Origin: Vulcanimicrobiota bacterium
GTDB lineage: Bacteria > Vulcanimicrobiota > Vulcanimicrobiia > Vulcanimicrobiales > Vulcanimicrobiaceae
Direction of reading: 5' to 3'
DNA: 64,000 bases
Assembly: GCA_963777315.1 (NCBI GenBank)
Contig: CAVZQC010000001.1
Location: 1-64,000 of the forward strand
Positions 1 to 64,000 of this stretch are shown here, piece after piece (within the stretch, counting starts at the first letter, position 1; the number at the start of each line of letters is the position of its first letter). Under the pieces are notes generated by a model, which saw only the letters and a program-made list of their open reading frames with translations, was not told where the DNA came from and ran no database searches. The translations under genes and the position numbers were made by a program.

Positions 1-30
1 GGATGTGCTCTACCACTGAGCTACAACGGC
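1..30 (-). tRNA. tRNA 5' part, truncated by the window edge (probably tRNA-Thr(GGT))
   Basis: Reverse complement GCCGTTGTAGCTCAGTGGTAGAGCACATCC gives an acceptor 5' strand plus D-arm. The anticodon lies outside the window; Thr is inferred from the usual Tyr-Gly-Thr order. Confidence 0.8.
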
Positions 31-46
31 GCACCGTTCGACCATT

Positions 47-120
47 TGGAGCGGGCGGCGGGAATCGAACCCGCGCTGTCTGCTTGGAAGGCAGAAGCAC
101 TACCACTATGCAACGCCCGC
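47..120 (-). tRNA. tRNA-Gly(TCC)
   Basis: GCGGGCG acceptor stem, anticodon arm TCTGC-CT-TCC-AA-GCAGA, T-loop GGTTCGATTCC, encoded CCA. Confidence 0.97.
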
Positions 121-124
121 GCTC

Positions 125-209
125 TGGGCAGGGCTGGATTCGAACCAGCGTACAGCGTTAGCTGGACAGATTTACAGTCTGTTGCCTTTAACCACTCGGC
201 CACCTACCC
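125..209 (-). tRNA. tRNA-Tyr(GTA)
   Basis: Anticodon arm ACAGA-CT-GTA-AA-TCTGT, long variable arm, GGTTCGAATCC; CCA not encoded. Confidence 0.97.
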
Positions 210-335
210 ACGCAGCGCGGCTACCCACCTTCTAATCGGATTCTGACCCTCCTCTCAGCAGACGCTCATGAAGCGCTTCCTTGCCGACGTTATAACGGGA
301 TCAAGCAACCCTACGTCAAGCATTTGGAGCTTCGC

Positions 336-1520
336 ATGAACGCACGTCTCGTTCTCCTCATCACTACTCTATCGGCAAGCATGGCGCTTGCGGGCTGCGG
401 CGGAGGAAGCGGCAGCGGCGCCGGTTCACTGCCCCCGGCCGGCGGCAGCGGCGGCGGCAACACGCAGTCGGTCCAGCAGCAGACCGAAGACGCCATTGGA
501 ACCGCAAACGACGTCGGCAGTCCGATCAAGGACCTCGCCGGTTACAACGACGCAACGGGATCCCCCGCGCAAAGCCTGTCCGAGCGAACGCAATTCCTCT
601 CTACGCAATCGTCGGGCGCGGGCAGCTGCCGCAACGGCGTGGAGTTCTTCTCTCCCGATAAAAAAGGCGATCCCAACTCCACCGAGCGCATCGACTTCTA
701 CGATAACGGCTGCACCGCACCGGCCCGCGACGCTGTGCGAATCTGGACGTCGACCGGTTCGACTTCGGAAACGATTGCGCGAACGGTCAGCATGTACGCA
801 CTTAACGGCAACTCGCCGTCCGCCGTCCGCTCCGAAACGGTGAACTACACCAATGCCGCGTTCGATCAATATGGTTATCCCGTTCTCAAGAACGGGTTCG
901 ACCGAACCCATACCGGCGAACTCGACATCAGCGGCAAGAAAACGATCGACGCCGATGGAGAGTTGGTCGTGGCCGCGAGCTCGCAGAACAGCACGACGTT
1001 TTGCTCCGACTCTGCGGGATTCAACGCAACCGGGATTGCGTCCCTGAATGAAACGTTCGGATGGGCCGGCGTTATGCCCAGCGGAACGCGCACGGTAAAC
1101 GGTGACGGCAGCGTGACTTGGCAATCCAACCACACCGGAACGGTGTATACCGGAGCCATCGGCAGCCTGTCGATCCAAGCCGGCGTCCAAAATACGTCGT
1201 GTCCGATAGCGACGCCGATGTTCACGCTCACCGGCGGCACCGCCAAAGGGCAATACGTTCTGCCCATATCGGCGACGTTCGACGACGGCATTCTGACTAA
1301 CCTGACGATTCAGAACGCCACGCTGGCCAACGGGGACACGCTTAACGTTCAAACCAACGGCGGCGTTTCACCCGGCAACCCGCATTTCATCTCCGGCTCG
1401 CTCTCAAACGGCGGCGGCGCGATTGCGAATTTCAACGTGGACGCATTCGGCGACGGCGTGCTGGTTGTCGTGGCCAGCGGCAAACAATATCAAATCGAAG
1501 ATTGGCACGTAGTCAAATAA
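336..1520 (+). CDS. Putative lipoprotein, beta-rich, unknown function
   Basis: Signal peptide with lipobox ALAG-C followed by a Gly/Ser linker; GGAG upstream of the ATG. Confidence 0.8.
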   Translation: MNARLVLLITTLSASMALAGCGGGSGSGAGSLPPAGGSGGGNTQSVQQQTEDAIGTANDVGSPIKDLAGYNDATGSPAQSLSERTQFLSTQSSGAGSCRNGVEFFSPDKKGDPNSTERIDFYDNGCTAPARDAVRIWTSTGSTSETIARTVSMYALNGNSPSAVRSETVNYTNAAFDQYGYPVLKNGFDRTHTGELDISGKKTIDADGELVVAASSQNSTTFCSDSAGFNATGIASLNETFGWAGVMPSGTRTVNGDGSVTWQSNHTGTVYTGAIGSLSIQAGVQNTSCPIATPMFTLTGGTAKGQYVLPISATFDDGILTNLTIQNATLANGDTLNVQTNGGVSPGNPHFISGSLSNGGGAIANFNVDAFGDGVLVVVASGKQYQIEDWHVVK

Positions 1521-1547
1521 CGCCGTCGCACGCCTTCGGCATATCCC

Positions 1548-1579
1548 AAAGGCTCGCGTATGTCTACGCGAGCCTTTTT
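1548..1579. terminator. Intrinsic terminator between convergent genes
   Basis: AAAGGCTCGCGTA-tgtc-TACGCGAGCCTTT perfect 13-bp hairpin plus T-tract. Confidence 0.85.
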
Positions 1580-1589
1580 CTGGGCGCGT

Positions 1590-2027
1590 TTAGGTTGCCG
1601 AAGAGCTCTCTTTTTTCAGCCGGCCTTCCTGGAGATCGACCAGATCGGTCCACGTGTTTACCGAATCGTTGCCGGGGTCGATTTTTTCCAGCTCATTGCA
1701 AAACTCTTCGCGTTCGGACGCGGCGGGTTCGTTGTGCGCGACCCAGTCGTTGACTTTAGCCACATCCTGCGGTTCGGGATGAACGTACTCGCGAATCCAC
1801 TCCGCCACGCCGGCGTCGTCGGGCGAATTGCGTACCGCATCCAGGAACTCGTCGTCCGTGACGCCCAGCGCGTTGAACAGCTTGTTGTTGAAGCGGCATC
1901 CGTAATACTTGTATTCGCCGAGCTTGCCGTCAATCTGCGCCCGAGCTTTGTCGATGGCGCGCGGCAGCAACATGATCCCGTCTATCTTCTCCCGAGGTCC
2001 GCGCGGAACGCCGGTGGTCAAATCCAT
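1590..2027 (-). CDS. DUF5069-like protein
   Basis: MDLTTGVPRGPREKIDGIMLLPRAIDKARA...GEYKYYGC matches the DUF5069 pattern (PRSP/LPRxIDKxRA/GEYxYxC). Confidence 0.75.
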   Translation of the reverse strand: MDLTTGVPRGPREKIDGIMLLPRAIDKARAQIDGKLGEYKYYGCRFNNKLFNALGVTDDEFLDAVRNSPDDAGVAEWIREYVHPEPQDVAKVNDWVAHNEPAASEREEFCNELEKIDPGNDSVNTWTDLVDLQEGRLKKESSSAT

Positions 2028-2056
2028 GAGCGTAGTTTTCCCACCCCGGGCCGCGT

Positions 2057-2536
2057 TTATTCTTCGCCGTCGAAGTAGTCCAACGACTGGACGCGCATGA
2101 CTTTGCGTTCGGGGGCGTGGGCCGAGCATTTCTTGCTGTCGGGATAGTAGCACGACTCGCCGATAGGGTTGTCGGCGACGACGTAGAGCACCAGATCGGC
2201 CGAGCTGTCGTTGAGGAGCTGATGCGCTTGACCCGGCCGGAAAAGAAACGCGTCGCCGGCCGCAACAGCCGTCGTTCCACCGTCATGCCGTACCGTACCG
2301 CTGCCAGAAATCACGTGATAAAATTCCCACTGCGCGCTATGCGAGTGATATGGACAGGCGGTCTTGCCTGCGGGGATGCGCTGAATCTCGACGTCGAAAG
2401 CATGACGTTCCATCAAGTCTGTGGACTGCGGGTCACGCCCGAGCGCTTCGGAAATTTCAATACCTGCGGACTCGAACTTTCCTTTGGGCGACGCCCATGC
2501 GATCTCCGGTATGTCGTTCGTGTTGACTTTTTGCAT
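2057..2536 (-). CDS. Cupin domain protein
   Basis: PYHSHSAQWEFYHVISGSG...GQAHQL metal-binding cupin motifs; C-terminal YYPDS and YFDGEE. Confidence 0.85.
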   Translation of the reverse strand: MQKVNTNDIPEIAWASPKGKFESAGIEISEALGRDPQSTDLMERHAFDVEIQRIPAGKTACPYHSHSAQWEFYHVISGSGTVRHDGGTTAVAAGDAFLFRPGQAHQLLNDSSADLVLYVVADNPIGESCYYPDSKKCSAHAPERKVMRVQSLDYFDGEE

Positions 2537-2598
2537 GCGTCCCTCACAATAACCGCCGAACCGGAAAAGGTTCCGGCGGCGTCGAAGCCGGAGTCGCC

Positions 2599-2670
2599 GC
2601 CGACGTAGCTCAGGGGTAGAGCGTTTGCCTTGTAAGCAAAGGGCCGTGGGTTCGAATCCCACCGTCGGCT
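2599..2670 (+). tRNA. tRNA-Thr(TGT)
   Basis: GCCGACG/CGTCGGC acceptor stem, anticodon arm TTTGC-CT-TGT-AA-GCAAA, GGTTCGAATCC. Confidence 0.96.
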
Positions 2671-2704
2671 CCGAGATTACGTCAAACCTGATGCCGAAAA
2701 AGTA

Positions 2705-3074
2705 ATGCAGCCCGTCAAGCCAAAATGGACGCGTTCCGGTCTCGTGCTCGTCTGCGAGCGCTGCTTCAAAGAGCGCATCCCGCAAGAGGACCCAGACAAA
2801 GCGGCCGAGATTGGCGATTTCCATCTGCGCGACTGGCTCAAGGCCCGTTTGAAAGCGGACGGGCATTGGGGCGCGGTGCGCGTCCTGAGCACCAGACTGC
2901 ATGGACGTGTGCGCACGAAGACGCGTAACGGTGGTCATCGATCCGAAAGGCGCAAGCGAGCCGGCCGAGGTCTTTGTGGTCGATCCTATTGCCGACCGCG
3001 AAGACCTTTATGCCGCCATCGTGTCCCGCGTTACTGGTAGGTCACCAGGTCCGGCGCCGGATGCAGATGCATGA
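2705..3074 (+). CDS. Thioredoxin-like (2Fe-2S) ferredoxin-family protein with an apparent +1 frameshift at 2896
   Basis: VLVCERC then, after removing A2896, STSCMDVCARRRVTVVID (CxxC...CxxxC); the corrected ORF is 122 aa. Confidence 0.65.
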
Positions 3075-3918
3075 TCTCTGCGGCCGACATCATGTCGATG
3101 TCCTGCGTGTAGAACAACTTTAGGCCCATGAAGGCGCCTTTACGATGCTGCGAAAGCAGACGATACTTGCTCAATTTCGCTGCCCGGCTCCCGAAGCCGT
3201 CGATGTGGAAAACGATCGCGAGACCCGATCTGTCGACGATCGCGCCGCGATGCGCCACCATGTCGGGCGTGAACTGATGCACGACTAAAAATTTTTGCGG
3301 CAGATCGTACCGGCGCACGAGCGACGCTACGTACGCCGACACGCCGTTGACTACCTCACCGCTCGTGCCGCCGATCACCTGCGCGGGGACTTCGTCGGGC
3401 GCCATGCTCCATTCCGAATCCAGCGCCAACTCGACGTCGGGCTGGCGCAGAAAGCGGTCGTAGCGATGCGCTTCGTGCAAAAAGGATCCGCGCCCGGGCT
3501 GGATATCGAGGATCAGCAGCCCGTGAAACCTGCGAACCGCGTCCAAATAGCGTTGTATCGTGGCGCCGTCGGTCGGATCGCTGTACGTGCCGTCCGCCCC
3601 GGGCGCGCGCTGCGCCATGGTTGCAATCAGTTCGAACGCAGGAACGACGGGCTTTCCGTATCCGCCGTACGCTTTGGCTTGGCGCAGCAAACGCGCAGCG
3701 ATTTTTGAAGGCGGCGCTTCTCCCAATACGCCCATTGCCGGCGTTTGCGCCGCGCCGTAATACGCGACGACGCGGTGGCCCGGCAAGATCGTCCGGCCGC
3801 CGAACGGCAACTGCGCTTGTGCCGCAGCCGAAGGGCGCAGCGGCGTAGCGGGCACGGACTGCCGCTGGATATTGGGCGGCGCGTGCTGCGCGCAGCCCAG
3901 TTGAACCGCTGCGAGCAC
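3031..3918 (-). CDS. Putative lipoprotein (conserved hypothetical, TIM-barrel-like)
   Basis: HRVVAYYG, LILDIQPG, LALDSEW, VHQF and HIDGFG motifs resemble a conserved actinobacterial-type lipoprotein family; start uncertain. Confidence 0.7.
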   Translation of the reverse strand: MLAAVQLGCAQHAPPNIQRQSVPATPLRPSAAAQAQLPFGGRTILPGHRVVAYYGAAQTPAMGVLGEAPPSKIAARLLRQAKAYGGYGKPVVPAFELIATMAQRAPGADGTYSDPTDGATIQRYLDAVRRFHGLLILDIQPGRGSFLHEAHRYDRFLRQPDVELALDSEWSMAPDEVPAQVIGGTSGEVVNGVSAYVASLVRRYDLPQKFLVVHQFTPDMVAHRGAIVDRSGLAIVFHIDGFGSRAAKLSKYRLLSQHRKGAFMGLKLFYTQDIDMMSAAEIMHLHPAPDLVTYQ

Positions 3919-3970
3919 TGCCAGCGCGAACGGGGCGCGTACAGAGGCGCCGTTTCCGGCGCCTGGTGTT

Positions 3971-4618
3971 CTATGGCAGTTCGATTTCGGAAAGATTCTT
4001 TTCGATCTTGCGTTTGACGCGCTGCAGCGCGTTGTCGATCGATTTGACGTGCCGCCCCAAATCGCGCGCCATTTCCTGATAACTTTTCCCCTCCAGATAC
4101 GAGAGCAGCACTTGCGATTCGAGTTCGGAGAGGTTCTCCTGGATGCGTTCTTTGATGTCCTGGGAGACCTCTTGGTTGATGACCAGTTCTTCCGGATCCG
4201 AAGTCTTCTGAGAAGCCATCACGTCCAGAAGCGTACGTTCGCTGTCCTCGTCGTAGATCGGCTTGTTGAGCGAAATGTACTGGTTGAGCGGAATGTGTTT
4301 TTGCCGCGTCGCGGTTTTGATGGCCGTAATGATCTGACGCGTGATGCACAGCTCCGCGAACGCGCGGAAGCTGGAGAGCTTGTCGGCTTTGAAATCGCGA
4401 ACGGCCTTATACAGTCCGATCATGCCTTCTTGGATGATGTCTTCGCGATCGGCGCCGATCAGAAAATAGCTTTTGGCTTTGATGCGAACGAAATTCTTGT
4501 ACTTGTTGAGCAGGAACTCCATCGCGAGGTTGTCGCCCGCTTTCGCCGTTGCGACCAAATCCTCGTCGGCCCGCTCGTGGTAGTCCAATCCATCCGACAC
4601 AGGATGGGTCATTGCCAT
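3971..4618 (-). CDS. sigH: RNA polymerase sigma-H factor (Spo0H-like)
   Basis: YFLIGADREDIIQEGMIGLYKAVRDF, RQKHIPLNQYISLNKPIY and KSIDNALQRVKRK are diagnostic; lies downstream of rlmB. Confidence 0.95.
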   Translation of the reverse strand: MAMTHPVSDGLDYHERADEDLVATAKAGDNLAMEFLLNKYKNFVRIKAKSYFLIGADREDIIQEGMIGLYKAVRDFKADKLSSFRAFAELCITRQIITAIKTATRQKHIPLNQYISLNKPIYDEDSERTLLDVMASQKTSDPEELVINQEVSQDIKERIQENLSELESQVLLSYLEGKSYQEMARDLGRHVKSIDNALQRVKRKIEKNLSEIELP

Positions 4619-4694
4619 AACGTCTTGCCCTCTGGGGGTGATGTGTCCAAATCGCAAGCTCCGGAGAGCCTGTCGAGCGCGACACATCTCGAAC

Positions 4695-4724
4695 AGTATA
4701 AGAGGGTACTCCTCCGGCCGTCAA
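4695..4724 (-). promoter_or_regulatory. sigma70-type promoter of sigH
   Basis: TTGACG-N18-TATACT on the minus strand. Confidence 0.65.
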
Positions 4725-4765
4725 GGACAACGTGGGCAAGCTCTCGCGCCGCCCAAAGCACCAAG

Positions 4766-5572
4766 CTAGGAAGCGCCATCTGCCTTTTCACGCTGGCGGA
4801 CCGCCTCGTAAAACAGTACGGCTGCGGCTACCGACGCATTCAGGGACGGCGTCCGCCCGGCGACCGGAACGCGAACCAAATAGTCGCATTCGCGTTCGAC
4901 CAGTTGCGACAGACCCGGGCCCTCGGCTCCGATGACGAACGCGACATCGCCCAAAAAATCCGCGCGTGTGTACTGCACCGCACGCGGACTCGTGGAGGCA
5001 CCGGCAACCCAAACGTCCGCTTTCTTTAGCGTGCGCACGGCCTGCGCGATATTCGAGACGCGCGCGATCGGCAAATGGGCCGCTGCACCGGCGGCCGCTT
5101 TGCGCACCGTCGCATTGACCCCCGCCGCACGGCGCTCGGGCAGCACGGCGCCGCTCGCGCCGGCGCATTCGGCCGTTCGGATGATGGCGCCGAGGTTGTG
5201 CGGGTCCGTAACATGGTCGAGGACCGCCAGCAGCAGCGGCTGCACCCGCGGCGCATTGAGAATATCTTCGAGTGCGGCATACGCAAAGGGCGGTCCGAAT
5301 GCGATGATGCCCTGATGGGCCTTATAGGGAAATTGCGCGAAGTACGGCCGTTCTTCGTACCGAACGTGAATCTGCCGTTCGCGCGCCTGCTCGAGCAGAT
5401 TGCGCACCGCCGGGTCGCGCTTACGCTCGGCCGCCACGTGAACGTGCCGCAATCGTTCGCCTGCGAGCAGAGCTTCTTCGACGGCGTGCACGCCGTAAAT
5501 GACGTCGTCGAGCTCCGGCACGGGCCGCGTGCGAGGCCGAAAAGACCCGCGCCCTACTGCACGATGCTCCAC
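4766..5572 (-). CDS. rlmB: 23S rRNA (Gm2251) methyltransferase RlmB
   Basis: YGVHAVEEAL, DHVTDPHNLGAIIRTAE, IGAEGPG and SLNASVAAA SpoU motifs. Confidence 0.92.
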   Translation of the reverse strand: MEHRAVGRGSFRPRTRPVPELDDVIYGVHAVEEALLAGERLRHVHVAAERKRDPAVRNLLEQARERQIHVRYEERPYFAQFPYKAHQGIIAFGPPFAYAALEDILNAPRVQPLLLAVLDHVTDPHNLGAIIRTAECAGASGAVLPERRAAGVNATVRKAAAGAAAHLPIARVSNIAQAVRTLKKADVWVAGASTSPRAVQYTRADFLGDVAFVIGAEGPGLSQLVERECDYLVRVPVAGRTPSLNASVAAAVLFYEAVRQREKADGAS

Positions 5573-6970
5573 GTCGTGCCGTCCTTTGCGTCTTTCAACG
5601 CGATGCCGCACTGCGCGAGCGCGTCGCGCAGCTCGTCCGACGTGGACCAGTCCTTTTCCGCGCGCGCTCGCGCCCGCAGCGCAATGACGGATTCAAGCAG
5701 CGCCTGCGGCGTTTCGCCGTCCGCGACGTTCCGGCCCAACGCCGAACGCAGGCGCGCGGTGAAATCAGCAGGAAATTCTCGCACGGTTTCCTGCAGCCAC
5801 GCATCGGCCGGCTTTAGGCCCAACACTCCCAGCGCATACGCGAATTCTTGCGTGCTGCCTTGCCGGTAAGCCAGCAGCTCCGAAAGCGCAACCGCAGTAT
5901 TCATGTCGTCGTCCAGCGCCGCCTCGATGCGTTTCATCAACGCTCCTTCGCGTGCATTCGAACCGTTGCCCCGGTCGTCAAGAGCGCGATACGTTTTCTT
6001 GAGGCGATCCAACGCGACATTGGCGCCCGCAACTGCATCGTCGGTGAAGTTCATCACCTTGCGATACCCGGTTTGCAAAAAGAGCAGGCGTACTGCCTGA
6101 GGATCGTACCGGTCGAGCAGATCGGACAGCGGTTCGAAGTTGCCCAGCGATTTACTCATCTTCTGATTATCGAACAGCAGCAGACCACCGTGCATCCACA
6201 CGTCGGCCATCGGAGGCTGCCGCATCAGCGGCTCGCTTTGCGCGATCTCGTTTTCGTGGTGGGGAAAAATCAGGTCGGCTCCTCCCCCGTGAATGTCGAA
6301 GCCGACGCCCTGCGGGTCGAGCAGCGCGCGAGACATCGCCGAGCACTCGATGTGCCAGCCCGGACGGCCGTCGCCCCACGGCGAGGGCCATTTCGGCTCG
6401 TCCGGTTTGGCGAACTTCCACAGGGCGAAATCCAACGGGTCGTCTTTGGCTTCGTCCACTTCGACGCGTGCCCCGGCCTCGAGCTCTTCGACGTTGCGAT
6501 TGGACAGCCGTCCGTATCGTGCAAAGGAAGTCTACGCGGTAATAGACGCCGCCCTGCGTGACGTACGCGTGTCCGCCTGAAACCAACGCCTCTATCATCG
6601 CCAGGATTTGCGCGATGTATTTGGTCGCATACGGCTCGTGGTCCGGCTCGAGCACGCCTAAGCGGCGCATCGACTCTTTGAACGATAGATAGTGCTGTTC
6701 CATGATGTCGGACCATTGCCGGTCCGTGGCTTTCGCGCGCGCGATGCTGCGGTCGTCGATATCCGTTACGTTTTGAACGAAGGTCACGTGGTAGCGCAGA
6801 TGCTGCAGATAGCGGCGCAGAACGTCGAAAAACAAAAATGACCGCGCATGACCGAGGTGTGCCTGCGCCGAGGGCGTCAATCCGCAAACGTAGATGCACA
6901 CGACGGGCGGCCGGAGCGGCGCAAACGGCTCGATGCTGCGCGTGCGCGTGTTATACAGCTTCAGCGCCAC
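5554..6970 (-). CDS. cysS: Cysteine--tRNA ligase with an apparent +1 frameshift at 6531
   Basis: YVCG..HLGH, DFALWK, GRPGWHIECS, HGGGADLIFPHHENE and KMSKS are split over two ORFs; removing one base gives RVASFARYGRLSNRN and a 471-aa protein. Confidence 0.93.
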
Positions 6971-6974
6971 GGGT

Positions 6975-7661
6975 CTAAATCACCCAGGACCACGCGCGCT
7001 CGCCTTGCTCCTCTTGCTCGATTGCGTTCAGGCGGTCTTCCAACTGGGTGATGCGCCGCTGCAGGCGCGCGATTCCATCCGATGTGGGGTCGGGCATGTC
7101 GACCTGCGGACGCGCCGGCACCGCGCGCACGGCAACGCCGTCCTGCATGACCAGACGCGCGGGCACGCCCACGACGGTCGAGTTGGGCGGCACGTCTTTG
7201 ACGACGACCGAGCCGCCGCCGACCTTCGAATTGGCGCCGACGACGATCGCGCCCAACACGGCGGCATTCACGCCCACCGTGACGTTGTTCCCGAGCGTGG
7301 GATGCCGCTTTCCGTGTGAGAGGCTCGTGCCGCCCAGCGTTACGCCCTGATAGATCGTGCAGCCGTCGCCGACTTGTGCGGTCTCGCCTATGACTACGCC
7401 CATGCCGTGGTCGATGAACAGGCCCTTGCCCAACCGCGCGGCCGGGTGAATCTCGATGCCCGTAAAAAACCGGCTGACTTGCGAAAGCCACCGCGGCAGC
7501 AGCGGCATCCCGGTGCGGTGCAGGGCGTGAATCAGCCGGTGCGCGCATACGGCATGAAACCCCGGATACGACAACATCACGTCCAGCGGACCCCGCGCGG
7601 CGGGGTCGCGTTCGAGCGCAGCATTCAAATCGGCAAGCACGGGCTCCCAGGGCAATGCCAT
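6975..7661 (-). CDS. cysE: Serine O-acetyltransferase
   Basis: RDPAA, TGIEIHPAA, FIDHGMGVVIGETA, TLGGT...KRHPTLG. Confidence 0.95.
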   Translation of the reverse strand: MALPWEPVLADLNAALERDPAARGPLDVMLSYPGFHAVCAHRLIHALHRTGMPLLPRWLSQVSRFFTGIEIHPAARLGKGLFIDHGMGVVIGETAQVGDGCTIYQGVTLGGTSLSHGKRHPTLGNNVTVGVNAAVLGAIVVGANSKVGGGSVVVKDVPPNSTVVGVPARLVMQDGVAVRAVPARPQVDMPDPTSDGIARLQRRITQLEDRLNAIEQEEQGERAWSWVI

Positions 7662-7729
7662 AGCAGCTAGTCTAACCGAGCCGTCCATTCATTGGATGCA
7701 CTTATACTCGGTGGCCGCAAAGGCCGCCT

Positions 7730-8281
7730 TCAGCTCTGCGCGTCTTTGTCGCCGCGTATCGGTGTGAACGGCTCGCCGCCCGGACCGAAGCGAATCGGTT
7801 CCAAGCCGCGTCCGTGCAGCAAGTGCGAATTGACGGCGCCGATGCGGATCAAAATCCGGTCGTGTCCGAGCAGCGCAAACAGCAGATCCAGCGCCGGCCC
7901 TTCCTTCTTGCCGGTGAGCGCCATCCTCACCGCGTACCGTGCATCCGAATCGGAAATGCCGAACTCCCGCGCCATCTGCGCGAGATCGTGCTCCAGCGGC
8001 AACCCGCGCAACTCGGGCTGCGCGTCCACGTACTGGCTTACCGTATCCAAAAAGAACAGCACTTCGCGGCTGCGCAGCCGCTCGAGCTCGAGCGCGGGAA
8101 TGATGCACGCCTCCTCGCGCAGCTCGGCGACGTACCGGCGCGCGTCTTCCGCACTCGCAACCCGGTCGCCGAACGCTTCGATAAAGGTGTCGATCCACCG
8201 CAGTGCCGCGTGCGGCACGGGGCTTTCCAACACTCCCCATCGCTGCATGGCCTCCGCCAGCTCGTCGCGCTGCACCGCCAT
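7730..8281 (-). CDS. Stand-alone class I aaRS (GluRS-type) anticodon-binding domain protein
   Basis: AVRMALTGKKEGPALDLLFALLGHDRILIRI resembles the GluRS C-terminal RxALTG..GP motif; no HIGH/KMSKS domain; sits at the gltX position between ispF and cysE. Confidence 0.75.
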   Translation of the reverse strand: MAVQRDELAEAMQRWGVLESPVPHAALRWIDTFIEAFGDRVASAEDARRYVAELREEACIIPALELERLRSREVLFFLDTVSQYVDAQPELRGLPLEHDLAQMAREFGISDSDARYAVRMALTGKKEGPALDLLFALLGHDRILIRIGAVNSHLLHGRGLEPIRFGPGGEPFTPIRGDKDAQS

Positions 8282-8285
8282 ACCG

Positions 8286-8759
8286 CTACCGCGGACCAAT
8301 CAGCGCAACGGCATATGCCGCGATCCCGCTGCCGTCGCCCGTATATCCCATGCCTTCGCTGGACTTGGCCTTCACGCCGACCTGTGAGACGGATAATGAC
8401 AGACGCCGCGCAACGTGCTCGCGCATGCCGGCGAGATACGGCTTGAGCGCGGGACGCTCCACTACGATCGTTGCGTCGATATTTTCGATTCGGTAACCGT
8501 GCTGCTCCACTTCGCGCGCGCACTTCACCAAGAGCTCCATCGAATCCGCGTCCTTCCAGCGCTCGTCGGTATCGGGAAAATACGCGCCCAGATCGCCCAA
8601 TGCCGCAGCTCCCAAAAGCGCGTCGCTGATTGCGTGCGCCAGCACGTCGGCGTCGGAGTGTCCGAGCGCGCCGGTTTCATGCGGCACGCGGACGCCGCCC
8701 AAGCGAAGTTCGCGTCCTTCCACCAGGCGGTGCGCGTCGAAACCGTGGCCCACGCGCAT
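8286..8759 (-). CDS. ispF: 2-C-methyl-D-erythritol 2,4-cyclodiphosphate synthase
   Basis: MRVGHGFDAH, GHSDADVLAHAISDALLGA. Confidence 0.96.
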   Translation of the reverse strand: MRVGHGFDAHRLVEGRELRLGGVRVPHETGALGHSDADVLAHAISDALLGAAALGDLGAYFPDTDERWKDADSMELLVKCAREVEQHGYRIENIDATIVVERPALKPYLAGMREHVARRLSLSVSQVGVKAKSSEGMGYTGDGSGIAAYAVALIGPR

Positions 8760-9457
8760 CAGCGCGCCGTAAAACCCGCGCCGGCACGGGCGCGCAGCGC
8801 GGCATCGGCGCGATCGCGATCTTCGGGCACCGTGACCTTGAAGTTGGCGGCGGAGCCCGCCACGACGTGCATCTGCACGCCGATCCGTTCGAGCAGCATT
8901 GCATCGTCAGTTGCATCGATTCGATCGCGAATGCCTGCTTCGTGCGCGCGGCGCATGTCCGCCAGCATAGCGAACTGCGGTGTTTGCGCCGCCCAGAGCG
9001 CGGCTCGGTCCAGCGTTTCGGCAACCACGCCGGTGCGCGGCTCTACCACTTTAATCGTGTCGACGACGGGAACGGCAAGCAGCGAACCATGCCCCCCGCA
9101 CACCGGCTGCATTCCGCGCCGGACGTCAAAGGGCGTGACGAGCGGGCGAGCTCCGTCGTGCACGAGCACTGCGTCGCAGCGTGCGGGCACCGCGCCGACT
9201 CCCTGATAGACGCTCGCGGATCGCGTTGCGCCGCCTGGGACGACCGCGCACTGCGTTACGACGGCGGCCACGTCTTGCAGCCACGCTCGTTCGGTCACCA
9301 CGATGATGTCCGTAATTTCCCGCATGCTTTCGAACGCGCGAATCGACCATGCGATCATCGGCATTCCGCCGACCTCGACAAGCTGCTTTGGACGGCCGAA
9401 TCTGGTTCCATGTCCCGCCGCCACGATTACCGCGCCCCAGCGCAAGCCCGCACTCAT
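8759..9457 (-). CDS. ispD: 2-C-methyl-D-erythritol 4-phosphate cytidylyltransferase
   Basis: AAGHGTRF..PKQ, VHDGARP, AQTPQ, TDDA, NFKVT. Confidence 0.95.
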   Translation of the reverse strand: MSAGLRWGAVIVAAGHGTRFGRPKQLVEVGGMPMIAWSIRAFESMREITDIIVVTERAWLQDVAAVVTQCAVVPGGATRSASVYQGVGAVPARCDAVLVHDGARPLVTPFDVRRGMQPVCGGHGSLLAVPVVDTIKVVEPRTGVVAETLDRAALWAAQTPQFAMLADMRRAHEAGIRDRIDATDDAMLLERIGVQMHVVAGSAANFKVTVPEDRDRADAALRARAGAGFTAR

Positions 9458-9460
9458 CGC

Positions 9461-10582
9461 TTATCCGGACGCATCGAACGAGCCGGTCGACGGGCGTTTG
9501 GGTTTAGCGAAAATCATGCGTCCTGCGGCGGTTTGCAGCACGCTGGTGACGACGACGTCGGCGGCACTGCCCACCAGCCGGCGACCGTGTTCGACCACGA
9601 TCATCGTGCCGTCGTCCAAATATCCCACGCCTTGGTGAGGCTCTTTGCCGTCGCGAACGATCTGCACGCTCAGTTCTTCTCCGGGCAGCATCACGGGCTT
9701 GACGGCATTGGCGAGCTCGTTGATGTTGAGCACTCCCACGCCTTCCACGTGGGCAACGCGGTTGAGATTGTAATCGTTAGTCACCAGTTTACCGCGCAGT
9801 TCTTGAGCCATTCTCACCAGTTTCGCATCAGCTCCTCGCACGTCGGCGTAATCGCGCTCGCTCACTTCCAGCGCGCCGGTCTCCTGCAGGCGATTGAGCA
9901 CTTCCAGCCCGCGCCGTCCGCGTGAGCGTTTCATGGAATCGGTTGAATCCGCCACGGCTTGAAGTTCCTGCAGTACGAACCGAGGCAGGATGAACGGTCC
10001 TTCCAAAAAGCCCGAGTCGAGAATCTCTACGATCCTGCCGTCGACGATGACCGACGTGTCGATGATCTTGGGCGTGCCGCCCGCGGCGCCCGCAGATGGG
10101 ATGAGCGGCAAAAAGTGCATGCGCGCGCCGACGCGCGCGCCCAAATAGGCCGCAAAGATGCTGATCACGATGTAGAGCAGAATCGCGATATAGCTGCCCG
10201 CGCGTCCGGCGGTCGAGATGAATTCGAAAAGGATGCTGCGGATCAAGAATGCGATGACCAGACCGGCGATGAGCCCGACGGCCCCGCCCGCCAGCTCGAT
10301 TGGAGCCAAACGTTCGATCGCGCGTTCGACGGCATTGAGCTCGTCTTCGAAAAACGTTTGGGCAAACGGCGCTATGAGGACGCCAATCACCGCGCCTGCC
10401 ACCGGCGTGACGATCGTCAGGGCCAGCTGCAGCGCCTCACCGGCAAAATGCAGCGAAAACAGATGCACGTACGCTTCGCGCCCCAGCAAAAAGCCGGTGA
10501 CGCCGAAAACCACGGCAAACAGCAGCCGCAGGAGCGTTCCGGCGATGCCGGGACCTACTCGAGCGTCACGAAAGCTGCGCAT
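9461..10582 (-). CDS. PIN/TRAM domain membrane protein (YacL-like)
   Basis: N-terminal TM helices, IIDTSVIVDGRI, RGRRGLEVL, TNDYNLN, QGVGYLDDGTMIVVE; start approximate. Confidence 0.92.
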   Translation of the reverse strand: MRSFRDARVGPGIAGTLLRLLFAVVFGVTGFLLGREAYVHLFSLHFAGEALQLALTIVTPVAGAVIGVLIAPFAQTFFEDELNAVERAIERLAPIELAGGAVGLIAGLVIAFLIRSILFEFISTAGRAGSYIAILLYIVISIFAAYLGARVGARMHFLPLIPSAGAAGGTPKIIDTSVIVDGRIVEILDSGFLEGPFILPRFVLQELQAVADSTDSMKRSRGRRGLEVLNRLQETGALEVSERDYADVRGADAKLVRMAQELRGKLVTNDYNLNRVAHVEGVGVLNINELANAVKPVMLPGEELSVQIVRDGKEPHQGVGYLDDGTMIVVEHGRRLVGSAADVVVTSVLQTAAGRMIFAKPKRPSTGSFDASG

Positions 10583-11691
10583 ACGTCGTTGGCCATGAAA
10601 CGCCCGTGCATCGTAAGCCGCACGTGCGTTGCGTCGACTTCGAGCAATCCGTCACCGCGATAGCGGTCGACGATTGTTGCATACCGTTCCAAAAAATCCA
10701 CGCCGTACCGCTCTTTGAACCGCTGCAGCGATACCCCTTGCCGGGTGCGCAGCGCGAGCATCACCGCCTCGCCGGTGCGCGCGCAGCCCTCGAGCCGCTC
10801 GGCTTGGCCCGGAATCGGCAGTCCTGCGAGCACGGCGTCGACGTACGAGCCGAGTTCCTTTGTGTGCACGCTTCGCACGCCGTCACGATACGAAGCCGCG
10901 CCTACGCCCAACCCGACGTAGTCGCCGTTCGCCCAGTAGTTTTCGTTGTGAGCGCTGCGATGACCGGACCGCGCAAAATTGCTGATCTCGTACTGCGTCA
11001 AGCCGGCCTGCTCCAGCGTCGCTATCGCCAGCTCGTACAGCTCGGCCTCACGCACGTCGTCGAAAAACGTTTCCGGCTGCCTGCGGCGCAGGCGTTCGAA
11101 CGGCGTGCCGGGTTCGATCGTGAGCCCGTATGCCGAGACGTGATCGACGCCCAAAGCAACGGCGGCACGCAGCGAACGCAGCCAACTCTCCCTCGTTTGT
11201 CCCGGAACGGCAAACATGAGATCCACGCTGACGCTTCGTATGCCCGCGCTGCGGCCCGCGCGTACCGCGCGCTCGACGTCGTGCACGCCGTGCCGGCGGC
11301 CCAACGTGCGAACCTCTGCAGGCTCGAACGATTGCACTCCAATCGAAATGCGATTCACGCCCGCGGCTAGGTACGCCTCAAAGTCCTGCGCGCGCACCAG
11401 TTCTGGGTTCACTTCGATCGTGGTTTCGCGATCCGAGGGCCCCGGAAATACTGAGTTCAGGTGATCGAGCAGTTCGGCTAAGTCCCCGGGCTGATACGTG
11501 TTGGGAGTGCCTCCTCCCAAAAACACCGTGCTCCCGACGGTTTGGGCCGAGCCCGCACGGTCGATTTCCGCGTGCAGCGCCTGCAAATAGCGCCGCGCGG
11601 CGCTCTCTTTGTGGGGCCACTTGGCAAAATCGCAGTACGGGCAAATATACGGACAGAACGGCAGATGAACGTAGACCCCGGCCGCGTTCAC
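10555..11691 (-). CDS. hemW: Radical SAM heme chaperone HemW
   Basis: YVHLPFCPYICPYCDF, GGGTP, YEISNFA, HNxNYW. Confidence 0.92.
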   Translation of the reverse strand: MNAAGVYVHLPFCPYICPYCDFAKWPHKESAARRYLQALHAEIDRAGSAQTVGSTVFLGGGTPNTYQPGDLAELLDHLNSVFPGPSDRETTIEVNPELVRAQDFEAYLAAGVNRISIGVQSFEPAEVRTLGRRHGVHDVERAVRAGRSAGIRSVSVDLMFAVPGQTRESWLRSLRAAVALGVDHVSAYGLTIEPGTPFERLRRRQPETFFDDVREAELYELAIATLEQAGLTQYEISNFARSGHRSAHNENYWANGDYVGLGVGAASYRDGVRSVHTKELGSYVDAVLAGLPIPGQAERLEGCARTGEAVMLALRTRQGVSLQRFKERYGVDFLERYATIVDRYRGDGLLEVDATHVRLTMHGRFMANDVCAAFVTLE

Positions 11692-12536
11692 TGCGCTGAA
11701 AAAATTCCGACGGCACCGGGACCTGCATGAACCGCAATCACCGGGCCGGCTTCGAGAACGTCGAGCGCCTTTGGCGATTCGCCCTCCAAGCGCGCGCGCA
11801 AGCGGGCCGCGATGTCCGACGCCAGCGCGGGCGCATTGGTGTGCATGACTAAAAAGCGCGCGCCGGCCACGTCGGTTATTTCGCGCAGCGAAAGGTCGAT
11901 CATCGTTTGCCGTGCGCGCGCCGGCGTGCGCACCTGCGCGTGGGCCGATACCTCGCCGTCCTGCAGCGAGATGACCGGAACGATCTTCATGAGCGTGCCG
12001 ATAACGGCGCGCGCCTTACCGATGCGTCCCGTGCGGACGACGTGCGACAGATCCGGGATGCAGGCATACAAGTGCTGCACGTCGCGCTCGTGCTCGAGCG
12101 CCGCCACAATGTCCGCGCGCGTTGCATGGGCGCGAGCCAGCTCGCGCGCAAGTGTGACCTGCATGCCTAAGCCGCCGGCAACGCTCAGTGAATCGACGAT
12201 CGTGATTGAGGCATCGGGAAACCGGCTCGCCGCAGCGCGCGCCGCATTGATCGTTCCCGACAGCTTCGAACTGATCACGATGCACACCACCTCGTCGCCG
12301 GCCTGCACGTGCGGGCGGAACGCATCCTCGAACATTGCAGGCGTAGGCTGGGAGGTCGTCGGAAGAATCGGTTCGCATGCCAGCTTGCGGTAAAATTCGC
12401 TGCGCGACAGATCCAGATAGTCGCGATAGCTCGTCCCGTCGAACAGCACGAACAGCGGAACTACGTCGACGCCGAGCGTTCGGGCACGCGCCGGCTCGAT
12501 GTCCGAGGTGCTGTCGGTAACGATCGCGATGCTCAT
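11688..12536 (-). CDS. DegV family fatty-acid binding protein (FakB-like)
   Basis: IVTDSTSD, PTTSQP, ISSKLSGT, HAGPGAVG. Confidence 0.93.
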   Translation of the reverse strand: MSIAIVTDSTSDIEPARARTLGVDVVPLFVLFDGTSYRDYLDLSRSEFYRKLACEPILPTTSQPTPAMFEDAFRPHVQAGDEVVCIVISSKLSGTINAARAAASRFPDASITIVDSLSVAGGLGMQVTLARELARAHATRADIVAALEHERDVQHLYACIPDLSHVVRTGRIGKARAVIGTLMKIVPVISLQDGEVSAHAQVRTPARARQTMIDLSLREITDVAGARFLVMHTNAPALASDIAARLRARLEGESPKALDVLEAGPVIAVHAGPGAVGIFSAQ

Positions 12537-12566
12537 CGAGGGCCGCTAGTGTCCTTGCGGGGACGC

Positions 12567-13580
12567 TTAGGAGCCGGCGTTAGCCAAATGCGGCTTCGCG
12601 AGCTCGCTGATTTTGCCCACGACGTCGTGACGGGCTTCGACCACCGCCGCTGCGATCGCGTGCTTTATGCCGTTGCGTGTGACGCGGCCGTGCGTAACGA
12701 TGCAGTTTCCCGCCAGTCCGAGCAGCGGCGCGCCGCCGTACGTTTCGTAATTGAACCGGGTTCGCAGTTGCCGCAGTGCAGGCAGCATGAGCGCCGCGCC
12801 GGCTTTGGTCAGCAGGTTTCCGCCGAGCACCGTTTCTTTGATGACCTTTTGCAGATCCGAAACCAAGCCCTCGCCCATCTTGAGCACGACGTTGCCCACG
12901 AATCCGTCGACGACGACCACGTCCGCGGCATTGTGAAACAGGTCTTTGCCTTCCACGTTGCCGATGAAATTGACCGGCGCGCGCGAAAGCAGTTTCGCCG
13001 CTTCCAGCACTTGAGCGTTGCCCTTGGTATCCTCTTCGCCCACGGAAAGTACGGCAACGCGCGGATCATTGATGTTGAGCACCGACTTTGCATACGCGGA
13101 GCCCATGATTCCGAATTGCTCGAGCCACTCAGGACGGCAGTCGACGTTGGCGCCGGAATCCAACAGCACCATCGGGCCGTTGAGCGCCGGCCACACCGTG
13201 GCGATAGCCGGCCGCGCGATACCGGCGATCGTACGCAATTTGATGAGCGCGATTGCTAAAAACGCGCCGCTGTTGCCGGCCGACACGGCCGCGTCAGCAT
13301 TGCCCGCCTTCACCATGCCGACCGCCGCCCCCAGCGAGGTTTGGTCGGCAATGCGCAGCGCTTGGGACGCATGCATGTCCATGGGAACGGTTTGCTCGGC
13401 ATGCACCAGAACGATCTTTTCCGCGCCGCGTCCCTGCAGCAACGGGCGCACTTGCGCCTCGTCGCCGACGAGGATCAGCTCCGCATCGCAGTCGCGCGCG
13501 GCCAGCAGCGTTCCCGCGACGATCTCCGCGGGGGCGTGGTCGCCGCCCATGGCGTCGATTGCAATGCGGATCCTACTCAT
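12567..13580 (-). CDS. plsX: Phosphate acyltransferase PlsX
   Basis: IAIDAMGGDHAP, SAGNSGA, LDSGAN, DGFVGNVVLK, YGGAPLLG. Confidence 0.95.
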   Translation of the reverse strand: MSRIRIAIDAMGGDHAPAEIVAGTLLAARDCDAELILVGDEAQVRPLLQGRGAEKIVLVHAEQTVPMDMHASQALRIADQTSLGAAVGMVKAGNADAAVSAGNSGAFLAIALIKLRTIAGIARPAIATVWPALNGPMVLLDSGANVDCRPEWLEQFGIMGSAYAKSVLNINDPRVAVLSVGEEDTKGNAQVLEAAKLLSRAPVNFIGNVEGKDLFHNAADVVVVDGFVGNVVLKMGEGLVSDLQKVIKETVLGGNLLTKAGAALMLPALRQLRTRFNYETYGGAPLLGLAGNCIVTHGRVTRNGIKHAIAAAVVEARHDVVGKISELAKPHLANAGS

Positions 13581-15162
13581 CGAGCGACATCCAAAACTCT
13601 ACGTTCGTCTGGCCGCCGAAGTAATATTCGACGTCCGCTTGCGCAAAGGCCTCACGCAGCTCATCGGACAGACGCTGCGCATCGCGCTCCTTTTGCGCGC
13701 CCCCGTAGTACACCGTGATCAAGCCTCCGTCGCCTGCGCCCATGGCCCCGAGCGCTGCGCTCGCGGCTTCGCTCAGCGAGCCGCCCGTGTATAGCACTCC
13801 GGAGCTGCTCGCTACGGGTCTCCCGCGCTGCACAATCGTTCCACCTACGGTTGCGTCCTTCCCGGCGAAGTACGCCTGCGCGCTGCGTGTCCGCGCACCG
13901 GCTTGCAGCACGAACTCGGCGTCGGGCAGACCGTCGCGGGCCGAACGCAGCGCGAATAAGCCGGCAATTCCGGCCACGATATCGGCCGTGGGCACGACGT
14001 GAACCGTACGCCCGCTCAGCTGCGCGGCTTGTTGCGCGCCGAGTGCGACGTTTTTGTCGTTAGCGAACAGCAATACGACGTCGGATAAACACGCGTTCAC
14101 CGCAAGCAGAATTTCACGCACGCTGGGATTGCGAAAGGTAATCGGCGCGACCTCGGCGCCGAGTTCTTTGGCGATTTTTGCGAAGCCCTCACCGGGAACG
14201 AACGCGACGATGGAGTATGGTGCGGCGGGTTTGTCGACGAGCAGCACGTTGTGCTGGCGCTCCATATCGTCCACCTTGACGGCCGTCGGCTCTCCGTGTT
14301 TACCCGCCAGCGTTTGAACCGCTTGCGGATCGCTCGTATGTACGTGCACTCGAATGGTCGGAGCGCTGCCTGCCACAATCAACGATTCACCCTTGACTGC
14401 GAGCATTTCCCGCAACTCGGGAACCGAACACGTTGCGCGCTGCAGGATGAATTCGGTGCAGTATTTGTTTTCGCCGACGGCTTGCGCGGTCGTAAAGACG
14501 CGCCGGCGCACCGGACGCCGGGGAAAAGCCGTCGAGCGCGCCGTGATGTCGGGCAGAAAGCGCAACACGCCTTCCAGGAAATACACAAAGCCCGCGCCGC
14601 CTGAATCGACGACTCCGGATTCTTTGAGCACCGGCAGTTGATCCGGCGTGCGATCCAGCGCTTCGTTCGCAGAGCGCAGCACGCCGGTCAAAAACCGGTA
14701 GAAGTCAGGCTCGTGCAGCGCGAGGCGATACGCGCTTTCTGCGGCGGCGTCCGCGACCGAAACGATCGTGCCGTCCAACGGTTTGACCAATGCCTGCCGT
14801 GCCGCAGTCACGGCCTCTCGCATTCCGGTCGCCAACACGAACGTGTCGATGGCGCTGCGATGGCGAACGTGGTGGGCGAAGCCTCGCAGCATCTGCGAGA
14901 TAATGACGCCGGAATTGCCTCGCGCGCCCATCAGCGCCCCTTGCGCAGCGGCCGCAGCGACCTCGGCCAGCGGGCGGCCTCGATGCTTGCCTGCCTCGAG
15001 TGCAGCCTGCCTACAGGTGAGATACATATTAGTGCCGGTATCGCCGTCGGGCACCGGGAAAACGTTGAGATCGTTGAGGACTTCACGGTACTTCCTTAAG
15101 AAGTATGAGCCCGCGGCCAGGAATTTGGCGTAAGCTCTTCCGTCCAAGGCGGTGACGTCCAT
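13573..15162 (-). CDS. DAK2 domain fatty acid kinase subunit A (FakA/YloV-like)
   Basis: [40 protein letters not shown]. Confidence 0.93.
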
Positions 15163-15263
15163 CGGCGGCCCTGTTCGCGCAAGAGTCGCTTGCGCCTAGG
15201 CGCGGGTGCATGCTAATCTACCAAGGTTGTCCCGGGTGGGCTGCGAGAGAGGGTTGGACCGAC

Positions 15264-15455
15264 ATGGCAAAGCGCTGCGAAGTCTGCGGCAAGGGACCGA
15301 TGGCCGGCAACAACGTCAGCCACGCAATGAACAAGACCAAGCGCCGCTGGCTGCCGAACCTGCAGGCGGTCCGAATTCGGGACCGCGGCACGGCCCGAAC
15401 CGCCCGCGTCTGTACGGCATGCCTGCGCGGCAAGCGCGTCACGCGCGCCGTCTGA
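15264..15455 (+). CDS. rpmB: 50S ribosomal protein bL28 (Zn-ribbon type)
   Basis: [35 protein letters not shown]. Confidence 0.97.
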
Positions 15456-15482
15456 CGTAACCCCGGCAAGCGCAAAATTCCG

Positions 15483-15514
15483 GCAGCGGCGAGTCGTACG
15501 ACCGCCGCTGTTTT
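15483..15514 (+). terminator. Intrinsic terminator after rpmB
   Basis: CAGCGGCG...CGCCGCTG stem followed by TTTT. Confidence 0.7.
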
Positions 15515-15650
15515 CGTTGGACTACTCAGTTTTCGGTATGTCGGCGCCCGGCGCGGTTGCGTATCCTAAGTACGCACCATCATCGCGAATGCAAAGCCGT
15601 AACCGGCCGTCACCATAACGATCCTCTTCGGCACGACGGTCGCGCGATCG

Positions 15651-15679
15651 AAGGGCGCCGCAAATACTGCGGCGCCCTT
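15651..15679. terminator. Strong hairpin, probable terminator of the 15702-16238 gene
   Basis: AAGGGCGCCGCA-aatac-TGCGGCGCCCTT. Confidence 0.65.
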
Positions 15680-15701
15680 GGGTGTTGGCGGTCGACCTCG
15701 G

Positions 15702-16238
15702 CTATAACGTATTGCGATCGTCGATGTCCCGAGTCGTTCGCGTACTTTGCAGATCGTCGGTCGCACCGCCGATATACTGCGTGTCGTCGATCTCGCCGGT
15801 GGTCGAAGGCGGCACGCCGCCGGTTCCTCCCGCACCGAGCCCCGTACCGGTCGTTCCCAGTCCCGTGCCGGTCATGCCCAAGCCGCCGCTCGCACCGGCC
15901 ACCGTCGACTTGCCCGTTATGTCGGCATTGACCGTGCTCGGCGTGCCGGCGGCGCTGGACGTGCCGGTCGCGTCGTTCACGCGTCCATTGTACTGCTGCA
16001 GAACGGTGCGAACGGTTTGCGGATTCCCCCCGGTAACCGTCAGCACGGCGCCGGTGCGGTATTGATCCGTGTTGTGCTCTCCGGAGAAAAAGCTCTTGAT
16101 GCTGTCCCAAAAACTTTGTCCGTGCGAACTCTCGCTGCGCACGTCGACCTCGCATCCCTGCGCCCGCAGATCTTCTGCGGCGCGCCGCGCGTCGGTTTCG
16201 GTTGCGAAATACGCGCTGGTTCCATAGCCCTGGTTCAT
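15702..16238 (-). CDS. Hypothetical Gly/Thr-rich general-stress-like protein
   Basis: GGGAGG RBS; SFWDSIKSFF motif seen in general stress proteins; low-complexity GTGLG tail. Confidence 0.65.
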   Translation of the reverse strand: MNQGYGTSAYFATETDARRAAEDLRAQGCEVDVRSESSHGQSFWDSIKSFFSGEHNTDQYRTGAVLTVTGGNPQTVRTVLQQYNGRVNDATGTSSAAGTPSTVNADITGKSTVAGASGGLGMTGTGLGTTGTGLGAGGTGGVPPSTTGEIDDTQYIGGATDDLQSTRTTRDIDDRNTL

Positions 16239-16324
16239 GTGGTTGCCCTCCCATGTGTCGGAGTACCACTGATGTTCCCCGCGCGGCGCGCGGCGAATCG
16301 CACGAGCGTCTTTTCCGCCAACCT

Positions 16325-16789
16325 TTAGACCGCGGTCTTTTGCGATATTGCGGACTTGGCGGCCGCCAGCCGTTCGCCCAATGCGTCCAATTCGGTTTTT
16401 TCAAGCAGCTTGCGCGCCTGCTTGAACATCTCGTTTTCTTCTTCTTTGACGTGATGCTTGACCATTTCGCTGAGCACTTGGAGTTTGGCGTTGTACGTCT
16501 GGTCGTCCGGTTGGAGCGCCTCGATCTTCTTGAGCATCGCCTTCACGTTGGCGTGCTCTTCGTACGCTTCCAAAACTTCGTCGCTGGGTTCGGTATTGGC
16601 GGTCGTTTTCGCCTTGAGCGCGGGATAGAAGATCGTTTCTTCGATCTCGGAATGCACGGTGAGCTCGTGATCGATTTGTCGAAAGAGTTTCTCACGGGAA
16701 ACGTGAGCGGTATCGCCCAGCGCCTGTACCTTCTCGAACAGTTCGGTGACTTTTTCATGGTCGGTTTTGAGTAACGTGATGGCATCCAT
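16325..16789 (-). CDS. Hemerythrin (HHE) domain protein
   Basis: MDAITLLKTDH, HSEIEETIFYP, EEH, HHVKEEENEMF. Confidence 0.9.
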   Translation of the reverse strand: MDAITLLKTDHEKVTELFEKVQALGDTAHVSREKLFRQIDHELTVHSEIEETIFYPALKAKTTANTEPSDEVLEAYEEHANVKAMLKKIEALQPDDQTYNAKLQVLSEMVKHHVKEEENEMFKQARKLLEKTELDALGERLAAAKSAISQKTAV

Positions 16790-16895
16790 AAGCTTCTGGC
16801 CTTTCCAACGAGATGAGCGGGTTCTCCGGCGATCGCGGCCGTCACGTTGGCCTTACCCGCTTACACGGCCTCTTGCAGCCGAGCGCTTCACGGTG

Positions 16896-17336
16896 TTACT
16901 GCTGCGCGTGCATTTTCAGTTGCGAAAGCCCGAAGGCCGTGCGCGCGATGTCCGAAGGTTCCAAAGTGATGAGAAACTCCAATCGCACGTGCGCGGCGTC
17001 TATGGTCTTGAGCAGCACGGCGCACAGCACCGGCCCTCGCTTGGAGGGCGCGAACGACAACGTGAGTAATCCGCCGGCGAGCATAAACGACTGCGAAGGG
17101 CCGTTGCCCGTGCCGATCCTGGCCAGATATTCGCGCAGATCGAACAATTCCCAAAGCCCGATCGGCATTTCGAACACCGCCTCCACGGGCTGGGCACGTG
17201 CGGTGATCCGGCAATGCATCAGATCGAGATCCGCGGGCTCGGCGGTATCCGGATGCTCGTAGTCGACGACTTCAAGCACCAGATGCGGCTGCGCATCCGG
17301 ACCCGCCAAGCGAATCTCCACCGGCGCGAAGGTCAC
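16896..17336 (-). CDS. Hypothetical protein
   Basis: GTG start overlaps the thiL stop (GTGA); globular-looking 146-aa sequence. Confidence 0.65.
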   Translation of the reverse strand: MTFAPVEIRLAGPDAQPHLVLEVVDYEHPDTAEPADLDLMHCRITARAQPVEAVFEMPIGLWELFDLREYLARIGTGNGPSQSFMLAGGLLTLSFAPSKRGPVLCAVLLKTIDAAHVRLEFLITLEPSDIARTAFGLSQLKMHAQQ

Positions 17337-18346
17337 GGGATTCCTGCGCGCAGCGCGTCCCAACCCGTCGGGGCGAGCCGTTCTTGGCCGGTATTCGTTC
17401 GAACGAACAGACCGCTTTCGCTGCGGAAGCATCCGGCCGCGTGAAGCTGACGGCCGAACCGCTCGGCAAACTTTCGGCGCAGATGCTGGAACGCACGGGG
17501 CGCAACCGCAGCGAGCAATTCGAAATCTTCCCCGCCGGCCAACGCGTAGGCTTGCGGGTCCTCGCTCTGCAGCCGCGCCACTGCGGCCGCGCTTTCGTGC
17601 ACCGGAACGTCTTCGAGCACTGCGCCGCAGTGCGACCTGACGCACATGCGCGACAAGTCCGTCGACAGGCCGTCGGAAATATCCATCATCGCGTGCACGT
17701 GCGCACTGGCTGCCAGCCACATACCTTCGCGCACGCGCGGCTCGGGCCGGCGGTGTGCGCTCAGTGCCGGCGCGGCGAGTTTGCCGGACATCGCCGTTTG
17801 TTTGCGGGCCAAATGCAAACCGGCGCGACTCGCACCGAGCGCACCGGTGACGGCCACGACGTCGCCCGGGCGCGCACCGCTTCGTCCTTTGACGTTGCTG
17901 GGGCGAACTTCTCCGACGGCGGTGATCGCAACGACGATTGCATCGGCCCGCGTGAGGTCGCCGCCGGCGACCACGCAGCCGTGGCGCGAGGCCACGTCGA
18001 GCATTCCACGATACAGCTCGATCGCATCGCCGTGCGCATACGCAACGGGCCACCCTAACGCCACGGTCGCGAGCAGGGGGCGCGCGCCCATTGCGGCGAG
18101 ATCGCTCAAATTACTGGCCATCGCGCGCCACCCGGCGTCGAACATCGACATCGTGTCGCGTGCAAAGTGTACGTTCTCGATCAGGGCGTCGGTCGTTATG
18201 ACGCTCCGGTGAGAACGCGACGGCTGCCACACGGCTGCGTCGTCTCCGATGGAACTCACTATCCGCCGGTTGGCCGGGCACGTTTCAATGAGCGCGCGCA
18301 GCGCGGCCAGGAGCGCATCTTCGCTTTGCGGCCCAGGTGCGGTCAG
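17333..18346 (-). CDS. thiL: Thiamine-monophosphate kinase
   Basis: IGDDAA, TTDALIENVHF, NLSDLAAMGA, GGD, MDISDGL, GGEDFEL; start uncertain. Confidence 0.93.
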   Translation of the reverse strand: MTAPGPQSEDALLAALRALIETCPANRRIVSSIGDDAAVWQPSRSHRSVITTDALIENVHFARDTMSMFDAGWRAMASNLSDLAAMGARPLLATVALGWPVAYAHGDAIELYRGMLDVASRHGCVVAGGDLTRADAIVVAITAVGEVRPSNVKGRSGARPGDVVAVTGALGASRAGLHLARKQTAMSGKLAAPALSAHRRPEPRVREGMWLAASAHVHAMMDISDGLSTDLSRMCVRSHCGAVLEDVPVHESAAAVARLQSEDPQAYALAGGEDFELLAAVAPRAFQHLRRKFAERFGRQLHAAGCFRSESGLFVRTNTGQERLAPTGWDALRAGIP

Positions 18347-19014
18347 CGTGCGGCAGCTCCGTCGAGCAGTGAACGCAATTCCGCCGTCGCGCGGCCGCAA
18401 TCGGGCGCATCGAAGATCGCCGAACCGCAGACCAGCACGTCGGCGCCGGCCTGCGCCACGCTGCGGGCGTTGCGCAGCGTAATGCCGCCGTCGACTTCGA
18501 TGTCGCATCGCGTGCCGGCGCGCTCGACGAGCGCGCGAGCTTGGCGGATTTTCTCGATCGACCGCGGGATGAACGTTTGTCCGCCGAAACCCGGGTTCAC
18601 GCTCATAACCAGAATCAGATCGATGTCGTCGAGCAGGTCGGCCAGCATTGCCACCGGCGTCTGCGGGCAGATCGAAATGCCGGCTTTGGCTCCCAGCGAC
18701 CTGATGTGCGAGAGCAGACGCTGCGCGTGCGCGGTAGCTTCCAAGTGAAACGTGATGATGTCTGCGCCTGCACTGCGAAACCGGTCGACATATCTTTCCG
18801 GTTCGACGATCATCAAATGGCAGTCCAGAGGCAGCGCCGTATGCTTGCGCAGGTCCGCAACGATCTTGGGTCCCCAGGTGATATTGGGAACGAACCGCCC
18901 GTCCATTACGTCAAGGTGAACGTACGAGGCGCCGTTGCGTTCGACGGCCGCGACCTCGTCCTTTATGCACGCGAAATCGGCCGAAAGAATGGACGGGGCG
19001 ATTTTCGCCGTCAT
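18343..19014 (-). CDS. rpe: Ribulose-phosphate 3-epimerase
   Basis: IAPSILSADF, HLDVMDGRFVPN, MSVNPGFGGQ, EVDGG. Confidence 0.97.
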   Translation of the reverse strand: MTAKIAPSILSADFACIKDEVAAVERNGASYVHLDVMDGRFVPNITWGPKIVADLRKHTALPLDCHLMIVEPERYVDRFRSAGADIITFHLEATAHAQRLLSHIRSLGAKAGISICPQTPVAMLADLLDDIDLILVMSVNPGFGGQTFIPRSIEKIRQARALVERAGTRCDIEVDGGITLRNARSVAQAGADVLVCGSAIFDAPDCGRATAELRSLLDGAAAR

Positions 19015-20063
19015 GGCGTGACTTTCGCACCGCCGGCGTTTTGCTGCGCCCCGCTCGTGCCGTACGCATTTTTCGGCTCCTGTCCGACTTTAGTTTCACC
19101 CAGCAGCGTGTCGTTGACGAAAAAGTAGATCGCGGACGTGCCGATCGTGGTGACGTTGAAGTCGAACTTCTGTCCCGGTTGCGCGTACCCCACGAACAAA
19201 TCGTAACGGCCCGTTTCGTCGCTGACCGAAAAACGAACCCGCAGCGGCTGGTTCTGCCCAGCCTCGGCAGGCGGCACGGCGGCAAGGACGTGCGTTTGGT
19301 GAATGATGCGTCCCGATTCGTGCGGGCCCGCGCTCACGTCCAGCGACACGACGTCGTACGGGCCGATCGTTTGGCCCGCGGAAGGAGTCTGGCGCACGAC
19401 CTGTCCGTGAGGCGGCCCGTTCGGGCCCAGGGGCGTCCATACGATTTGGCCGAACTTGATATGCTCTTGCGCCGCCAGACTGCGCGCCTCGTCGATGCTC
19501 ATTCCGCTAAAGCCGGGAACTTTGATCGACGTGATTCCCCCTTTGCTCACGAGCAGCGAAACTGGCGTGCCTTCCGTAACGCTTACCGACGGATCGGGGC
19601 TCTGCGAAATAACGTGATCGGGCGGAATGTCGTCGCTGCGCGCGTAGGTCGTCTTGGACAATTCCAAGCGCGCGTGCGAGAGGTCCAGCTTGGCATCGCG
19701 CAGCGATTGATAGCGTACGTCCGGCATGAGTATCGTCTGGACTCCGTCGCTGACCACCAGCGAAATTTGCCGGCCGGCTCGCACGTGCATTCCCGCTTGC
19801 GGCTCCTGATTCATCACCACGCCTTTGGGATATTGGGTGCTCGGCGCGTGTCCTGCTATCGACGATTTGAGCTTCATGCGCACGATGTCGTTCACGGCGT
19901 CCGGCTGCGTCATGCCGATGAACGAAGGCACCGTGAGCGTGTTGGGGCCGGGCAGCAAGAACTCTTGAATCGAATGTCCGAACCAAACGATCACGCCGAC
20001 GAAAGCGGCAAAGACGATCGGGAACACCCAATCGCGCGGCACGTACCGCGCAAGGTCCGTCAA
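19011..20063 (-). CDS. Membrane-anchored PASTA-domain protein with no kinase domain
   Basis: Short N-terminus, one TM helix, three PASTA repeats (VPSFIG, MPDVRY, VPGFSG) and a C-terminal beta domain. Confidence 0.85.
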   Translation of the reverse strand: MTDLARYVPRDWVFPIVFAAFVGVIVWFGHSIQEFLLPGPNTLTVPSFIGMTQPDAVNDIVRMKLKSSIAGHAPSTQYPKGVVMNQEPQAGMHVRAGRQISLVVSDGVQTILMPDVRYQSLRDAKLDLSHARLELSKTTYARSDDIPPDHVISQSPDPSVSVTEGTPVSLLVSKGGITSIKVPGFSGMSIDEARSLAAQEHIKFGQIVWTPLGPNGPPHGQVVRQTPSAGQTIGPYDVVSLDVSAGPHESGRIIHQTHVLAAVPPAEAGQNQPLRVRFSVSDETGRYDLFVGYAQPGQKFDFNVTTIGTSAIYFFVNDTLLGETKVGQEPKNAYGTSGAQQNAGGAKVTP

Positions 20064-20800
20064 ACCAGCGCCTCGAGCGCCGCTTCGCTCACTTCGAGGT
20101 TTGAAAAAACGCGCTGAACGTCTTCGTGGTCTTCGAGCGTCTCTAAGAAGTTGAGGGCAGCGGTGAGATCCTCGCCTTGCAGCGTCAGCTTCTGCTTTGC
20201 GCGCGCCCCCAGATACAGATCCGAAATCTTCACGCCGGAGGCGCGCAGGGCCTCGCGCACTTTCGCAAGAGCGGCAGGTTCGGTGTAGACGTCGGTGGGC
20301 TGCCCGAAGTCCACGTCGACGACGCCGTCGACCAGCGCCGCTTCGGTCATTGCGTCTTCCGATCGGCCGGCGGGATCGACGACCAGCATGCCTACCCCGT
20401 CGAACATCCAGGCAACGCTTCCGCTTTCGCCCAGGTTGCCGCCGTTTTTTGTAAACAGGAAGCGCAGTTCGCCGGCGGTGCGGTTGCGGTTGTCGGTTGC
20501 CGCATCGACCACCACCGCCAATCCGTGCGGCCCGTAACCCTCGTAGCGGATCTCCTCGATGTCGCGCTCCGAGTCGCCGGAGCCGCGGGCAACCGCGCGT
20601 TTGATGTTGTCCTGCGGCATATTGTTTTCGCGCGCCTTTTCGACGGCCATCTTCAAACGATAGTTCGCCTCGGGATCGGGCGAACCGGATTTCGCGGCAA
20701 GGATGATCTCTTTACTCAGCTTGGTAAAAAGAGCGCCGCGCTGTGCGTCGACTTTGCCTTTGCGCAGCCGAATGTTGTGCCACTTGGAATGACCGGACAT
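20060..20800 (-). CDS. yebC: YebC/PmpR family protein
   Basis: MSGHSKWHNI, YEGYGPHG, TDNRNRT, EDVQRVFSN. Confidence 0.95.
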   Translation of the reverse strand: MSGHSKWHNIRLRKGKVDAQRGALFTKLSKEIILAAKSGSPDPEANYRLKMAVEKARENNMPQDNIKRAVARGSGDSERDIEEIRYEGYGPHGLAVVVDAATDNRNRTAGELRFLFTKNGGNLGESGSVAWMFDGVGMLVVDPAGRSEDAMTEAALVDGVVDVDFGQPTDVYTEPAALAKVREALRASGVKISDLYLGARAKQKLTLQGEDLTAALNFLETLEDHEDVQRVFSNLEVSEAALEALV

Positions 20801-20812
20801 AGCTTGCTTCCT

Positions 20813-23800
20813 TTATACCCAGTGGTTGCCCAGCCACATGCGGGCGTGCCAATCGTTCCACGGAATCGGAACGCCGGCCAGTATCGGATAGAACCAAATG
20901 AACGCCAGTACCACGGCCGTCACGTATGCATAGACGCCGGCGCGTGCAAACAATCGTTGCTCGGGATTTTCCGCCGGCCGGTTCCAGATGCGCTGCAGCA
21001 CGATGACGTTGCAGAGCACGACGATCGGAACGTCCACGTAGAAGTGGTAGATCCACGCCAGCCTCGGCGAAAGCGCCCATGGCGCCCACTGTAGAACGTA
21101 CGCGACGACCAGCAGCGCGTAGCCTTTGTTCTTTTCGCGCCAAGCTAAAAACGCCACGCACGGCACGCAGAACAAACCTAGCCACAAGATCAGCGGATTG
21201 GGCAAAGAAATGATCTCCGAAACGCAGCATGCGTTGGAGTTGCTCGCCGCCAGACCGCTGCGCGAGTCGTTCCAGTAATAGGCGATCGGCCGCAGGTCCA
21301 GCGGCCACGACCACCACTTTGAAGCGTACGGGTGCGTCGCTTTGAGCGTGTCATGGTACTCGAACATCGTGTATTGGCGGTACACCAGTTCGCTCACGTT
21401 CGCAGCGCCCGTGTCTCCGGGCGGCGTTACGTGACGCACGAGTTCGGGAATCCACGCGCAGATATACACCGACATGCTGATGAAGACGATCGCCGCGAGC
21501 GCTACGTCCAAACGAAAGCCGAACGGGTTGCCCCATCGCTTGGTTTTGCCTTCCCGCCAATACCGTTGCAGCCACACCGCGGCGATCACGATAAACGACA
21601 CGCCGTACGCCATCACGCCGTACCATTTGCTCGCCACGAGCGCGCCCAGCAGCACCGTAAACGTCACGAGCCATCCGGTCGCATGACGGCCCTGCTCGAT
21701 TTCGCCTTCGTCGTCCGTCACGCGTCCGGGCGTATACCTGGCCGACCCTACCGGCGTGGCATACACGACCGAGCCGTCGCGCTTGTACGTTATGGACGCT
21801 TGCTCGTCGGCGACCTTCAAATCTTTCTTCACCGGCCGCCCATCCGGGGTCGTGAGGTTTGTATTGCCGCCCGCGATAGACAGTTGCGCACCCTCGGGAT
21901 AACTCGCGAAGCTGCCGGCGGCGCGTATAAAGCGCGGGAGGAGCCACAGCCGCATCACCAGATACCAGCCGCACGAAAAGTACAGTCCACAGACGACAAA
22001 GCCGGCGCGCGACCCGCCCCCCAGGCTATTCGTGACGGCGCCGCAGATGAACCCCAGAATCAGCGCGCCGCACAGCGAGACAGCCGCGCGCGCGACCGTG
22101 CCGGGTTCGTACCGGCGAACCGTGGACTGCGAGGCTATCCAGTACCGGTAGAACGCATACAGCGTTCCCAGCGAGAATACCACTACGATGCCTTCAGGCG
22201 TCGCGATCCGCGATTGCACGAAATGCATGCCGTCCGCGGTGAACATCACGGCTGCAAACGACGCGAACAGCGTCGAACGGGTCAGACGTTTGGCAAATGC
22301 GTACAGCACCACGATGACGATCGCGCCGAACAGTACGTCCAAAAAACGCCAGCCGTGCGAATTGTCGCCGCCGTGCATGCCTCCGAACAGCATCGTGGAC
22401 AACGTGATGATCAGCTTGGTCAGCGGCGGGTGCGTGTTTTCGTAGATGTATTTGTTGGTCAGGTACTCTTCGGCCGCTCGAGCGAAATAGATCTCGTCGA
22501 AAATCTTTTCGGTCGGCAGCCAATAGTTGACGTACGAAACGACGAACGAGACGATTGCGAACAAGCCGGCCAGCACGTAATCCAGCGGCCAAATCATCGA
22601 TCCCAAGCCTTCGCGCGGATCGAACCACGACCGGGCTCGCAGATTGACGGGCAGCTCCGGCGCGGACCGCGCCTGCGCCGCCTGCGGCGCCACGCTCGTT
22701 TCGTCGGCGCCTTGGCCCAAGAACACGTATCCCAAGTAGAAAAAAGCCGCTACGTTGATCAGCGAAAGCGGATGCGTGATTGCCGGCCACATGTCCATCG
22801 CGTTGACGCCCGGCGTATGGTTGGTCACGACGCTCAGGTACGTGAGCGAGTACAGCAAATTGACGAATAGGGTGATCGAAAACACGACCGACGTCCACAG
22901 ATACCGCATCGCGAAGGGTATCGCCGCCATCGTGAACAGCATGCCGTCATAAATGTATCTTTCGTGCATGCGGGTAGAGAGCATATAGAACGCCAGCGTC
23001 AGCAACGCGGCCGATTCGATGAAGGCTTGCTGCGTGCGGCTCTGCGCGTAGCGCACCAGCGTGAGCACCGTGGCCGCGGCGACCAGCAGGACTCCCCAGA
23101 AGTATTGCGGCCACGGGCCGATTTGCTGCGAGTCGGGCAGCCAGAACGGATGAATGACCGACCACAGGTTGAACGCGTTGACCGAACTATAGGCGTAGAC
23201 GTCCTTGCCGAAACTGTACTTCTGATACAGCCAAGAGAATGCGTCGACGGGGTTAGGCGTCGGATGAAACGGCAGCGTGAGCACCAGCGCCAAGGCGGCC
23301 GCAGCGACGATCCCCACGCCGGTGGCCGTCAGCCGCATCGTGCGGCGCGCGGGCGAAACGAACGCGAAGACCACAAACAGCGGGATGAGTATCGCGGCCT
23401 GCGGCTTGATCAGCAGCGAATACGACAGCGCGAGCCACGCGGGAACGATCTGCGCCATCGCCCCTGCGATGGAATCGGCGTCGTCGCTGCGCAGCAGCAA
23501 ATACACCGCCAGCAGCGCAAGGCCCGCGGAAATCGAATCGACTTGCCCCCATGCGGCCGAGATGAAAATCACCGCCGGGTTGAGCACGAACACTGCCGCC
23601 ACGCCCAGTGCCCAACGCTCGCCGACGAAGCGGCGCGCCACTGCGTACAGCAGTCCCGCATCGACCAAATCCATCACGACTGCCGGCAGCTTCACGAGGT
23701 ACTTGAGAACGTCGTAGTTGCCGTGCGGCGAAAGCAGGCCGTACAGATGCCCGACTATCCATAAAACGTAAAAATATCCGGGCGGGTAATCCGCAAACGA

Positions 23801-24025
23801 CGTCGAGCTGTAGAATTGCGCGAACGGGTGCGCAGCAAGCGTGATGGCCCAGGCTTCGAATGAACTGACGTCGTTGCGAAAACCCTCGTTGCCCATGAAC
23901 GGCAGACGCAGCGCCAAACCGGCGGCCAGCAGCAGCCACAGCCACAGCGTCGCTGAGGCCGAGCGTTCTTGCGTGCCCACGCCGCTGCGCAGTTGCGCCT
24001 TCGATGTACTCAAATGCTCCCCCAC
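20813..24025 (-). CDS. Tandem GT-C glycosyltransferase: GT87-like N-terminal module fused to a PMT/GT39 protein O-mannosyltransferase-like module
   Basis: ADYPPGY, NPAVIFISAAWGQVDS and RMHERY in the N module; FDEIYF, THPPLTK, HFVQSRIAT, SKWYG and HPYASKWWSWP in the PMT module. Confidence 0.85.
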   Translation of the reverse strand: MGEHLSTSKAQLRSGVGTQERSASATLWLWLLLAAGLALRLPFMGNEGFRNDVSSFEAWAITLAAHPFAQFYSSTSFADYPPGYFYVLWIVGHLYGLLSPHGNYDVLKYLVKLPAVVMDLVDAGLLYAVARRFVGERWALGVAAVFVLNPAVIFISAAWGQVDSISAGLALLAVYLLLRSDDADSIAGAMAQIVPAWLALSYSLLIKPQAAILIPLFVVFAFVSPARRTMRLTATGVGIVAAAALALVLTLPFHPTPNPVDAFSWLYQKYSFGKDVYAYSSVNAFNLWSVIHPFWLPDSQQIGPWPQYFWGVLLVAAATVLTLVRYAQSRTQQAFIESAALLTLAFYMLSTRMHERYIYDGMLFTMAAIPFAMRYLWTSVVFSITLFVNLLYSLTYLSVVTNHTPGVNAMDMWPAITHPLSLINVAAFFYLGYVFLGQGADETSVAPQAAQARSAPELPVNLRARSWFDPREGLGSMIWPLDYVLAGLFAIVSFVVSYVNYWLPTEKIFDEIYFARAAEEYLTNKYIYENTHPPLTKLIITLSTMLFGGMHGGDNSHGWRFLDVLFGAIVIVVLYAFAKRLTRSTLFASFAAVMFTADGMHFVQSRIATPEGIVVVFSLGTLYAFYRYWIASQSTVRRYEPGTVARAAVSLCGALILGFICGAVTNSLGGGSRAGFVVCGLYFSCGWYLVMRLWLLPRFIRAAGSFASYPEGAQLSIAGGNTNLTTPDGRPVKKDLKVADEQASITYKRDGSVVYATPVGSARYTPGRVTDDEGEIEQGRHATGWLVTFTVLLGALVASKWYGVMAYGVSFIVIAAVWLQRYWREGKTKRWGNPFGFRLDVALAAIVFISMSVYICAWIPELVRHVTPPGDTGAANVSELVYRQYTMFEYHDTLKATHPYASKWWSWPLDLRPIAYYWNDSRSGLAASNSNACCVSEIISLPNPLILWLGLFCVPCVAFLAWREKNKGYALLVVAYVLQWAPWALSPRLAWIYHFYVDVPIVVLCNVIVLQRIWNRPAENPEQRLFARAGVYAYVTAVVLAFIWFYPILAGVPIPWNDWHARMWLGNHWV

Positions 24026-24036
24026 GGCGTCCGCCT

Positions 24037-25014
24037 TTAGGAAGACGCCAGCTGCAACGAGCTCAGTAAGAAATCGCGAATGCTAGCCACGTGGTGGCCT
24101 TCGACGACCGCCAAATGTTCGGCGACGGCCGCATAGGCGGCCTCTTTGGCGCCCAGCGCTTCCAGCGCTTCGATCACATCCGTTACAGTGGCCGGATCGA
24201 GGGCCTGACCGCGCGCGTATGCCGACGCGATCGTCTCGCGCGCCGAAGAAGGCGGCTGGTCCAAAGCCCAAACGACCGGAAAGGTCCACTTACGCCGGGC
24301 GATGTCGTTGCCGCGCACCTTGCCGGTCGCATTGACCGAACCCCACACCCCCAGCATGTCGTCGCGAATTTGAAACGCCAGCCCGTACGCGCGGCCAAGC
24401 CGCCGGTACTGCAGCGCCAGCTCGTCGCTGCACGGCGCGCAGAGCGCTCCCAGTTCCGACGAAGCTCCGAACAGCGCCGCGGTTTTCGCGGCGATCATCG
24501 CCTGGTATTCGCCCGAGTTCACGGCGGCCGCGCGCTCGAATGAAAGATCGAGCGACTGACCGTCGCACATGGTTGCGTGCGCCTCGTGCAGCGCCCGAAC
24601 CATGTGCAGCACGCGCTCCTCGCGGTGCCGCCCGCGCGCCTTCATCAGCACCAGAAAGCTGATGGCGCATAATGCGTCGCCGGCGTTGAGCGCCTGCGGG
24701 ATCCCGTACACCGACCACAGCGTGCGCCGTCCGTGCCGCAGCTCGTCGCTGTCCTCGATGTCGTCATGAACGAGCGAGTAATTATGCAGGATCTCGACTG
24801 CTGCAGCTGCGTCCAATGCATCGCCGACGTCGCCGCCCTCGGCTTGGACGACGCGTAAAAGCAAACTCGGACGCAGGCGTTTTCCGCGGCGGGCCGGCCC
24901 ATGCTTATCGAATCCGAAGTGGTAGAACAGCATATCGGCCAGTTCTTTGGAACCCCGATATTCACGAACTACCTCTTCGAGATGTGCTTCGAAACGCTCG
25001 CTATGCTCGCCCAA
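24037..25014 (-). CDS. Polyprenyl diphosphate synthase
   Basis: GKRLRP, SLVHDDIED..RHG, GQSLD, KTAALF, AFQIRDD. Confidence 0.92.
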   Translation of the reverse strand: MGEHSERFEAHLEEVVREYRGSKELADMLFYHFGFDKHGPARRGKRLRPSLLLRVVQAEGGDVGDALDAAAAVEILHNYSLVHDDIEDSDELRHGRRTLWSVYGIPQALNAGDALCAISFLVLMKARGRHREERVLHMVRALHEAHATMCDGQSLDLSFERAAAVNSGEYQAMIAAKTAALFGASSELGALCAPCSDELALQYRRLGRAYGLAFQIRDDMLGVWGSVNATGKVRGNDIARRKWTFPVVWALDQPPSSARETIASAYARGQALDPATVTDVIEALEALGAKEAAYAAVAEHLAVVEGHHVASIRDFLLSSLQLASS

Positions 25015-25600
25015 GACTGCTCGCCAGCGAGCGAATTGCCCGCATGACCTCGTCGGTGAAATTCGCCATCTCGGCGCGGGTGGCTTTTCCTTGGGAGTGC
25101 AGATGCAGTGCAGGTCCGAAGGCGACCCGAAATGCCGCCAACCGCACGGCAGCGCTCGTCCCCACCAGGCACGCGGGTACCACGGGGGCATTCCCCAAAG
25201 ACGCCAGCAGCGCAACGCCTTCGCGCACGGGCGCCACGCCTTGGGCATTGCGCGTGCCTTCCGGAAATATTCCGATGACGCCGCCCCCGCGTAAAACGCC
25301 GACGGACCGTTTGATCGCCGCCGCCGCCGAGCCTTCGCGATCGACCGGATACGCGCCGACCGCGTGGATGGCTGCGCCCAGAACCGGAATGCGGAACAGC
25401 TGCGCTTTGGCCATGTACGAAATGCGCCGCGGACAGGCTGCACCCAGCACCGGCGGATCCAAATACGAAACGTGATTGCAAGCGATGATCGCGGGCCCTT
25501 CGCTCGGCACGTTTGCCGCGCCGTGAACCCGCATGCGCCATACGGTGCTGAAGGCGGCCCAAAACGCATTTTTGGCGGTGTCGTACAGCAGCGCGTTCAC
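25001..25600 (-). CDS. plsC: 1-acyl-sn-glycerol-3-phosphate acyltransferase
   Basis: NHVSYLDP, FPEGTR. Confidence 0.9.
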   Translation of the reverse strand: MNALLYDTAKNAFWAAFSTVWRMRVHGAANVPSEGPAIIACNHVSYLDPPVLGAACPRRISYMAKAQLFRIPVLGAAIHAVGAYPVDREGSAAAAIKRSVGVLRGGGVIGIFPEGTRNAQGVAPVREGVALLASLGNAPVVPACLVGTSAAVRLAAFRVAFGPALHLHSQGKATRAEMANFTDEVMRAIRSLASSLGRA

Positions 25601-26280
25601 ACCGCTGCTTGCACGATTCGGCAGATCTCTTCAACCACTTGCGCCACGCTCAAGTCGCTTGAATCGATCACGTGCGCGTCGGGGGCTCTGCGAAGCGGCG
25701 AGACTTTGCGGCCGGTATCCAGGCGATCGCGTTCCTCGATTTCAGTGGTCAGCTCGTGCAGGCCCACGTCGACGCCCGCGGCTTCGAGCTGATTGCGCCG
25801 CCGGCACACCCGTGCTTCAACGGAGGCCGTAAGAAATATTTTGTACGCGGCATCCGGCATCACTACCGTACCGATGTCCCGGCCCGCCATGACGACGGAA
25901 CCTTCGGCGGCAACGAGGCGCTGTTTGCCGACCATTGCCTGGCGCACGCGCGCGTGCGCTGCTATCGTCGACACCACCGCGGTCACTTGCGGCGATTCCA
26001 GCTCTACGTGCGTGAGCGCCGTCCCGCCGGCGAAAATCGCAAAACCGAGCGGCGCTTGCCGATCCAGCACGACGCGGATACGATGCTGCTCGCACAGGCG
26101 TACAAGTGCGTTCTCATTGTCGAGATCCGTCTGGGTGCTCAAGGCTAAATACGCCAAGGCCCGATACATCGCGCCCGTATCGAGATACAGCACCCCCAAT
26201 CGATCGGCCAAAAGCCGCGCAGCGGTGGTTTTACCGGAGGCGGCCGGCCCGTCGATGGCAATTTGAAGTCGCGGGGGCAC
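25597..26280 (-). CDS. cmk: Cytidylate kinase
   Basis: IAIDGPAASGKTT, LDTGAMYRA, GRDIGTVV. Confidence 0.96.
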   Translation of the reverse strand: MPPRLQIAIDGPAASGKTTAARLLADRLGVLYLDTGAMYRALAYLALSTQTDLDNENALVRLCEQHRIRVVLDRQAPLGFAIFAGGTALTHVELESPQVTAVVSTIAAHARVRQAMVGKQRLVAAEGSVVMAGRDIGTVVMPDAAYKIFLTASVEARVCRRRNQLEAAGVDVGLHELTTEIEERDRLDTGRKVSPLRRAPDAHVIDSSDLSVAQVVEEICRIVQAAV

Positions 26281-26419
26281 GCCGCCGCATTAGGCGGTCG
26301 TCCGGCAGAGGCCTTCGCTGCACGTTCCCGCCAATACTAGCGGCCCGTGAAGAAATCTCCGCACGCCTGCCGCATCCCGTTTTTGGCCTCTTTCATCGTT
26401 GCTGCGGCGGTCTGCCGCC

Positions 26420-27757
26420 GTGGCTAAAGCGCGGTCGGTCTATTTTTGCTCGGCGTGCGGTTTCGAATCGCCGCGCTGGCTGGGACGCTGCCCGCAATGC
26501 GAAGCATGGAATTCCTTCGACCAGCGTCCGATGCGCATCGCGCCCGCAAAAAATGCCGCGGCCGTGCCGCTGCGAGCGCAAAGCGGACCCATTGCCCTGC
26601 GCCACGTCGACCAAGAACAATTATCTCGCACGCGCACCGGCCTTTCGGAATTCGACTCGGTCATGGGCGGCGGAATCGTGCCGGGCAGTTTGACGCTGGT
26701 CGGCGGCCCTCCCGGAGCCGGCAAATCGACGCTGCTGCTGCAGATCGCGGGGTTGCTCGGGCGCGCAGGCTCCGTGATATACGTCTGCGGCGAGGAGTCT
26801 GCGGCACAAGTAAAGCTGCGCGCGCAGCGCATCTTTAGCCAATCCGGGCCGGGCGGCGTCGACGACGTCCTGGTGTTTGCCGAAACCAATTTGCGTGCCG
26901 TTCTCGACGAAGTCGAAAAGCGAGCTCCGCGAACGCTCGTCGTCGATTCGATTCAAACCGTGTGGCTGCCCGAATCGGAGTCGTACGCCGGCAGCGTTAC
27001 GCAGATCCGCGACTGCACGCAGGCACTGATGGAGTTTGCCAAGCGTACGGGATGCGCGACCTTCATCGTCGGTCACGTCACTAAGGAAGGCACTATTGCG
27101 GGGCCGCGCCTGCTCGAGCACTTGGTCGATACCGTGCTGTATTTCGAAGGCGAAGCCGGCGCCGATTACCGCATCGTTCGCGCCTATAAGAACCGCTTCG
27201 GAAGCGTCGACGAGATTTGCGTTTTCACCATGCGCGCCGACGGTTTGCACGAGGTCGCCAATCCGTCGGAACTGTTCTTGTCGCGACGCCACGACCGCCC
27301 GAGCGGATCGTGCGTGGTGGCCGGCATAGTCGGATCGCGTCCGGTGCTGCTGGAAGTGCAGGCGCTGGTCGGAGAAACCGCGTACGGCACGCCGCGCCGG
27401 TTGGCCAACAACATCGACCAGCCGCGCCTGGCAATGATCATCGCCGTGCTCGAACGGCGCGCCGGTTTGCAGATCGGCGCGCACGACATCTACGCCTCGG
27501 TCGCGGGCGGTTTGCGCGTAAACGAACCGGCCGCCGATCTCGGCATCGCGCTGGCGATTGCATCGTCGTTCCGCAACCGTGCAATGGCCGCCGGCTCCGC
27601 GGCTTTCGGCGAGCTCGGGCTTTCGGGAGAAGTGCGTGCCGTCAACGGAGCGGCGCGCAGAATCGCCGAGGCGAACAAACTCGGTTATCGCACGCTGTAC
27701 ACCCCGGAAAACTGCGCCGACGTCGCGCAAGCGCTGGATCGCGCGCTGTCGGCTTGA
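26420..27757 (+). CDS. radA: DNA repair protein RadA/Sms
   Basis: C4 zinc finger, Walker A GPPGAGKST, KNRFG motif. Confidence 0.96.
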   Translation: MAKARSVYFCSACGFESPRWLGRCPQCEAWNSFDQRPMRIAPAKNAAAVPLRAQSGPIALRHVDQEQLSRTRTGLSEFDSVMGGGIVPGSLTLVGGPPGAGKSTLLLQIAGLLGRAGSVIYVCGEESAAQVKLRAQRIFSQSGPGGVDDVLVFAETNLRAVLDEVEKRAPRTLVVDSIQTVWLPESESYAGSVTQIRDCTQALMEFAKRTGCATFIVGHVTKEGTIAGPRLLEHLVDTVLYFEGEAGADYRIVRAYKNRFGSVDEICVFTMRADGLHEVANPSELFLSRRHDRPSGSCVVAGIVGSRPVLLEVQALVGETAYGTPRRLANNIDQPRLAMIIAVLERRAGLQIGAHDIYASVAGGLRVNEPAADLGIALAIASSFRNRAMAAGSAAFGELGLSGEVRAVNGAARRIAEANKLGYRTLYTPENCADVAQALDRALSA

Positions 27758-27773
27758 ACCCGGCGCCGGTGTA

Positions 27774-28628
27774 GTGCTGTTCGAGTCGGTTCCGAACATC
27801 TCCGAGGGGCGGGACCCGTCGATCGTCCAGGCATGCATTGCGGCGGTGAGCGATGCCGGCGCTCGCGTGCTGCATCGCACCAGCGACCCGGTGCATAACC
27901 GCAGCGTCCTCACCATCGCGGGCAGCTACGAGTCGCTGCGCGACGCGGCGGTGGAGCTGGCTGCGGTCAGCGTGCAGCGGATCGATTTGCGCGCGCATTC
28001 CGGCGTGCATCCGCGCATGGGAGCGCTGGACGTTTTGCCGTTCGTTCCGCTGCGGCAGGCGTCGATGAGCGATGCCGTCCGCTTGGCACGCGAAGTTGGG
28101 GCCGCCATCTGGGATCGCCTTCGCGTTCCGTCGTTTTTATACGCAGAAGCGGCCGCGACGCCGCTTCGCCGCGATCTCGCGCGGGTGCGGCAGGGACAGT
28201 TCGAGGGACTGGATGCGCGGTTTTTGCTTCCGGATTGGCGGCCGGACTTCGGCGACGTTGCCAAGCACGCAAGCGCGGGTGCCATCGCCGTCGGTGCGCG
28301 CGACGTATTGATTGCTTTCAACGTCGAGCTGGACACCGGCGATCTTTCACTGGCAAAAGCAATCGCGCGCGCGCTGCGCGAACGCGACGGCGGCCTGCGT
28401 ACGCTCAAAGCGCTGGGGCTGCGCCTGGGCCCGCAGTTGGTTCAAGTTTCGCTCAACGTGACGGACTACCGCGCCACTCCGCTCTACCGGATCGTCGAAC
28501 TGATTCGCGAAATGGCAGCCCAAGCGGGCGTTGCGCTGGTGCGTTCGGAACTGGTTGGGTGTATACCGTACGCCGCCGTCGAAGCGTCGGCATCGTATTA
28601 CTTGGGCCTTAGTCCGGAGACGTCGTGA
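27774..28628 (+). CDS. Glutamate formiminotransferase (FTCD N-terminal domain only)
   Basis: FESVPNISEGRD, DPVHNRSV, HSGVHPRMGALDVLPFVP, GARDVLIAFNV. Confidence 0.9.
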   Translation: MLFESVPNISEGRDPSIVQACIAAVSDAGARVLHRTSDPVHNRSVLTIAGSYESLRDAAVELAAVSVQRIDLRAHSGVHPRMGALDVLPFVPLRQASMSDAVRLAREVGAAIWDRLRVPSFLYAEAAATPLRRDLARVRQGQFEGLDARFLLPDWRPDFGDVAKHASAGAIAVGARDVLIAFNVELDTGDLSLAKAIARALRERDGGLRTLKALGLRLGPQLVQVSLNVTDYRATPLYRIVELIREMAAQAGVALVRSELVGCIPYAAVEASASYYLGLSPETS

Positions 28629-31324
28629 ATCGATTCTTTCTCTTTGTCCTCGTCTGGCTCGTACTGTGCGCGCCTCCAGGCGCGGGCGGCGCCCAAACGG
28701 CCGCCGGCGCAGGCGTGGGAGATCGCGGCGTATACCAAACGCGTCTTCCCAACGGCCTGCAGGTCATCGTAGTGGAAAACCACTCCGCTCCGGTCGTTCA
28801 CACATCCGTGTGGTACCGCTTCGGATCGCTCTACGAGCTGCCGGGAAAAACCGGACTGGCGCACGCGTTGGAGCACATGATGTTCCGCGGAACCAGCGAA
28901 ATTTCGGCCGGCGGTCTGGACGACATCGTTGCGCGTCTGGGCGCGCAAATGAACGGGCAAACCGACTACGACTATACCAACTTTTTGTTCGATATGCCGG
29001 CGGACCGCGTCGGGATCGCGCTGCAGATCGAAGCCGATCGCATGCAGCATCTGTCGCTGCTCGCGTCGGGGTGGGCCGTGGAGCGGCGCGCAGTGTTGAA
29101 TGAAATCGACGGCGACGAGAGTTCGCCGTTCTTCAACCTGCTCTCGCGCGTGCGCGCCGCCGCGTATCCGGATTCGCCGTCGGGACGCACGCCCATGGGG
29201 CGGCGCGCGGACGTTGCAAATGCGACCGTGGCCGACCTGCGCGCGTACTACGACCGCTGGTATGCGCCCAACAACGCCGCTCTCGTCGTCGCCGGCGACG
29301 TCGAACATGCGGCGGTGTTCGCGCTGGCGCGCCGCGATTTCGGCTCGATTCACAAACGGCAGCTTCCGGCACACGCATTCGTGCATCCCAAAGCGGCTAC
29401 CGGAAAAGTGGTCGATGCAGAATTTCCCTTTCCGTTTGAAGTGCTGGATCTCGCTTATGCGGTCCCCGGCGACACCGAACCGGGCGAGCCGGCCATCAGC
29501 ACGCTGTCCTCGCTCATTCCCAACCAGCGCGGGCCTTTCTATCATGCTTTGGTCGAGAGCAACGTCGCGCTCGCGGTGGAAGCCAACGCCGATACGCAGC
29601 TGCGCGGCGGTCTCATGCACGTCTTCATCGTTCTCAATCCCGGGCACACGGGAGTGCAGGCGCAGCAGATCTTTCAATCTACGATGGACCGCGAGCTCAA
29701 GGACGGGTTCGATCCCGATTTGGCCGCCGCCGCCAAGAGAGCAACGCTTGCCGAGCGCGCTTACGATGCCGATTCGATCGGCGGATACGGGGATTTGGTG
29801 GGTTACACGTACGGGATCGTCCGGGAGCGCGATCGCGATGAAGACCGGCGGCTGGCATCGCTCACGCCGCAAGACTTGCTGCGCGCCGCGCGCACGTATC
29901 TGGCAAAACCCAACGTCGTCGGACACTTGACCCCCAACGACAAGCCGTCGGCATCGTCCTCGCAGAAAAGCACGGCTGCCGCCGAGGACAACTTCAGCGG
30001 CCGCGTGCCCAACGGACCGATCGTCGAGCCGGCCGATATTCGCGCCCAATTGCGCAAGCCCACGACCGCCCGCAGCAAACTGGCGCCGGTTGCGTTCACC
30101 TTGCCCAACGGGCTGCGCATCATCGTGCAGCGCAAGGTCGATCGTCCGACGGTGTACGTCGGCGGCAGCATCGCCTCGTCGCCCGCTTTCGTTCCGCCCG
30201 GCAAGGAAGGATTAGTGCGTCTGGCGTCTTCGCTGGCCGGGTTCGGCAGCGAGCATTACGACTTTACGCAGTTGCGCAAAATCGCCGACGACATCGGAGC
30301 ATCGATCGACGTAGGACAACAATTCGACGCGCACGGATTCGCACAGGACTTCGAAACGATGCTCTCGCTGCTGGCCGACGGCGAAGAGCATCCGACGTTT
30401 CCGGACCGCTGGCTATCGCTGCAGCGATCGCAAATCGCCAACAGTATCGCCAGCGAAGAGAGCATCTCGGGCCGCATGGTCGATCGCGTGTATCTTCAGC
30501 GCCTGCTCCCCGCCGACGATCCGGCTTTGCGCTATCCCTCACAGGAGTCGGTGTCGTCGATCACGCGCGACGACTTGATCGAATACACGAATCGCTATTG
30601 GCGCCCGGACCTTACTACAATAGCCATCGTCGGCGACGTCACGCCCGAGCGCGCGCTGCGCGCGGTTGAAGCCGCGTTCGGCTCCTGGCGCAGCCAAGGT
30701 CCAACGCCCTCGGTAGCGCAACCGCAGTTGCCTCCCGCGCATCCCGGGCACGCGTACGTTTCAACGGATGCGAATCAGGTCTTCATCCAACTCGGACAGC
30801 CCGCGGTCGCGCGCAGCAGCCGCGACTTCGACGCGTTCAACTTACTCAGCGAGATCCTGGGCGGCTCGGGCTACTTCGAATCGCGCCTCTGGCAGGAGCT
30901 GCGGCAAAAACGCGGCCTGGTATACAGCGTGGACAGCGTAGTCAAGAGCGATAAAGATCGCGGCGACCTCGAAGTGCAGCTGGAAGCTTCCCCGCAGAAC
31001 GTTGCGGCGGCTATCGCCATCGTCCGCCAGCAACTGGAGCTGCTGCGAACGCAGCCCGTGAGCGCGGACGAGTTAGCCGAAGCGAAAGTCCGGCTGTTTT
31101 CCCAGGCGCTCCTGAACGAAGGATCGGCCGGCGGCCAGTTGGACGAGCTGCTGGCTATCGCTCAAAATCACTTACCGTTGAATTACTACGGCACGCTGTC
31201 CGGCCGGTACGCCGGAATAACGCCTGCCGACGTGCAGCGCGTGGCCAAAGAGTACCTGCAGCCCGACCGCCTCATCCAAGTCTTTGCCGGACCGCCGGGC
31301 CCGTGGGCTTCCGGTGCGCTGTGA
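28625..31324 (+). CDS. Secreted M16 family zinc peptidase
   Basis: Signal peptide, GLAHALEHMMF (HxxEH), two M16 halves. Confidence 0.9.
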   Translation: MNRFFLFVLVWLVLCAPPGAGGAQTAAGAGVGDRGVYQTRLPNGLQVIVVENHSAPVVHTSVWYRFGSLYELPGKTGLAHALEHMMFRGTSEISAGGLDDIVARLGAQMNGQTDYDYTNFLFDMPADRVGIALQIEADRMQHLSLLASGWAVERRAVLNEIDGDESSPFFNLLSRVRAAAYPDSPSGRTPMGRRADVANATVADLRAYYDRWYAPNNAALVVAGDVEHAAVFALARRDFGSIHKRQLPAHAFVHPKAATGKVVDAEFPFPFEVLDLAYAVPGDTEPGEPAISTLSSLIPNQRGPFYHALVESNVALAVEANADTQLRGGLMHVFIVLNPGHTGVQAQQIFQSTMDRELKDGFDPDLAAAAKRATLAERAYDADSIGGYGDLVGYTYGIVRERDRDEDRRLASLTPQDLLRAARTYLAKPNVVGHLTPNDKPSASSSQKSTAAAEDNFSGRVPNGPIVEPADIRAQLRKPTTARSKLAPVAFTLPNGLRIIVQRKVDRPTVYVGGSIASSPAFVPPGKEGLVRLASSLAGFGSEHYDFTQLRKIADDIGASIDVGQQFDAHGFAQDFETMLSLLADGEEHPTFPDRWLSLQRSQIANSIASEESISGRMVDRVYLQRLLPADDPALRYPSQESVSSITRDDLIEYTNRYWRPDLTTIAIVGDVTPERALRAVEAAFGSWRSQGPTPSVAQPQLPPAHPGHAYVSTDANQVFIQLGQPAVARSSRDFDAFNLLSEILGGSGYFESRLWQELRQKRGLVYSVDSVVKSDKDRGDLEVQLEASPQNVAAAIAIVRQQLELLRTQPVSADELAEAKVRLFSQALLNEGSAGGQLDELLAIAQNHLPLNYYGTLSGRYAGITPADVQRVAKEYLQPDRLIQVFAGPPGPWASGAL

Positions 31325-32724
31325 GCGACATCGTCACGATAAACCCCGCGACCGGCGGTGAGCTCGAGCGCTTTACCTACATGACGCGCGAGCAGGTCGA
31401 CGAGCATTTGGAACGAGCGAGAACCGCCTTCGCGCGCCGCCGCAGGCAGAGTTTTTCCGAACGTGCGACCCTGCTGAGCGACTTGGCAAACGCGCTGCGT
31501 ACCAACCGCGATCGGCTTGCGCAAACAGCGGTGGCGGAAATGGGCAAGCCCATCGTGCAGGCGCGCGCCGAAATCGACAAGTGCGTCTGGGCATGCGAGC
31601 ATTTCGCGCAGCATGCGGGGGAATATCTTGCCGATCGCCCGGTGCAGACCAATGCTGCGCGCAGCTCGATCGCGTTCCGCCCACTCGGCGTCATATTTGC
31701 GATCATGCCGTGGAATTTTCCGTACTGGCAAGTGTTCCGGGCGGCGGCGCCCGCGCTGATGGCCGGCAATGCGATCGTTCTCAAGCACGCGGACGGCACG
31801 ACACGCTGCGCGCTGCAGATCGAGAGCCTGTTCGAGCAGGCCGGCGCATCCGAAGGCCTGTTCCGTACGCTGCTCATCGGCCACGACGACGCGGACGCGC
31901 TCATCGCCGATCCGCGCATCGCTGCGGTGACGCTGACGGGTAGCGAGCGCGCCGGCATGGCGGTCGCTTCAGCCGCCGGCAACGCGCTTAAAAAATGCGT
32001 GCTCGAGTTGGGCGGATCGGATCCGTTCCTCGTGCTGGCCGATGCCGATCTGGAAACCGCAGTCGAATGCGCGGTCAAGGCGCGCTTTCAGAACAACGGG
32101 CAGAGCTGCATTGCGGCAAAACGCTTCATCGTCGAAGATGCCGTCTACGATCGATTCGTGCGCCGCTTTTCAGAAGCTGCGGCGGAACAACGTCTGGGCG
32201 ATCCGATGGACGAGCATACGCAAATCGGCCCGTGCGCCCGGCAGGATCTGCGCGAAGTTTTAGCTGCGCAAATCACGCAAACCGTCGTGGACGGCGGCCG
32301 CATCACCGCGGGCGGGCATGCCGTCGAGGGCGCAGGGTACTTCTTCGCGCCCACGGTCGTTGCGGACGTGGGCCCGACCGCCGCGATGTTCCAAGAAGAA
32401 ACCTTCGGGCCTGCCGCCGCGGTGATTCGCGCCGAGGATGAAGAGCATGCTTTGGACCTAGCCAACAATTCGACGTTCGGATTGGGCGCAAACGTGTGGA
32501 CGCGCAGCGTGGAGCGCGCGCAGCGCCTTGCCGGCCTGCTCGAATCGGGGATGGTGTTCATCAACGGCATGGTCGCGAGCGATCCGCGCTTGCCGTTCGG
32601 AGGAGTCAAACGCAGCGGCTACGGACGCGAACTTTCGATGTTCGGCATCCACGAGTTTGCGAACATTCAAACGGTGTGGGTGGGGCCGGAAAACGGCGCA
32701 GTTTCTTCGCCGGCTTCAGAGTAA
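31321..32724 (+). CDS. NAD(P)-dependent succinate-semialdehyde dehydrogenase-like ALDH
   Basis: MPWNFP, LTGS, ELGGSDP, NNGQSCIA, EETFGP, PFGGVKRSG. Confidence 0.9.
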   Translation: MSDIVTINPATGGELERFTYMTREQVDEHLERARTAFARRRRQSFSERATLLSDLANALRTNRDRLAQTAVAEMGKPIVQARAEIDKCVWACEHFAQHAGEYLADRPVQTNAARSSIAFRPLGVIFAIMPWNFPYWQVFRAAAPALMAGNAIVLKHADGTTRCALQIESLFEQAGASEGLFRTLLIGHDDADALIADPRIAAVTLTGSERAGMAVASAAGNALKKCVLELGGSDPFLVLADADLETAVECAVKARFQNNGQSCIAAKRFIVEDAVYDRFVRRFSEAAAEQRLGDPMDEHTQIGPCARQDLREVLAAQITQTVVDGGRITAGGHAVEGAGYFFAPTVVADVGPTAAMFQEETFGPAAAVIRAEDEEHALDLANNSTFGLGANVWTRSVERAQRLAGLLESGMVFINGMVASDPRLPFGGVKRSGYGRELSMFGIHEFANIQTVWVGPENGAVSSPASE

Positions 32725-32764
32725 CGCAGAAAAGGCAGCGGTTACGTAGAGATTCCCGTTCTTT

Positions 32765-33898
32765 CTACCGCGCAAGCGAAGCCGCAAATTCCTCAATCCT
32801 CGAAACGCCTTCGGCGATGCTCTGCGTCGAAGACACCCACGTCAGTCGCAGCCAGTTCGCAAAGCACCCGCCGAACGCGACGCCGGGAATCGCGATGACG
32901 TCGTACCGGTCGGCCAGGACGTGCGCCGCCTCCAGCGATTCGACGCCGTCCGGCAGCCGCACGCAAGCGTAGAAGCTTCCCTCAGGAACGATGTACCGCA
33001 GCCCGCTGCGCTGCAGCACGTCGAGCATTTGTTGCCGCTTGCGCGCGTACCACGCGGCGTGCTCCTGCAGCGCTCCCGGCGTGGTGAAAATGTGCAACGC
33101 GACTTGCTGTGCGAACGTGTCGGCACACGACGTCAGCCATGCGTGGACTTTGACCAGCGACGGGGCGATTTGCCCGGGCGTGATCGCCCAGCCCAAGCGC
33201 AGTCCAGTCAGCGCATTGCTCTTGCTCACGCTGTTCGTGACGATCGTGTAGGGGTAGTGCTCGGCGAAATGTCCCGCGCGCTCGATGAACGTCTGTTCGC
33301 GATAGATCTCGTCGTGCAGCACCCACACCGGCTCACCGCCGCGCTGCAGCAGCGCCTCGCCCAGCGCAAGGGCCGCCTCGCGGTCGACGACGCGGGCGGA
33401 TGGGTTGCACGGCGAACAGATTGCGATCATGCGCGTTGCGGGCGTCACCGCGTGCGCGATCCTCTCGGCGTCGAACGCGAAATCCTGCGCTTCATCCATC
33501 GCCACGCTGCGCACGCGCACGCTTTCGAGCGTCGCCATCTTCGCGTACGATGGAAATGCGGGTTCGACGACCAGCAATTCGTCTTTGGCCGGATCCAGCA
33601 CGGTCTTGATGACCGCGTACGTGGCCTCCTGGGAACCTGTGGTTATGCAGACGTTGTCCGCGCCGTCCAGATTCGGATACCGGTAATGCCGCGCAATCGC
33701 GCTGCGCAGCTTCGGATCGCCCGCGTTGACGGTGTACCGTAGCCCTCGTTCGTAAACGTATCGCATCCCGGCTTGGAGGTGCTCGTGATTGGGCATGAGC
33801 GACGGTTCGCCCAGACCAAGATCGATGGAACGCTCTTTGCGTTTGGCCGCGATCTCGCGAATCAGGGAACCTGAAATGTTGGAAAGAACCGGGTTCAT
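32765..33898 (-). CDS. PLP-dependent class I/II aminotransferase (possibly DapC-like)
   Basis: CSPCNPS, DEIY, SVSKSNALTGLRLGW; coupled to dapD. Confidence 0.85.
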   Translation of the reverse strand: MNPVLSNISGSLIREIAAKRKERSIDLGLGEPSLMPNHEHLQAGMRYVYERGLRYTVNAGDPKLRSAIARHYRYPNLDGADNVCITTGSQEATYAVIKTVLDPAKDELLVVEPAFPSYAKMATLESVRVRSVAMDEAQDFAFDAERIAHAVTPATRMIAICSPCNPSARVVDREAALALGEALLQRGGEPVWVLHDEIYREQTFIERAGHFAEHYPYTIVTNSVSKSNALTGLRLGWAITPGQIAPSLVKVHAWLTSCADTFAQQVALHIFTTPGALQEHAAWYARKRQQMLDVLQRSGLRYIVPEGSFYACVRLPDGVESLEAAHVLADRYDVIAIPGVAFGGCFANWLRLTWVSSTQSIAEGVSRIEEFAASLAR

Positions 33899-34716
33899 AC
33901 TGCGATCTGATGCTCGCGTAGAGCGGCATTGAGCGACGTTTTGCGATCCGTCGATTCGCTGCGCGTTCCGACGATGAGCGCGCATGGAACGCCGTACGTA
34001 CCGGCTGAAAACGCCTTCGGCATCGTGCCGGGAATCATCACGCAGCGCTCGGGTACGCGTCCCTTCAAGATGACCGGCGCGTGGCCGCGCACGTCGACGA
34101 TCGAGGTGGCTGCGGTCAGCACGACGCCCGCACCGAGAACCGCCTCTCGTCCTACGCGCACGCCTTCGACTACCACGCAGCGCGATCCGATGAACGCCCC
34201 GTCTTCCACTATCACCGGCTGCGCTTGCACCGGTTCCAACACCCCGCCGATGCCGACGCCGCCGGAAAGATGCACGTTCTTTCCAATCTGCGCACACGAA
34301 CCGACGGTGGCCCACGTATCGACCATGCTGTTGTCGTCGACATACGCGCCGATGTTGACATAGCCCGGCATGAGGATGACGCCGCGTCCCAGGAAGCTGC
34401 CGTACCGCGCGACTCCGGGCGGCACGCAGCGCGCTCCGGATTCGGCATAGTTGGTCTTGGTTGGAATTTTGTCGTAAAACGCGATACCGCTCGAATCGCC
34501 CATGCGCCGCGTCTCGCATCGCGCGAAGTACATCAGAATCGCCTGCTTGATCCAGGGATGCGTCACCCAAATATCGCCGGCGGGCTCGCATACGCGCAAA
34601 CGCCCTTGGTCCAGCGCAGCGATCGCTTCGTCGATCGCGCGCCCGGCGCGTCCCCGTATCTCTTCGGGACGGTCGGCAAGCGCCTCGATCTCGCGCTGCA
34701 GTTGCCCGGCATCCAT
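33895..34716 (-). CDS. dapD: Tetrahydrodipicolinate N-succinyltransferase
   Basis: WIKQAILMYF, FYDKIP, MVDTWATVGSCAQIGKNVHLSGGVGIGGVLEP. Confidence 0.95.
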   Translation of the reverse strand: MDAGQLQREIEALADRPEEIRGRAGRAIDEAIAALDQGRLRVCEPAGDIWVTHPWIKQAILMYFARCETRRMGDSSGIAFYDKIPTKTNYAESGARCVPPGVARYGSFLGRGVILMPGYVNIGAYVDDNSMVDTWATVGSCAQIGKNVHLSGGVGIGGVLEPVQAQPVIVEDGAFIGSRCVVVEGVRVGREAVLGAGVVLTAATSIVDVRGHAPVILKGRVPERCVMIPGTMPKAFSAGTYGVPCALIVGTRSESTDRKTSLNAALREHQIAV

Positions 34717-34839
34717 GGTCGGCTGCTTTTTGGACGAACGCGGTCCGCGCCTTCGCGCGGCAACCGAGCATCCGCCCGCGAGTAATGGGTACAATGGAGG
34801 AACCCGCCTCATGGGGCGAGCGCTCACGCTTTTAAAGGA

Positions 34840-36846
34840 GTGGCCGTGCCGAACACGCGCGAGGACGAGCAACGTATCAACGCGATTCGCTTTCTTTCGG
34901 TTGACGCAGTTCAGAAGGCCAAGTCCGGGCATCCCGGCATGCCTCTGGGCGCGGCTGCGGCAGCGTACACGTTGTGGACCAAACACCTGCGCTTTAACCC
35001 CAAGGACCCGGCGTGGCTGGGGCGCGACCGTTTCATTCTGAGCGCCGGACACGCTTCGATGCTGCTGTACTCGCTGCTCTATTTGACCGGTTACGATCTC
35101 ACGCTGGACGATCTCAAAAACTTCCGCCAGCTCGGCAGCAAGACGCCCGGGCATCCCGAGGCGCATCACACGCCCGGTGTCGAGGTAACGACCGGACCGC
35201 TGGGCCAAGGATTCGCCAATGCAGTAGGCTTTGCCATTGCGCAGGCGCACTTGGCGCAAACGTACAACCGCGATCAAACCATCATCGACCACTTCACCTA
35301 CGTCATGTGCAGCGACGGCGACATGATGGAAGGCATCGCGTCCGAAGCCGCTTCGATGGCCGGCCACCTGCAACTGGGCAAACTGATCGCGCTGTACGAC
35401 GACAACAAGATTTCTCTCGCGGCAAAAACCGAAGTGACCTTTACCGAAGACGTCGTGGCGCGTTTTGAGGCGTACGGCTGGCACGTGCAGTTCATCGACG
35501 TCGATCGCGGCAACGACGTGGAAACGATCGACCGCGCCATCGCGGATGCAAAAAGCCAGACCGGTAGACCGTCGTTCATCGCAATTCGCAGCCACATCGG
35601 CTACGGCTCGCCCAAACAGGACTCATTCAAAGCGCACGGGGAACCGCTCGGGCCCGACGACGTCAAGGCCACCAAAGAAAACCTCGGATGGCCGGTGGAG
35701 CCGGATTTCTACGTCCCGGACGACGTGCTCGCGTTTTATCGGTCGTTCATCGAGCGCGGAGCGCAACTGCAGACCCGCTGGCAGCGCGCGTTCGATGAAT
35801 GGAAAGGCGAGAACGGACAGCTCGCCGCGCAGTTGGATCGCACGCTGGCAAACCGGCCGCCGTCGAACGTCCCTTGGCCTACGATACGCAAAGACAACGG
35901 CGACGACATCGCCACCCGCGAGGCCGGCGGCATGGTGATGAACGCGATTGCCGCGGCCGTGCCCGAACTCGTCGGCGGTTCGGCCGATCTGGATCCCTCG
36001 ACGAAAACCTACCTCAAAGATCAAGGCGATTTTCAACCCGATAATTACGGCGGGCGCAACATTCATTACGGCGTGCGCGAGCACGCGATGGGCGGCATCA
36101 ACAACGGCATCGCGCTGCACGGCGGCCTGCTGCCGTTCGGCGCGACCTTTTTGAACTTCTTGGACTACATGAAGGGCTCGGTGCGCCTGGCGGCCATCAA
36201 CAAGGTGCGCTGCTATTACGTCTTCACGCACGATTCGGTCTTTTTGGGCGAAGACGGGCCCACGCATCAACCGATCGAGCATCTCGCGCACATGCGCGCG
36301 CTCCCAAACCTGATGACGGTGCGCCCCGCCGACGCGCTCGAGACGCTCGCGGCTTGGAAGTTGATGATCGACGCCGGTGAGGGCCCCTGGGCGCTCGTAC
36401 TTTCCCGCCAGAAGCTGCCCTATCTGGGCGACCGCGATGCGGACGTCGCGCGCGGCGCGTACGTGCTGGCGGATACCGACGGCACGCCCGACCTGATCCT
36501 GATCGCGACCGGTTCGGAGGTGCACCTAGCGGTGCAAGCCGCCGCGCTGCTGGAAAACGGTGGAATGCACGCCCGCGTGGTATCGATGCCCTGCTGGGAG
36601 CTGTTTGCCGCGCAATCCGAGGAATACCGGCAGGCCGTCCTCCCCCCCGACGTCACCGCCCGGATGTCTATTGAAGCCGCCGCGACGTTTGGGTGGGAAC
36701 GCTGGATCGGCAACCGCGGATACGCGTACGGAATCGATCATTTCGGAACGTCGGCGCCGGCCGGCGCTATCGCCAAAGAGTACGGTTTTACTCCCGAGCA
36801 CATCGCGCAGGTCGCGCAAGAGCAATTCGCAACGGTACGGCGCTAG
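34840..36846 (+). CDS. tkt: Transketolase
   Basis: [37 protein letters not shown]. Confidence 0.97.
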
Positions 36847-36854
36847 GAGAGAGA

Positions 36855-39716
36855 ATGGAAAATCAACTGCAACAACTGCTCGACGCGGGCCAAAGCGTCT
36901 GGCTCGACAATCTGCGTCGCGGGATGTTCGCCTCAGGCGAACTGCAGGCGCTAATCGACCGAGGCCTGCGCGGCATGACCTCAAATCCGACGATCTTCGA
37001 AAAAGCGATCGGAACGGGCAACGACTACGACGAGCAGCTGCGCTCGCTGCTGCGCAGCGAACGCGACGCCGGCACGCTCTTTTGGGATCTCGCGATCCAA
37101 GACATCCAAAGCGCCTGCGACCTGTTCGCGCCGGTGTACGAAAAGTCCGGTGGAAACGACGGGTTCGTCAGTCTGGAAGTATCGCCGCTGCTCGCGCGCG
37201 ACACGGCCGGTACCATTGCCATGGCCAAGGACCTTTGGAAGCGCGTGCAGCGCCCCAACCTGATGGTCAAGATTCCCGCGACCAACGAAGGCATTCCGGC
37301 CATCGAAGAGTGTATCGCCGAAGGCATCAACATCAACGTCACGCTGGTGTTTGCGGTCGAGTACTACGAGAGGGCTGCGCTTGCGTACATCCGCGGACTG
37401 CAGCGCCGCCTTGAAAAAGGCTTGCCGATAGACCGGATTAGGTCGGCCAACAGCGTGTTCGTCAGCCGTATCGACACGGCCATCGACAAGTTGCTGCAAG
37501 CCAAGATCGACAAAGGCGAAAAGCAGCTCGCGCAGCTGCTCGGCAAAGCCGGCATTGCAAATCTGAAGCTGACGTATCAGAAGTTTCAAGAACGCTTCGG
37601 TTCAACCGAATGGCAAGCCGTGCAGGCCAAAGGCGGCTGCATGCAGCGCCCGCTGTGGGCGTCGACGTCGACCAAAAACCCCAAGTACGACGACTTGATG
37701 TACGTCGAAACCGTCGTCGGCCGCCACACGATCAATACGATGCCGCCGCAAACGCTCGAAGCGCTCGCCGACCATGGAGAAATCCGGCCGGACACCGTGC
37801 TCGAAGATCTCGACGAAGCGCGCGCGACCCTGCGGGCATTGGCCGATGCCGGCATCTCGCTGTACGACGTCACGCATCAGCTGCAGGTCGAAGGCGTAAG
37901 CCTGTTCAGCGATTCGTTCGCGGCGCTGATGGGCGCGATCGTGTATAAGCAAAAGCAGCTCAGTCTGGGCGCGGAGCGCGTGGCGTTCTCCGGCGCGCTC
38001 CAAGACCAGAGCGACTGCGCCAAGGCGTACCGTTCCGCGCTCGACACGCTCGCGCAACGCGATTTCCTCAAAAAATTGTGGGCCAAAGACCCCGCGCTCT
38101 GGTCGACGGATCCCGCGCACGAAGAGATCGTCAAACACGCGCTGGGGTGGCTGGAGATTCCGCAGCATCTGCTCGACTCGGTTGCCAACCTGCAGAGCTT
38201 TGCCAAAGAAGCGGCCGCGGAATTTACGGACGTGGTCGTTTTGGGCATGGGGGGAAGCTCGCTCGCGCCGGACATCATGCGCCAAACGTTCGGGAAAATC
38301 GACGGCCGCCCGCAGCTGCACGTGCTCGATTCGACGGACCCGCAGCAAATTGCCGATCTGGAATCGCAGATCGACGTTTCGTCCACCTTGTTCATCGTCG
38401 CGAGCAAAAGCGGCACGACGACCGAGCCGGACGCATTTTATCGCTACTTCTGCGACCGCGTCTCCAAAGCGATTGGTGCGGACAAATGCGGGCGGCGGTT
38501 CGTCGCCATCACGGATCCGGGTACGCAGCTCGAAGCCGAAGCCAAAGAACACGGGTTCCGCGCGTGCTTTCTGAACGATCCGAACATCGGCGGACGCTAT
38601 TCCGCGCTGTCGTTTTTCGGCATGGTGCCTGCAGCGTTAGCGGGCTACGATATCAATTTGCTGCTCGACCGGGGCTTAGGCGCGATGGCTGCCAACGACA
38701 AAACGGTCGCGCCCAAAGATGCTCCCGGCGTAAGGTTCGGAGCCGCGATCGGCGGCCTGGCGCTCGCGGGGCGCAATAAACTGACGATCGTCACCCATCC
38801 TGCCGTCGAAGCTTTCGGAGCGTGGGCGGAACAGCTGATAGCCGAGTCCACCGGGAAAATGGGCAAAGGCATTCTCCCGGTCGAAGGCGAGCCGCTTGGC
38901 GATCCGAACGATTACGGCAACGACCGCGCGTTCGTTTACGTCGGCTCCAACCTGCCGCAGGCGCCTGCGCACGTCGAGGAAAAGCTGCGCGCGCTCGAAC
39001 AGGCGGGTCACCCGGTAATACGTCTTGCGATGAACGATGCGTACGACGTCGGCGAGCAGTTCTATCTGTGGGAGATCGCGACCGCGGCTGCCGGATCGCT
39101 CCTGCAGATCGATGCGTTCGATCAGCCCAACGTACAGGAATCCAAAGACAACACCAAGACGCTGCTGGCGCAATACGCGACCAAGGGCAGCTTCGATCAA
39201 CCCAAACCGGCGGTCCGGGGCGACGAACTGGACATTGCGTTCCTGTCCGGTAGCTCGGGGCTGCCGGCGCGCGATGCAGCCTCGGCGCTGGCCGGGCTAT
39301 TCGCCCAGGTTCGCGACGGCGACTATGTCGCATTTTGCGCGTACATCGAACGCAATGCCGAACACATCGCGCTGCTCGAGCAAATGCGGCTAAAAGTGCG
39401 CGACGCGCGCAAATGCGCGACCACCGTTGGATTCGGTCCGCGTTTCCTGCACTCAACCGGCCAAGAGCACAAGGGCGGCCCCGACACCGGCGTCTTCGTG
39501 CAGATCACCGCCGATCCGGCGTTCGATCTGCCGATTCCGGGGATGAACGTGGGGTTCCGCACGTTGATTGCAGCACAGGCGCTGGGAGATCTGCAGTCGC
39601 TCGACAAGCGTGGGCGGCGCGGCGTGCGCGTGCACGTCAAAGGCGATCTCGACAAAGGCTTGCACGCACTGAGCGGTGCGATCGACGACGCGTTAACGGC
39701 AAAGGCGCAAGCGTAA
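36855..39716 (+). CDS. Bifunctional transaldolase / glucose-6-phosphate isomerase
   Basis: GMTSNPTIF, KIPAT and RPLWAST (Tal) fused to GMGGSSL, SKSGTT, GGRYS and QLIAESTGK (PGI). Confidence 0.93.
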   Translation: MENQLQQLLDAGQSVWLDNLRRGMFASGELQALIDRGLRGMTSNPTIFEKAIGTGNDYDEQLRSLLRSERDAGTLFWDLAIQDIQSACDLFAPVYEKSGGNDGFVSLEVSPLLARDTAGTIAMAKDLWKRVQRPNLMVKIPATNEGIPAIEECIAEGININVTLVFAVEYYERAALAYIRGLQRRLEKGLPIDRIRSANSVFVSRIDTAIDKLLQAKIDKGEKQLAQLLGKAGIANLKLTYQKFQERFGSTEWQAVQAKGGCMQRPLWASTSTKNPKYDDLMYVETVVGRHTINTMPPQTLEALADHGEIRPDTVLEDLDEARATLRALADAGISLYDVTHQLQVEGVSLFSDSFAALMGAIVYKQKQLSLGAERVAFSGALQDQSDCAKAYRSALDTLAQRDFLKKLWAKDPALWSTDPAHEEIVKHALGWLEIPQHLLDSVANLQSFAKEAAAEFTDVVVLGMGGSSLAPDIMRQTFGKIDGRPQLHVLDSTDPQQIADLESQIDVSSTLFIVASKSGTTTEPDAFYRYFCDRVSKAIGADKCGRRFVAITDPGTQLEAEAKEHGFRACFLNDPNIGGRYSALSFFGMVPAALAGYDINLLLDRGLGAMAANDKTVAPKDAPGVRFGAAIGGLALAGRNKLTIVTHPAVEAFGAWAEQLIAESTGKMGKGILPVEGEPLGDPNDYGNDRAFVYVGSNLPQAPAHVEEKLRALEQAGHPVIRLAMNDAYDVGEQFYLWEIATAAAGSLLQIDAFDQPNVQESKDNTKTLLAQYATKGSFDQPKPAVRGDELDIAFLSGSSGLPARDAASALAGLFAQVRDGDYVAFCAYIERNAEHIALLEQMRLKVRDARKCATTVGFGPRFLHSTGQEHKGGPDTGVFVQITADPAFDLPIPGMNVGFRTLIAAQALGDLQSLDKRGRRGVRVHVKGDLDKGLHALSGAIDDALTAKAQA

Positions 39717-40627
39717 TGCAGCTGGGGATGGTGGGACTGGGGCGCATGGGCGCCAGCATGGCGACGCGATTGATGCAGGACGGTCATCAGGTCGTCGTCT
39801 TCGACCGCGACGCGCAGGCCGTTGCGAGCGCGGCTTCGGGCGGCGCCGTGGCAAGCAGTTCGCTTTCCGAGCTGGTATCGAAACTCTCGGGGACGCCCAA
39901 AGTCGCGTGGAGCATGGTTCCCTCCGGCAAGCCGACCGATGAAACGATCGATCAACTTGCCGGGCTGCTGGGCAACGGCGACGTGATCGTCGACGGCGGA
40001 AACACCAACTGGAAGGACGGCCTGGCAGCGTACGAGCGCTGTAAATCGCGCGGCGTTTCGTTGGTCGATGCAGGAACCAGCGGCGGCGTTTGGGGCCTAA
40101 AGGAAGGCTATTGTCTGATGGTGGGCGGCGAAGACGCCGCGGTCAAAGCCTGCGAGCCCATTTTCCTGTCCCTGGCACCGGAAGGCGGTTACGCGCACGT
40201 CGGTCCGCCGGGTGCCGGACACTTCTCCAAGATGGTTCACAACGGCATCGAATACGGCATGCTGCAGGCCTACGGTGAAGGGTTCGAAATACTGCGCGCT
40301 TCGCAGTTTGGGTTCGACTTGCATCAACTCGCGTCGATATGGCGCTACGGAAGCGTGATCCGTTCCTGGATGCTCGATCTGGCGGTGCTGGCGTTTGCGG
40401 CAGATCCCGATTTACGAGACATCCGCGGATGGGTGGACGATACCGGAGAGGGACGCTGGACGGTTCAGGCGGCGATCGACGAGAACGTTCCCGCGCCGGC
40501 GATCACGCTGGCCCTGCTGGCGCGCTTTGCATCGCGCCAGGACGAATCGTATAGCGCCAAAGTCATCGCCGCGCTGCGAAACCAGTTCGGCGGCCACGCC
40601 GTCAAGGCGGAAACGACGGCAAAATGA
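39716..40627 (+). CDS. gnd: 6-phosphogluconate dehydrogenase (short, decarboxylating)
   Basis: GLGRMG, DGGN, KMVHNGIEY, GEGRWT, RNQFGGH. Confidence 0.95.
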   Translation: MQLGMVGLGRMGASMATRLMQDGHQVVVFDRDAQAVASAASGGAVASSSLSELVSKLSGTPKVAWSMVPSGKPTDETIDQLAGLLGNGDVIVDGGNTNWKDGLAAYERCKSRGVSLVDAGTSGGVWGLKEGYCLMVGGEDAAVKACEPIFLSLAPEGGYAHVGPPGAGHFSKMVHNGIEYGMLQAYGEGFEILRASQFGFDLHQLASIWRYGSVIRSWMLDLAVLAFAADPDLRDIRGWVDDTGEGRWTVQAAIDENVPAPAITLALLARFASRQDESYSAKVIAALRNQFGGHAVKAETTAK

Positions 40628-42183
40628 CGACGACTCCGGCGGCTGCAGGCAACGGCATCGCGCAAGCGGCGATCAATCCGCTTCGACAGGGCATCGAAAG
40701 CTCGCGCGTCAGCGAACCGTGCACGATCGTCTTCTTCGGGGCAAGCGGCGATTTGTTCAAGCGCATGCTCATGCCCGCGATCTACAACCTGCGCTTGGAC
40801 GATACGCTGCCGGCAAATTTCGGGTTGATCGGTTTTGCCCGCACGCCGTACACCGACCAGGAATTCCGTGACTACTGCCGGCAGTGCGTGGACGAGTTTT
40901 CGCGATCGGGTCCCGTCAAGGAATCCCTCTGGAACGATTTGGCCCAGCGGATCAGCTACATCACCGCGGATTTCGATGACACCGCTCATTTCGAGGCGCT
41001 GGGCAAACGTTTGGCCGAGTACGAAAAGCAATTCGGCGCGGGCGACAACCGGCTGTACTACTTGGCTACCCCGCCTTCGGTCTTTCCCAAGATCATCGCG
41101 CAGCTCAAACGCGCCAAACTCGATCCCGATCGCAACGCAAAGGGCTGGAGCCGCATAATCGTCGAGAAACCGTTCGGCACCGATTTGCCTTCCGCGCAAG
41201 CGCTGCAGACCGAAGTTGAAAAGGTCTTCAACGAAAGTCAGGTCTACCGCATCGATCACTACTTGGGCAAGGAAACGGTTCAGGACATCATGGCCCTGCG
41301 CTTTGCCAACACGATTTTCGAGCCGATCTGGAATCGCAACTACGTGCAGTCCGTGCAAATTACCGCCGCCGAAACACTGGGGGTCGAACGCCGCGGCGGC
41401 TATTACGAAAGCGCGGGGGCGTTGCGCGACATGATTCAGAATCACGTCATGAACCTGCTCGCGCTCGTGGCGATGGAGCCGCCGGCCGGCGCGGACGCCG
41501 ACGCGATCCGCAACGAAAAATACAAAGTGTTTTCCGCGATTGCAGCGCCGGCTCCCGAGGAAGTCTTCCAAATGAGCGTGCGCGGTCAGTATGGTGCAGG
41601 CTCGATCGGCGGACAAGCCGTGCCTGCATACCGTTCCGAGCCGGACGTTTCGCCCAATTCGAATACGGAAACGTACGCCGCTTTGCGCCTGCAGATCAAC
41701 AACTGGCGCTGGGCCGGGGTGCCGTTCTACCTGCGCAGCGGCAAACGGCTGGCGCGCAAGGTATCGGAGGTTGCGATCGCGTTCAGCCCGATTCCACACC
41801 GCCTGTTCGGCGAAAAGAGCGACACGATCGAACAGAACCTGCTGGTGATCAAAATCCAGCCGGAGGAAGGCATCTCGATCCGGTTCAACGCCAAGGTACC
41901 CGGCCAGAAAAATCATATCCGCGGCGTCACGATGGATTTCAACTACGGCACCGGTTTCGCGGTACAGTCTGCTCCGGCATACGAACGGCTCATCGCCGAC
42001 GCGATGCGCGGCGATGCGACGCTGTTCACGCGGTGGGATGCCGTCCAGCGAGCCTGGGAGATCGTCATGCCGATTTTGGAAGTGTGGCAGTCGATCAAGG
42101 ATCGTGCGTTTCCCAACTACGCCGCGGGCAGCGAAGGGCCCGACGCGGCTGCAGCGCTCAATGCCGGGTGGCGTCCGCTGTGA
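40624..42183 (+). CDS. zwf: Glucose-6-phosphate dehydrogenase
   Basis: GASGDL, EKPFG, RIDHYLGKE. Confidence 0.97.
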   Translation: MTTTPAAAGNGIAQAAINPLRQGIESSRVSEPCTIVFFGASGDLFKRMLMPAIYNLRLDDTLPANFGLIGFARTPYTDQEFRDYCRQCVDEFSRSGPVKESLWNDLAQRISYITADFDDTAHFEALGKRLAEYEKQFGAGDNRLYYLATPPSVFPKIIAQLKRAKLDPDRNAKGWSRIIVEKPFGTDLPSAQALQTEVEKVFNESQVYRIDHYLGKETVQDIMALRFANTIFEPIWNRNYVQSVQITAAETLGVERRGGYYESAGALRDMIQNHVMNLLALVAMEPPAGADADAIRNEKYKVFSAIAAPAPEEVFQMSVRGQYGAGSIGGQAVPAYRSEPDVSPNSNTETYAALRLQINNWRWAGVPFYLRSGKRLARKVSEVAIAFSPIPHRLFGEKSDTIEQNLLVIKIQPEEGISIRFNAKVPGQKNHIRGVTMDFNYGTGFAVQSAPAYERLIADAMRGDATLFTRWDAVQRAWEIVMPILEVWQSIKDRAFPNYAAGSEGPDAAAALNAGWRPL

Positions 42184-43178
42184 GCGCCATCGACGTCGGC
42201 GAGCTGCTTGGCAAACTATCGCAGCATCGCGGCGAGCGGGCCGCCATCTCCACCGTTTCGCTGAACCTGGTCGCGTTCGTCGAGGACGATGCGCAGTTGC
42301 TCGAGCGAATCGCGCAGCGAATCGACGCTCTTGCCGAGCGGAACGTCTCGCGCACGATCCTTTTGACGTGCGACGAGCGTCCGCATTCGGCCAGCTCGCA
42401 CTCGAGCGAGGTCGACGACACGCTGATCACGCGTTCGGAGCAGATTCAACTTGCGGTCGGGCATTGCGCTTGCGAGGAGCTGCGTTCGGCGGTCCACGAG
42501 TTGCTCGTGCCCAGCGTGCGCACCGTGCTACTGTGGGCCGGCGCTCACTACGTCGACCGGCGCTTGTCCGCGCTGGCCGATTTGGCCGATACCGTCGTAC
42601 TCTTCAGTTCGGCAAGAGATCCCGGAACGGCCCGGCTGCAAGAAATCCTCAAGTTACAAGGCACCCACGTCGAGCCGAAGATCCACGACCTCGCGTTCAT
42701 GCGCCTGCTCTCGTGGCAAGACATCATCGCGCAGTTTTTCGACGACGCCGAGTTGGCTCAGGAACTGCCCCACCTCACCCACGTCGAGGTCGTGAGCGGA
42801 TCGGCAACGGAGGCGTATTATTTGGTGGGCTGGCTGGGCAGCCGGCTTTCTTGGCAGCCCTGCGGCGAGAACCAGTTTTGCAACGAGGATGGGGGCACGA
42901 TCTCTTTCGATTTACGCCAGCATGGCAGCCCGCTGCGCGTCTATGCGGTGCGCCTGCATTCGCACAACTGCGTTTTCGGCGCAGCGGTACGCGAGGACGC
43001 AGACGATCTGATCTGCGTAACCGTGGAGGGACGCAAGAGCCGGCCGCAGCGCTGCATGCCGCTGCACGATCTCGATATGGTATCGCTCATCGAGCGCGCC
43101 ATCTTCATGCCGCGCAACGATGAAGTATTTGCGGGAACGCTGCGCACGATCGACCGCCTTTTGGAGCTCGCTCGATGA
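42180..43178 (+). CDS. opcA: G6PDH assembly protein OpcA-like
   Basis: Position between zwf and pgl; DLAFMRLLSWQDIIAQFFD and GWLGSRLSW motifs. Confidence 0.8.
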   Translation: MSAIDVGELLGKLSQHRGERAAISTVSLNLVAFVEDDAQLLERIAQRIDALAERNVSRTILLTCDERPHSASSHSSEVDDTLITRSEQIQLAVGHCACEELRSAVHELLVPSVRTVLLWAGAHYVDRRLSALADLADTVVLFSSARDPGTARLQEILKLQGTHVEPKIHDLAFMRLLSWQDIIAQFFDDAELAQELPHLTHVEVVSGSATEAYYLVGWLGSRLSWQPCGENQFCNEDGGTISFDLRQHGSPLRVYAVRLHSHNCVFGAAVREDADDLICVTVEGRKSRPQRCMPLHDLDMVSLIERAIFMPRNDEVFAGTLRTIDRLLELAR

Positions 43179-43916
43179 ACCAGGCTGCGGCCGACGTCCG
43201 CATTTACGAAACGCCCCAACTCCTGGCGCAAGCGCTCGCCGATGCGTTCGTCGACGACGCGCGCGGGGCGATCGAGCAGCGCGGAGACTTCTTTGTCGCG
43301 CTTGCCGGCGGAACGACGCCGAAGGCGGCATACACGCTGTTGGCGCAAGAACCGCGGCGAAGCCGCGTCGACTGGCACCGCGTGCAGGTCTTTTTCGGCG
43401 ACGAGCGCTGCGTGCCGCCCACCAGCGCAGAATCCAATTATCGAATGGCGAACGAGGCGTTTTTGCGCGCCGCCGCTATTCCCTCGAGCAACGTTCACCG
43501 CATGGAAGGCGACGACGATCCGGCGCTGGCCGCCTCCCGGTACGCAGCGGTGCTCCGCGAAACGCTGGGAGACCCTCCGGTTTTCGACACGATTTTTTTG
43601 GGAATGGGCGCGGACGGACATACCGCCTCGCTGTTTCCCGGTACGGATCCGCGAACGGACGAAGGCCGGCTGGTGCGAGCTCCCTACGTGCAGCAGCAAC
43701 GCAGCTTTCGCATAACGCTGACGCCCCTTGTCATCAATGCCGCGCGCCACGTTATCTTTGCAACCGAAGGCCCGCAAAAAGCTGCGGCGCTAGCGGCAGT
43801 CCGCGCCGGCCCGTACGATCCCACCGTCCATCCCGCGCAAATCGTCGCGCCGGTGGACGGACGTCTGAGCTGGTACGTCGATAGCGCCGCTGCCGCAGAG
43901 TCTGTCGCCTCGCTGA
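43175..43916 (+). CDS. pgl: 6-phosphogluconolactonase; apparent +1 insertion at 43901 removes the natural stop
   Basis: LAGGTTP, FGDERCVP, SNY, LGMGADGHTASLFP; deleting T43901 gives AAAELSPR* at 43914-43916 and removes a 248-nt overlap with the next gene. Confidence 0.9.
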
Positions 43917-43934
43917 AGCGACTGTTACGGCAGC

Positions 43935-44732
43935 GTGCGCAAAGGCTGGTTCGCCGACGTGTCGCCGGTCGACGGCGCAGCTGCATTGAACGCCGTGTTT
44001 GCGGGCTATCTGGTACCGCTGCAATTCAGCCCCGAGCAACTGCGCCTGCACGCCGTTTACAACGACGTCGATCTCGCGCTTTCGCCGTTGTGGTCGGATC
44101 ATGCCGGCCGCGTGGTCGCCGCGGCGCTGCTGGCCGTGCGCGACCGGCGCGGATGGATCGGGGGTTTCGGCGTAGCGCCTGAATTCCGGCGCCGCGGATA
44201 TGCTCGCGAGCTGACGGAACAGCTGTTGGCCATTGCCCGCGAGCGCGATATGGAACGCATAACCCTCGAGGTGCTGTGCGAAAACGCGGCAGCGATAGCA
44301 GTATACCGGGACGCAGGGTTTGTCATCGAGCGACGGCTGCACTCGCTTCAAACGTGCAGCGAAGGGTCGCAAGCGACGCACGGATTTCGATTCGTCGAAC
44401 CCGAGCAGTTCATCGACGAGCCCGAAAACGTCTCGCCGTGCTGGCAGCGGGAATCCGCCAGTCTTCGCAACGGTGCGATATCCGGCGCCCTCGCCGACGA
44501 TGCAGGCTGCTACGCGCTGTTCCGGCACAATGCCTCGGCCGCGCAGGTGTTCAAACTTCGCGCCCGGGATGCACAAACGCTGACGGCCCTGACAAGTGCG
44601 CTTGCTCAGGGCCGCCGGTTTCAGAACGTTACGATTTTGAACGAGCCGGAAAACAGCCCGCTGGTTCGCTGCGCGCTCGAGGCGCGATGGCACGAACCAT
44701 TCGTGCAGTACGAGATGGTGCGCAGCGTCTAA
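43935..44732 (+). CDS. GNAT family N-acetyltransferase
   Basis: GVAPEFRRRGYA motif A, LEVLCENAAAIAVYRDAGF. Confidence 0.85.
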   Translation: MRKGWFADVSPVDGAAALNAVFAGYLVPLQFSPEQLRLHAVYNDVDLALSPLWSDHAGRVVAAALLAVRDRRGWIGGFGVAPEFRRRGYARELTEQLLAIARERDMERITLEVLCENAAAIAVYRDAGFVIERRLHSLQTCSEGSQATHGFRFVEPEQFIDEPENVSPCWQRESASLRNGAISGALADDAGCYALFRHNASAAQVFKLRARDAQTLTALTSALAQGRRFQNVTILNEPENSPLVRCALEARWHEPFVQYEMVRSV

Positions 44733-44944
44733 AGAGCGTCGCGCGTCTCTCGCTTGGCCTTGTCGACGTCCGCTTTGGCATTTTCGGTAACTTCGCGCGC
44801 CATCGAACCGGCTTTTTCTCCGCCGGTCATGACGTCGCCGGTTTCGGTACGGCGCTCGTGCTCCACGCCGGCTTTGCCGCGATGGACGCCTTCTTTGACC
44901 GCGTCGCCCGCGTCCTTGATGGTTTTACGTATTTCATCCGTCAT
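44729..44944 (-). CDS. Small hydrophilic protein (LEA/CsbD-like stress protein)
   Basis: 71 aa, highly charged and helical (DAGDAVKE...AKADVDKAKRE). Confidence 0.6.
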   Translation of the reverse strand: MTDEIRKTIKDAGDAVKEGVHRGKAGVEHERRTETGDVMTGGEKAGSMAREVTENAKADVDKAKRETRDAL

Positions 44945-45000
44945 AACAAGGCTGTTGTACCCATCCGCGCCCGGCAATAACCTGCGGCGGGGGCACACCA

Positions 45001-45141
45001 CTACGCAGGCGGTTCGCGTCGAGGTTTAAGGTTCCAGCGCTCGAGTTCGCGCATGTACAATATCGCGCTGCGCTCCTGCAGCTTCTGCTGAGAAAGCTTG
45101 GAAAGGCGCATGCGGACCAACGCGGATGGTTTGCTTTTCAT
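45001..45141 (-). CDS. Putative 46-aa basic microprotein coupled to tolC
   Basis: ATG overlaps the TolC stop (ATGA), AAGGAG upstream; MKSKPSALVRMRLSKLSQQKLQERSAILYMRELERWNLKPRREPPA. Confidence 0.45.
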   Translation of the reverse strand: MKSKPSALVRMRLSKLSQQKLQERSAILYMRELERWNLKPRREPPA

Positions 45142-46895
45142 CGTTTTGGCGCTCCTTCTCCGACCGTCTTGAGATTAACGTTGTTCGCCGTGAGGATGGT
45201 TCCGGTGGCACGTTGAAGTTCGACGACTGCTTTGTTGAGCGCCGTTTGCGCTTGCAGTTCTCGCCCACGATTGTCGGCCAATTCGATCTCGCGCTGCAGC
45301 ACCAAGAACGTCGTCGACTCACCGGCGCGAAACCGGCGCTGCTCGCTGGCGAGAATTTGCTGCGAGGCTCGACGGGCCGATCTCGCCGCAGCCAGCTGAG
45401 CCAATGCGCTTTGGTAGGTTTGCAGCGCATCGCGGACCTGGGCCGTAATGCTTTGAATCGTGGATGCTTCCTGAACCTGCGCTATGTGCTGCCGCTCGAT
45501 CGCCGTCGCCAAATCCGCTTTGGCAGCGTGATTGCCGACGGGAAACGAAACCAAAACGCCGGCGGCGTATACCGGAAACTTGTTGGAAAGCAAATTTTTG
45601 ATCGATTGCTCCAAGCCTCCGGTCAAGTACGAGGGGACCGGCGTCGTCGCGGTGGGCAGCGCAGGAATCTGCTGCGAGGGCGGCAGCGTTGGATTGACGG
45701 CAGCAATCAGCTGATCGATCGCAACGACCTGCTGCGCGCTGCTTTGAAGAAAGGCGCCGGGCGGTATGACTTGCCCGGCGAACCCGTTGCTCGTATATCC
45801 GAGCTGCAGATCGACCTGCGGCTTGAGCTGGTTTTGGGCGTACGCGACTTCCACTGCGGAGCTCTGCAACTGTTCGCGCAGCTGCGCGATCTCCGGACGA
45901 GTGCGCAGAGCCTGCGTCACGAGCGCGGCGAGCGAAGGCTGCGCCGGCAACTGCAGGGCCGGCGTGACCGGCACCAAATTCGCGCTCCATATCGGGTCGC
46001 TCGGATTGTCCGTCAGCTGCGACTTGAGCCGGTTCTGCAGGATCGCAACGTTTTGCAGCGCGGAAAAAACCTGCTGCTCGAACACAGCTATCTGCGAATT
46101 CACCTGCACCACGTCGATGGGTGCGCCCGCGCCCTTTTGCGCCAAGCGCACGTTGCTGTGCTGCTGCGCGATAGTGTCCTTGAGGCTGTCTTCCTGGATC
46201 GCAACGTTTCGCCAAGCTGCGACCAAGTCCCAATACGTGTTTTGGATCTGCGCAATGGTCGTGGACACCATCCCCAGCGTCTGAGCGTTCGTCGTCTGCA
46301 CGCCGATTTGCGCGAGCTGCAACTGGCGCGAGGCGGCCGTCAGCGCTCGGCCACGACCCAGCGGCTGAGTAAAATTGACCGAAAAGATCGTCGGATAATA
46401 GGGATCGAACGTGTTGATCGTGGTGTTGTCGTACGTTTGCTTGCCGGAAACGTTGACGCTGTACTGCTGGCCCGCGGGCAGAACGCCTTGAGCGCCTGCG
46501 GTCACCGAAGCGTTGCGCTGGACGATAGGACCGAAGTCCGGGCCGGCAAAGAACACGTTCTGCGGCGGCTCGGACGCATACTGATACTGCGGCTCGACCG
46601 ACAAGCGCACGTCGTATGCGCCTTTGGCGGCTTCGATTTGATATTGCGCGATGCGGCGGTTGGCTTGCGCGACGACGAGATCCGGATTGCGCGAAAGCGC
46701 CATGCCGACCGCGTTCTCCAGCGTGATTCCCACGAACGGCTGCTGCGTGACGCCGACGGCAGCCGGAGCTGCGGGCGAAACGTCCGGCGCAGCGTACCCG
46801 GGCCCCACCATCGGCACGGCGGGCAGCCGCGGAGAGGGCGCGGGTGAGGGGACGTTCGCAGTCGCGGCGGCAAGCACGAGCGCTGCGAGCATCAA
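45138..46895 (-). CDS. TolC family outer-membrane efflux protein
   Basis: Signal peptide, helical OEP repeats, PQVDLQLGY, EQRRFRAGESTTFLVLQ. Confidence 0.88.
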   Translation of the reverse strand: MMLAALVLAAATANVPSPAPSPRLPAVPMVGPGYAAPDVSPAAPAAVGVTQQPFVGITLENAVGMALSRNPDLVVAQANRRIAQYQIEAAKGAYDVRLSVEPQYQYASEPPQNVFFAGPDFGPIVQRNASVTAGAQGVLPAGQQYSVNVSGKQTYDNTTINTFDPYYPTIFSVNFTQPLGRGRALTAASRQLQLAQIGVQTTNAQTLGMVSTTIAQIQNTYWDLVAAWRNVAIQEDSLKDTIAQQHSNVRLAQKGAGAPIDVVQVNSQIAVFEQQVFSALQNVAILQNRLKSQLTDNPSDPIWSANLVPVTPALQLPAQPSLAALVTQALRTRPEIAQLREQLQSSAVEVAYAQNQLKPQVDLQLGYTSNGFAGQVIPPGAFLQSSAQQVVAIDQLIAAVNPTLPPSQQIPALPTATTPVPSYLTGGLEQSIKNLLSNKFPVYAAGVLVSFPVGNHAAKADLATAIERQHIAQVQEASTIQSITAQVRDALQTYQSALAQLAAARSARRASQQILASEQRRFRAGESTTFLVLQREIELADNRGRELQAQTALNKAVVELQRATGTILTANNVNLKTVGEGAPKR

Positions 46896-48151
46896 TGCAC
46901 TAAAACCGACGTCTCGACCGACATGCCCGGGCGCATCGGGTACTTCGCGAAATCCGTGCCGTCGTCGAACCCTATACGCACCGGAATGCGCTGGGTGACT
47001 TTGACGAAGTTGCCCGTTGAGTTCTGGGCCGGCACGAGCGCGTACGTGTTCTGCGAAGCCGGGTTGATCGAATCGACCGTACCGTGGAACGTCACGCCCT
47101 TATAAGCGTCGACGCGAATGTCGACCGGCTGTCCGGAGCGCATGTTCCCGACCTGCGTTTCCTTGTAGTTCGCGGTGATGAAGACGCGATTCGGAATCAA
47201 GGTCAGCAGCGTCATCCCCGCGCTGACCGTTTGCCCTACCTCCACGCTCTTTTCGCCGACGTAACCGCTTATCGACGAATGAATTTTGGTGTTGGCCAGA
47301 TTCTGCTGCGCGATCGCCAATGCGGCACGCTGCGCGGCGATCTGCGCGGGCGCCTGCGCCTGATTGAGTTTGCCTTGAGCGGCTTGGACGGCGCCTTGCG
47401 CCGCCGACGCTCCCGACTGCGCCGCCCCCACCTTTTGCTGCGCTGCGTTGAGGTTGGCGACCGCGACGTTGACGCTTTGAACGGCGGCCCGGTATTGCGC
47501 CTGCGCTTGCGCATCTTGCGCGCGTGCCGCATCGAGATCCGCGCGCGCGATGTCGCCGGTCTTCACCAGCGATGCGGTGCGATCCAAGTTGTCCTGCGCC
47601 TGCGCCACTGCTTGACGCGCTGCCGGGAGCGCGGCCTGTGCCTGAGCAACCTGCGCTTGCGCGGCGGCAACCCCCGATTGCGCGACCGGTACGTCGGCTT
47701 GGGCCGTCTGCGCTTGTCCTCGGGCTTGCGCGACGCCGCCCGTGCCCTGCGTGACGCCGGCGGACTGGTTTTCCAGGGCCAACTGCAGGTTGGCCCGGGC
47801 TTGATCGACTGCGGCGCGCTCGGTCGCGCTGTCCAAAACGATCAGCAGCTGTCCGCGCTTTACCGGCTGATTGGTGTCGACCAATATCGAATCGACGCGC
47901 TCGGCGATCTTGCTGGTCACGGCCACGGTGTTGGCATCGACTCGCGCGTCGTCGGTGGTTTGGTGCGCGCGAGCGTACGAGAAATACTTTACACCCCAAA
48001 TAACGATGGCGATTGCAACGATCGCTCCCAGTGCGAACAGCAGCGGACGAAAATTGCGCCGCGCCGGCGCTTGCTCTTCTAGGCGCTCGTCGCTTTCGTC
48101 CGGCGGGACGGTTTTCGCGTCGCCCTGCGTCTCGCGCTCTCGGGTTTCCAT
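46892..48151 (-). CDS. HlyD/EmrA family membrane fusion protein
   Basis: TTDDARV, ANYKETQV, PAQNSTGNFVKVTQRIPVRI. Confidence 0.92.
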   Translation of the reverse strand: METRERETQGDAKTVPPDESDERLEEQAPARRNFRPLLFALGAIVAIAIVIWGVKYFSYARAHQTTDDARVDANTVAVTSKIAERVDSILVDTNQPVKRGQLLIVLDSATERAAVDQARANLQLALENQSAGVTQGTGGVAQARGQAQTAQADVPVAQSGVAAAQAQVAQAQAALPAARQAVAQAQDNLDRTASLVKTGDIARADLDAARAQDAQAQAQYRAAVQSVNVAVANLNAAQQKVGAAQSGASAAQGAVQAAQGKLNQAQAPAQIAAQRAALAIAQQNLANTKIHSSISGYVGEKSVEVGQTVSAGMTLLTLIPNRVFITANYKETQVGNMRSGQPVDIRVDAYKGVTFHGTVDSINPASQNTYALVPAQNSTGNFVKVTQRIPVRIGFDDGTDFAKYPMRPGMSVETSVLVH

Positions 48152-48750
48152 TACTTGCCGCTCCTCACACCGTTCAAGAACACGCCGAGCTGAAAATCGA
48201 CGATTTCGTGCGTCGAATACTGGGTCTGCGGAAACTTTTTGCGCCCGATGACTTGCGCGAAAATCATTCCCATGAAAAAACGCGCCAGCAAAACCGGATC
48301 GCCGACCAACTCGCCGCTCTCCACGCGCCCGGCCATGAACTCCGCGACGATGTGCTTGATGGCCTCCGGCGCTCGCCACGCCGCATTGCCCACCGCACTG
48401 TCGGTTTCTTCTTCGGCCAGCGACATCACGATGAGATCGCGGACCTGCTCCATCCGGTCGGCCAGCGCCCAAGCGATCAGGCGAAGGTCGCCTTCGAGGT
48501 CGCCGGACAAGCTGGTCAGCAGCTCCTGAAGCTGCACCGTGGAGCAGTAGTGCACCGCACACGCCTCGATCGCGGCGGCTTTGTTGCCGAAGTGCCTGAA
48601 CAGCGTGGCCTCGTTCACGCCGGCCACTTCGGCTATTTCCCGAGTCGTCGTACCGCGACGGCCTTTTTTTGCGATCAACTGCCGAGTCGCGGCTAAAATG
48701 CGGGCACGTGTTTCTTCCGGGGAGCGGGCATGCGGTGGGGCCTGGAGCAC
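48151..48750 (-). CDS. TetR family transcriptional regulator
   Basis: TTTREIAEVAGVNEATLFRHFGNK HTH. Confidence 0.93.
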   Translation of the reverse strand: MLQAPPHARSPEETRARILAATRQLIAKKGRRGTTTREIAEVAGVNEATLFRHFGNKAAAIEACAVHYCSTVQLQELLTSLSGDLEGDLRLIAWALADRMEQVRDLIVMSLAEEETDSAVGNAAWRAPEAIKHIVAEFMAGRVESGELVGDPVLLARFFMGMIFAQVIGRKKFPQTQYSTHEIVDFQLGVFLNGVRSGK

Positions 48751-48769
48751 GGAGCGAGCGATCCCTTCC

Positions 48770-48834
48770 GCAAGTGTGTACTTGCACGCAAAATCGTACC
48801 ATACTACCTTGCGTGATTGCAAGTACCTGCTTGC
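48770..48834. promoter_or_regulatory. Two palindromic putative TetR operators around the tetR promoter
   Basis: GCAAGT-GTGT-ACTTGC (48770-48785) and GCAAGT-ACCT-GCTTGC (48819-48834); minus-strand TTGCAA-N18-TACGAT promoter with TG extension. Confidence 0.7.
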
Positions 48835-48889
48835 GAGTCGCGAACGCGCTTCGGCGGGCTCCCTCGACGGCGCCCAGAAGCCTGCGCCT

Positions 48890-49678
48890 ATGATCACTGC
48901 CGAGGATTTGGCCGAACTGGCCGCGCGCTGCGGTCTTGCGCCGGTTTCGCTCGTCTTGGCCAGACTGGACCGGCTCGGCGGTCCGGCGCTGGCGGTCGAT
49001 CCCGAATGCTATTTGTATCCGGCAAGCATGCTCAAAACCCCGCTCGCACTAGCTGCGTACGCCTTGGTGGCAGACGGCGAACTGCACTTGGAAGCGCCGT
49101 ACGAAGTAACGCCGGCAAACATGACGACGAACGACAAAGACTCGCCGCTCGTGCCCGGGCATTCCGGTCCGTTGTACGAGTTGCTGGACTTGATGCTCAC
49201 GCGCTCGGACAACGTGGCCACCAACATGCTGTACGACATCGTCGGACGCGAACGAGCCACGGCGATCGTTCAAGAGCGTTTCGGTTTGCGGCAAACGGCG
49301 TTCTATCGCAAGCTGTCGGGCAGTTTGCCGCTGATTCACGATCCGGGATGGGACGGAGTGCATCGCAACGCGCACTCCGCGGGCGATGCGGGACGGCTTT
49401 TCGAAGCGATCGCGCGCGACGGCGTCCCGTTCGCACTCGCGCTGCGTCAAACGCTCGCGCGCCAGGAATGGAACGATAAATTGTCCGCCGGCCTGCGTTC
49501 CGGCGACCGCTTTGCACACAAAACCGGCGACACCGACGAGGTCACGCACGACGGCGGCATACTCGATACCGAACTGGGCGCATCGTACGTTCTCGTCGTC
49601 TACACGGGCATGGAATCGAACGACGCCAACAACGGAAAATTCGGGCCGTTCATGAGCGCGCTGCGCGCTTACCTGTAG
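48890..49678 (+). CDS. Class A beta-lactamase-like serine hydrolase (no signal peptide)
   Basis: PASMLK (SxxK), SDN, HKTG. Confidence 0.85.
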   Translation: MITAEDLAELAARCGLAPVSLVLARLDRLGGPALAVDPECYLYPASMLKTPLALAAYALVADGELHLEAPYEVTPANMTTNDKDSPLVPGHSGPLYELLDLMLTRSDNVATNMLYDIVGRERATAIVQERFGLRQTAFYRKLSGSLPLIHDPGWDGVHRNAHSAGDAGRLFEAIARDGVPFALALRQTLARQEWNDKLSAGLRSGDRFAHKTGDTDEVTHDGGILDTELGASYVLVVYTGMESNDANNGKFGPFMSALRAYL

Positions 49679-50022
49679 GAGTGACCGGTCGCGGCTTCGC
49701 GATACCCCTCGCGTCGAGCATCCGCGGGACACAGATACCGGCCGCGCTTGGTGCGACCGTAGTACGGATCTCCGGCCACGTGGTACACCTTGGTGCGTTC
49801 GTTGACCCAGACCGGCTGCGCGCCGCTGCAATCGACCGTGGTAGGTACCGGCGCAAGCGAAGCGGCCGGGATTGCTCCGCGCTGCTCGCGGCTCTCCGCG
49901 CGGCCGGGGAAAGACGCGACCGGCGCGGCCGAAACGACGCCGCCCGCTCGAGTCGATGCCTTCTGACCGCAGCCGATCGTAAGGAGCACGGCTGCGGCGC
50001 ATAGTGCGATGCGATAATTCAT
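49669..50022 (-). CDS. Small lipoprotein
   Basis: Lipobox TIG-C; VWVNERTKVYH...YYGRTKRGRYLC..DARREG motif. Confidence 0.7.
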   Translation of the reverse strand: MNYRIALCAAAVLLTIGCGQKASTRAGGVVSAAPVASFPGRAESREQRGAIPAASLAPVPTTVDCSGAQPVWVNERTKVYHVAGDPYYGRTKRGRYLCPADARREGYREAATGHSYR

Positions 50023-51305
50023 AAACGCAGGTTCGGCAGAGTGCGCGCGAGTGCTTTTCGCGCCTGTTCGGGCGCCGATTGCCCCGCGATGCGCACGCAG
50101 CGTGCCCCAACGTACGTCTCGAGAATCCACGCGTTTTCCGCCCGGTACACCAGCGCGTTCGCGGCCGGAGTCCACGGGTCCATGCCGGCTGCGTCCACCA
50201 CGACGTAGTCCGCGTATGTGCCGCGCCGAAGCTCGCCCGCGTCCACATCCAGCGCGGCAGCGCCTTGCGACGTGCCCAAAGCCAGCGCCGTCGATGCGCC
50301 CAAAGCGCTTCCGTCCCGCCGTGAAACCTTTTGGAGCAGCGAGGCCGCGCGCATTTCGTCGAGCAGCGAAGGTTTGACGTCGGCATCCGTGCCCAGCGCC
50401 ATTCGAACGCCGCGCGCCTGCAGGCCCGTCACATCGCAGATTCCGTCTCCTAGATACTGGTTGGTCGTCGGATTGTGCACGACGCGCGCGCCGGTTTGCG
50501 CAACGAGATCCTTTTCGGCGTCCGAGACGTAAATCGCATGAACGGCAATCGTGCGTTCGTTCAGCGCCTCCAGCTCGTGCAGCAGCGCGACCGGCGTCAG
50601 TCCGAACCGCACGAGCGTCTGCTCTGCTTCGTACTGCGCTTCGGCGACGTGAACGTGCATCATGCAGCGCGCGCCGGCAGCAAACTTCGCCGCCGCCGCG
50701 ATCATCTCGCCGGAGGCTGCGTGCAGCGAATGGGGCGCTACGCAAATCTGCACGCCGGGAAATTCGTCCATCAACTCGCGGGTGCGTGAGGCCGCCCGAT
50801 CGATAGACTCGCGGAACGCCGGCGGTGCGTAATCGGCGTCCATCCACGTGCGTGCAAACACCAGCCGAATGCCGGCATCGTGCGCGGCTCGAATCGCTTC
50901 GCGAGCGCTGTCGTTGCCGGCACCGTTGAGATAAAAAAACTCTGCCACGGTGGTGATGCCGCCTGCGAGCATTTCGTCAAAGGCGAGGCGGAAAGTCCAA
51001 TACACCTGCTCGGGCGTGAGCTGCGGAACGATTTTGTAGAGCGCTTCGCTGCGCCAGCGCTCGAAGGTGAGATCGTCGGCCCAGCCTCGCAGCAGAATTT
51101 GGTACGCGTGGCTGTGCCCGTTTACGAACCCCGGCGCAACGAGCACGCGGGTTCCATATTCTCGGACCGGCGCATCCGGAAAGCGTCCGCGTACGTCGTC
51201 GAAGGGGCCGGCGTCGGCAAAGCGTTCGCCTTCGATCGCGAGTGCGAAGTCGCTGCGCTCTTGTGAACCTACCAGCGCGCGCGCGCAGCGCACGATGGCG
51301 GTCAT
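50019..51305 (-). CDS. Amidohydrolase, formiminoglutamate deiminase (HutF)-like
   Basis: PGFVNGHSHAYQ, GITTVAEFFYL, APHSLHA, HVAE, LGTD; in the hut operon. Confidence 0.75.
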   Translation of the reverse strand: MTAIVRCARALVGSQERSDFALAIEGERFADAGPFDDVRGRFPDAPVREYGTRVLVAPGFVNGHSHAYQILLRGWADDLTFERWRSEALYKIVPQLTPEQVYWTFRLAFDEMLAGGITTVAEFFYLNGAGNDSAREAIRAAHDAGIRLVFARTWMDADYAPPAFRESIDRAASRTRELMDEFPGVQICVAPHSLHAASGEMIAAAAKFAAGARCMMHVHVAEAQYEAEQTLVRFGLTPVALLHELEALNERTIAVHAIYVSDAEKDLVAQTGARVVHNPTTNQYLGDGICDVTGLQARGVRMALGTDADVKPSLLDEMRAASLLQKVSRRDGSALGASTALALGTSQGAAALDVDAGELRRGTYADYVVVDAAGMDPWTPAANALVYRAENAWILETYVGARCVRIAGQSAPEQARKALARTLPNLRL

Positions 51306-52516
51306 GCGGCGCGAACTCCGTTTCTGAAGACGGCCGCTGCCAGATTGCCTCCGAACTGCCAGCCGAACTCGTGCGGCGAGCCGATGTCCAGCGCGACGAA
51401 GTCGGCGCGCGCGCCCGTTCGCAGCGTACCGGCGTCGCGCCGCAGCGAGCGCGCAGCGGAACGCGTAACGGCGAACAGCGCTTCGGGTGCGGACATGCCG
51501 AACATCCGGCGTCCGAAATATGCAACCGTTTGCAGATTGAAGCACGGCGACGTGCCGGGATTGTAATCGCTCGCCAGCGCGACGCTCCCGCCGCGGTCGA
51601 GCACTTCCCGCACCGGCGCTTGCTGCGGTAAAGCCAGATATTCTATCGTCGCGGGACACGCGACCAAGACGATGTCTGCCCGGACGATCGCCTGCACGTC
51701 GCTATCGCGCGCGTAGTTGCAGTGATCGACCGCATCGACTCGCAGTGCGGCGGCCATCTCCACGGCTCCACCCCACGACATCTCGTCGCAGTGCACGCGC
51801 AGCCGCATCCCGTTATCTCGCGCCGCCTGCAGGTAACGCTGCGTGTGAACGGGCGAAAAGAATCCCGGCTCGCAGAAGGCGTCCGCATACACTGCCCCGT
51901 GAGCTTTTGCAACCGGAATGCACTGATCGATCAGGTAATCCACGTAAGCGGCTTCATCGTTGAATTCGGGCGGCAGCGCGTGCGCTCCCAAAAACGTGGC
52001 GACGAGCTGCGGTAGGCGCTGCCGATCGCAATGCGTGCGAATCAGGTGCAGCAACTCCATTTCCCCCGGCTTGTGCAGGGCGTATCCGGTCTTGGTTTCC
52101 AGGGTCGTGGTGCCGTGCGCGAGCATCGTGGCAAGGCGCGCTTCAACGTGCTGCCAGAACGCCTGCGGATGCTCGAGCGCCTTGCGTGTCTGCTCGACGG
52201 TGTACAGCATCCCCAGCGGCGCCTTTTCGCCACGCTGCCTGGCGGCGAAGTCGGGCTCGCGATCGCCGGCGAACAGCGGGTGCGCGTGCGCATCGACCAA
52301 TCCCGGCACGATGGTGCAGTCCGCAAACTCGTGAAGGTCTTCTGCGCTGCGGTACTGCGCGGGCAGGTCGTCGACCGGACCGGTCCACGCGACGACGGCG
52401 TCTTCGCACACGACCGCCGCGTCGGCAACTGCACCCATGGCTTCGAACGTCACGCCGCATTGGGCGACGTCGAACGCATTCGGAACGACCGTTTTCGCTC
52501 TGGCTACAACCGCCAA
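51302..52516 (-). CDS. hutI: Imidazolonepropionase
   Basis: [41 protein letters not shown]. Confidence 0.9.
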
Positions 52517-54159
52517 TCGATGCCTTTCGCATCGGCCGTTTCGATCGCGATGTCGTAGCCGGCATCGGCGTGCCGCACGACGCCCATGCCGCAATCCGTG
52601 GTCAGCACGCACTCCAGCCGTTCGCGCGCGTCGTCGGTCCCGTCGGCAACTACGACCATGCCGGCGTGCAGACTGTAACCGATGCCGACGCCGCCGCCGT
52701 GATGCACTGAAACCCAATGCGCGCCGGCGGCGGTATTGAGCAGCGCGTTGAGGATCGGCCAGTCCGCGATGGCGTCGCTTCCGTCTTTCATCGCCTCGGT
52801 CTCCCGGTACGGCGAGGCGACGCTGCCGGTATCGAGATGATCGCGGCCGATGACGATCGGCGCCTGCAATTCGCCGCTGCGTACCAGTTCGTTAAAGCGC
52901 AATCCCGCTTTGGCGCGGTCGCCGTAGCCCAGCCAGCAGATGCGCGCGGGCAACCCTTGAAACGACACGCGCTCTTGCGCGAGCCTGATCCAGCGGCACA
53001 GCCGTTCGTCGTGCGCAAATAGCTCGAGCAGTTCTTTGTCGCAGCGCGCGATGTCCGACGGATCGCCCGAGAGCGCGGCAAAACGAAACGGGCCGCTGCC
53101 TTTGCAAAAGAGCGGCCGAATAAACGCGGGAACGAAACCGGGAAAATCGAACGCACGCGCCACGCCGGCGCGCTGCGCCTGAGCGCGAATGTTGTTTCCG
53201 TAGTCGAAAACCACCGCGCCGGCATCCAAAAAGTCGAGCATTGCCGCAACGTGCTTTGCCACGGTCGCCAAACCACGCCGCTCGTATTCCTGCGGGTCGC
53301 TCTGCCGAAGACGCGCGGCTTGCTCCAGCGACAAATCCATCGGTACGTAGCCGTCTATCATGTCGTGCGCGGAAGTTTGGTCCGTCACGGCGTCGGGACG
53401 CAAACCCAGCTCGTACAGCGCCGGAAATTCCACGCCGGCGTTGCCTTCGTATCCGACCGACAACGCCTGCCCGTCGCGCCTTGCGCGTTCGGCCAAATCG
53501 AGCGCCTCCGGGCGAGAAGCCGCCACGACGTCGAGATAGCGCAGTTCGCACCGGCGCTGCAGGCGGGCGGGATCGACGTCGACGACCAGCGCCACGCCAT
53601 GGTTCATCGTGATTGCCAGCGGCTGCGCGCCGCCCATACCTCCGATGCCTGCGGTCAAGCACAGCCGGCCCTTGAGCGATCCACCGAAGTGCGCGCGCGC
53701 CAGTTCGGCAAATGTCTCGTACGTGCCCTGTACGATGCCTTGCGTGCCGATGTATATCCACGAGCCCGCAGTCATTTGACCGTACATCGTGAGCCCTTGC
53801 GCCTCCAGCTCGCGAAACGTCTTCCAGTCGGCCCATTTGGGGACGAGATTCGAATTCGCAATCAGCACCCGGGGCGCGCGCGCGTGCGTCTTCCACACGG
53901 CCACCGGCTTGCCGCTCTGCACGATCAGCGTCTCGTCACTGCCCAAACGTCTGAGGGTGCGAACGATCGCGTCGAATGCGCCCCACGAGCGCGCGGCTCG
54001 CCCGTTGCCCCCGTACACCACGAGATCGTCCGGACGCTCTGCGACCTGCGGATCCAGATTGTTCATCAGCATGCGCAATGCAGCTTCCTGGGGCCAGCCG
54101 CGGCATGAAATCTCGGTTCCGCGCGGAGCGCGCACGCACGGGCGTGCCGCCGTGCTCAC
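52504..54159 (-). CDS. hutU: Urocanate hydratase
   Basis: [35 protein letters not shown]. Confidence 0.97.
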
Positions 54160-55703
54160 ACCAGCGCCTCGTCGATACTGCGTTCGGCGGCGTGCACCAT
54201 TGCGCCGGTCGCAATGAGTTCGCGCGCCGCGCTGATGTCGGCGCTCGACGATCGATCGTCGGTCCAGGGCGCGATGCGTTCGCGCGCGCAATCGTACGCC
54301 GCCTGCGTTCCCGTTCCCGAACGCAGTGGACGGCGAAAATCGGTGGCGACCAGCGCCCCGAGCAGCTCGCACGCGAGCGAGCCTTCAACGTTTTGCAGCA
54401 CGCGATCCAAGTTCACCGCCGCGGTCAGCCCCATGCTCACGTGATCTTCCTGGCCGGCGGAGGTCGGAATCGAGTCGACGCTGTTCGGCCACGCCAAGCC
54501 TTTGTTTTCCGATACCATCGCTGCCGACGTGTACTGGACGATCATCAGCCCGGATTGCAGCCCCGAACGCCCCGTCAAAAACAATGGCAAACCACGCTCT
54601 TCGGCGTTGAGCAGCAGATACAGCCGCCGTTCGCTGATGCCGGCCAACTCGGCCAGCGACATCTTGAGCAAATCGCACGCGAGCGCGATCGGCTGCCCGT
54701 GAAAATTTCCGCCGGTCAGAAATACGCCGTCTTCGGGAAACACCAGCGGATTGTCCGTAACGGATATCGCTTCGATTTCGATTACGCCCCGAGCGTGCGA
54801 TGCCGCGTCGCGGACCGCGCCGTGCACCACCGGAATGCAGCGGTACGAGTACGGATCCTGAACGCGGCCGCACTCGCGATGCGATTCGACGATCTGCGAT
54901 CCGTGCAGCAGCGCGCGAAGATTGTCCGCGACCCGGGACTGGCCGGGATGCGGGCGTAAATCGTTGATGCGCCGGTCGAACACCCGATCGGTTCCGAGAA
55001 ACGCCTCGAGCGACATCGCGCCGATGATGTCGGCAGCTGCCAGCAGCCGCTCCGCGCGCAGCAAGCACAGCGCCGCGATGCCGGTCATCACTTCGGTCCC
55101 GTTGACCAGGGCCAAGCCCTCTTTTGCGCCCAGCGTAATCGGCGTCAGGCCCGCGAGTTGCAGCGCCCGCGCGCTGCTCATGCGCTCGCCGCGATAGAAC
55201 GCTTCCCCCTCGCCGATCAACGTGAGCGTCATGTGCGCCAAGGGCGCCAGATCGCCGCTGGCGCCGACCGAACCCTGGCGCGGCACCAGCGGCGTTACGC
55301 CGCGATTGAGCAGTTCGGTCAGCAAATCCAGCGTGCTTTCGCGAATACCCGAATGGCCCGCAGCCAGCGAGCTCACCCGCAGCACTCCGGCGGCGCGTAC
55401 GAACTCACGCGGCAGCGGTTCGCCCGTTCCGGCCGCGTGGCTGCGCACCAGATTCAGCTGCAGCTGGGCGGCGTCTTTGGGATCTATCCGCACGTTCGCC
55501 AAGCGGCCGAATCCCGTCGTGATGCCGTATATCGCATCTCCCATGCCGAACTTCTCTTCGACCAGGCGCCGCGCGGCCGCCACGCGAGCACGCGCGGATT
55601 CCGTGACGCGGACGACCGCTCCATCTTCGGCGATCGCTCGAATCGCCTCGAGGGGCAGGTGCCGGCCGTCCAGGTCGACCGCCGGCAGCGCAGTTGCCGT
55701 CAT
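54156..55703 (-). CDS. hutH: Histidine ammonia-lyase
   Basis: [20 protein letters not shown] (MIO Ala-Ser-Gly), [22 protein letters not shown]. Confidence 0.96.
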
Positions 55704-55737
55704 GCGTTCGTACTTCCGGCCAAGGCGTTTGCAGCCT

Positions 55738-56260
55738 TCAGAGCGAGCTCCAGTCGGCGCGCCGCGGCCTCGCGTACGGCGGTCCGCTCTGAATGACGAT
55801 CTCTTCGTGGTCGCGCAGCGGAATAGCACGCGGGTCGCGCGTCCACGCAGTGCCGTTGACCGTCGCGCGCAGCGCACGCCCGGCGCGAGCACGCACGCCG
55901 TCGGCCTGCCGATGGTTGAGTTCGCGGTCCCAAATGTCAAAGAACTGCCCGAGCGTAAACGTACGGTTCACCGGCGCTTCGATGTGAATGATTCCGTCGT
56001 CGTCGTGCGTGTGCACCCAGTATAAACAGCCGGCGCCGGCGGGTATGCCGACTTGAGCGGGAATATGGATCGCGCGTCCACGGTCGAACAGACTGAAGAT
56101 GCGTATGCACGTGCACCACCGCGCCTTCCGAGACGTCGCACCGGATGCCGTCGATGGCCAGGCCGGCCAGCATGTTCTGGGCGACGGCCGGCAGCGGCGC
56201 CGCGTTCGCAAGCAATGGTGCCGCCATGCACAGCGCAACGGCGGTTCGCAAATTCAACAT
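55738..56260 (-). CDS. Secreted His-rich hypothetical protein with an apparent +1 frameshift at 56092
   Basis: Signal peptide; removing one base joins HVHTHLQ-LFDRG...CLYWVHTHDDDGIIHIE...FTLGQFFDIW into a 173-aa ORF. Confidence 0.75.
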
Positions 56261-56270
56261 GGGACCTCGC

Positions 56271-56321
56271 GGTGGATACGGTGTGTATAACAGATAATTA
56301 TTGTGGAAACGCTGTGAGTAG
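56271..56321. promoter_or_regulatory. Cluster of co-oriented DnaA-box-like 9-mers
   Basis: TGTGTATAA (56282-56290, perfect TTATNCACA), TGTGGAAAC (56302-56310), and weaker GGTGGATAC and TGTGAGTAG, in an AT-rich patch. Confidence 0.5.
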
Positions 56322-56334
56322 CGATTGCGCCCTC

Positions 56335-56363
56335 TTGCTACGACTTTTGCGCGATGATACCAT
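56335..56363 (+). promoter_or_regulatory. sigma70 promoter driving the intergenic RNA
   Basis: TTGCTA-N17-TACCAT with extended -10 TGn. Confidence 0.7.
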
Positions 56364-56369
56364 TCAAAA

Positions 56370-56570
56370 ACTTCGATAAAACGAAGGGCGATGAACGTAT
56401 AGTCGCGATCGGACCATGTTGACGATGCAGTCGCAACGTCGGCGATCCGAGTGGGCCGATCGAACCGTCGAGCGGCGTCAGTAGGGCTTCTTCACCGGAG
56501 CCAAACAGGCGAAATCGATGCGTGAATACGTCGAAAGCCTCGGGCTCGTTCCGGGGCTTTCGTTTGCGTT
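56370..56570 (+). ncRNA. Structured ncRNA, compact raiA-motif-like
   Basis: Own promoter and terminator, no credible long ORF, end-to-end pairing ACGTAT(56395)/ATACGT(56526); motifs CGATGCAGTCGCA, CGATCC, TCAGTAG and CAGGCGA in the order recalled for raiA RNA. Confidence 0.55.
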
Positions 56571-56572
56571 TT
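56532..56572. terminator. Intrinsic terminator between the ncRNA and the convergent WYL gene
   Basis: CGAAAGCCTCGG-gctcgtt-CCGGGGCTTTCG followed by TTTGCGTTTT. Confidence 0.8.
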
Positions 56573-56580
56573 CGAACCTC

Positions 56581-57621
56581 TTATTTCGAGACCGGCAGTT
56601 CGTACTTGGCGGCGATTTGCGCGATCAGCATGCGAACGCGCGAGCGAACGTCTTCAGGCGCGATGACCTCGGCCTGCGCCCCCCATCCCAGCACCCAGCG
56701 CGCGAGTTCGTCCACGTCTGCGACGTTGTACGCGATCTCCACCGAACCGTCGGCGCGGCGTTCGACGGCGCGCTCGGCAACCACGCGCGCGGCGACGGCG
56801 GCTTTGGCGACGCGGGCCGCAAAACGAACGCGCACTTCGCTCGTTCGATCGCTGTGCAGTACGCCGCTGATCGAAGTCGAGGCGAAATCTGCGATGCTGA
56901 AGTCCGAGGGCTTGGTGTACGTTTGCCCGAGCACCGTCACGTCGGACATGCTGTCCACGGCAAACACGCGCTTGTCGCGGCGAGCGTGATCGTACGCGAC
57001 GCAATATACGCGGCCGCCGTTGACGATGAAGCCATAGGGGTCGGCATTTCGCTTGGAACGGTTGCCTTCTTTGTCCTGATACGTGAACGAGACGCAGCGC
57101 GTGCTGCGCTCGGCGGCGGAAAGCATTCCGAAGATGCGTTCCCCCTGTTCGTCCAAGGTGATCTCGCTCAGACGAAACGCGACGTTGGGGCGAGCCTGCA
57201 TGCGTTCTTTGGCGCCGCTTCCGCTCGAACCGACGATCTTTGCGGTGACTTCATCGACGTAGGTTCCGATCGCGCCGCCCAAACTCGCGCTGATGGCGCG
57301 CAGCGCCACCAAACCGAACAGTTCGCCCGAGCTCAGCTCCATACGCTTGAGGCTGTAGCCTTCGGAAAACCGGTACGTGTTCGTGCCGCGATCGAAGTAC
57401 CACGGGAAACCCGCTTCCGCCAGCACCGCCAGATACCGGCGTAGGCTTCGCGTGCTGGGACGGTGTTCGCCCTCGGAGATACGGTCTTTGAGCCGCTCGA
57501 ACGAAAAGCGCCCCTCGTCGATGGCGTTGAGAAGCCTGACGAGCAAGACGATTTTCGGCTCATTGGTACGTTCTACGGTAGGTCTCCCAAAGCTTGGAAA
57601 GTCTTGCCGTAATTGTGCCAC
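56581..57621 (-). CDS. HTH-WYL-WCX transcriptional regulator (PafBC/DriD-like)
   Basis: wHTH STRSLRRYLAVL; WYL core RNADPYG..VYCVAYDHARRDKRVFAVD; WCX WVLGWGAQAEVIAPEDVR. Confidence 0.9.
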   Translation of the reverse strand: MAQLRQDFPSFGRPTVERTNEPKIVLLVRLLNAIDEGRFSFERLKDRISEGEHRPSTRSLRRYLAVLAEAGFPWYFDRGTNTYRFSEGYSLKRMELSSGELFGLVALRAISASLGGAIGTYVDEVTAKIVGSSGSGAKERMQARPNVAFRLSEITLDEQGERIFGMLSAAERSTRCVSFTYQDKEGNRSKRNADPYGFIVNGGRVYCVAYDHARRDKRVFAVDSMSDVTVLGQTYTKPSDFSIADFASTSISGVLHSDRTSEVRVRFAARVAKAAVAARVVAERAVERRADGSVEIAYNVADVDELARWVLGWGAQAEVIAPEDVRSRVRMLIAQIAAKYELPVSK

Positions 57622-57651
57622 TTGGATGGCTCGCCGGCCATCAAAGCGCTA

Positions 57652-59307
57652 TCAAAATCCGCTGCGGCCGGTGGGCTCGGGGACCGGGGAAGGCGATCCG
57701 GCCGGCACAGCCGGGGCCGGCACGGAGATCGGCTTGGGAAAACAGCCGTCGGGTGCAGACATCGGCGGTGTCGTGGGCAATGGCGGCGCCGGCGTCACGC
57801 CGACTTCGAGCGGATAATTGGAGCCGCCGTCGGTCATCGTTTGGACGACCATGCGGGACGCCGAACCTGCCGCCAGCGTTTGCGGAGGCCCGATTTGATA
57901 GGCCTGTGAAAGCCGCGCGCAGCCCAATTCGATCAGCGCTCCGTCGACCAGAAAACTGCTGCGCACGGGCCCTCCAAGGGGCCGCTCGTAGAGGTATGCG
58001 ATCGCCGGTGCCGCCGTGGGATTGCGCAGCTCGAACGTGAGCGTGCGCAGGACGCCGTACTCGCCGTAGTCATGACCCGATGAAGGCTGCGCCGCCGGCG
58101 GCGTTGCGGTTCCATACTCCAGACTTGCTTGCGGGCCGCCGACGCTGTACGAGACCACGTCGCTATCGGCGTAGCCGTTCAGATCGAACGTCCCGGTTCT
58201 GTGATGACCGTCGCCCGCAAGCCGAGGACCATCCAGGTACGCAGCTATCTGGGCATCGGATATTTCGGGCGCAACGGCTAGAACGGTCACGGCGACCGGG
58301 CCGCCGCTCAGGACGTTGATGCCGACGCTGCCGGCCGCGCCGTCTAAATGCTGCATCTCAAAGCGATCCGCGACGTAGGCCGTGCCGGGCTGCAGATCGG
58401 CTACGGCTCCTTGATTGCGCGGCTTGCGCACGAGAAAATCGCGCGAAACGTTGTGTCCCACGGTCATCACGTCGATGTTGGGACCGGCCGACGCGTCGAT
58501 GAGCTGCACGCTTGCAGGCGTCAGCGTGGCTTGGAGTACGACCAGTAAACGTCGCGGTTGCCCTACATTCTGATGATAGTAATACAGCCGCGCCGGTGCT
58601 CCGCTCGACACCTGCGCGCGGTAGAGCACGCCGTCGGCCAAAATTTTCTCGGGATCGTCGTCGTAAAACAGCAGTGCCGGAGCGAACCCGGGCACGTCGA
58701 GGTTTTGCAGGTTCACCGACACGGTCGTATCCACGTCGTAATAGAGATCGCCGCCCGCAATATGCACCCCAACCGGAACCGCCGCCGTCGCGCCGGGCGC
58801 GAACGAAGCCGGCAGCGTAAACGCCGGCGGCGTCAGGACCGCTCCGGGCTGCAGTTGAACGGCCTGCGTTACGGCTTTGGCGAGCTGCGTCTGCAGCCAG
58901 GCGGGATCGATTGGATTGCCGGTGACGCGAACCCAGACCGAGCTGGCGACGGCGCCGGCGTCGAGCGCTACGCGAATGGGCACCTGCACCGTCGCGCCCG
59001 TCGAGTCGGCGACGGTCAGGGTCGCTCTTCCCGTTTGGGCGGACGCAGTCACCGTTACGGTGCGAGCATTTTGATCGACTGCAGCCGTTACCAGCGCAGT
59101 GTCGAGCTGCGCGGAAATGCTTGCGTTTGCTCCGGTGACCGTGATGATTTGCGTTTGCGAAGGATGCAGATTGACCGCATTTGGTGCTGCTGCCAGCGGG
59201 GCTGGAGCCGGCGTGGTTGCAACCGGCGGTGACGGGGGCGCCGTGGCCTGCAGCAAGGCTGCCATGAACAATGCGGGATTCACACCAGGTAGTACTACGG
59301 CGTGCAA
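57652..59307 (-). CDS. Secreted hypothetical protein
   Basis: Signal-like N-terminus, Ig-like segment, FYDDDPE/GVLY/RLYYYH/GEYGV/GGSNYP motifs, Pro-rich ends; start uncertain. Confidence 0.75.
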   Translation of the reverse strand: MHAVVLPGVNPALFMAALLQATAPPSPPVATTPAPAPLAAAPNAVNLHPSQTQIITVTGANASISAQLDTALVTAAVDQNARTVTVTASAQTGRATLTVADSTGATVQVPIRVALDAGAVASSVWVRVTGNPIDPAWLQTQLAKAVTQAVQLQPGAVLTPPAFTLPASFAPGATAAVPVGVHIAGGDLYYDVDTTVSVNLQNLDVPGFAPALLFYDDDPEKILADGVLYRAQVSSGAPARLYYYHQNVGQPRRLLVVLQATLTPASVQLIDASAGPNIDVMTVGHNVSRDFLVRKPRNQGAVADLQPGTAYVADRFEMQHLDGAAGSVGINVLSGGPVAVTVLAVAPEISDAQIAAYLDGPRLAGDGHHRTGTFDLNGYADSDVVSYSVGGPQASLEYGTATPPAAQPSSGHDYGEYGVLRTLTFELRNPTAAPAIAYLYERPLGGPVRSSFLVDGALIELGCARLSQAYQIGPPQTLAAGSASRMVVQTMTDGGSNYPLEVGVTPAPPLPTTPPMSAPDGCFPKPISVPAPAVPAGSPSPVPEPTGRSGF

Positions 59308-59368
59308 CTATTCCCTAACGAACTGCTCCGCAGGAATATTCGGCGGCGTGGGCGGGCACGATATTCCC

Positions 59369-59614
59369 ATGAGCACCTGGCACGTTTGGGGCGATTACGT
59401 TCACACCAGGCCCGATCGCATCGGCGACGCTAAAGTCGTTGCCGGCAACGACAAAGCGGCCGAAAAGACCGCGCAAGCGAGCGGCTTCGATCTCGACAAA
59501 CGGATTCACAACGGTTTCGAACCGTGGGCGGCGACGTACGTGTCCGAAGAGGACGACGGACAGGAGTTTGCGTTCGCCAGCTATCCGATCGTCAAGGGGT
59601 GGAAGAAGCTTTAG
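59369..59614 (+). CDS. Small hypothetical protein
   Basis: 81-aa ORF with host-like codon usage filling the intergenic gap; promoter-like motif 9 nt upstream. Confidence 0.6.
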   Translation: MSTWHVWGDYVHTRPDRIGDAKVVAGNDKAAEKTAQASGFDLDKRIHNGFEPWAATYVSEEDDGQEFAFASYPIVKGWKKL

Positions 59615-62528
59615 CCGAGAGAAACGGCGCTGCTTGCGCTTCCAAAGCTTTTGCGCGCTCTTCGAGCACGAAAAGAACTTGGTACTGCGACACCGTCGGC
59701 GCCGCGTCGGCTGAAGCTGCGGTCGCGCCCAGATACGACAGCTTGCCGTAGACCTGCTGAGGATAGCGCAGCGCGTCTTCGCTCTGCGTTACTTCGGGCT
59801 CGTAAATGCGATGCAGCAGGGCATCGGCTCGTGCCCCGGCGCGTCCGTTCTTGGCTTTTACTGCGTTGAGGCCGTCGATCGTCGAGGTGAGCCGGGCCAG
59901 ATCCGCCCGGACGCGCTGCAGGAAGGCCAGCTGCGCGCGCATGTCTTTCAGGCTCGCTCGAGAACGCGGGTCCGCGCGCACTTGCAGCGTACCCTCGCGC
60001 GTGATGCCGTTTTGCGTTACGCGTACGGTGTAGCTACCGGGCAACACCAGCGGACCGTTGAAGCCGCCTTCTCCCCACGGCGCGTAGTTTTTGACCGGGT
60101 GCAAATCTTCGTAACGCAGATCCCACCACACGCGGTTGATGCCTGCTGCGGGCTTTTTGACCGCGAGCGTGCGAACCGGTTGCGTTCCGTCCAGAATCTC
60201 AACGCGTACCGCGCTATCGGACGCCGCGTTTGTGACGTAGAAGTTGACGTCCGCGCCGTAGGTGGGATTCTCGCCGCCCCATGCCGAGGCGTTGAATCGG
60301 CCGATCCTATAGCGATAAGCCGGACGCAGCGTAAAGAGGTGCAGCGGTTGCTCGCCAACGCTTTGCGTGAGTTCCTGAAGCGGGTGAAGATCGTCGAGAA
60401 TCCACAGTGCGCGGCCGTGGGTTGCCACGATCAAGTCGTCGAAGCGCTTTTGCACTGTAAAGTCGTACACGGGCGCTACCGGAAGATTGGCGTTGAGCGC
60501 GATCCATCGTGCACCGTCGTCGTACGAGAGCCACAGCCCGGTTTCCGTGCCGGCGTACAGCATGCCGCGGCGCACCGGATCGGCGCGAATCATTCGGGCG
60601 TAGGAATCCTGCGGAAGCGTTGCCGCTATCGGGGTCCAGTGCGCGCCATAGTCCGCGGTCGTATACAGATGGGGCGCGCGGTCGCCGGATTTGTGATAGT
60701 CGACGGCCATGTACGCCGTCGCGGGATCGAACGGCGATGGGTCGACGTAATCGATGCGCCCCCATGAGCCGGCGGCGTCGTGCCGCATGGCCACAGGCGC
60801 GACGTTCGTCCAATGTCTGCCGCCGTCGCGCGTGAGCCACACCAGTCCATCGTCGGTGCCCACCCACAATTCGCCCGCACGCAGCGGCGATTCAGCGATG
60901 CAGAAAATCGTGTCGTAGTATTCGACGCTGGTGTTGTCGGGCGTCAAACCCCCGGAAAACCGTTCGAAGCGTTTGTCGTTGCGCGTAAGATCCGGACTGA
61001 TCGCGCGCCAACGCACGCCGCCGTCGTCCGTGGCAAAAACTTTGTTGCCGCCCATGTACAGCCGATGCGGATGCTCGGGAGAAATCGCAAGCGGAGAGGT
61101 CCACTGAAACCGGTAGCGCAGCTGCGCTGCGGGCCATCCCATAGCGTCCTCCGGCCACACGTCGATCTCGCGCGACTGCTCGCTGCGGCGATCGAACTGC
61201 GTGAGCGCTCCCTGGTATCCGTCGCCGTAGATGAGGTTGGAATTCGCGCCGTCAAAGACGATCCAGCCGCTTTCGCCTCCTCCGGCATCGAACCAATCGT
61301 TTTCGCTGATGCCGCCGTACGCCAAACTATTGCTGGGTCCGCATGCGCTCCCGGCGTCCTGCGTTTCGGCGCAGACCGTATAGGGCGTGCGATCGTCCGT
61401 ATCGACGTGGTATGCCTGCGCGAGGGGGATCGCCGCGTTCATCCACCCGTGAGGCGCCGCCGAGGTAAACTGTGAGCCGCCGTCGTCGCCCGCAATCATG
61501 CGCTGCGAATCGCGCGGATCGATCCATAACCAGTGATAATCACCGCCGCCCGTGCCGTGCAGCACTTCCGCGCGGGCGCCCCCGTCGGTCGAAAGCCACA
61601 TCTGCACCGACATGAAGTACACGCGATCGGCGTTTTGCGGATCGACGGTGAGCGAGCTGAAGTAGAATGGGCGCTGATCGATGCCGTGACTTTTGTTCAC
61701 CAACTTCCACGACTTGCCCGAATCCTCGCTGCGCCACAGCGTGCCTTCGTTCGATTCGATGAGCGCGTACACGCGCTTGGGATTGCTGGGCGCGAAGGCG
61801 ACCGCTATCCGGCCCATCATCGTCGCAGGAAGGCCCGCTCCCCGCAGTCGCGTCCACCGGTCGCCGCCGTCCGTCGACTCGTACAAGCCGTCGTCGACGC
61901 CGCCGCTGTTCAAATGATACGGCGTGCGCCAGCCTTCCCACATGCCGGCGATAAGGTGGTTTTTATCGGCCGAGTCGATCGCGACGCTCGACGCGCCGGT
62001 GCGCGCGTTCGCGTACAGCACCCGCTGCCACGTCTTGCCGCCGTCGAGCGTTCGATAGACGCCTCGCGTAACACCCGGCTTGTAAAAATCACCTGAAACG
62101 GCGACGAACACGCGTTGTGGATCGGTGGAATCGACTGCGATGCGCGCGACCGATCCGCTCGCATCCAAACCGGCGTGCTGCCACGTTTTGCCCGCGTCGA
62201 TCGACTTCCAGATGCCGTCGCCGAATGCGACGTCGTTGCGCAGGTTCGGTTCGCCCGTACCTGCGTACACCACGTTTGCGTTCGAGGGCGCGACGGCGAT
62301 CGCTCCGATCGAACTGACCGGTTTGCCGTTGAAGATCGATTGCCACGTAGCGCCGCCGTCGCTGGATTTGAACAAACCGCCCAAGCCGCCCGCATAATAC
62401 GTCCGCGGATCTCCCGCGACGCCGCTGACGGTGTCTATCCGGCCGGAGAGCGGACCGATGTTGCGGAAGTGCAGATTTGAAAACAGCGAAGGCGATATCG
62501 CCATCAGCGCAACGGCAATAAGACGCAT
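59592..62528 (-). CDS. VPS10/BNR (Asp-box) repeat glycosyl hydrolase-like protein
   Basis: FRNIGPLSGRI and many SxDGGxTW Asp-boxes, ATHGRALWILDD. Confidence 0.88.
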   Translation of the reverse strand: MRLIAVALMAISPSLFSNLHFRNIGPLSGRIDTVSGVAGDPRTYYAGGLGGLFKSSDGGATWQSIFNGKPVSSIGAIAVAPSNANVVYAGTGEPNLRNDVAFGDGIWKSIDAGKTWQHAGLDASGSVARIAVDSTDPQRVFVAVSGDFYKPGVTRGVYRTLDGGKTWQRVLYANARTGASSVAIDSADKNHLIAGMWEGWRTPYHLNSGGVDDGLYESTDGGDRWTRLRGAGLPATMMGRIAVAFAPSNPKRVYALIESNEGTLWRSEDSGKSWKLVNKSHGIDQRPFYFSSLTVDPQNADRVYFMSVQMWLSTDGGARAEVLHGTGGGDYHWLWIDPRDSQRMIAGDDGGSQFTSAAPHGWMNAAIPLAQAYHVDTDDRTPYTVCAETQDAGSACGPSNSLAYGGISENDWFDAGGGESGWIVFDGANSNLIYGDGYQGALTQFDRRSEQSREIDVWPEDAMGWPAAQLRYRFQWTSPLAISPEHPHRLYMGGNKVFATDDGGVRWRAISPDLTRNDKRFERFSGGLTPDNTSVEYYDTIFCIAESPLRAGELWVGTDDGLVWLTRDGGRHWTNVAPVAMRHDAAGSWGRIDYVDPSPFDPATAYMAVDYHKSGDRAPHLYTTADYGAHWTPIAATLPQDSYARMIRADPVRRGMLYAGTETGLWLSYDDGARWIALNANLPVAPVYDFTVQKRFDDLIVATHGRALWILDDLHPLQELTQSVGEQPLHLFTLRPAYRYRIGRFNASAWGGENPTYGADVNFYVTNAASDSAVRVEILDGTQPVRTLAVKKPAAGINRVWWDLRYEDLHPVKNYAPWGEGGFNGPLVLPGSYTVRVTQNGITREGTLQVRADPRSRASLKDMRAQLAFLQRVRADLARLTSTIDGLNAVKAKNGRAGARADALLHRIYEPEVTQSEDALRYPQQVYGKLSYLGATAASADAAPTVSQYQVLFVLEERAKALEAQAAPFLSAKASSTP

Positions 62529-62693
62529 GCCGAAAACGTTGTAAGCAGGTCGAGCGGTCCCTGCGTGTCAGCCTAGTGGCACGAGAATACCGGCCGAGCA
62601 ACTGCGCACGCGGAATATCGCAAAAGGCCGGCTTCCGGCGTTTTCGTACGCGAAATCACCGGCTGAACACGATGAGCTCGCGCCCGAAGATGA

Positions 62694-64000
62694 TTAGCTG
62701 GCTGCGTGCTCCGGCTCGCGCTGCGCCGGCGGCTCGATCCCCGGGATTTTGCTAAAGCGCAGCTTGTCGGGATTGTCCGGATCGACTTCGGCCAGGATGC
62801 GGTCGCCGGCGCCGAACGTGCCGCGCAGCATTTCCTCGGCGAGCTCGTCCTCGACTTCGCGCTGAATCGCTCGGCGAAGCGGCCGTGCGCCGTACTGCGG
62901 ATCCCAGCCTTTTTTGGCCAGCAGCGCCTTGGCGTCTTCGGCCACTTCCAGGTGCATCTCTTGCGCCTTGACTTCGCGCATGACTTTTTCCAGTTCCAGT
63001 CCCACGATCTGTTCGATCTGCGGGCGCGTGAGTTGATGGAACACGACGATTTCGTCCAAGCGATTGACGAACTCGGGGCGGAAGGTGTGCTTGACCTCGT
63101 CCAGCACTTTGTTCTTCATGCGTTCGTACTGGCGGGCTTCGTCTTCGTCGGTGTTTTTCTGCGTGCGGAAGCCGATGTCGGTGGTCGTCGTGATTCCCGT
63201 CGCGCCCACGTTGGACGTCATGATGATCACGGTATTTTTGAAGTCGACCTGGCGGCCCTGAGAATCGGTCAGTCGTCCGTCGTCGAGAACCTGCAGCAGC
63301 AAATTGAAGACGTCCGGATGCGCCTTCTCGACTTCGTCCAACAGAATGACGGCGTACGGACGCCGGCGCACGGCTTCGGTAAGCTGGCCGCCTTCTTCGT
63401 AGCCCACGTATCCGGGAGGCGCGCCGACCAGCCGCGATACGGCATATTTTTCCATGTACTCCGACATGTCGATGCGGATCATCGAATCGGAATCGTCGAA
63501 CAGAAACTCGGCCACGCTGCGCGCCACTTCGGTCTTGCCCACGCCGGTTGGGCCCAGGAACATAAAGGACCCGATGGGGCGGTTGGGGTTCTTCAGGCCC
63601 GCGCGCGAACGTCGAATCGCGCGCACGATCACGTTGATGGCTTCATCCTGGCCGACGATGCGCTTATGCAGCGAGTCTGCCATGTTGAGCAGTTTTTCGG
63701 TTTCGGCCTGTGCGAGTCGGCTGACCGGTATCTTGGTCCACGACGAAACGATATAAGCGACGTCTTCTTCGGTGACCTTGATGATCTTGTCGCTTTGCGC
63801 GCGCTGTTCTTGCCACTCTTGTTCCAAGCGGCCCTTTTCCAGACGCACTTTCTCTTCTTTGTCGCGCAGCGCGGCGGCCTTGTCGAACTCCTGCGCTTTG
63901 ACGACGGCTTCTTTTTCGGTGATGATCCGGCGCAGCTGCGACTCGATCTCGCGAACTTCGCGCGGGGGAAGCGTTGCCTGCAGCCGCACGCGCGAGGCAG
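62694..64000 (-). CDS. clpC: ATP-dependent Clp protease ATPase ClpC (3' part)
   Basis: UVR coiled coil, [39 protein letters not shown]; truncated by the window edge. Confidence 0.95.

Follow-up and report, generated by a model that had tools for sequence, protein, structure and literature searches.

Between a hut cluster and the gene for a WYL regulator, a 64,000-nt stretch of a Vulcanimicrobiota bacterium genome (positions 1 to 64,000 of contig CAVZQC010000001.1, assembly GCA_963777315.1, here called the window) contains a short unit that has a promoter and a terminator and encodes no credible protein. Does this unit specify a structured RNA, does that RNA belong to a known class such as the raiA motif, as an earlier sequence-only reading had proposed, and what might it do? 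Comparison of genome sequences establishes the gene unit together with its fold, copy number, promoter array and synteny. The locus is made up as follows.

54156-55703, minus strand: hutH-like aromatic amino acid lyase in the hut cluster (context only)
55738-56260, minus strand: divergently oriented gene for a hypothetical protein, with a frameshift in this assembly (context only)
56271-56321, plus strand: four same-strand DnaA-box-like 9-mers (56271-79, 56282-90, 56302-10 and 56313-21)
56335-56363, plus strand: sigma-70-type promoter (-35 TTGCTA at 56335-56340, 17-nt spacer, extended -10 TG at 56355-56356, TACCAT at 56358-56363)
56370-56566, plus strand: predicted non-coding RNA of ~197 nt including the terminator, with predicted start and end; 162 bits to model R1, which was itself built from this RNA and its relatives
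56532-56572, plus strand: intrinsic terminator hairpin (56532-56562, 13 pairs counting G-T) and T-rich tail
56581-57621, minus strand: convergent WYL-WCX regulator, DriD/PafBC-like, with Ala where DriD Arg207 aligns

The hypothetical gene, which is conserved, has a frameshift near codon 56 relative to the intact ortholog in another genome (G001), due to either a sequencing error or a recent break. Upstream of the WYL gene, a 551-aa protein (57652-59307, minus strand) that belongs to no Pfam/NCBIfam family is syntenic in most main-clade loci.

The RNA gene and its fold

The promoter TTGCTA-N17-TGn-TACCAT of the sequence-only reading was found at the expected place, and of 108 homologous regions upstream, 105 retain its TTG / TG-TA..T layout at 35-36 nt from the start of the RNA. 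A generic promoter scan of the region found none, including this one. The proposed terminator hairpin was also present, and terminator-like hairpins were seen downstream of the other RNA copies inspected. In the 42 copies with its ATG context, a 22-codon ORF (56416-56484) varies in frame and in length, so the small-peptide reading was rejected and the unit is left, as had been thought, without a credible protein. In an all-Rfam search only three tRNAs in the window reached the gathering level and the element had no match at E<=10; together with conservation in relatives, this supports the earlier suggestion of a stand-alone structured RNA that is possibly new. The unit is very probably a real gene for a structured RNA of an uncatalogued class. 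Among the 80 metagenome matches listed (of 96), all were on contigs >1.1 kb, and therefore none marks a transcript.

The fold contains the following elements.

56371-56386, plus strand: P1, a hairpin at the extreme 5' end (98.7% paired in 108 rows, double changes in 3 of 5 pairs)
56388-56406, plus strand: P2, a hairpin (98.6% paired) with a loop, 56395-56399, that pairs with the 3' tail
56407-56461, plus strand: P3 arm, with a conserved basal stem (92% paired) and a variable, dispensable interior; contains raiA-like words
56466-56520, plus strand: P4/P5 arm (P4, 56466-71 with 56515-20; P5, 56476-56511)
56527-56531, plus strand: 3' strand of the pseudoknot with P2 loop 56395-99 (88% paired, double changes in 4 of 5 pairs)

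Folding energy by itself is moderate evidence for a structured RNA, with z at -3.4 when the terminator is included, -2.32 for 56370-56531 (7 of 200 shuffles as good) and -1.87 for the core delimited in the sequence-only reading. That reading had proposed a search for covariation, and the 108 distinct homologs collected show double-sided changes that support the fold. In a 61-row alignment that was not fitted to structure, 84.6% of cells pair, whereas shuffles give 77.9% and slid controls 28-41%, and 34 of 46 pairs have double-sided changes against 22.6 in shuffles, though the shuffle controls overstate the case because kin genomes share sequence. The 108-row alignment, which is fitted to the model and biased towards it, agrees.

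In P2, the pair 56391-56403 is swapped between A-U and G-C in 18 of the 61 rows. The P4/P5 arm has compensatory changes, and the pair 56468-56518 shows the highest mutual information; P5, a helix with A.A and purine-purine mismatches and a core that is 98.4% paired, has the main clade's highest sequence conservation. The P3 interior is missing or shortened in L007, L013, L193, L205 and L206, and support for the distal helix of P3 is poor (57-61% paired). Two loci, L008 (G019; one row in alignments A1-A3) and L013 (G021; one row in A1 and A3 and one of the five short-variant examples), come from genomes flagged unpublished, and no main claim rests on either.

Complementarity between the P2 loop and the tail is retained in diverged clades with wholly different letters. 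When loops and tails were swapped, all 16 g24-type loops paired with their own tail, against 14% with main-clade tails and 18% with interior windows. Two of three rows from the sister family f2 also passed, the third being mis-parsed, and the automatic test in the main clade was noisy (own 4.79 vs interior 3.67). These comparisons yield a fold of two 5' hairpins, two long arms and a pseudoknot between P2 loop and 3' tail that would clamp the ends.

The pairings proposed from the sequence alone fared unevenly in the 108 homologs. The stem GGCTTC/GGAGCC holds (94% paired), and ACGTAT and ATACGT do pair (84%), as the hairpin-loop-to-tail pseudoknot rather than as a closing stem. The inner closing stem of the core (62% paired) and the stem GACG/CGTC (49%) fail. 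The pseudoknot TCGC/GCGA reaches 80% pairing, but a helix paired at 98% competes with it, and the 13 rows with a changed GGCG show no consistent compensation at positions 62-65. Absent from that reading were the two conserved 5' hairpins (56371-56406) and the DnaA-box-like array upstream.

Distribution and comparison with known RNA classes

Of 41 genomes, 14 were matched by a DNA search; all of these belong to the window's family (f1), and several have tandem copies. The R1 model, built from 61 sequences, matched 60 of 151 genomes of the phylum, namely the window's own and 59 of the 81 in f1, and none of 69 Vulcanimicrobiota genomes outside f1. Another model, R2, fails to detect the window RNA and gave only weak matches outside f1 (best 27.6 bits). 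Diverged copies in more genera and in f2 were reached via the promoter. When 20 WYL loci were sampled from genomes without an R1 match at or near WYL, the promoter matrix revealed the unit in 11, including f2, and the RNA unit is present in all five f2 genomes. The promoter pattern alone matched 67 of 81 f1, 2 of 2 f2 and 7 of 67 other genomes, counts in which two f1 genomes matched only within coding sequence and some true units were missed; in another phylum 9 of 151 genomes matched. R1 scores on the diverged clades are weak (9-19 bits), yet fall at the predicted starts. The f2 and main-clade RNAs have CGUCAG and CAGGCGA in common, and as R1 and R2 cross-detect diverged clades only weakly, the g24-type clade is taken as probably homologous on the grounds of its promoter, position and architecture.

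The copy number is 1-4. Tandem sets of two to four are frequent among the diverged copies, and three or four tandem copies were found in six of six genomes of genus g24. Second-locus copies adjoin other genes and have no WYL gene; some precede a same-strand OPT gene by ~80-95 nt and others do not. Sequence comparison shows both tandem amplification and movement of the upstream array with the gene to new loci. Seven pattern matches in phage were examined and phage carriage was rejected, as none was full-length (best 14.8 bits, partial).

Pattern matches in named genomes place the family in Vulcanimicrobiota/Eremiobacterota. Four matching loci came from records assigned to other taxa, and because three have the hutH/WYL synteny and the fourth clusters with second-locus copies, we infer that these records are mislabelled. 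The range so far is one order of Vulcanimicrobiota, made up of soil bacteria, among the genomes searched, in which kin are not independent samples.

The sequence-only reading had taken the unit for a minimal raiA-motif RNA. In the available text of two papers (PMC12968392, PMC10861870), raiA RNAs enclose a P3a-P3b/P4/PK1/PK2 core in a long P1 that bears GU and GGU bulges, and are found at a single locus, usually near raiA and comFC, in Bacillota and Actinomycetota; a minimal raiA of 113 nt retains P1, P3, P4 and probably both pseudoknots (PMC12968392, available text). Like raiA-motif RNA / ModT (RF03072), the window RNA is ~200 nt long, independently transcribed, pseudoknotted and a candidate trans-acting RNA, and one sub-lineage of its family has a few short words in common with raiA, which occur in the same order in the window RNA and one raiA P3 region. 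Unlike raiA, it has two 5' hairpins, closure by a loop-to-tail pseudoknot, 1-4 copies and a DnaA-box-like promoter, and it lacks the P1, P3, P4 and pseudoknots that the 113-nt raiA keeps. Its 5' end is a local hairpin rather than a raiA-type closing P1, the PK1-equivalent pairing reaches only 60.6% over 108 rows (one pair 24/92) in an arm lost from some copies, and the neighbours are WYL, hut genes, the OPT transporter and others.

The covariance model RF03072 (gathering 101.3 bits), proposed earlier as the check on this assignment, gave no match at E<=10 in the genome or the region, and none in the 151 phylum genomes. A first positive control with five genomes found no RF03072 RNA, and in a control with 41 Clostridia-class genomes four were above the cut-off. 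Neither R1 nor R2 matches these four raiA RNAs. The P1b/P1c words GGUCUGUG/GGUUUGUG and the P4/PK2 word UGUGGGG were found in 0 of 100 family members vs 4 of 4 raiA RNAs, and CCAGGUCA in 0 of 100 vs 2 of 4. The pairwise similarity of the window RNA to the four was reached by 88, 374, 638 and 249 of 1000 shuffles; the family compared with them lies slightly above shuffles (median z 0.66; 8 of 100 above 2), but the words in common occur in only 16 of 100 members. The raiA reading, on these comparisons, is largely refuted, and a remote, remodelled raiA-motif RNA seems barely credible.

Other known classes were compared in the same way. Bacterial Y RNAs are characterized by a tRNA-like domain and by a TROVE gene no more than 4 kb away (PMC4201824, available text). 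Like YrlA/YrlB and Yrn1 with Ro60/Rsr, this family includes several related ncRNA genes in one neighbourhood, and part of it has a UCCGA/UUGAC look-alike of the Ro60 site. The Y RNA/Ro60 reading was rejected: the look-alike is missing in about half of the family, the locus has no Rfam match, ARAGORN tRNA call or tRNA-like domain, Ro60/TROVE genes number 0 in the window's own genome (90% complete; control genomes positive), and the one genome of 41 with TROVE has no match to the RNA. A missing housekeeping RNA was also rejected, as tmRNA (C1:138750), SRP (C4:583916) and RNase P (C4:662122) are elsewhere in the genome. The tmRNA (G000:C1:138750-139103) scores 118 bits in Rfam and was missed by ARAGORN at default settings, and a full-length but weak 6S candidate (L138, G000:C2:535300-535484, minus strand) scores 21.5 bits, below the gathering score. 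The main locus ends at a convergent gene, with no same-strand target, which makes a leader or riboswitch role unlikely, and since most conserved bases are paired, antisense action is unlikely too.

No description of the RNA was found in the literature searched, which was mostly open-access; the motif supplements of PMC8632094, PMC11109978, PMC6429828 and PMC5737381 could hold a non-Rfam relative. The apparent newness concerns the RNA class and its promoter arrangement, in a range of one order so far, and the mechanism set out below is a proposal.

A DnaA-box-like array at the promoter

The four boxes in the window have spacings of 11, 20 and 11 bp, and that at 56282-90 is a perfect TGTGTATAA. 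An exact TGTGNATAA is present on the sense strand in 53 of 108 distinct upstream regions and within one mismatch in 99; the opposite strand has 0 exact and 1 within one mismatch, and random genomic windows have 0.02% exact and 0.7% within one mismatch. The boxes peak at -88/89, -68/69 and -57/58, a fixed distance upstream. The array accompanies RNA copies at unrelated second loci, is duplicated with each tandem copy, and across the order varies less in sequence than the RNA does. A review gives the DnaA box consensus as TTATCCACA and places nrd, dnaN and division genes under DnaA control (PMC8203912, available text), and TGTGNATAA is the reverse complement of the box as given there.

The 2.83-Mb genome has 10 perfect sites, including the RNA locus, minC, mutS and two at or in dnaA, and several of the 10 fall within or next to unrelated genes. 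On the dnaA strand, the spacer between dnaA and rpmH carries the same paired boxes. In a matrix scan of the genome, where the window's top score is circular as the matrix was trained on these promoters, the minC start ranked second (36.1) and the promoter of nrdJ (B12 ribonucleotide reductase) fourth (13.3), and only two sites other than the window scored above 15. The array at the minC start is also found in G024, and boxes lie upstream of mutS, of lexA in G010 and of ftsA in two f3 genomes without a WYL ortholog. The RNA promoter pattern itself matches directly upstream of lexA (L233, G010:C41:155727). Boxes of the TTAT(N)CACA type are found at the promoter, in common with replication and division genes.

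Several of these places are of interest in themselves. At G000:C2:313133-315706 (L207), two minD genes in tandem come after minC, and the box array lies at the operon start. The B12-dependent ribonucleotide reductase (L208, G000:C4:612538 onward) has an intein signature and an array upstream, and the third-best matrix score (15.6) belongs to a further array near a tRNA-Pro gene (G000:C4:162737-162775). An identical pair of boxes recurs 10 times in G024 (L266-L268, L271-L277); both of the two copies examined are upstream of transposase-like ORFs, which suggests an insertion sequence carrying DnaA boxes.

This arrangement resembles that of DnaA-regulated promoters (E. coli nrdAB and dnaA, division genes), where several boxes are found just upstream of the promoter, and DnaA probably controls the RNA promoter. 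It most likely activates, because the boxes are upstream of an intact -35 at fixed spacing. The WYL protein is a less likely binder of the array, as boxes are present at ftsA and dnaA-dnaN in genomes without a WYL ortholog. Another direct-repeat factor could read the TGTG array instead of DnaA. The known DnaA targets in the available text of PMC8203912 are protein genes, unlike the structured RNA here, and the term 'small RNA' has 0 occurrences in that review; literature searches found no description of a DnaA-controlled structured RNA.

The WYL neighbour and possible roles of the RNA

The convergent gene, for a regulator of DNA-damage type, encodes WYL and WCX domains, as in DriD and PafBC, and its best PDB matches are DriD/PafBC proteins (E 1e-15 to 3e-7). 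Orthologs were found in 80 of 81 f1 and 2 of 2 f2 genomes, with only weak matches elsewhere. WYL is convergent to the RNA in 61 of the 85 loci with >=1 kb downstream, and hutH is likewise found in 61; the 24 loci without WYL are mostly second-locus copies, many of them included deliberately, and count L200 (WYL halves between two RNA copies) as one. At L200 (contig end of G192:C6) two identical inverted RNA copies flank the two WYL halves, which is probably an assembly artefact. The 20 WYL loci from R1-negative genomes have the unit in 11, hutH in 4 and both in 1, and in these deep branches WYL remains adjacent longer than other neighbours. The RNA-WYL module suggested earlier is favoured by this synteny (61 of 85 loci, 11 of 20 deep loci), but is not obligatory, as second-locus copies are without WYL.

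Throughout the order, WYL orthologs have an invariant RxFA(V/I/L)D where DriD has RxWRLDR. The Arg207 equivalent is Ala in all aligned orthologs, including those without an adjacent unit, and the equivalents of DriD Y168, R178, Y192 and R204 are retained. In the available text of the two structural sources, R207A impairs DriD, Arg207 being needed for activation driven by ssDNA, and DriD binds ssRNA weakly (PMC9186387); DriD and PafBC prefer ssDNA to RNA (PMC9186387, PMC11804915); PafBC is not activated by ssRNA, and PafB loses ssDNA binding when two Arg residues are changed to Ala (PMC11804915). The window WYL, unlike DriD, is without the Arg207 equivalent, and DriD and PafBC, as described there, sense ssDNA and disfavour RNA. 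Literature searches found no ncRNA partner of a DriD/PafBC-type WYL regulator. The link between RNA and WYL is a lead and not a result, and WYL is a candidate partner.

We prefer to read the unit as a new class of RNA that is coupled to DnaA, acts in trans and binds protein, a statement that as a whole we hold in even balance. A self-standing gene would produce a compactly folded, trans-acting RNA of a class absent from Rfam 15. DnaA would bind the predicted box array and activate the promoter, and the RNA level would follow DnaA activity together with replication and division genes. Through its shape the RNA would then serve a protein as decoy or scaffold, and the adjacent WYL regulator is the first candidate partner. 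Action by shape on a protein is suggested because the sequence turns over almost completely while the architecture stays, because the conserved bases are nearly all paired, and because extra copies are kept, as expected if dosage matters. CsrB/RsmZ and the 6S paralogs, multi-copy decoy RNAs that are stand-alone and paralogous and bind protein on the basis of shape, are our working analogy. Unlike them, this RNA has no Rfam match to those families and its fold is not a 6S-type rod.

More specifically, the RNA might be a ligand or inhibitor of the neighbouring WYL protein, in a relay from DnaA through the RNA to WYL under replication stress, which we consider unlikely. Its fullest form, in which a DnaA-activated pseudoknotted RNA would be the dedicated ligand of a retuned DriD-like WYL and tandem copies would set the gain, seems to us equally doubtful; if true, an RNA messenger in place of ssDNA would relay the status of the replication initiator to the DNA-damage/division programme. 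Convergent synteny and the common range of ortholog and unit (f1 and f2) favour such a relay, and the WYL pocket may be retuned, because Ala replaces the Arg207 that matters in DriD and a double change from Arg to Ala abolishes PafB ssDNA binding. But hutH is kept in equally many main-clade loci, so ordinary synteny accounts for much of this; second-locus copies adjoin other genes, the 9 of 20 WYL loci without the unit carry the same Ala, the other DriD ligand residues are retained, and ssRNA is a weak ligand of DriD and does not activate PafBC in the available text. The regulation of the WYL gene by convergent or antisense transcription is highly unlikely: the genes are tail-to-tail, the WYL stop codon (56581) being 19 bases from the hairpin end (56562), but the RNA does not overlap the WYL coding sequence, the gap ranges from ~30 to ~2000 bases among loci, some copies are away from WYL, and such a role does not need a conserved pseudoknot.

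Sites such as datA and the DnaA-box clusters of Bacillus titrate DnaA, and the array here might similarly be the main functional element, with the RNA secondary. The duplication of the array with each tandem copy and its better conservation across the order are consistent with this, but the RNA fold is under compensatory selection, the boxes keep a fixed distance to the -35, and every copy retains its own promoter and hairpins; we think titration quite improbable. Much the same applies to a catalytic or metabolite-binding RNA acting alone, an improbable reading to which the pseudoknotted fold and the near-invariant non-canonical P5 pairs of the main clade lend some weight. Against it, no Rfam ribozyme or riboswitch family matches even at E<=10, few bases are invariant across clades, one copy (L218) is without most of both arms, and the main locus has no same-strand gene downstream.

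New folds are seldom found among large structured bacterial RNAs, and for several that are widespread no function is known. Most orphan RNAs come without the two leads available here: the promoter groups this RNA with dnaA, minCD, nrdJ and mutS, and its long-retained neighbour belongs to a family of regulators that sense nucleic acids. The natural short variants and the wholly changed clades define a minimal core for structure work, and a cultured member of the phylum exists (PMC9758169, available text). In this order of Vulcanimicrobiota, the gene may link the cell cycle to a structured RNA.
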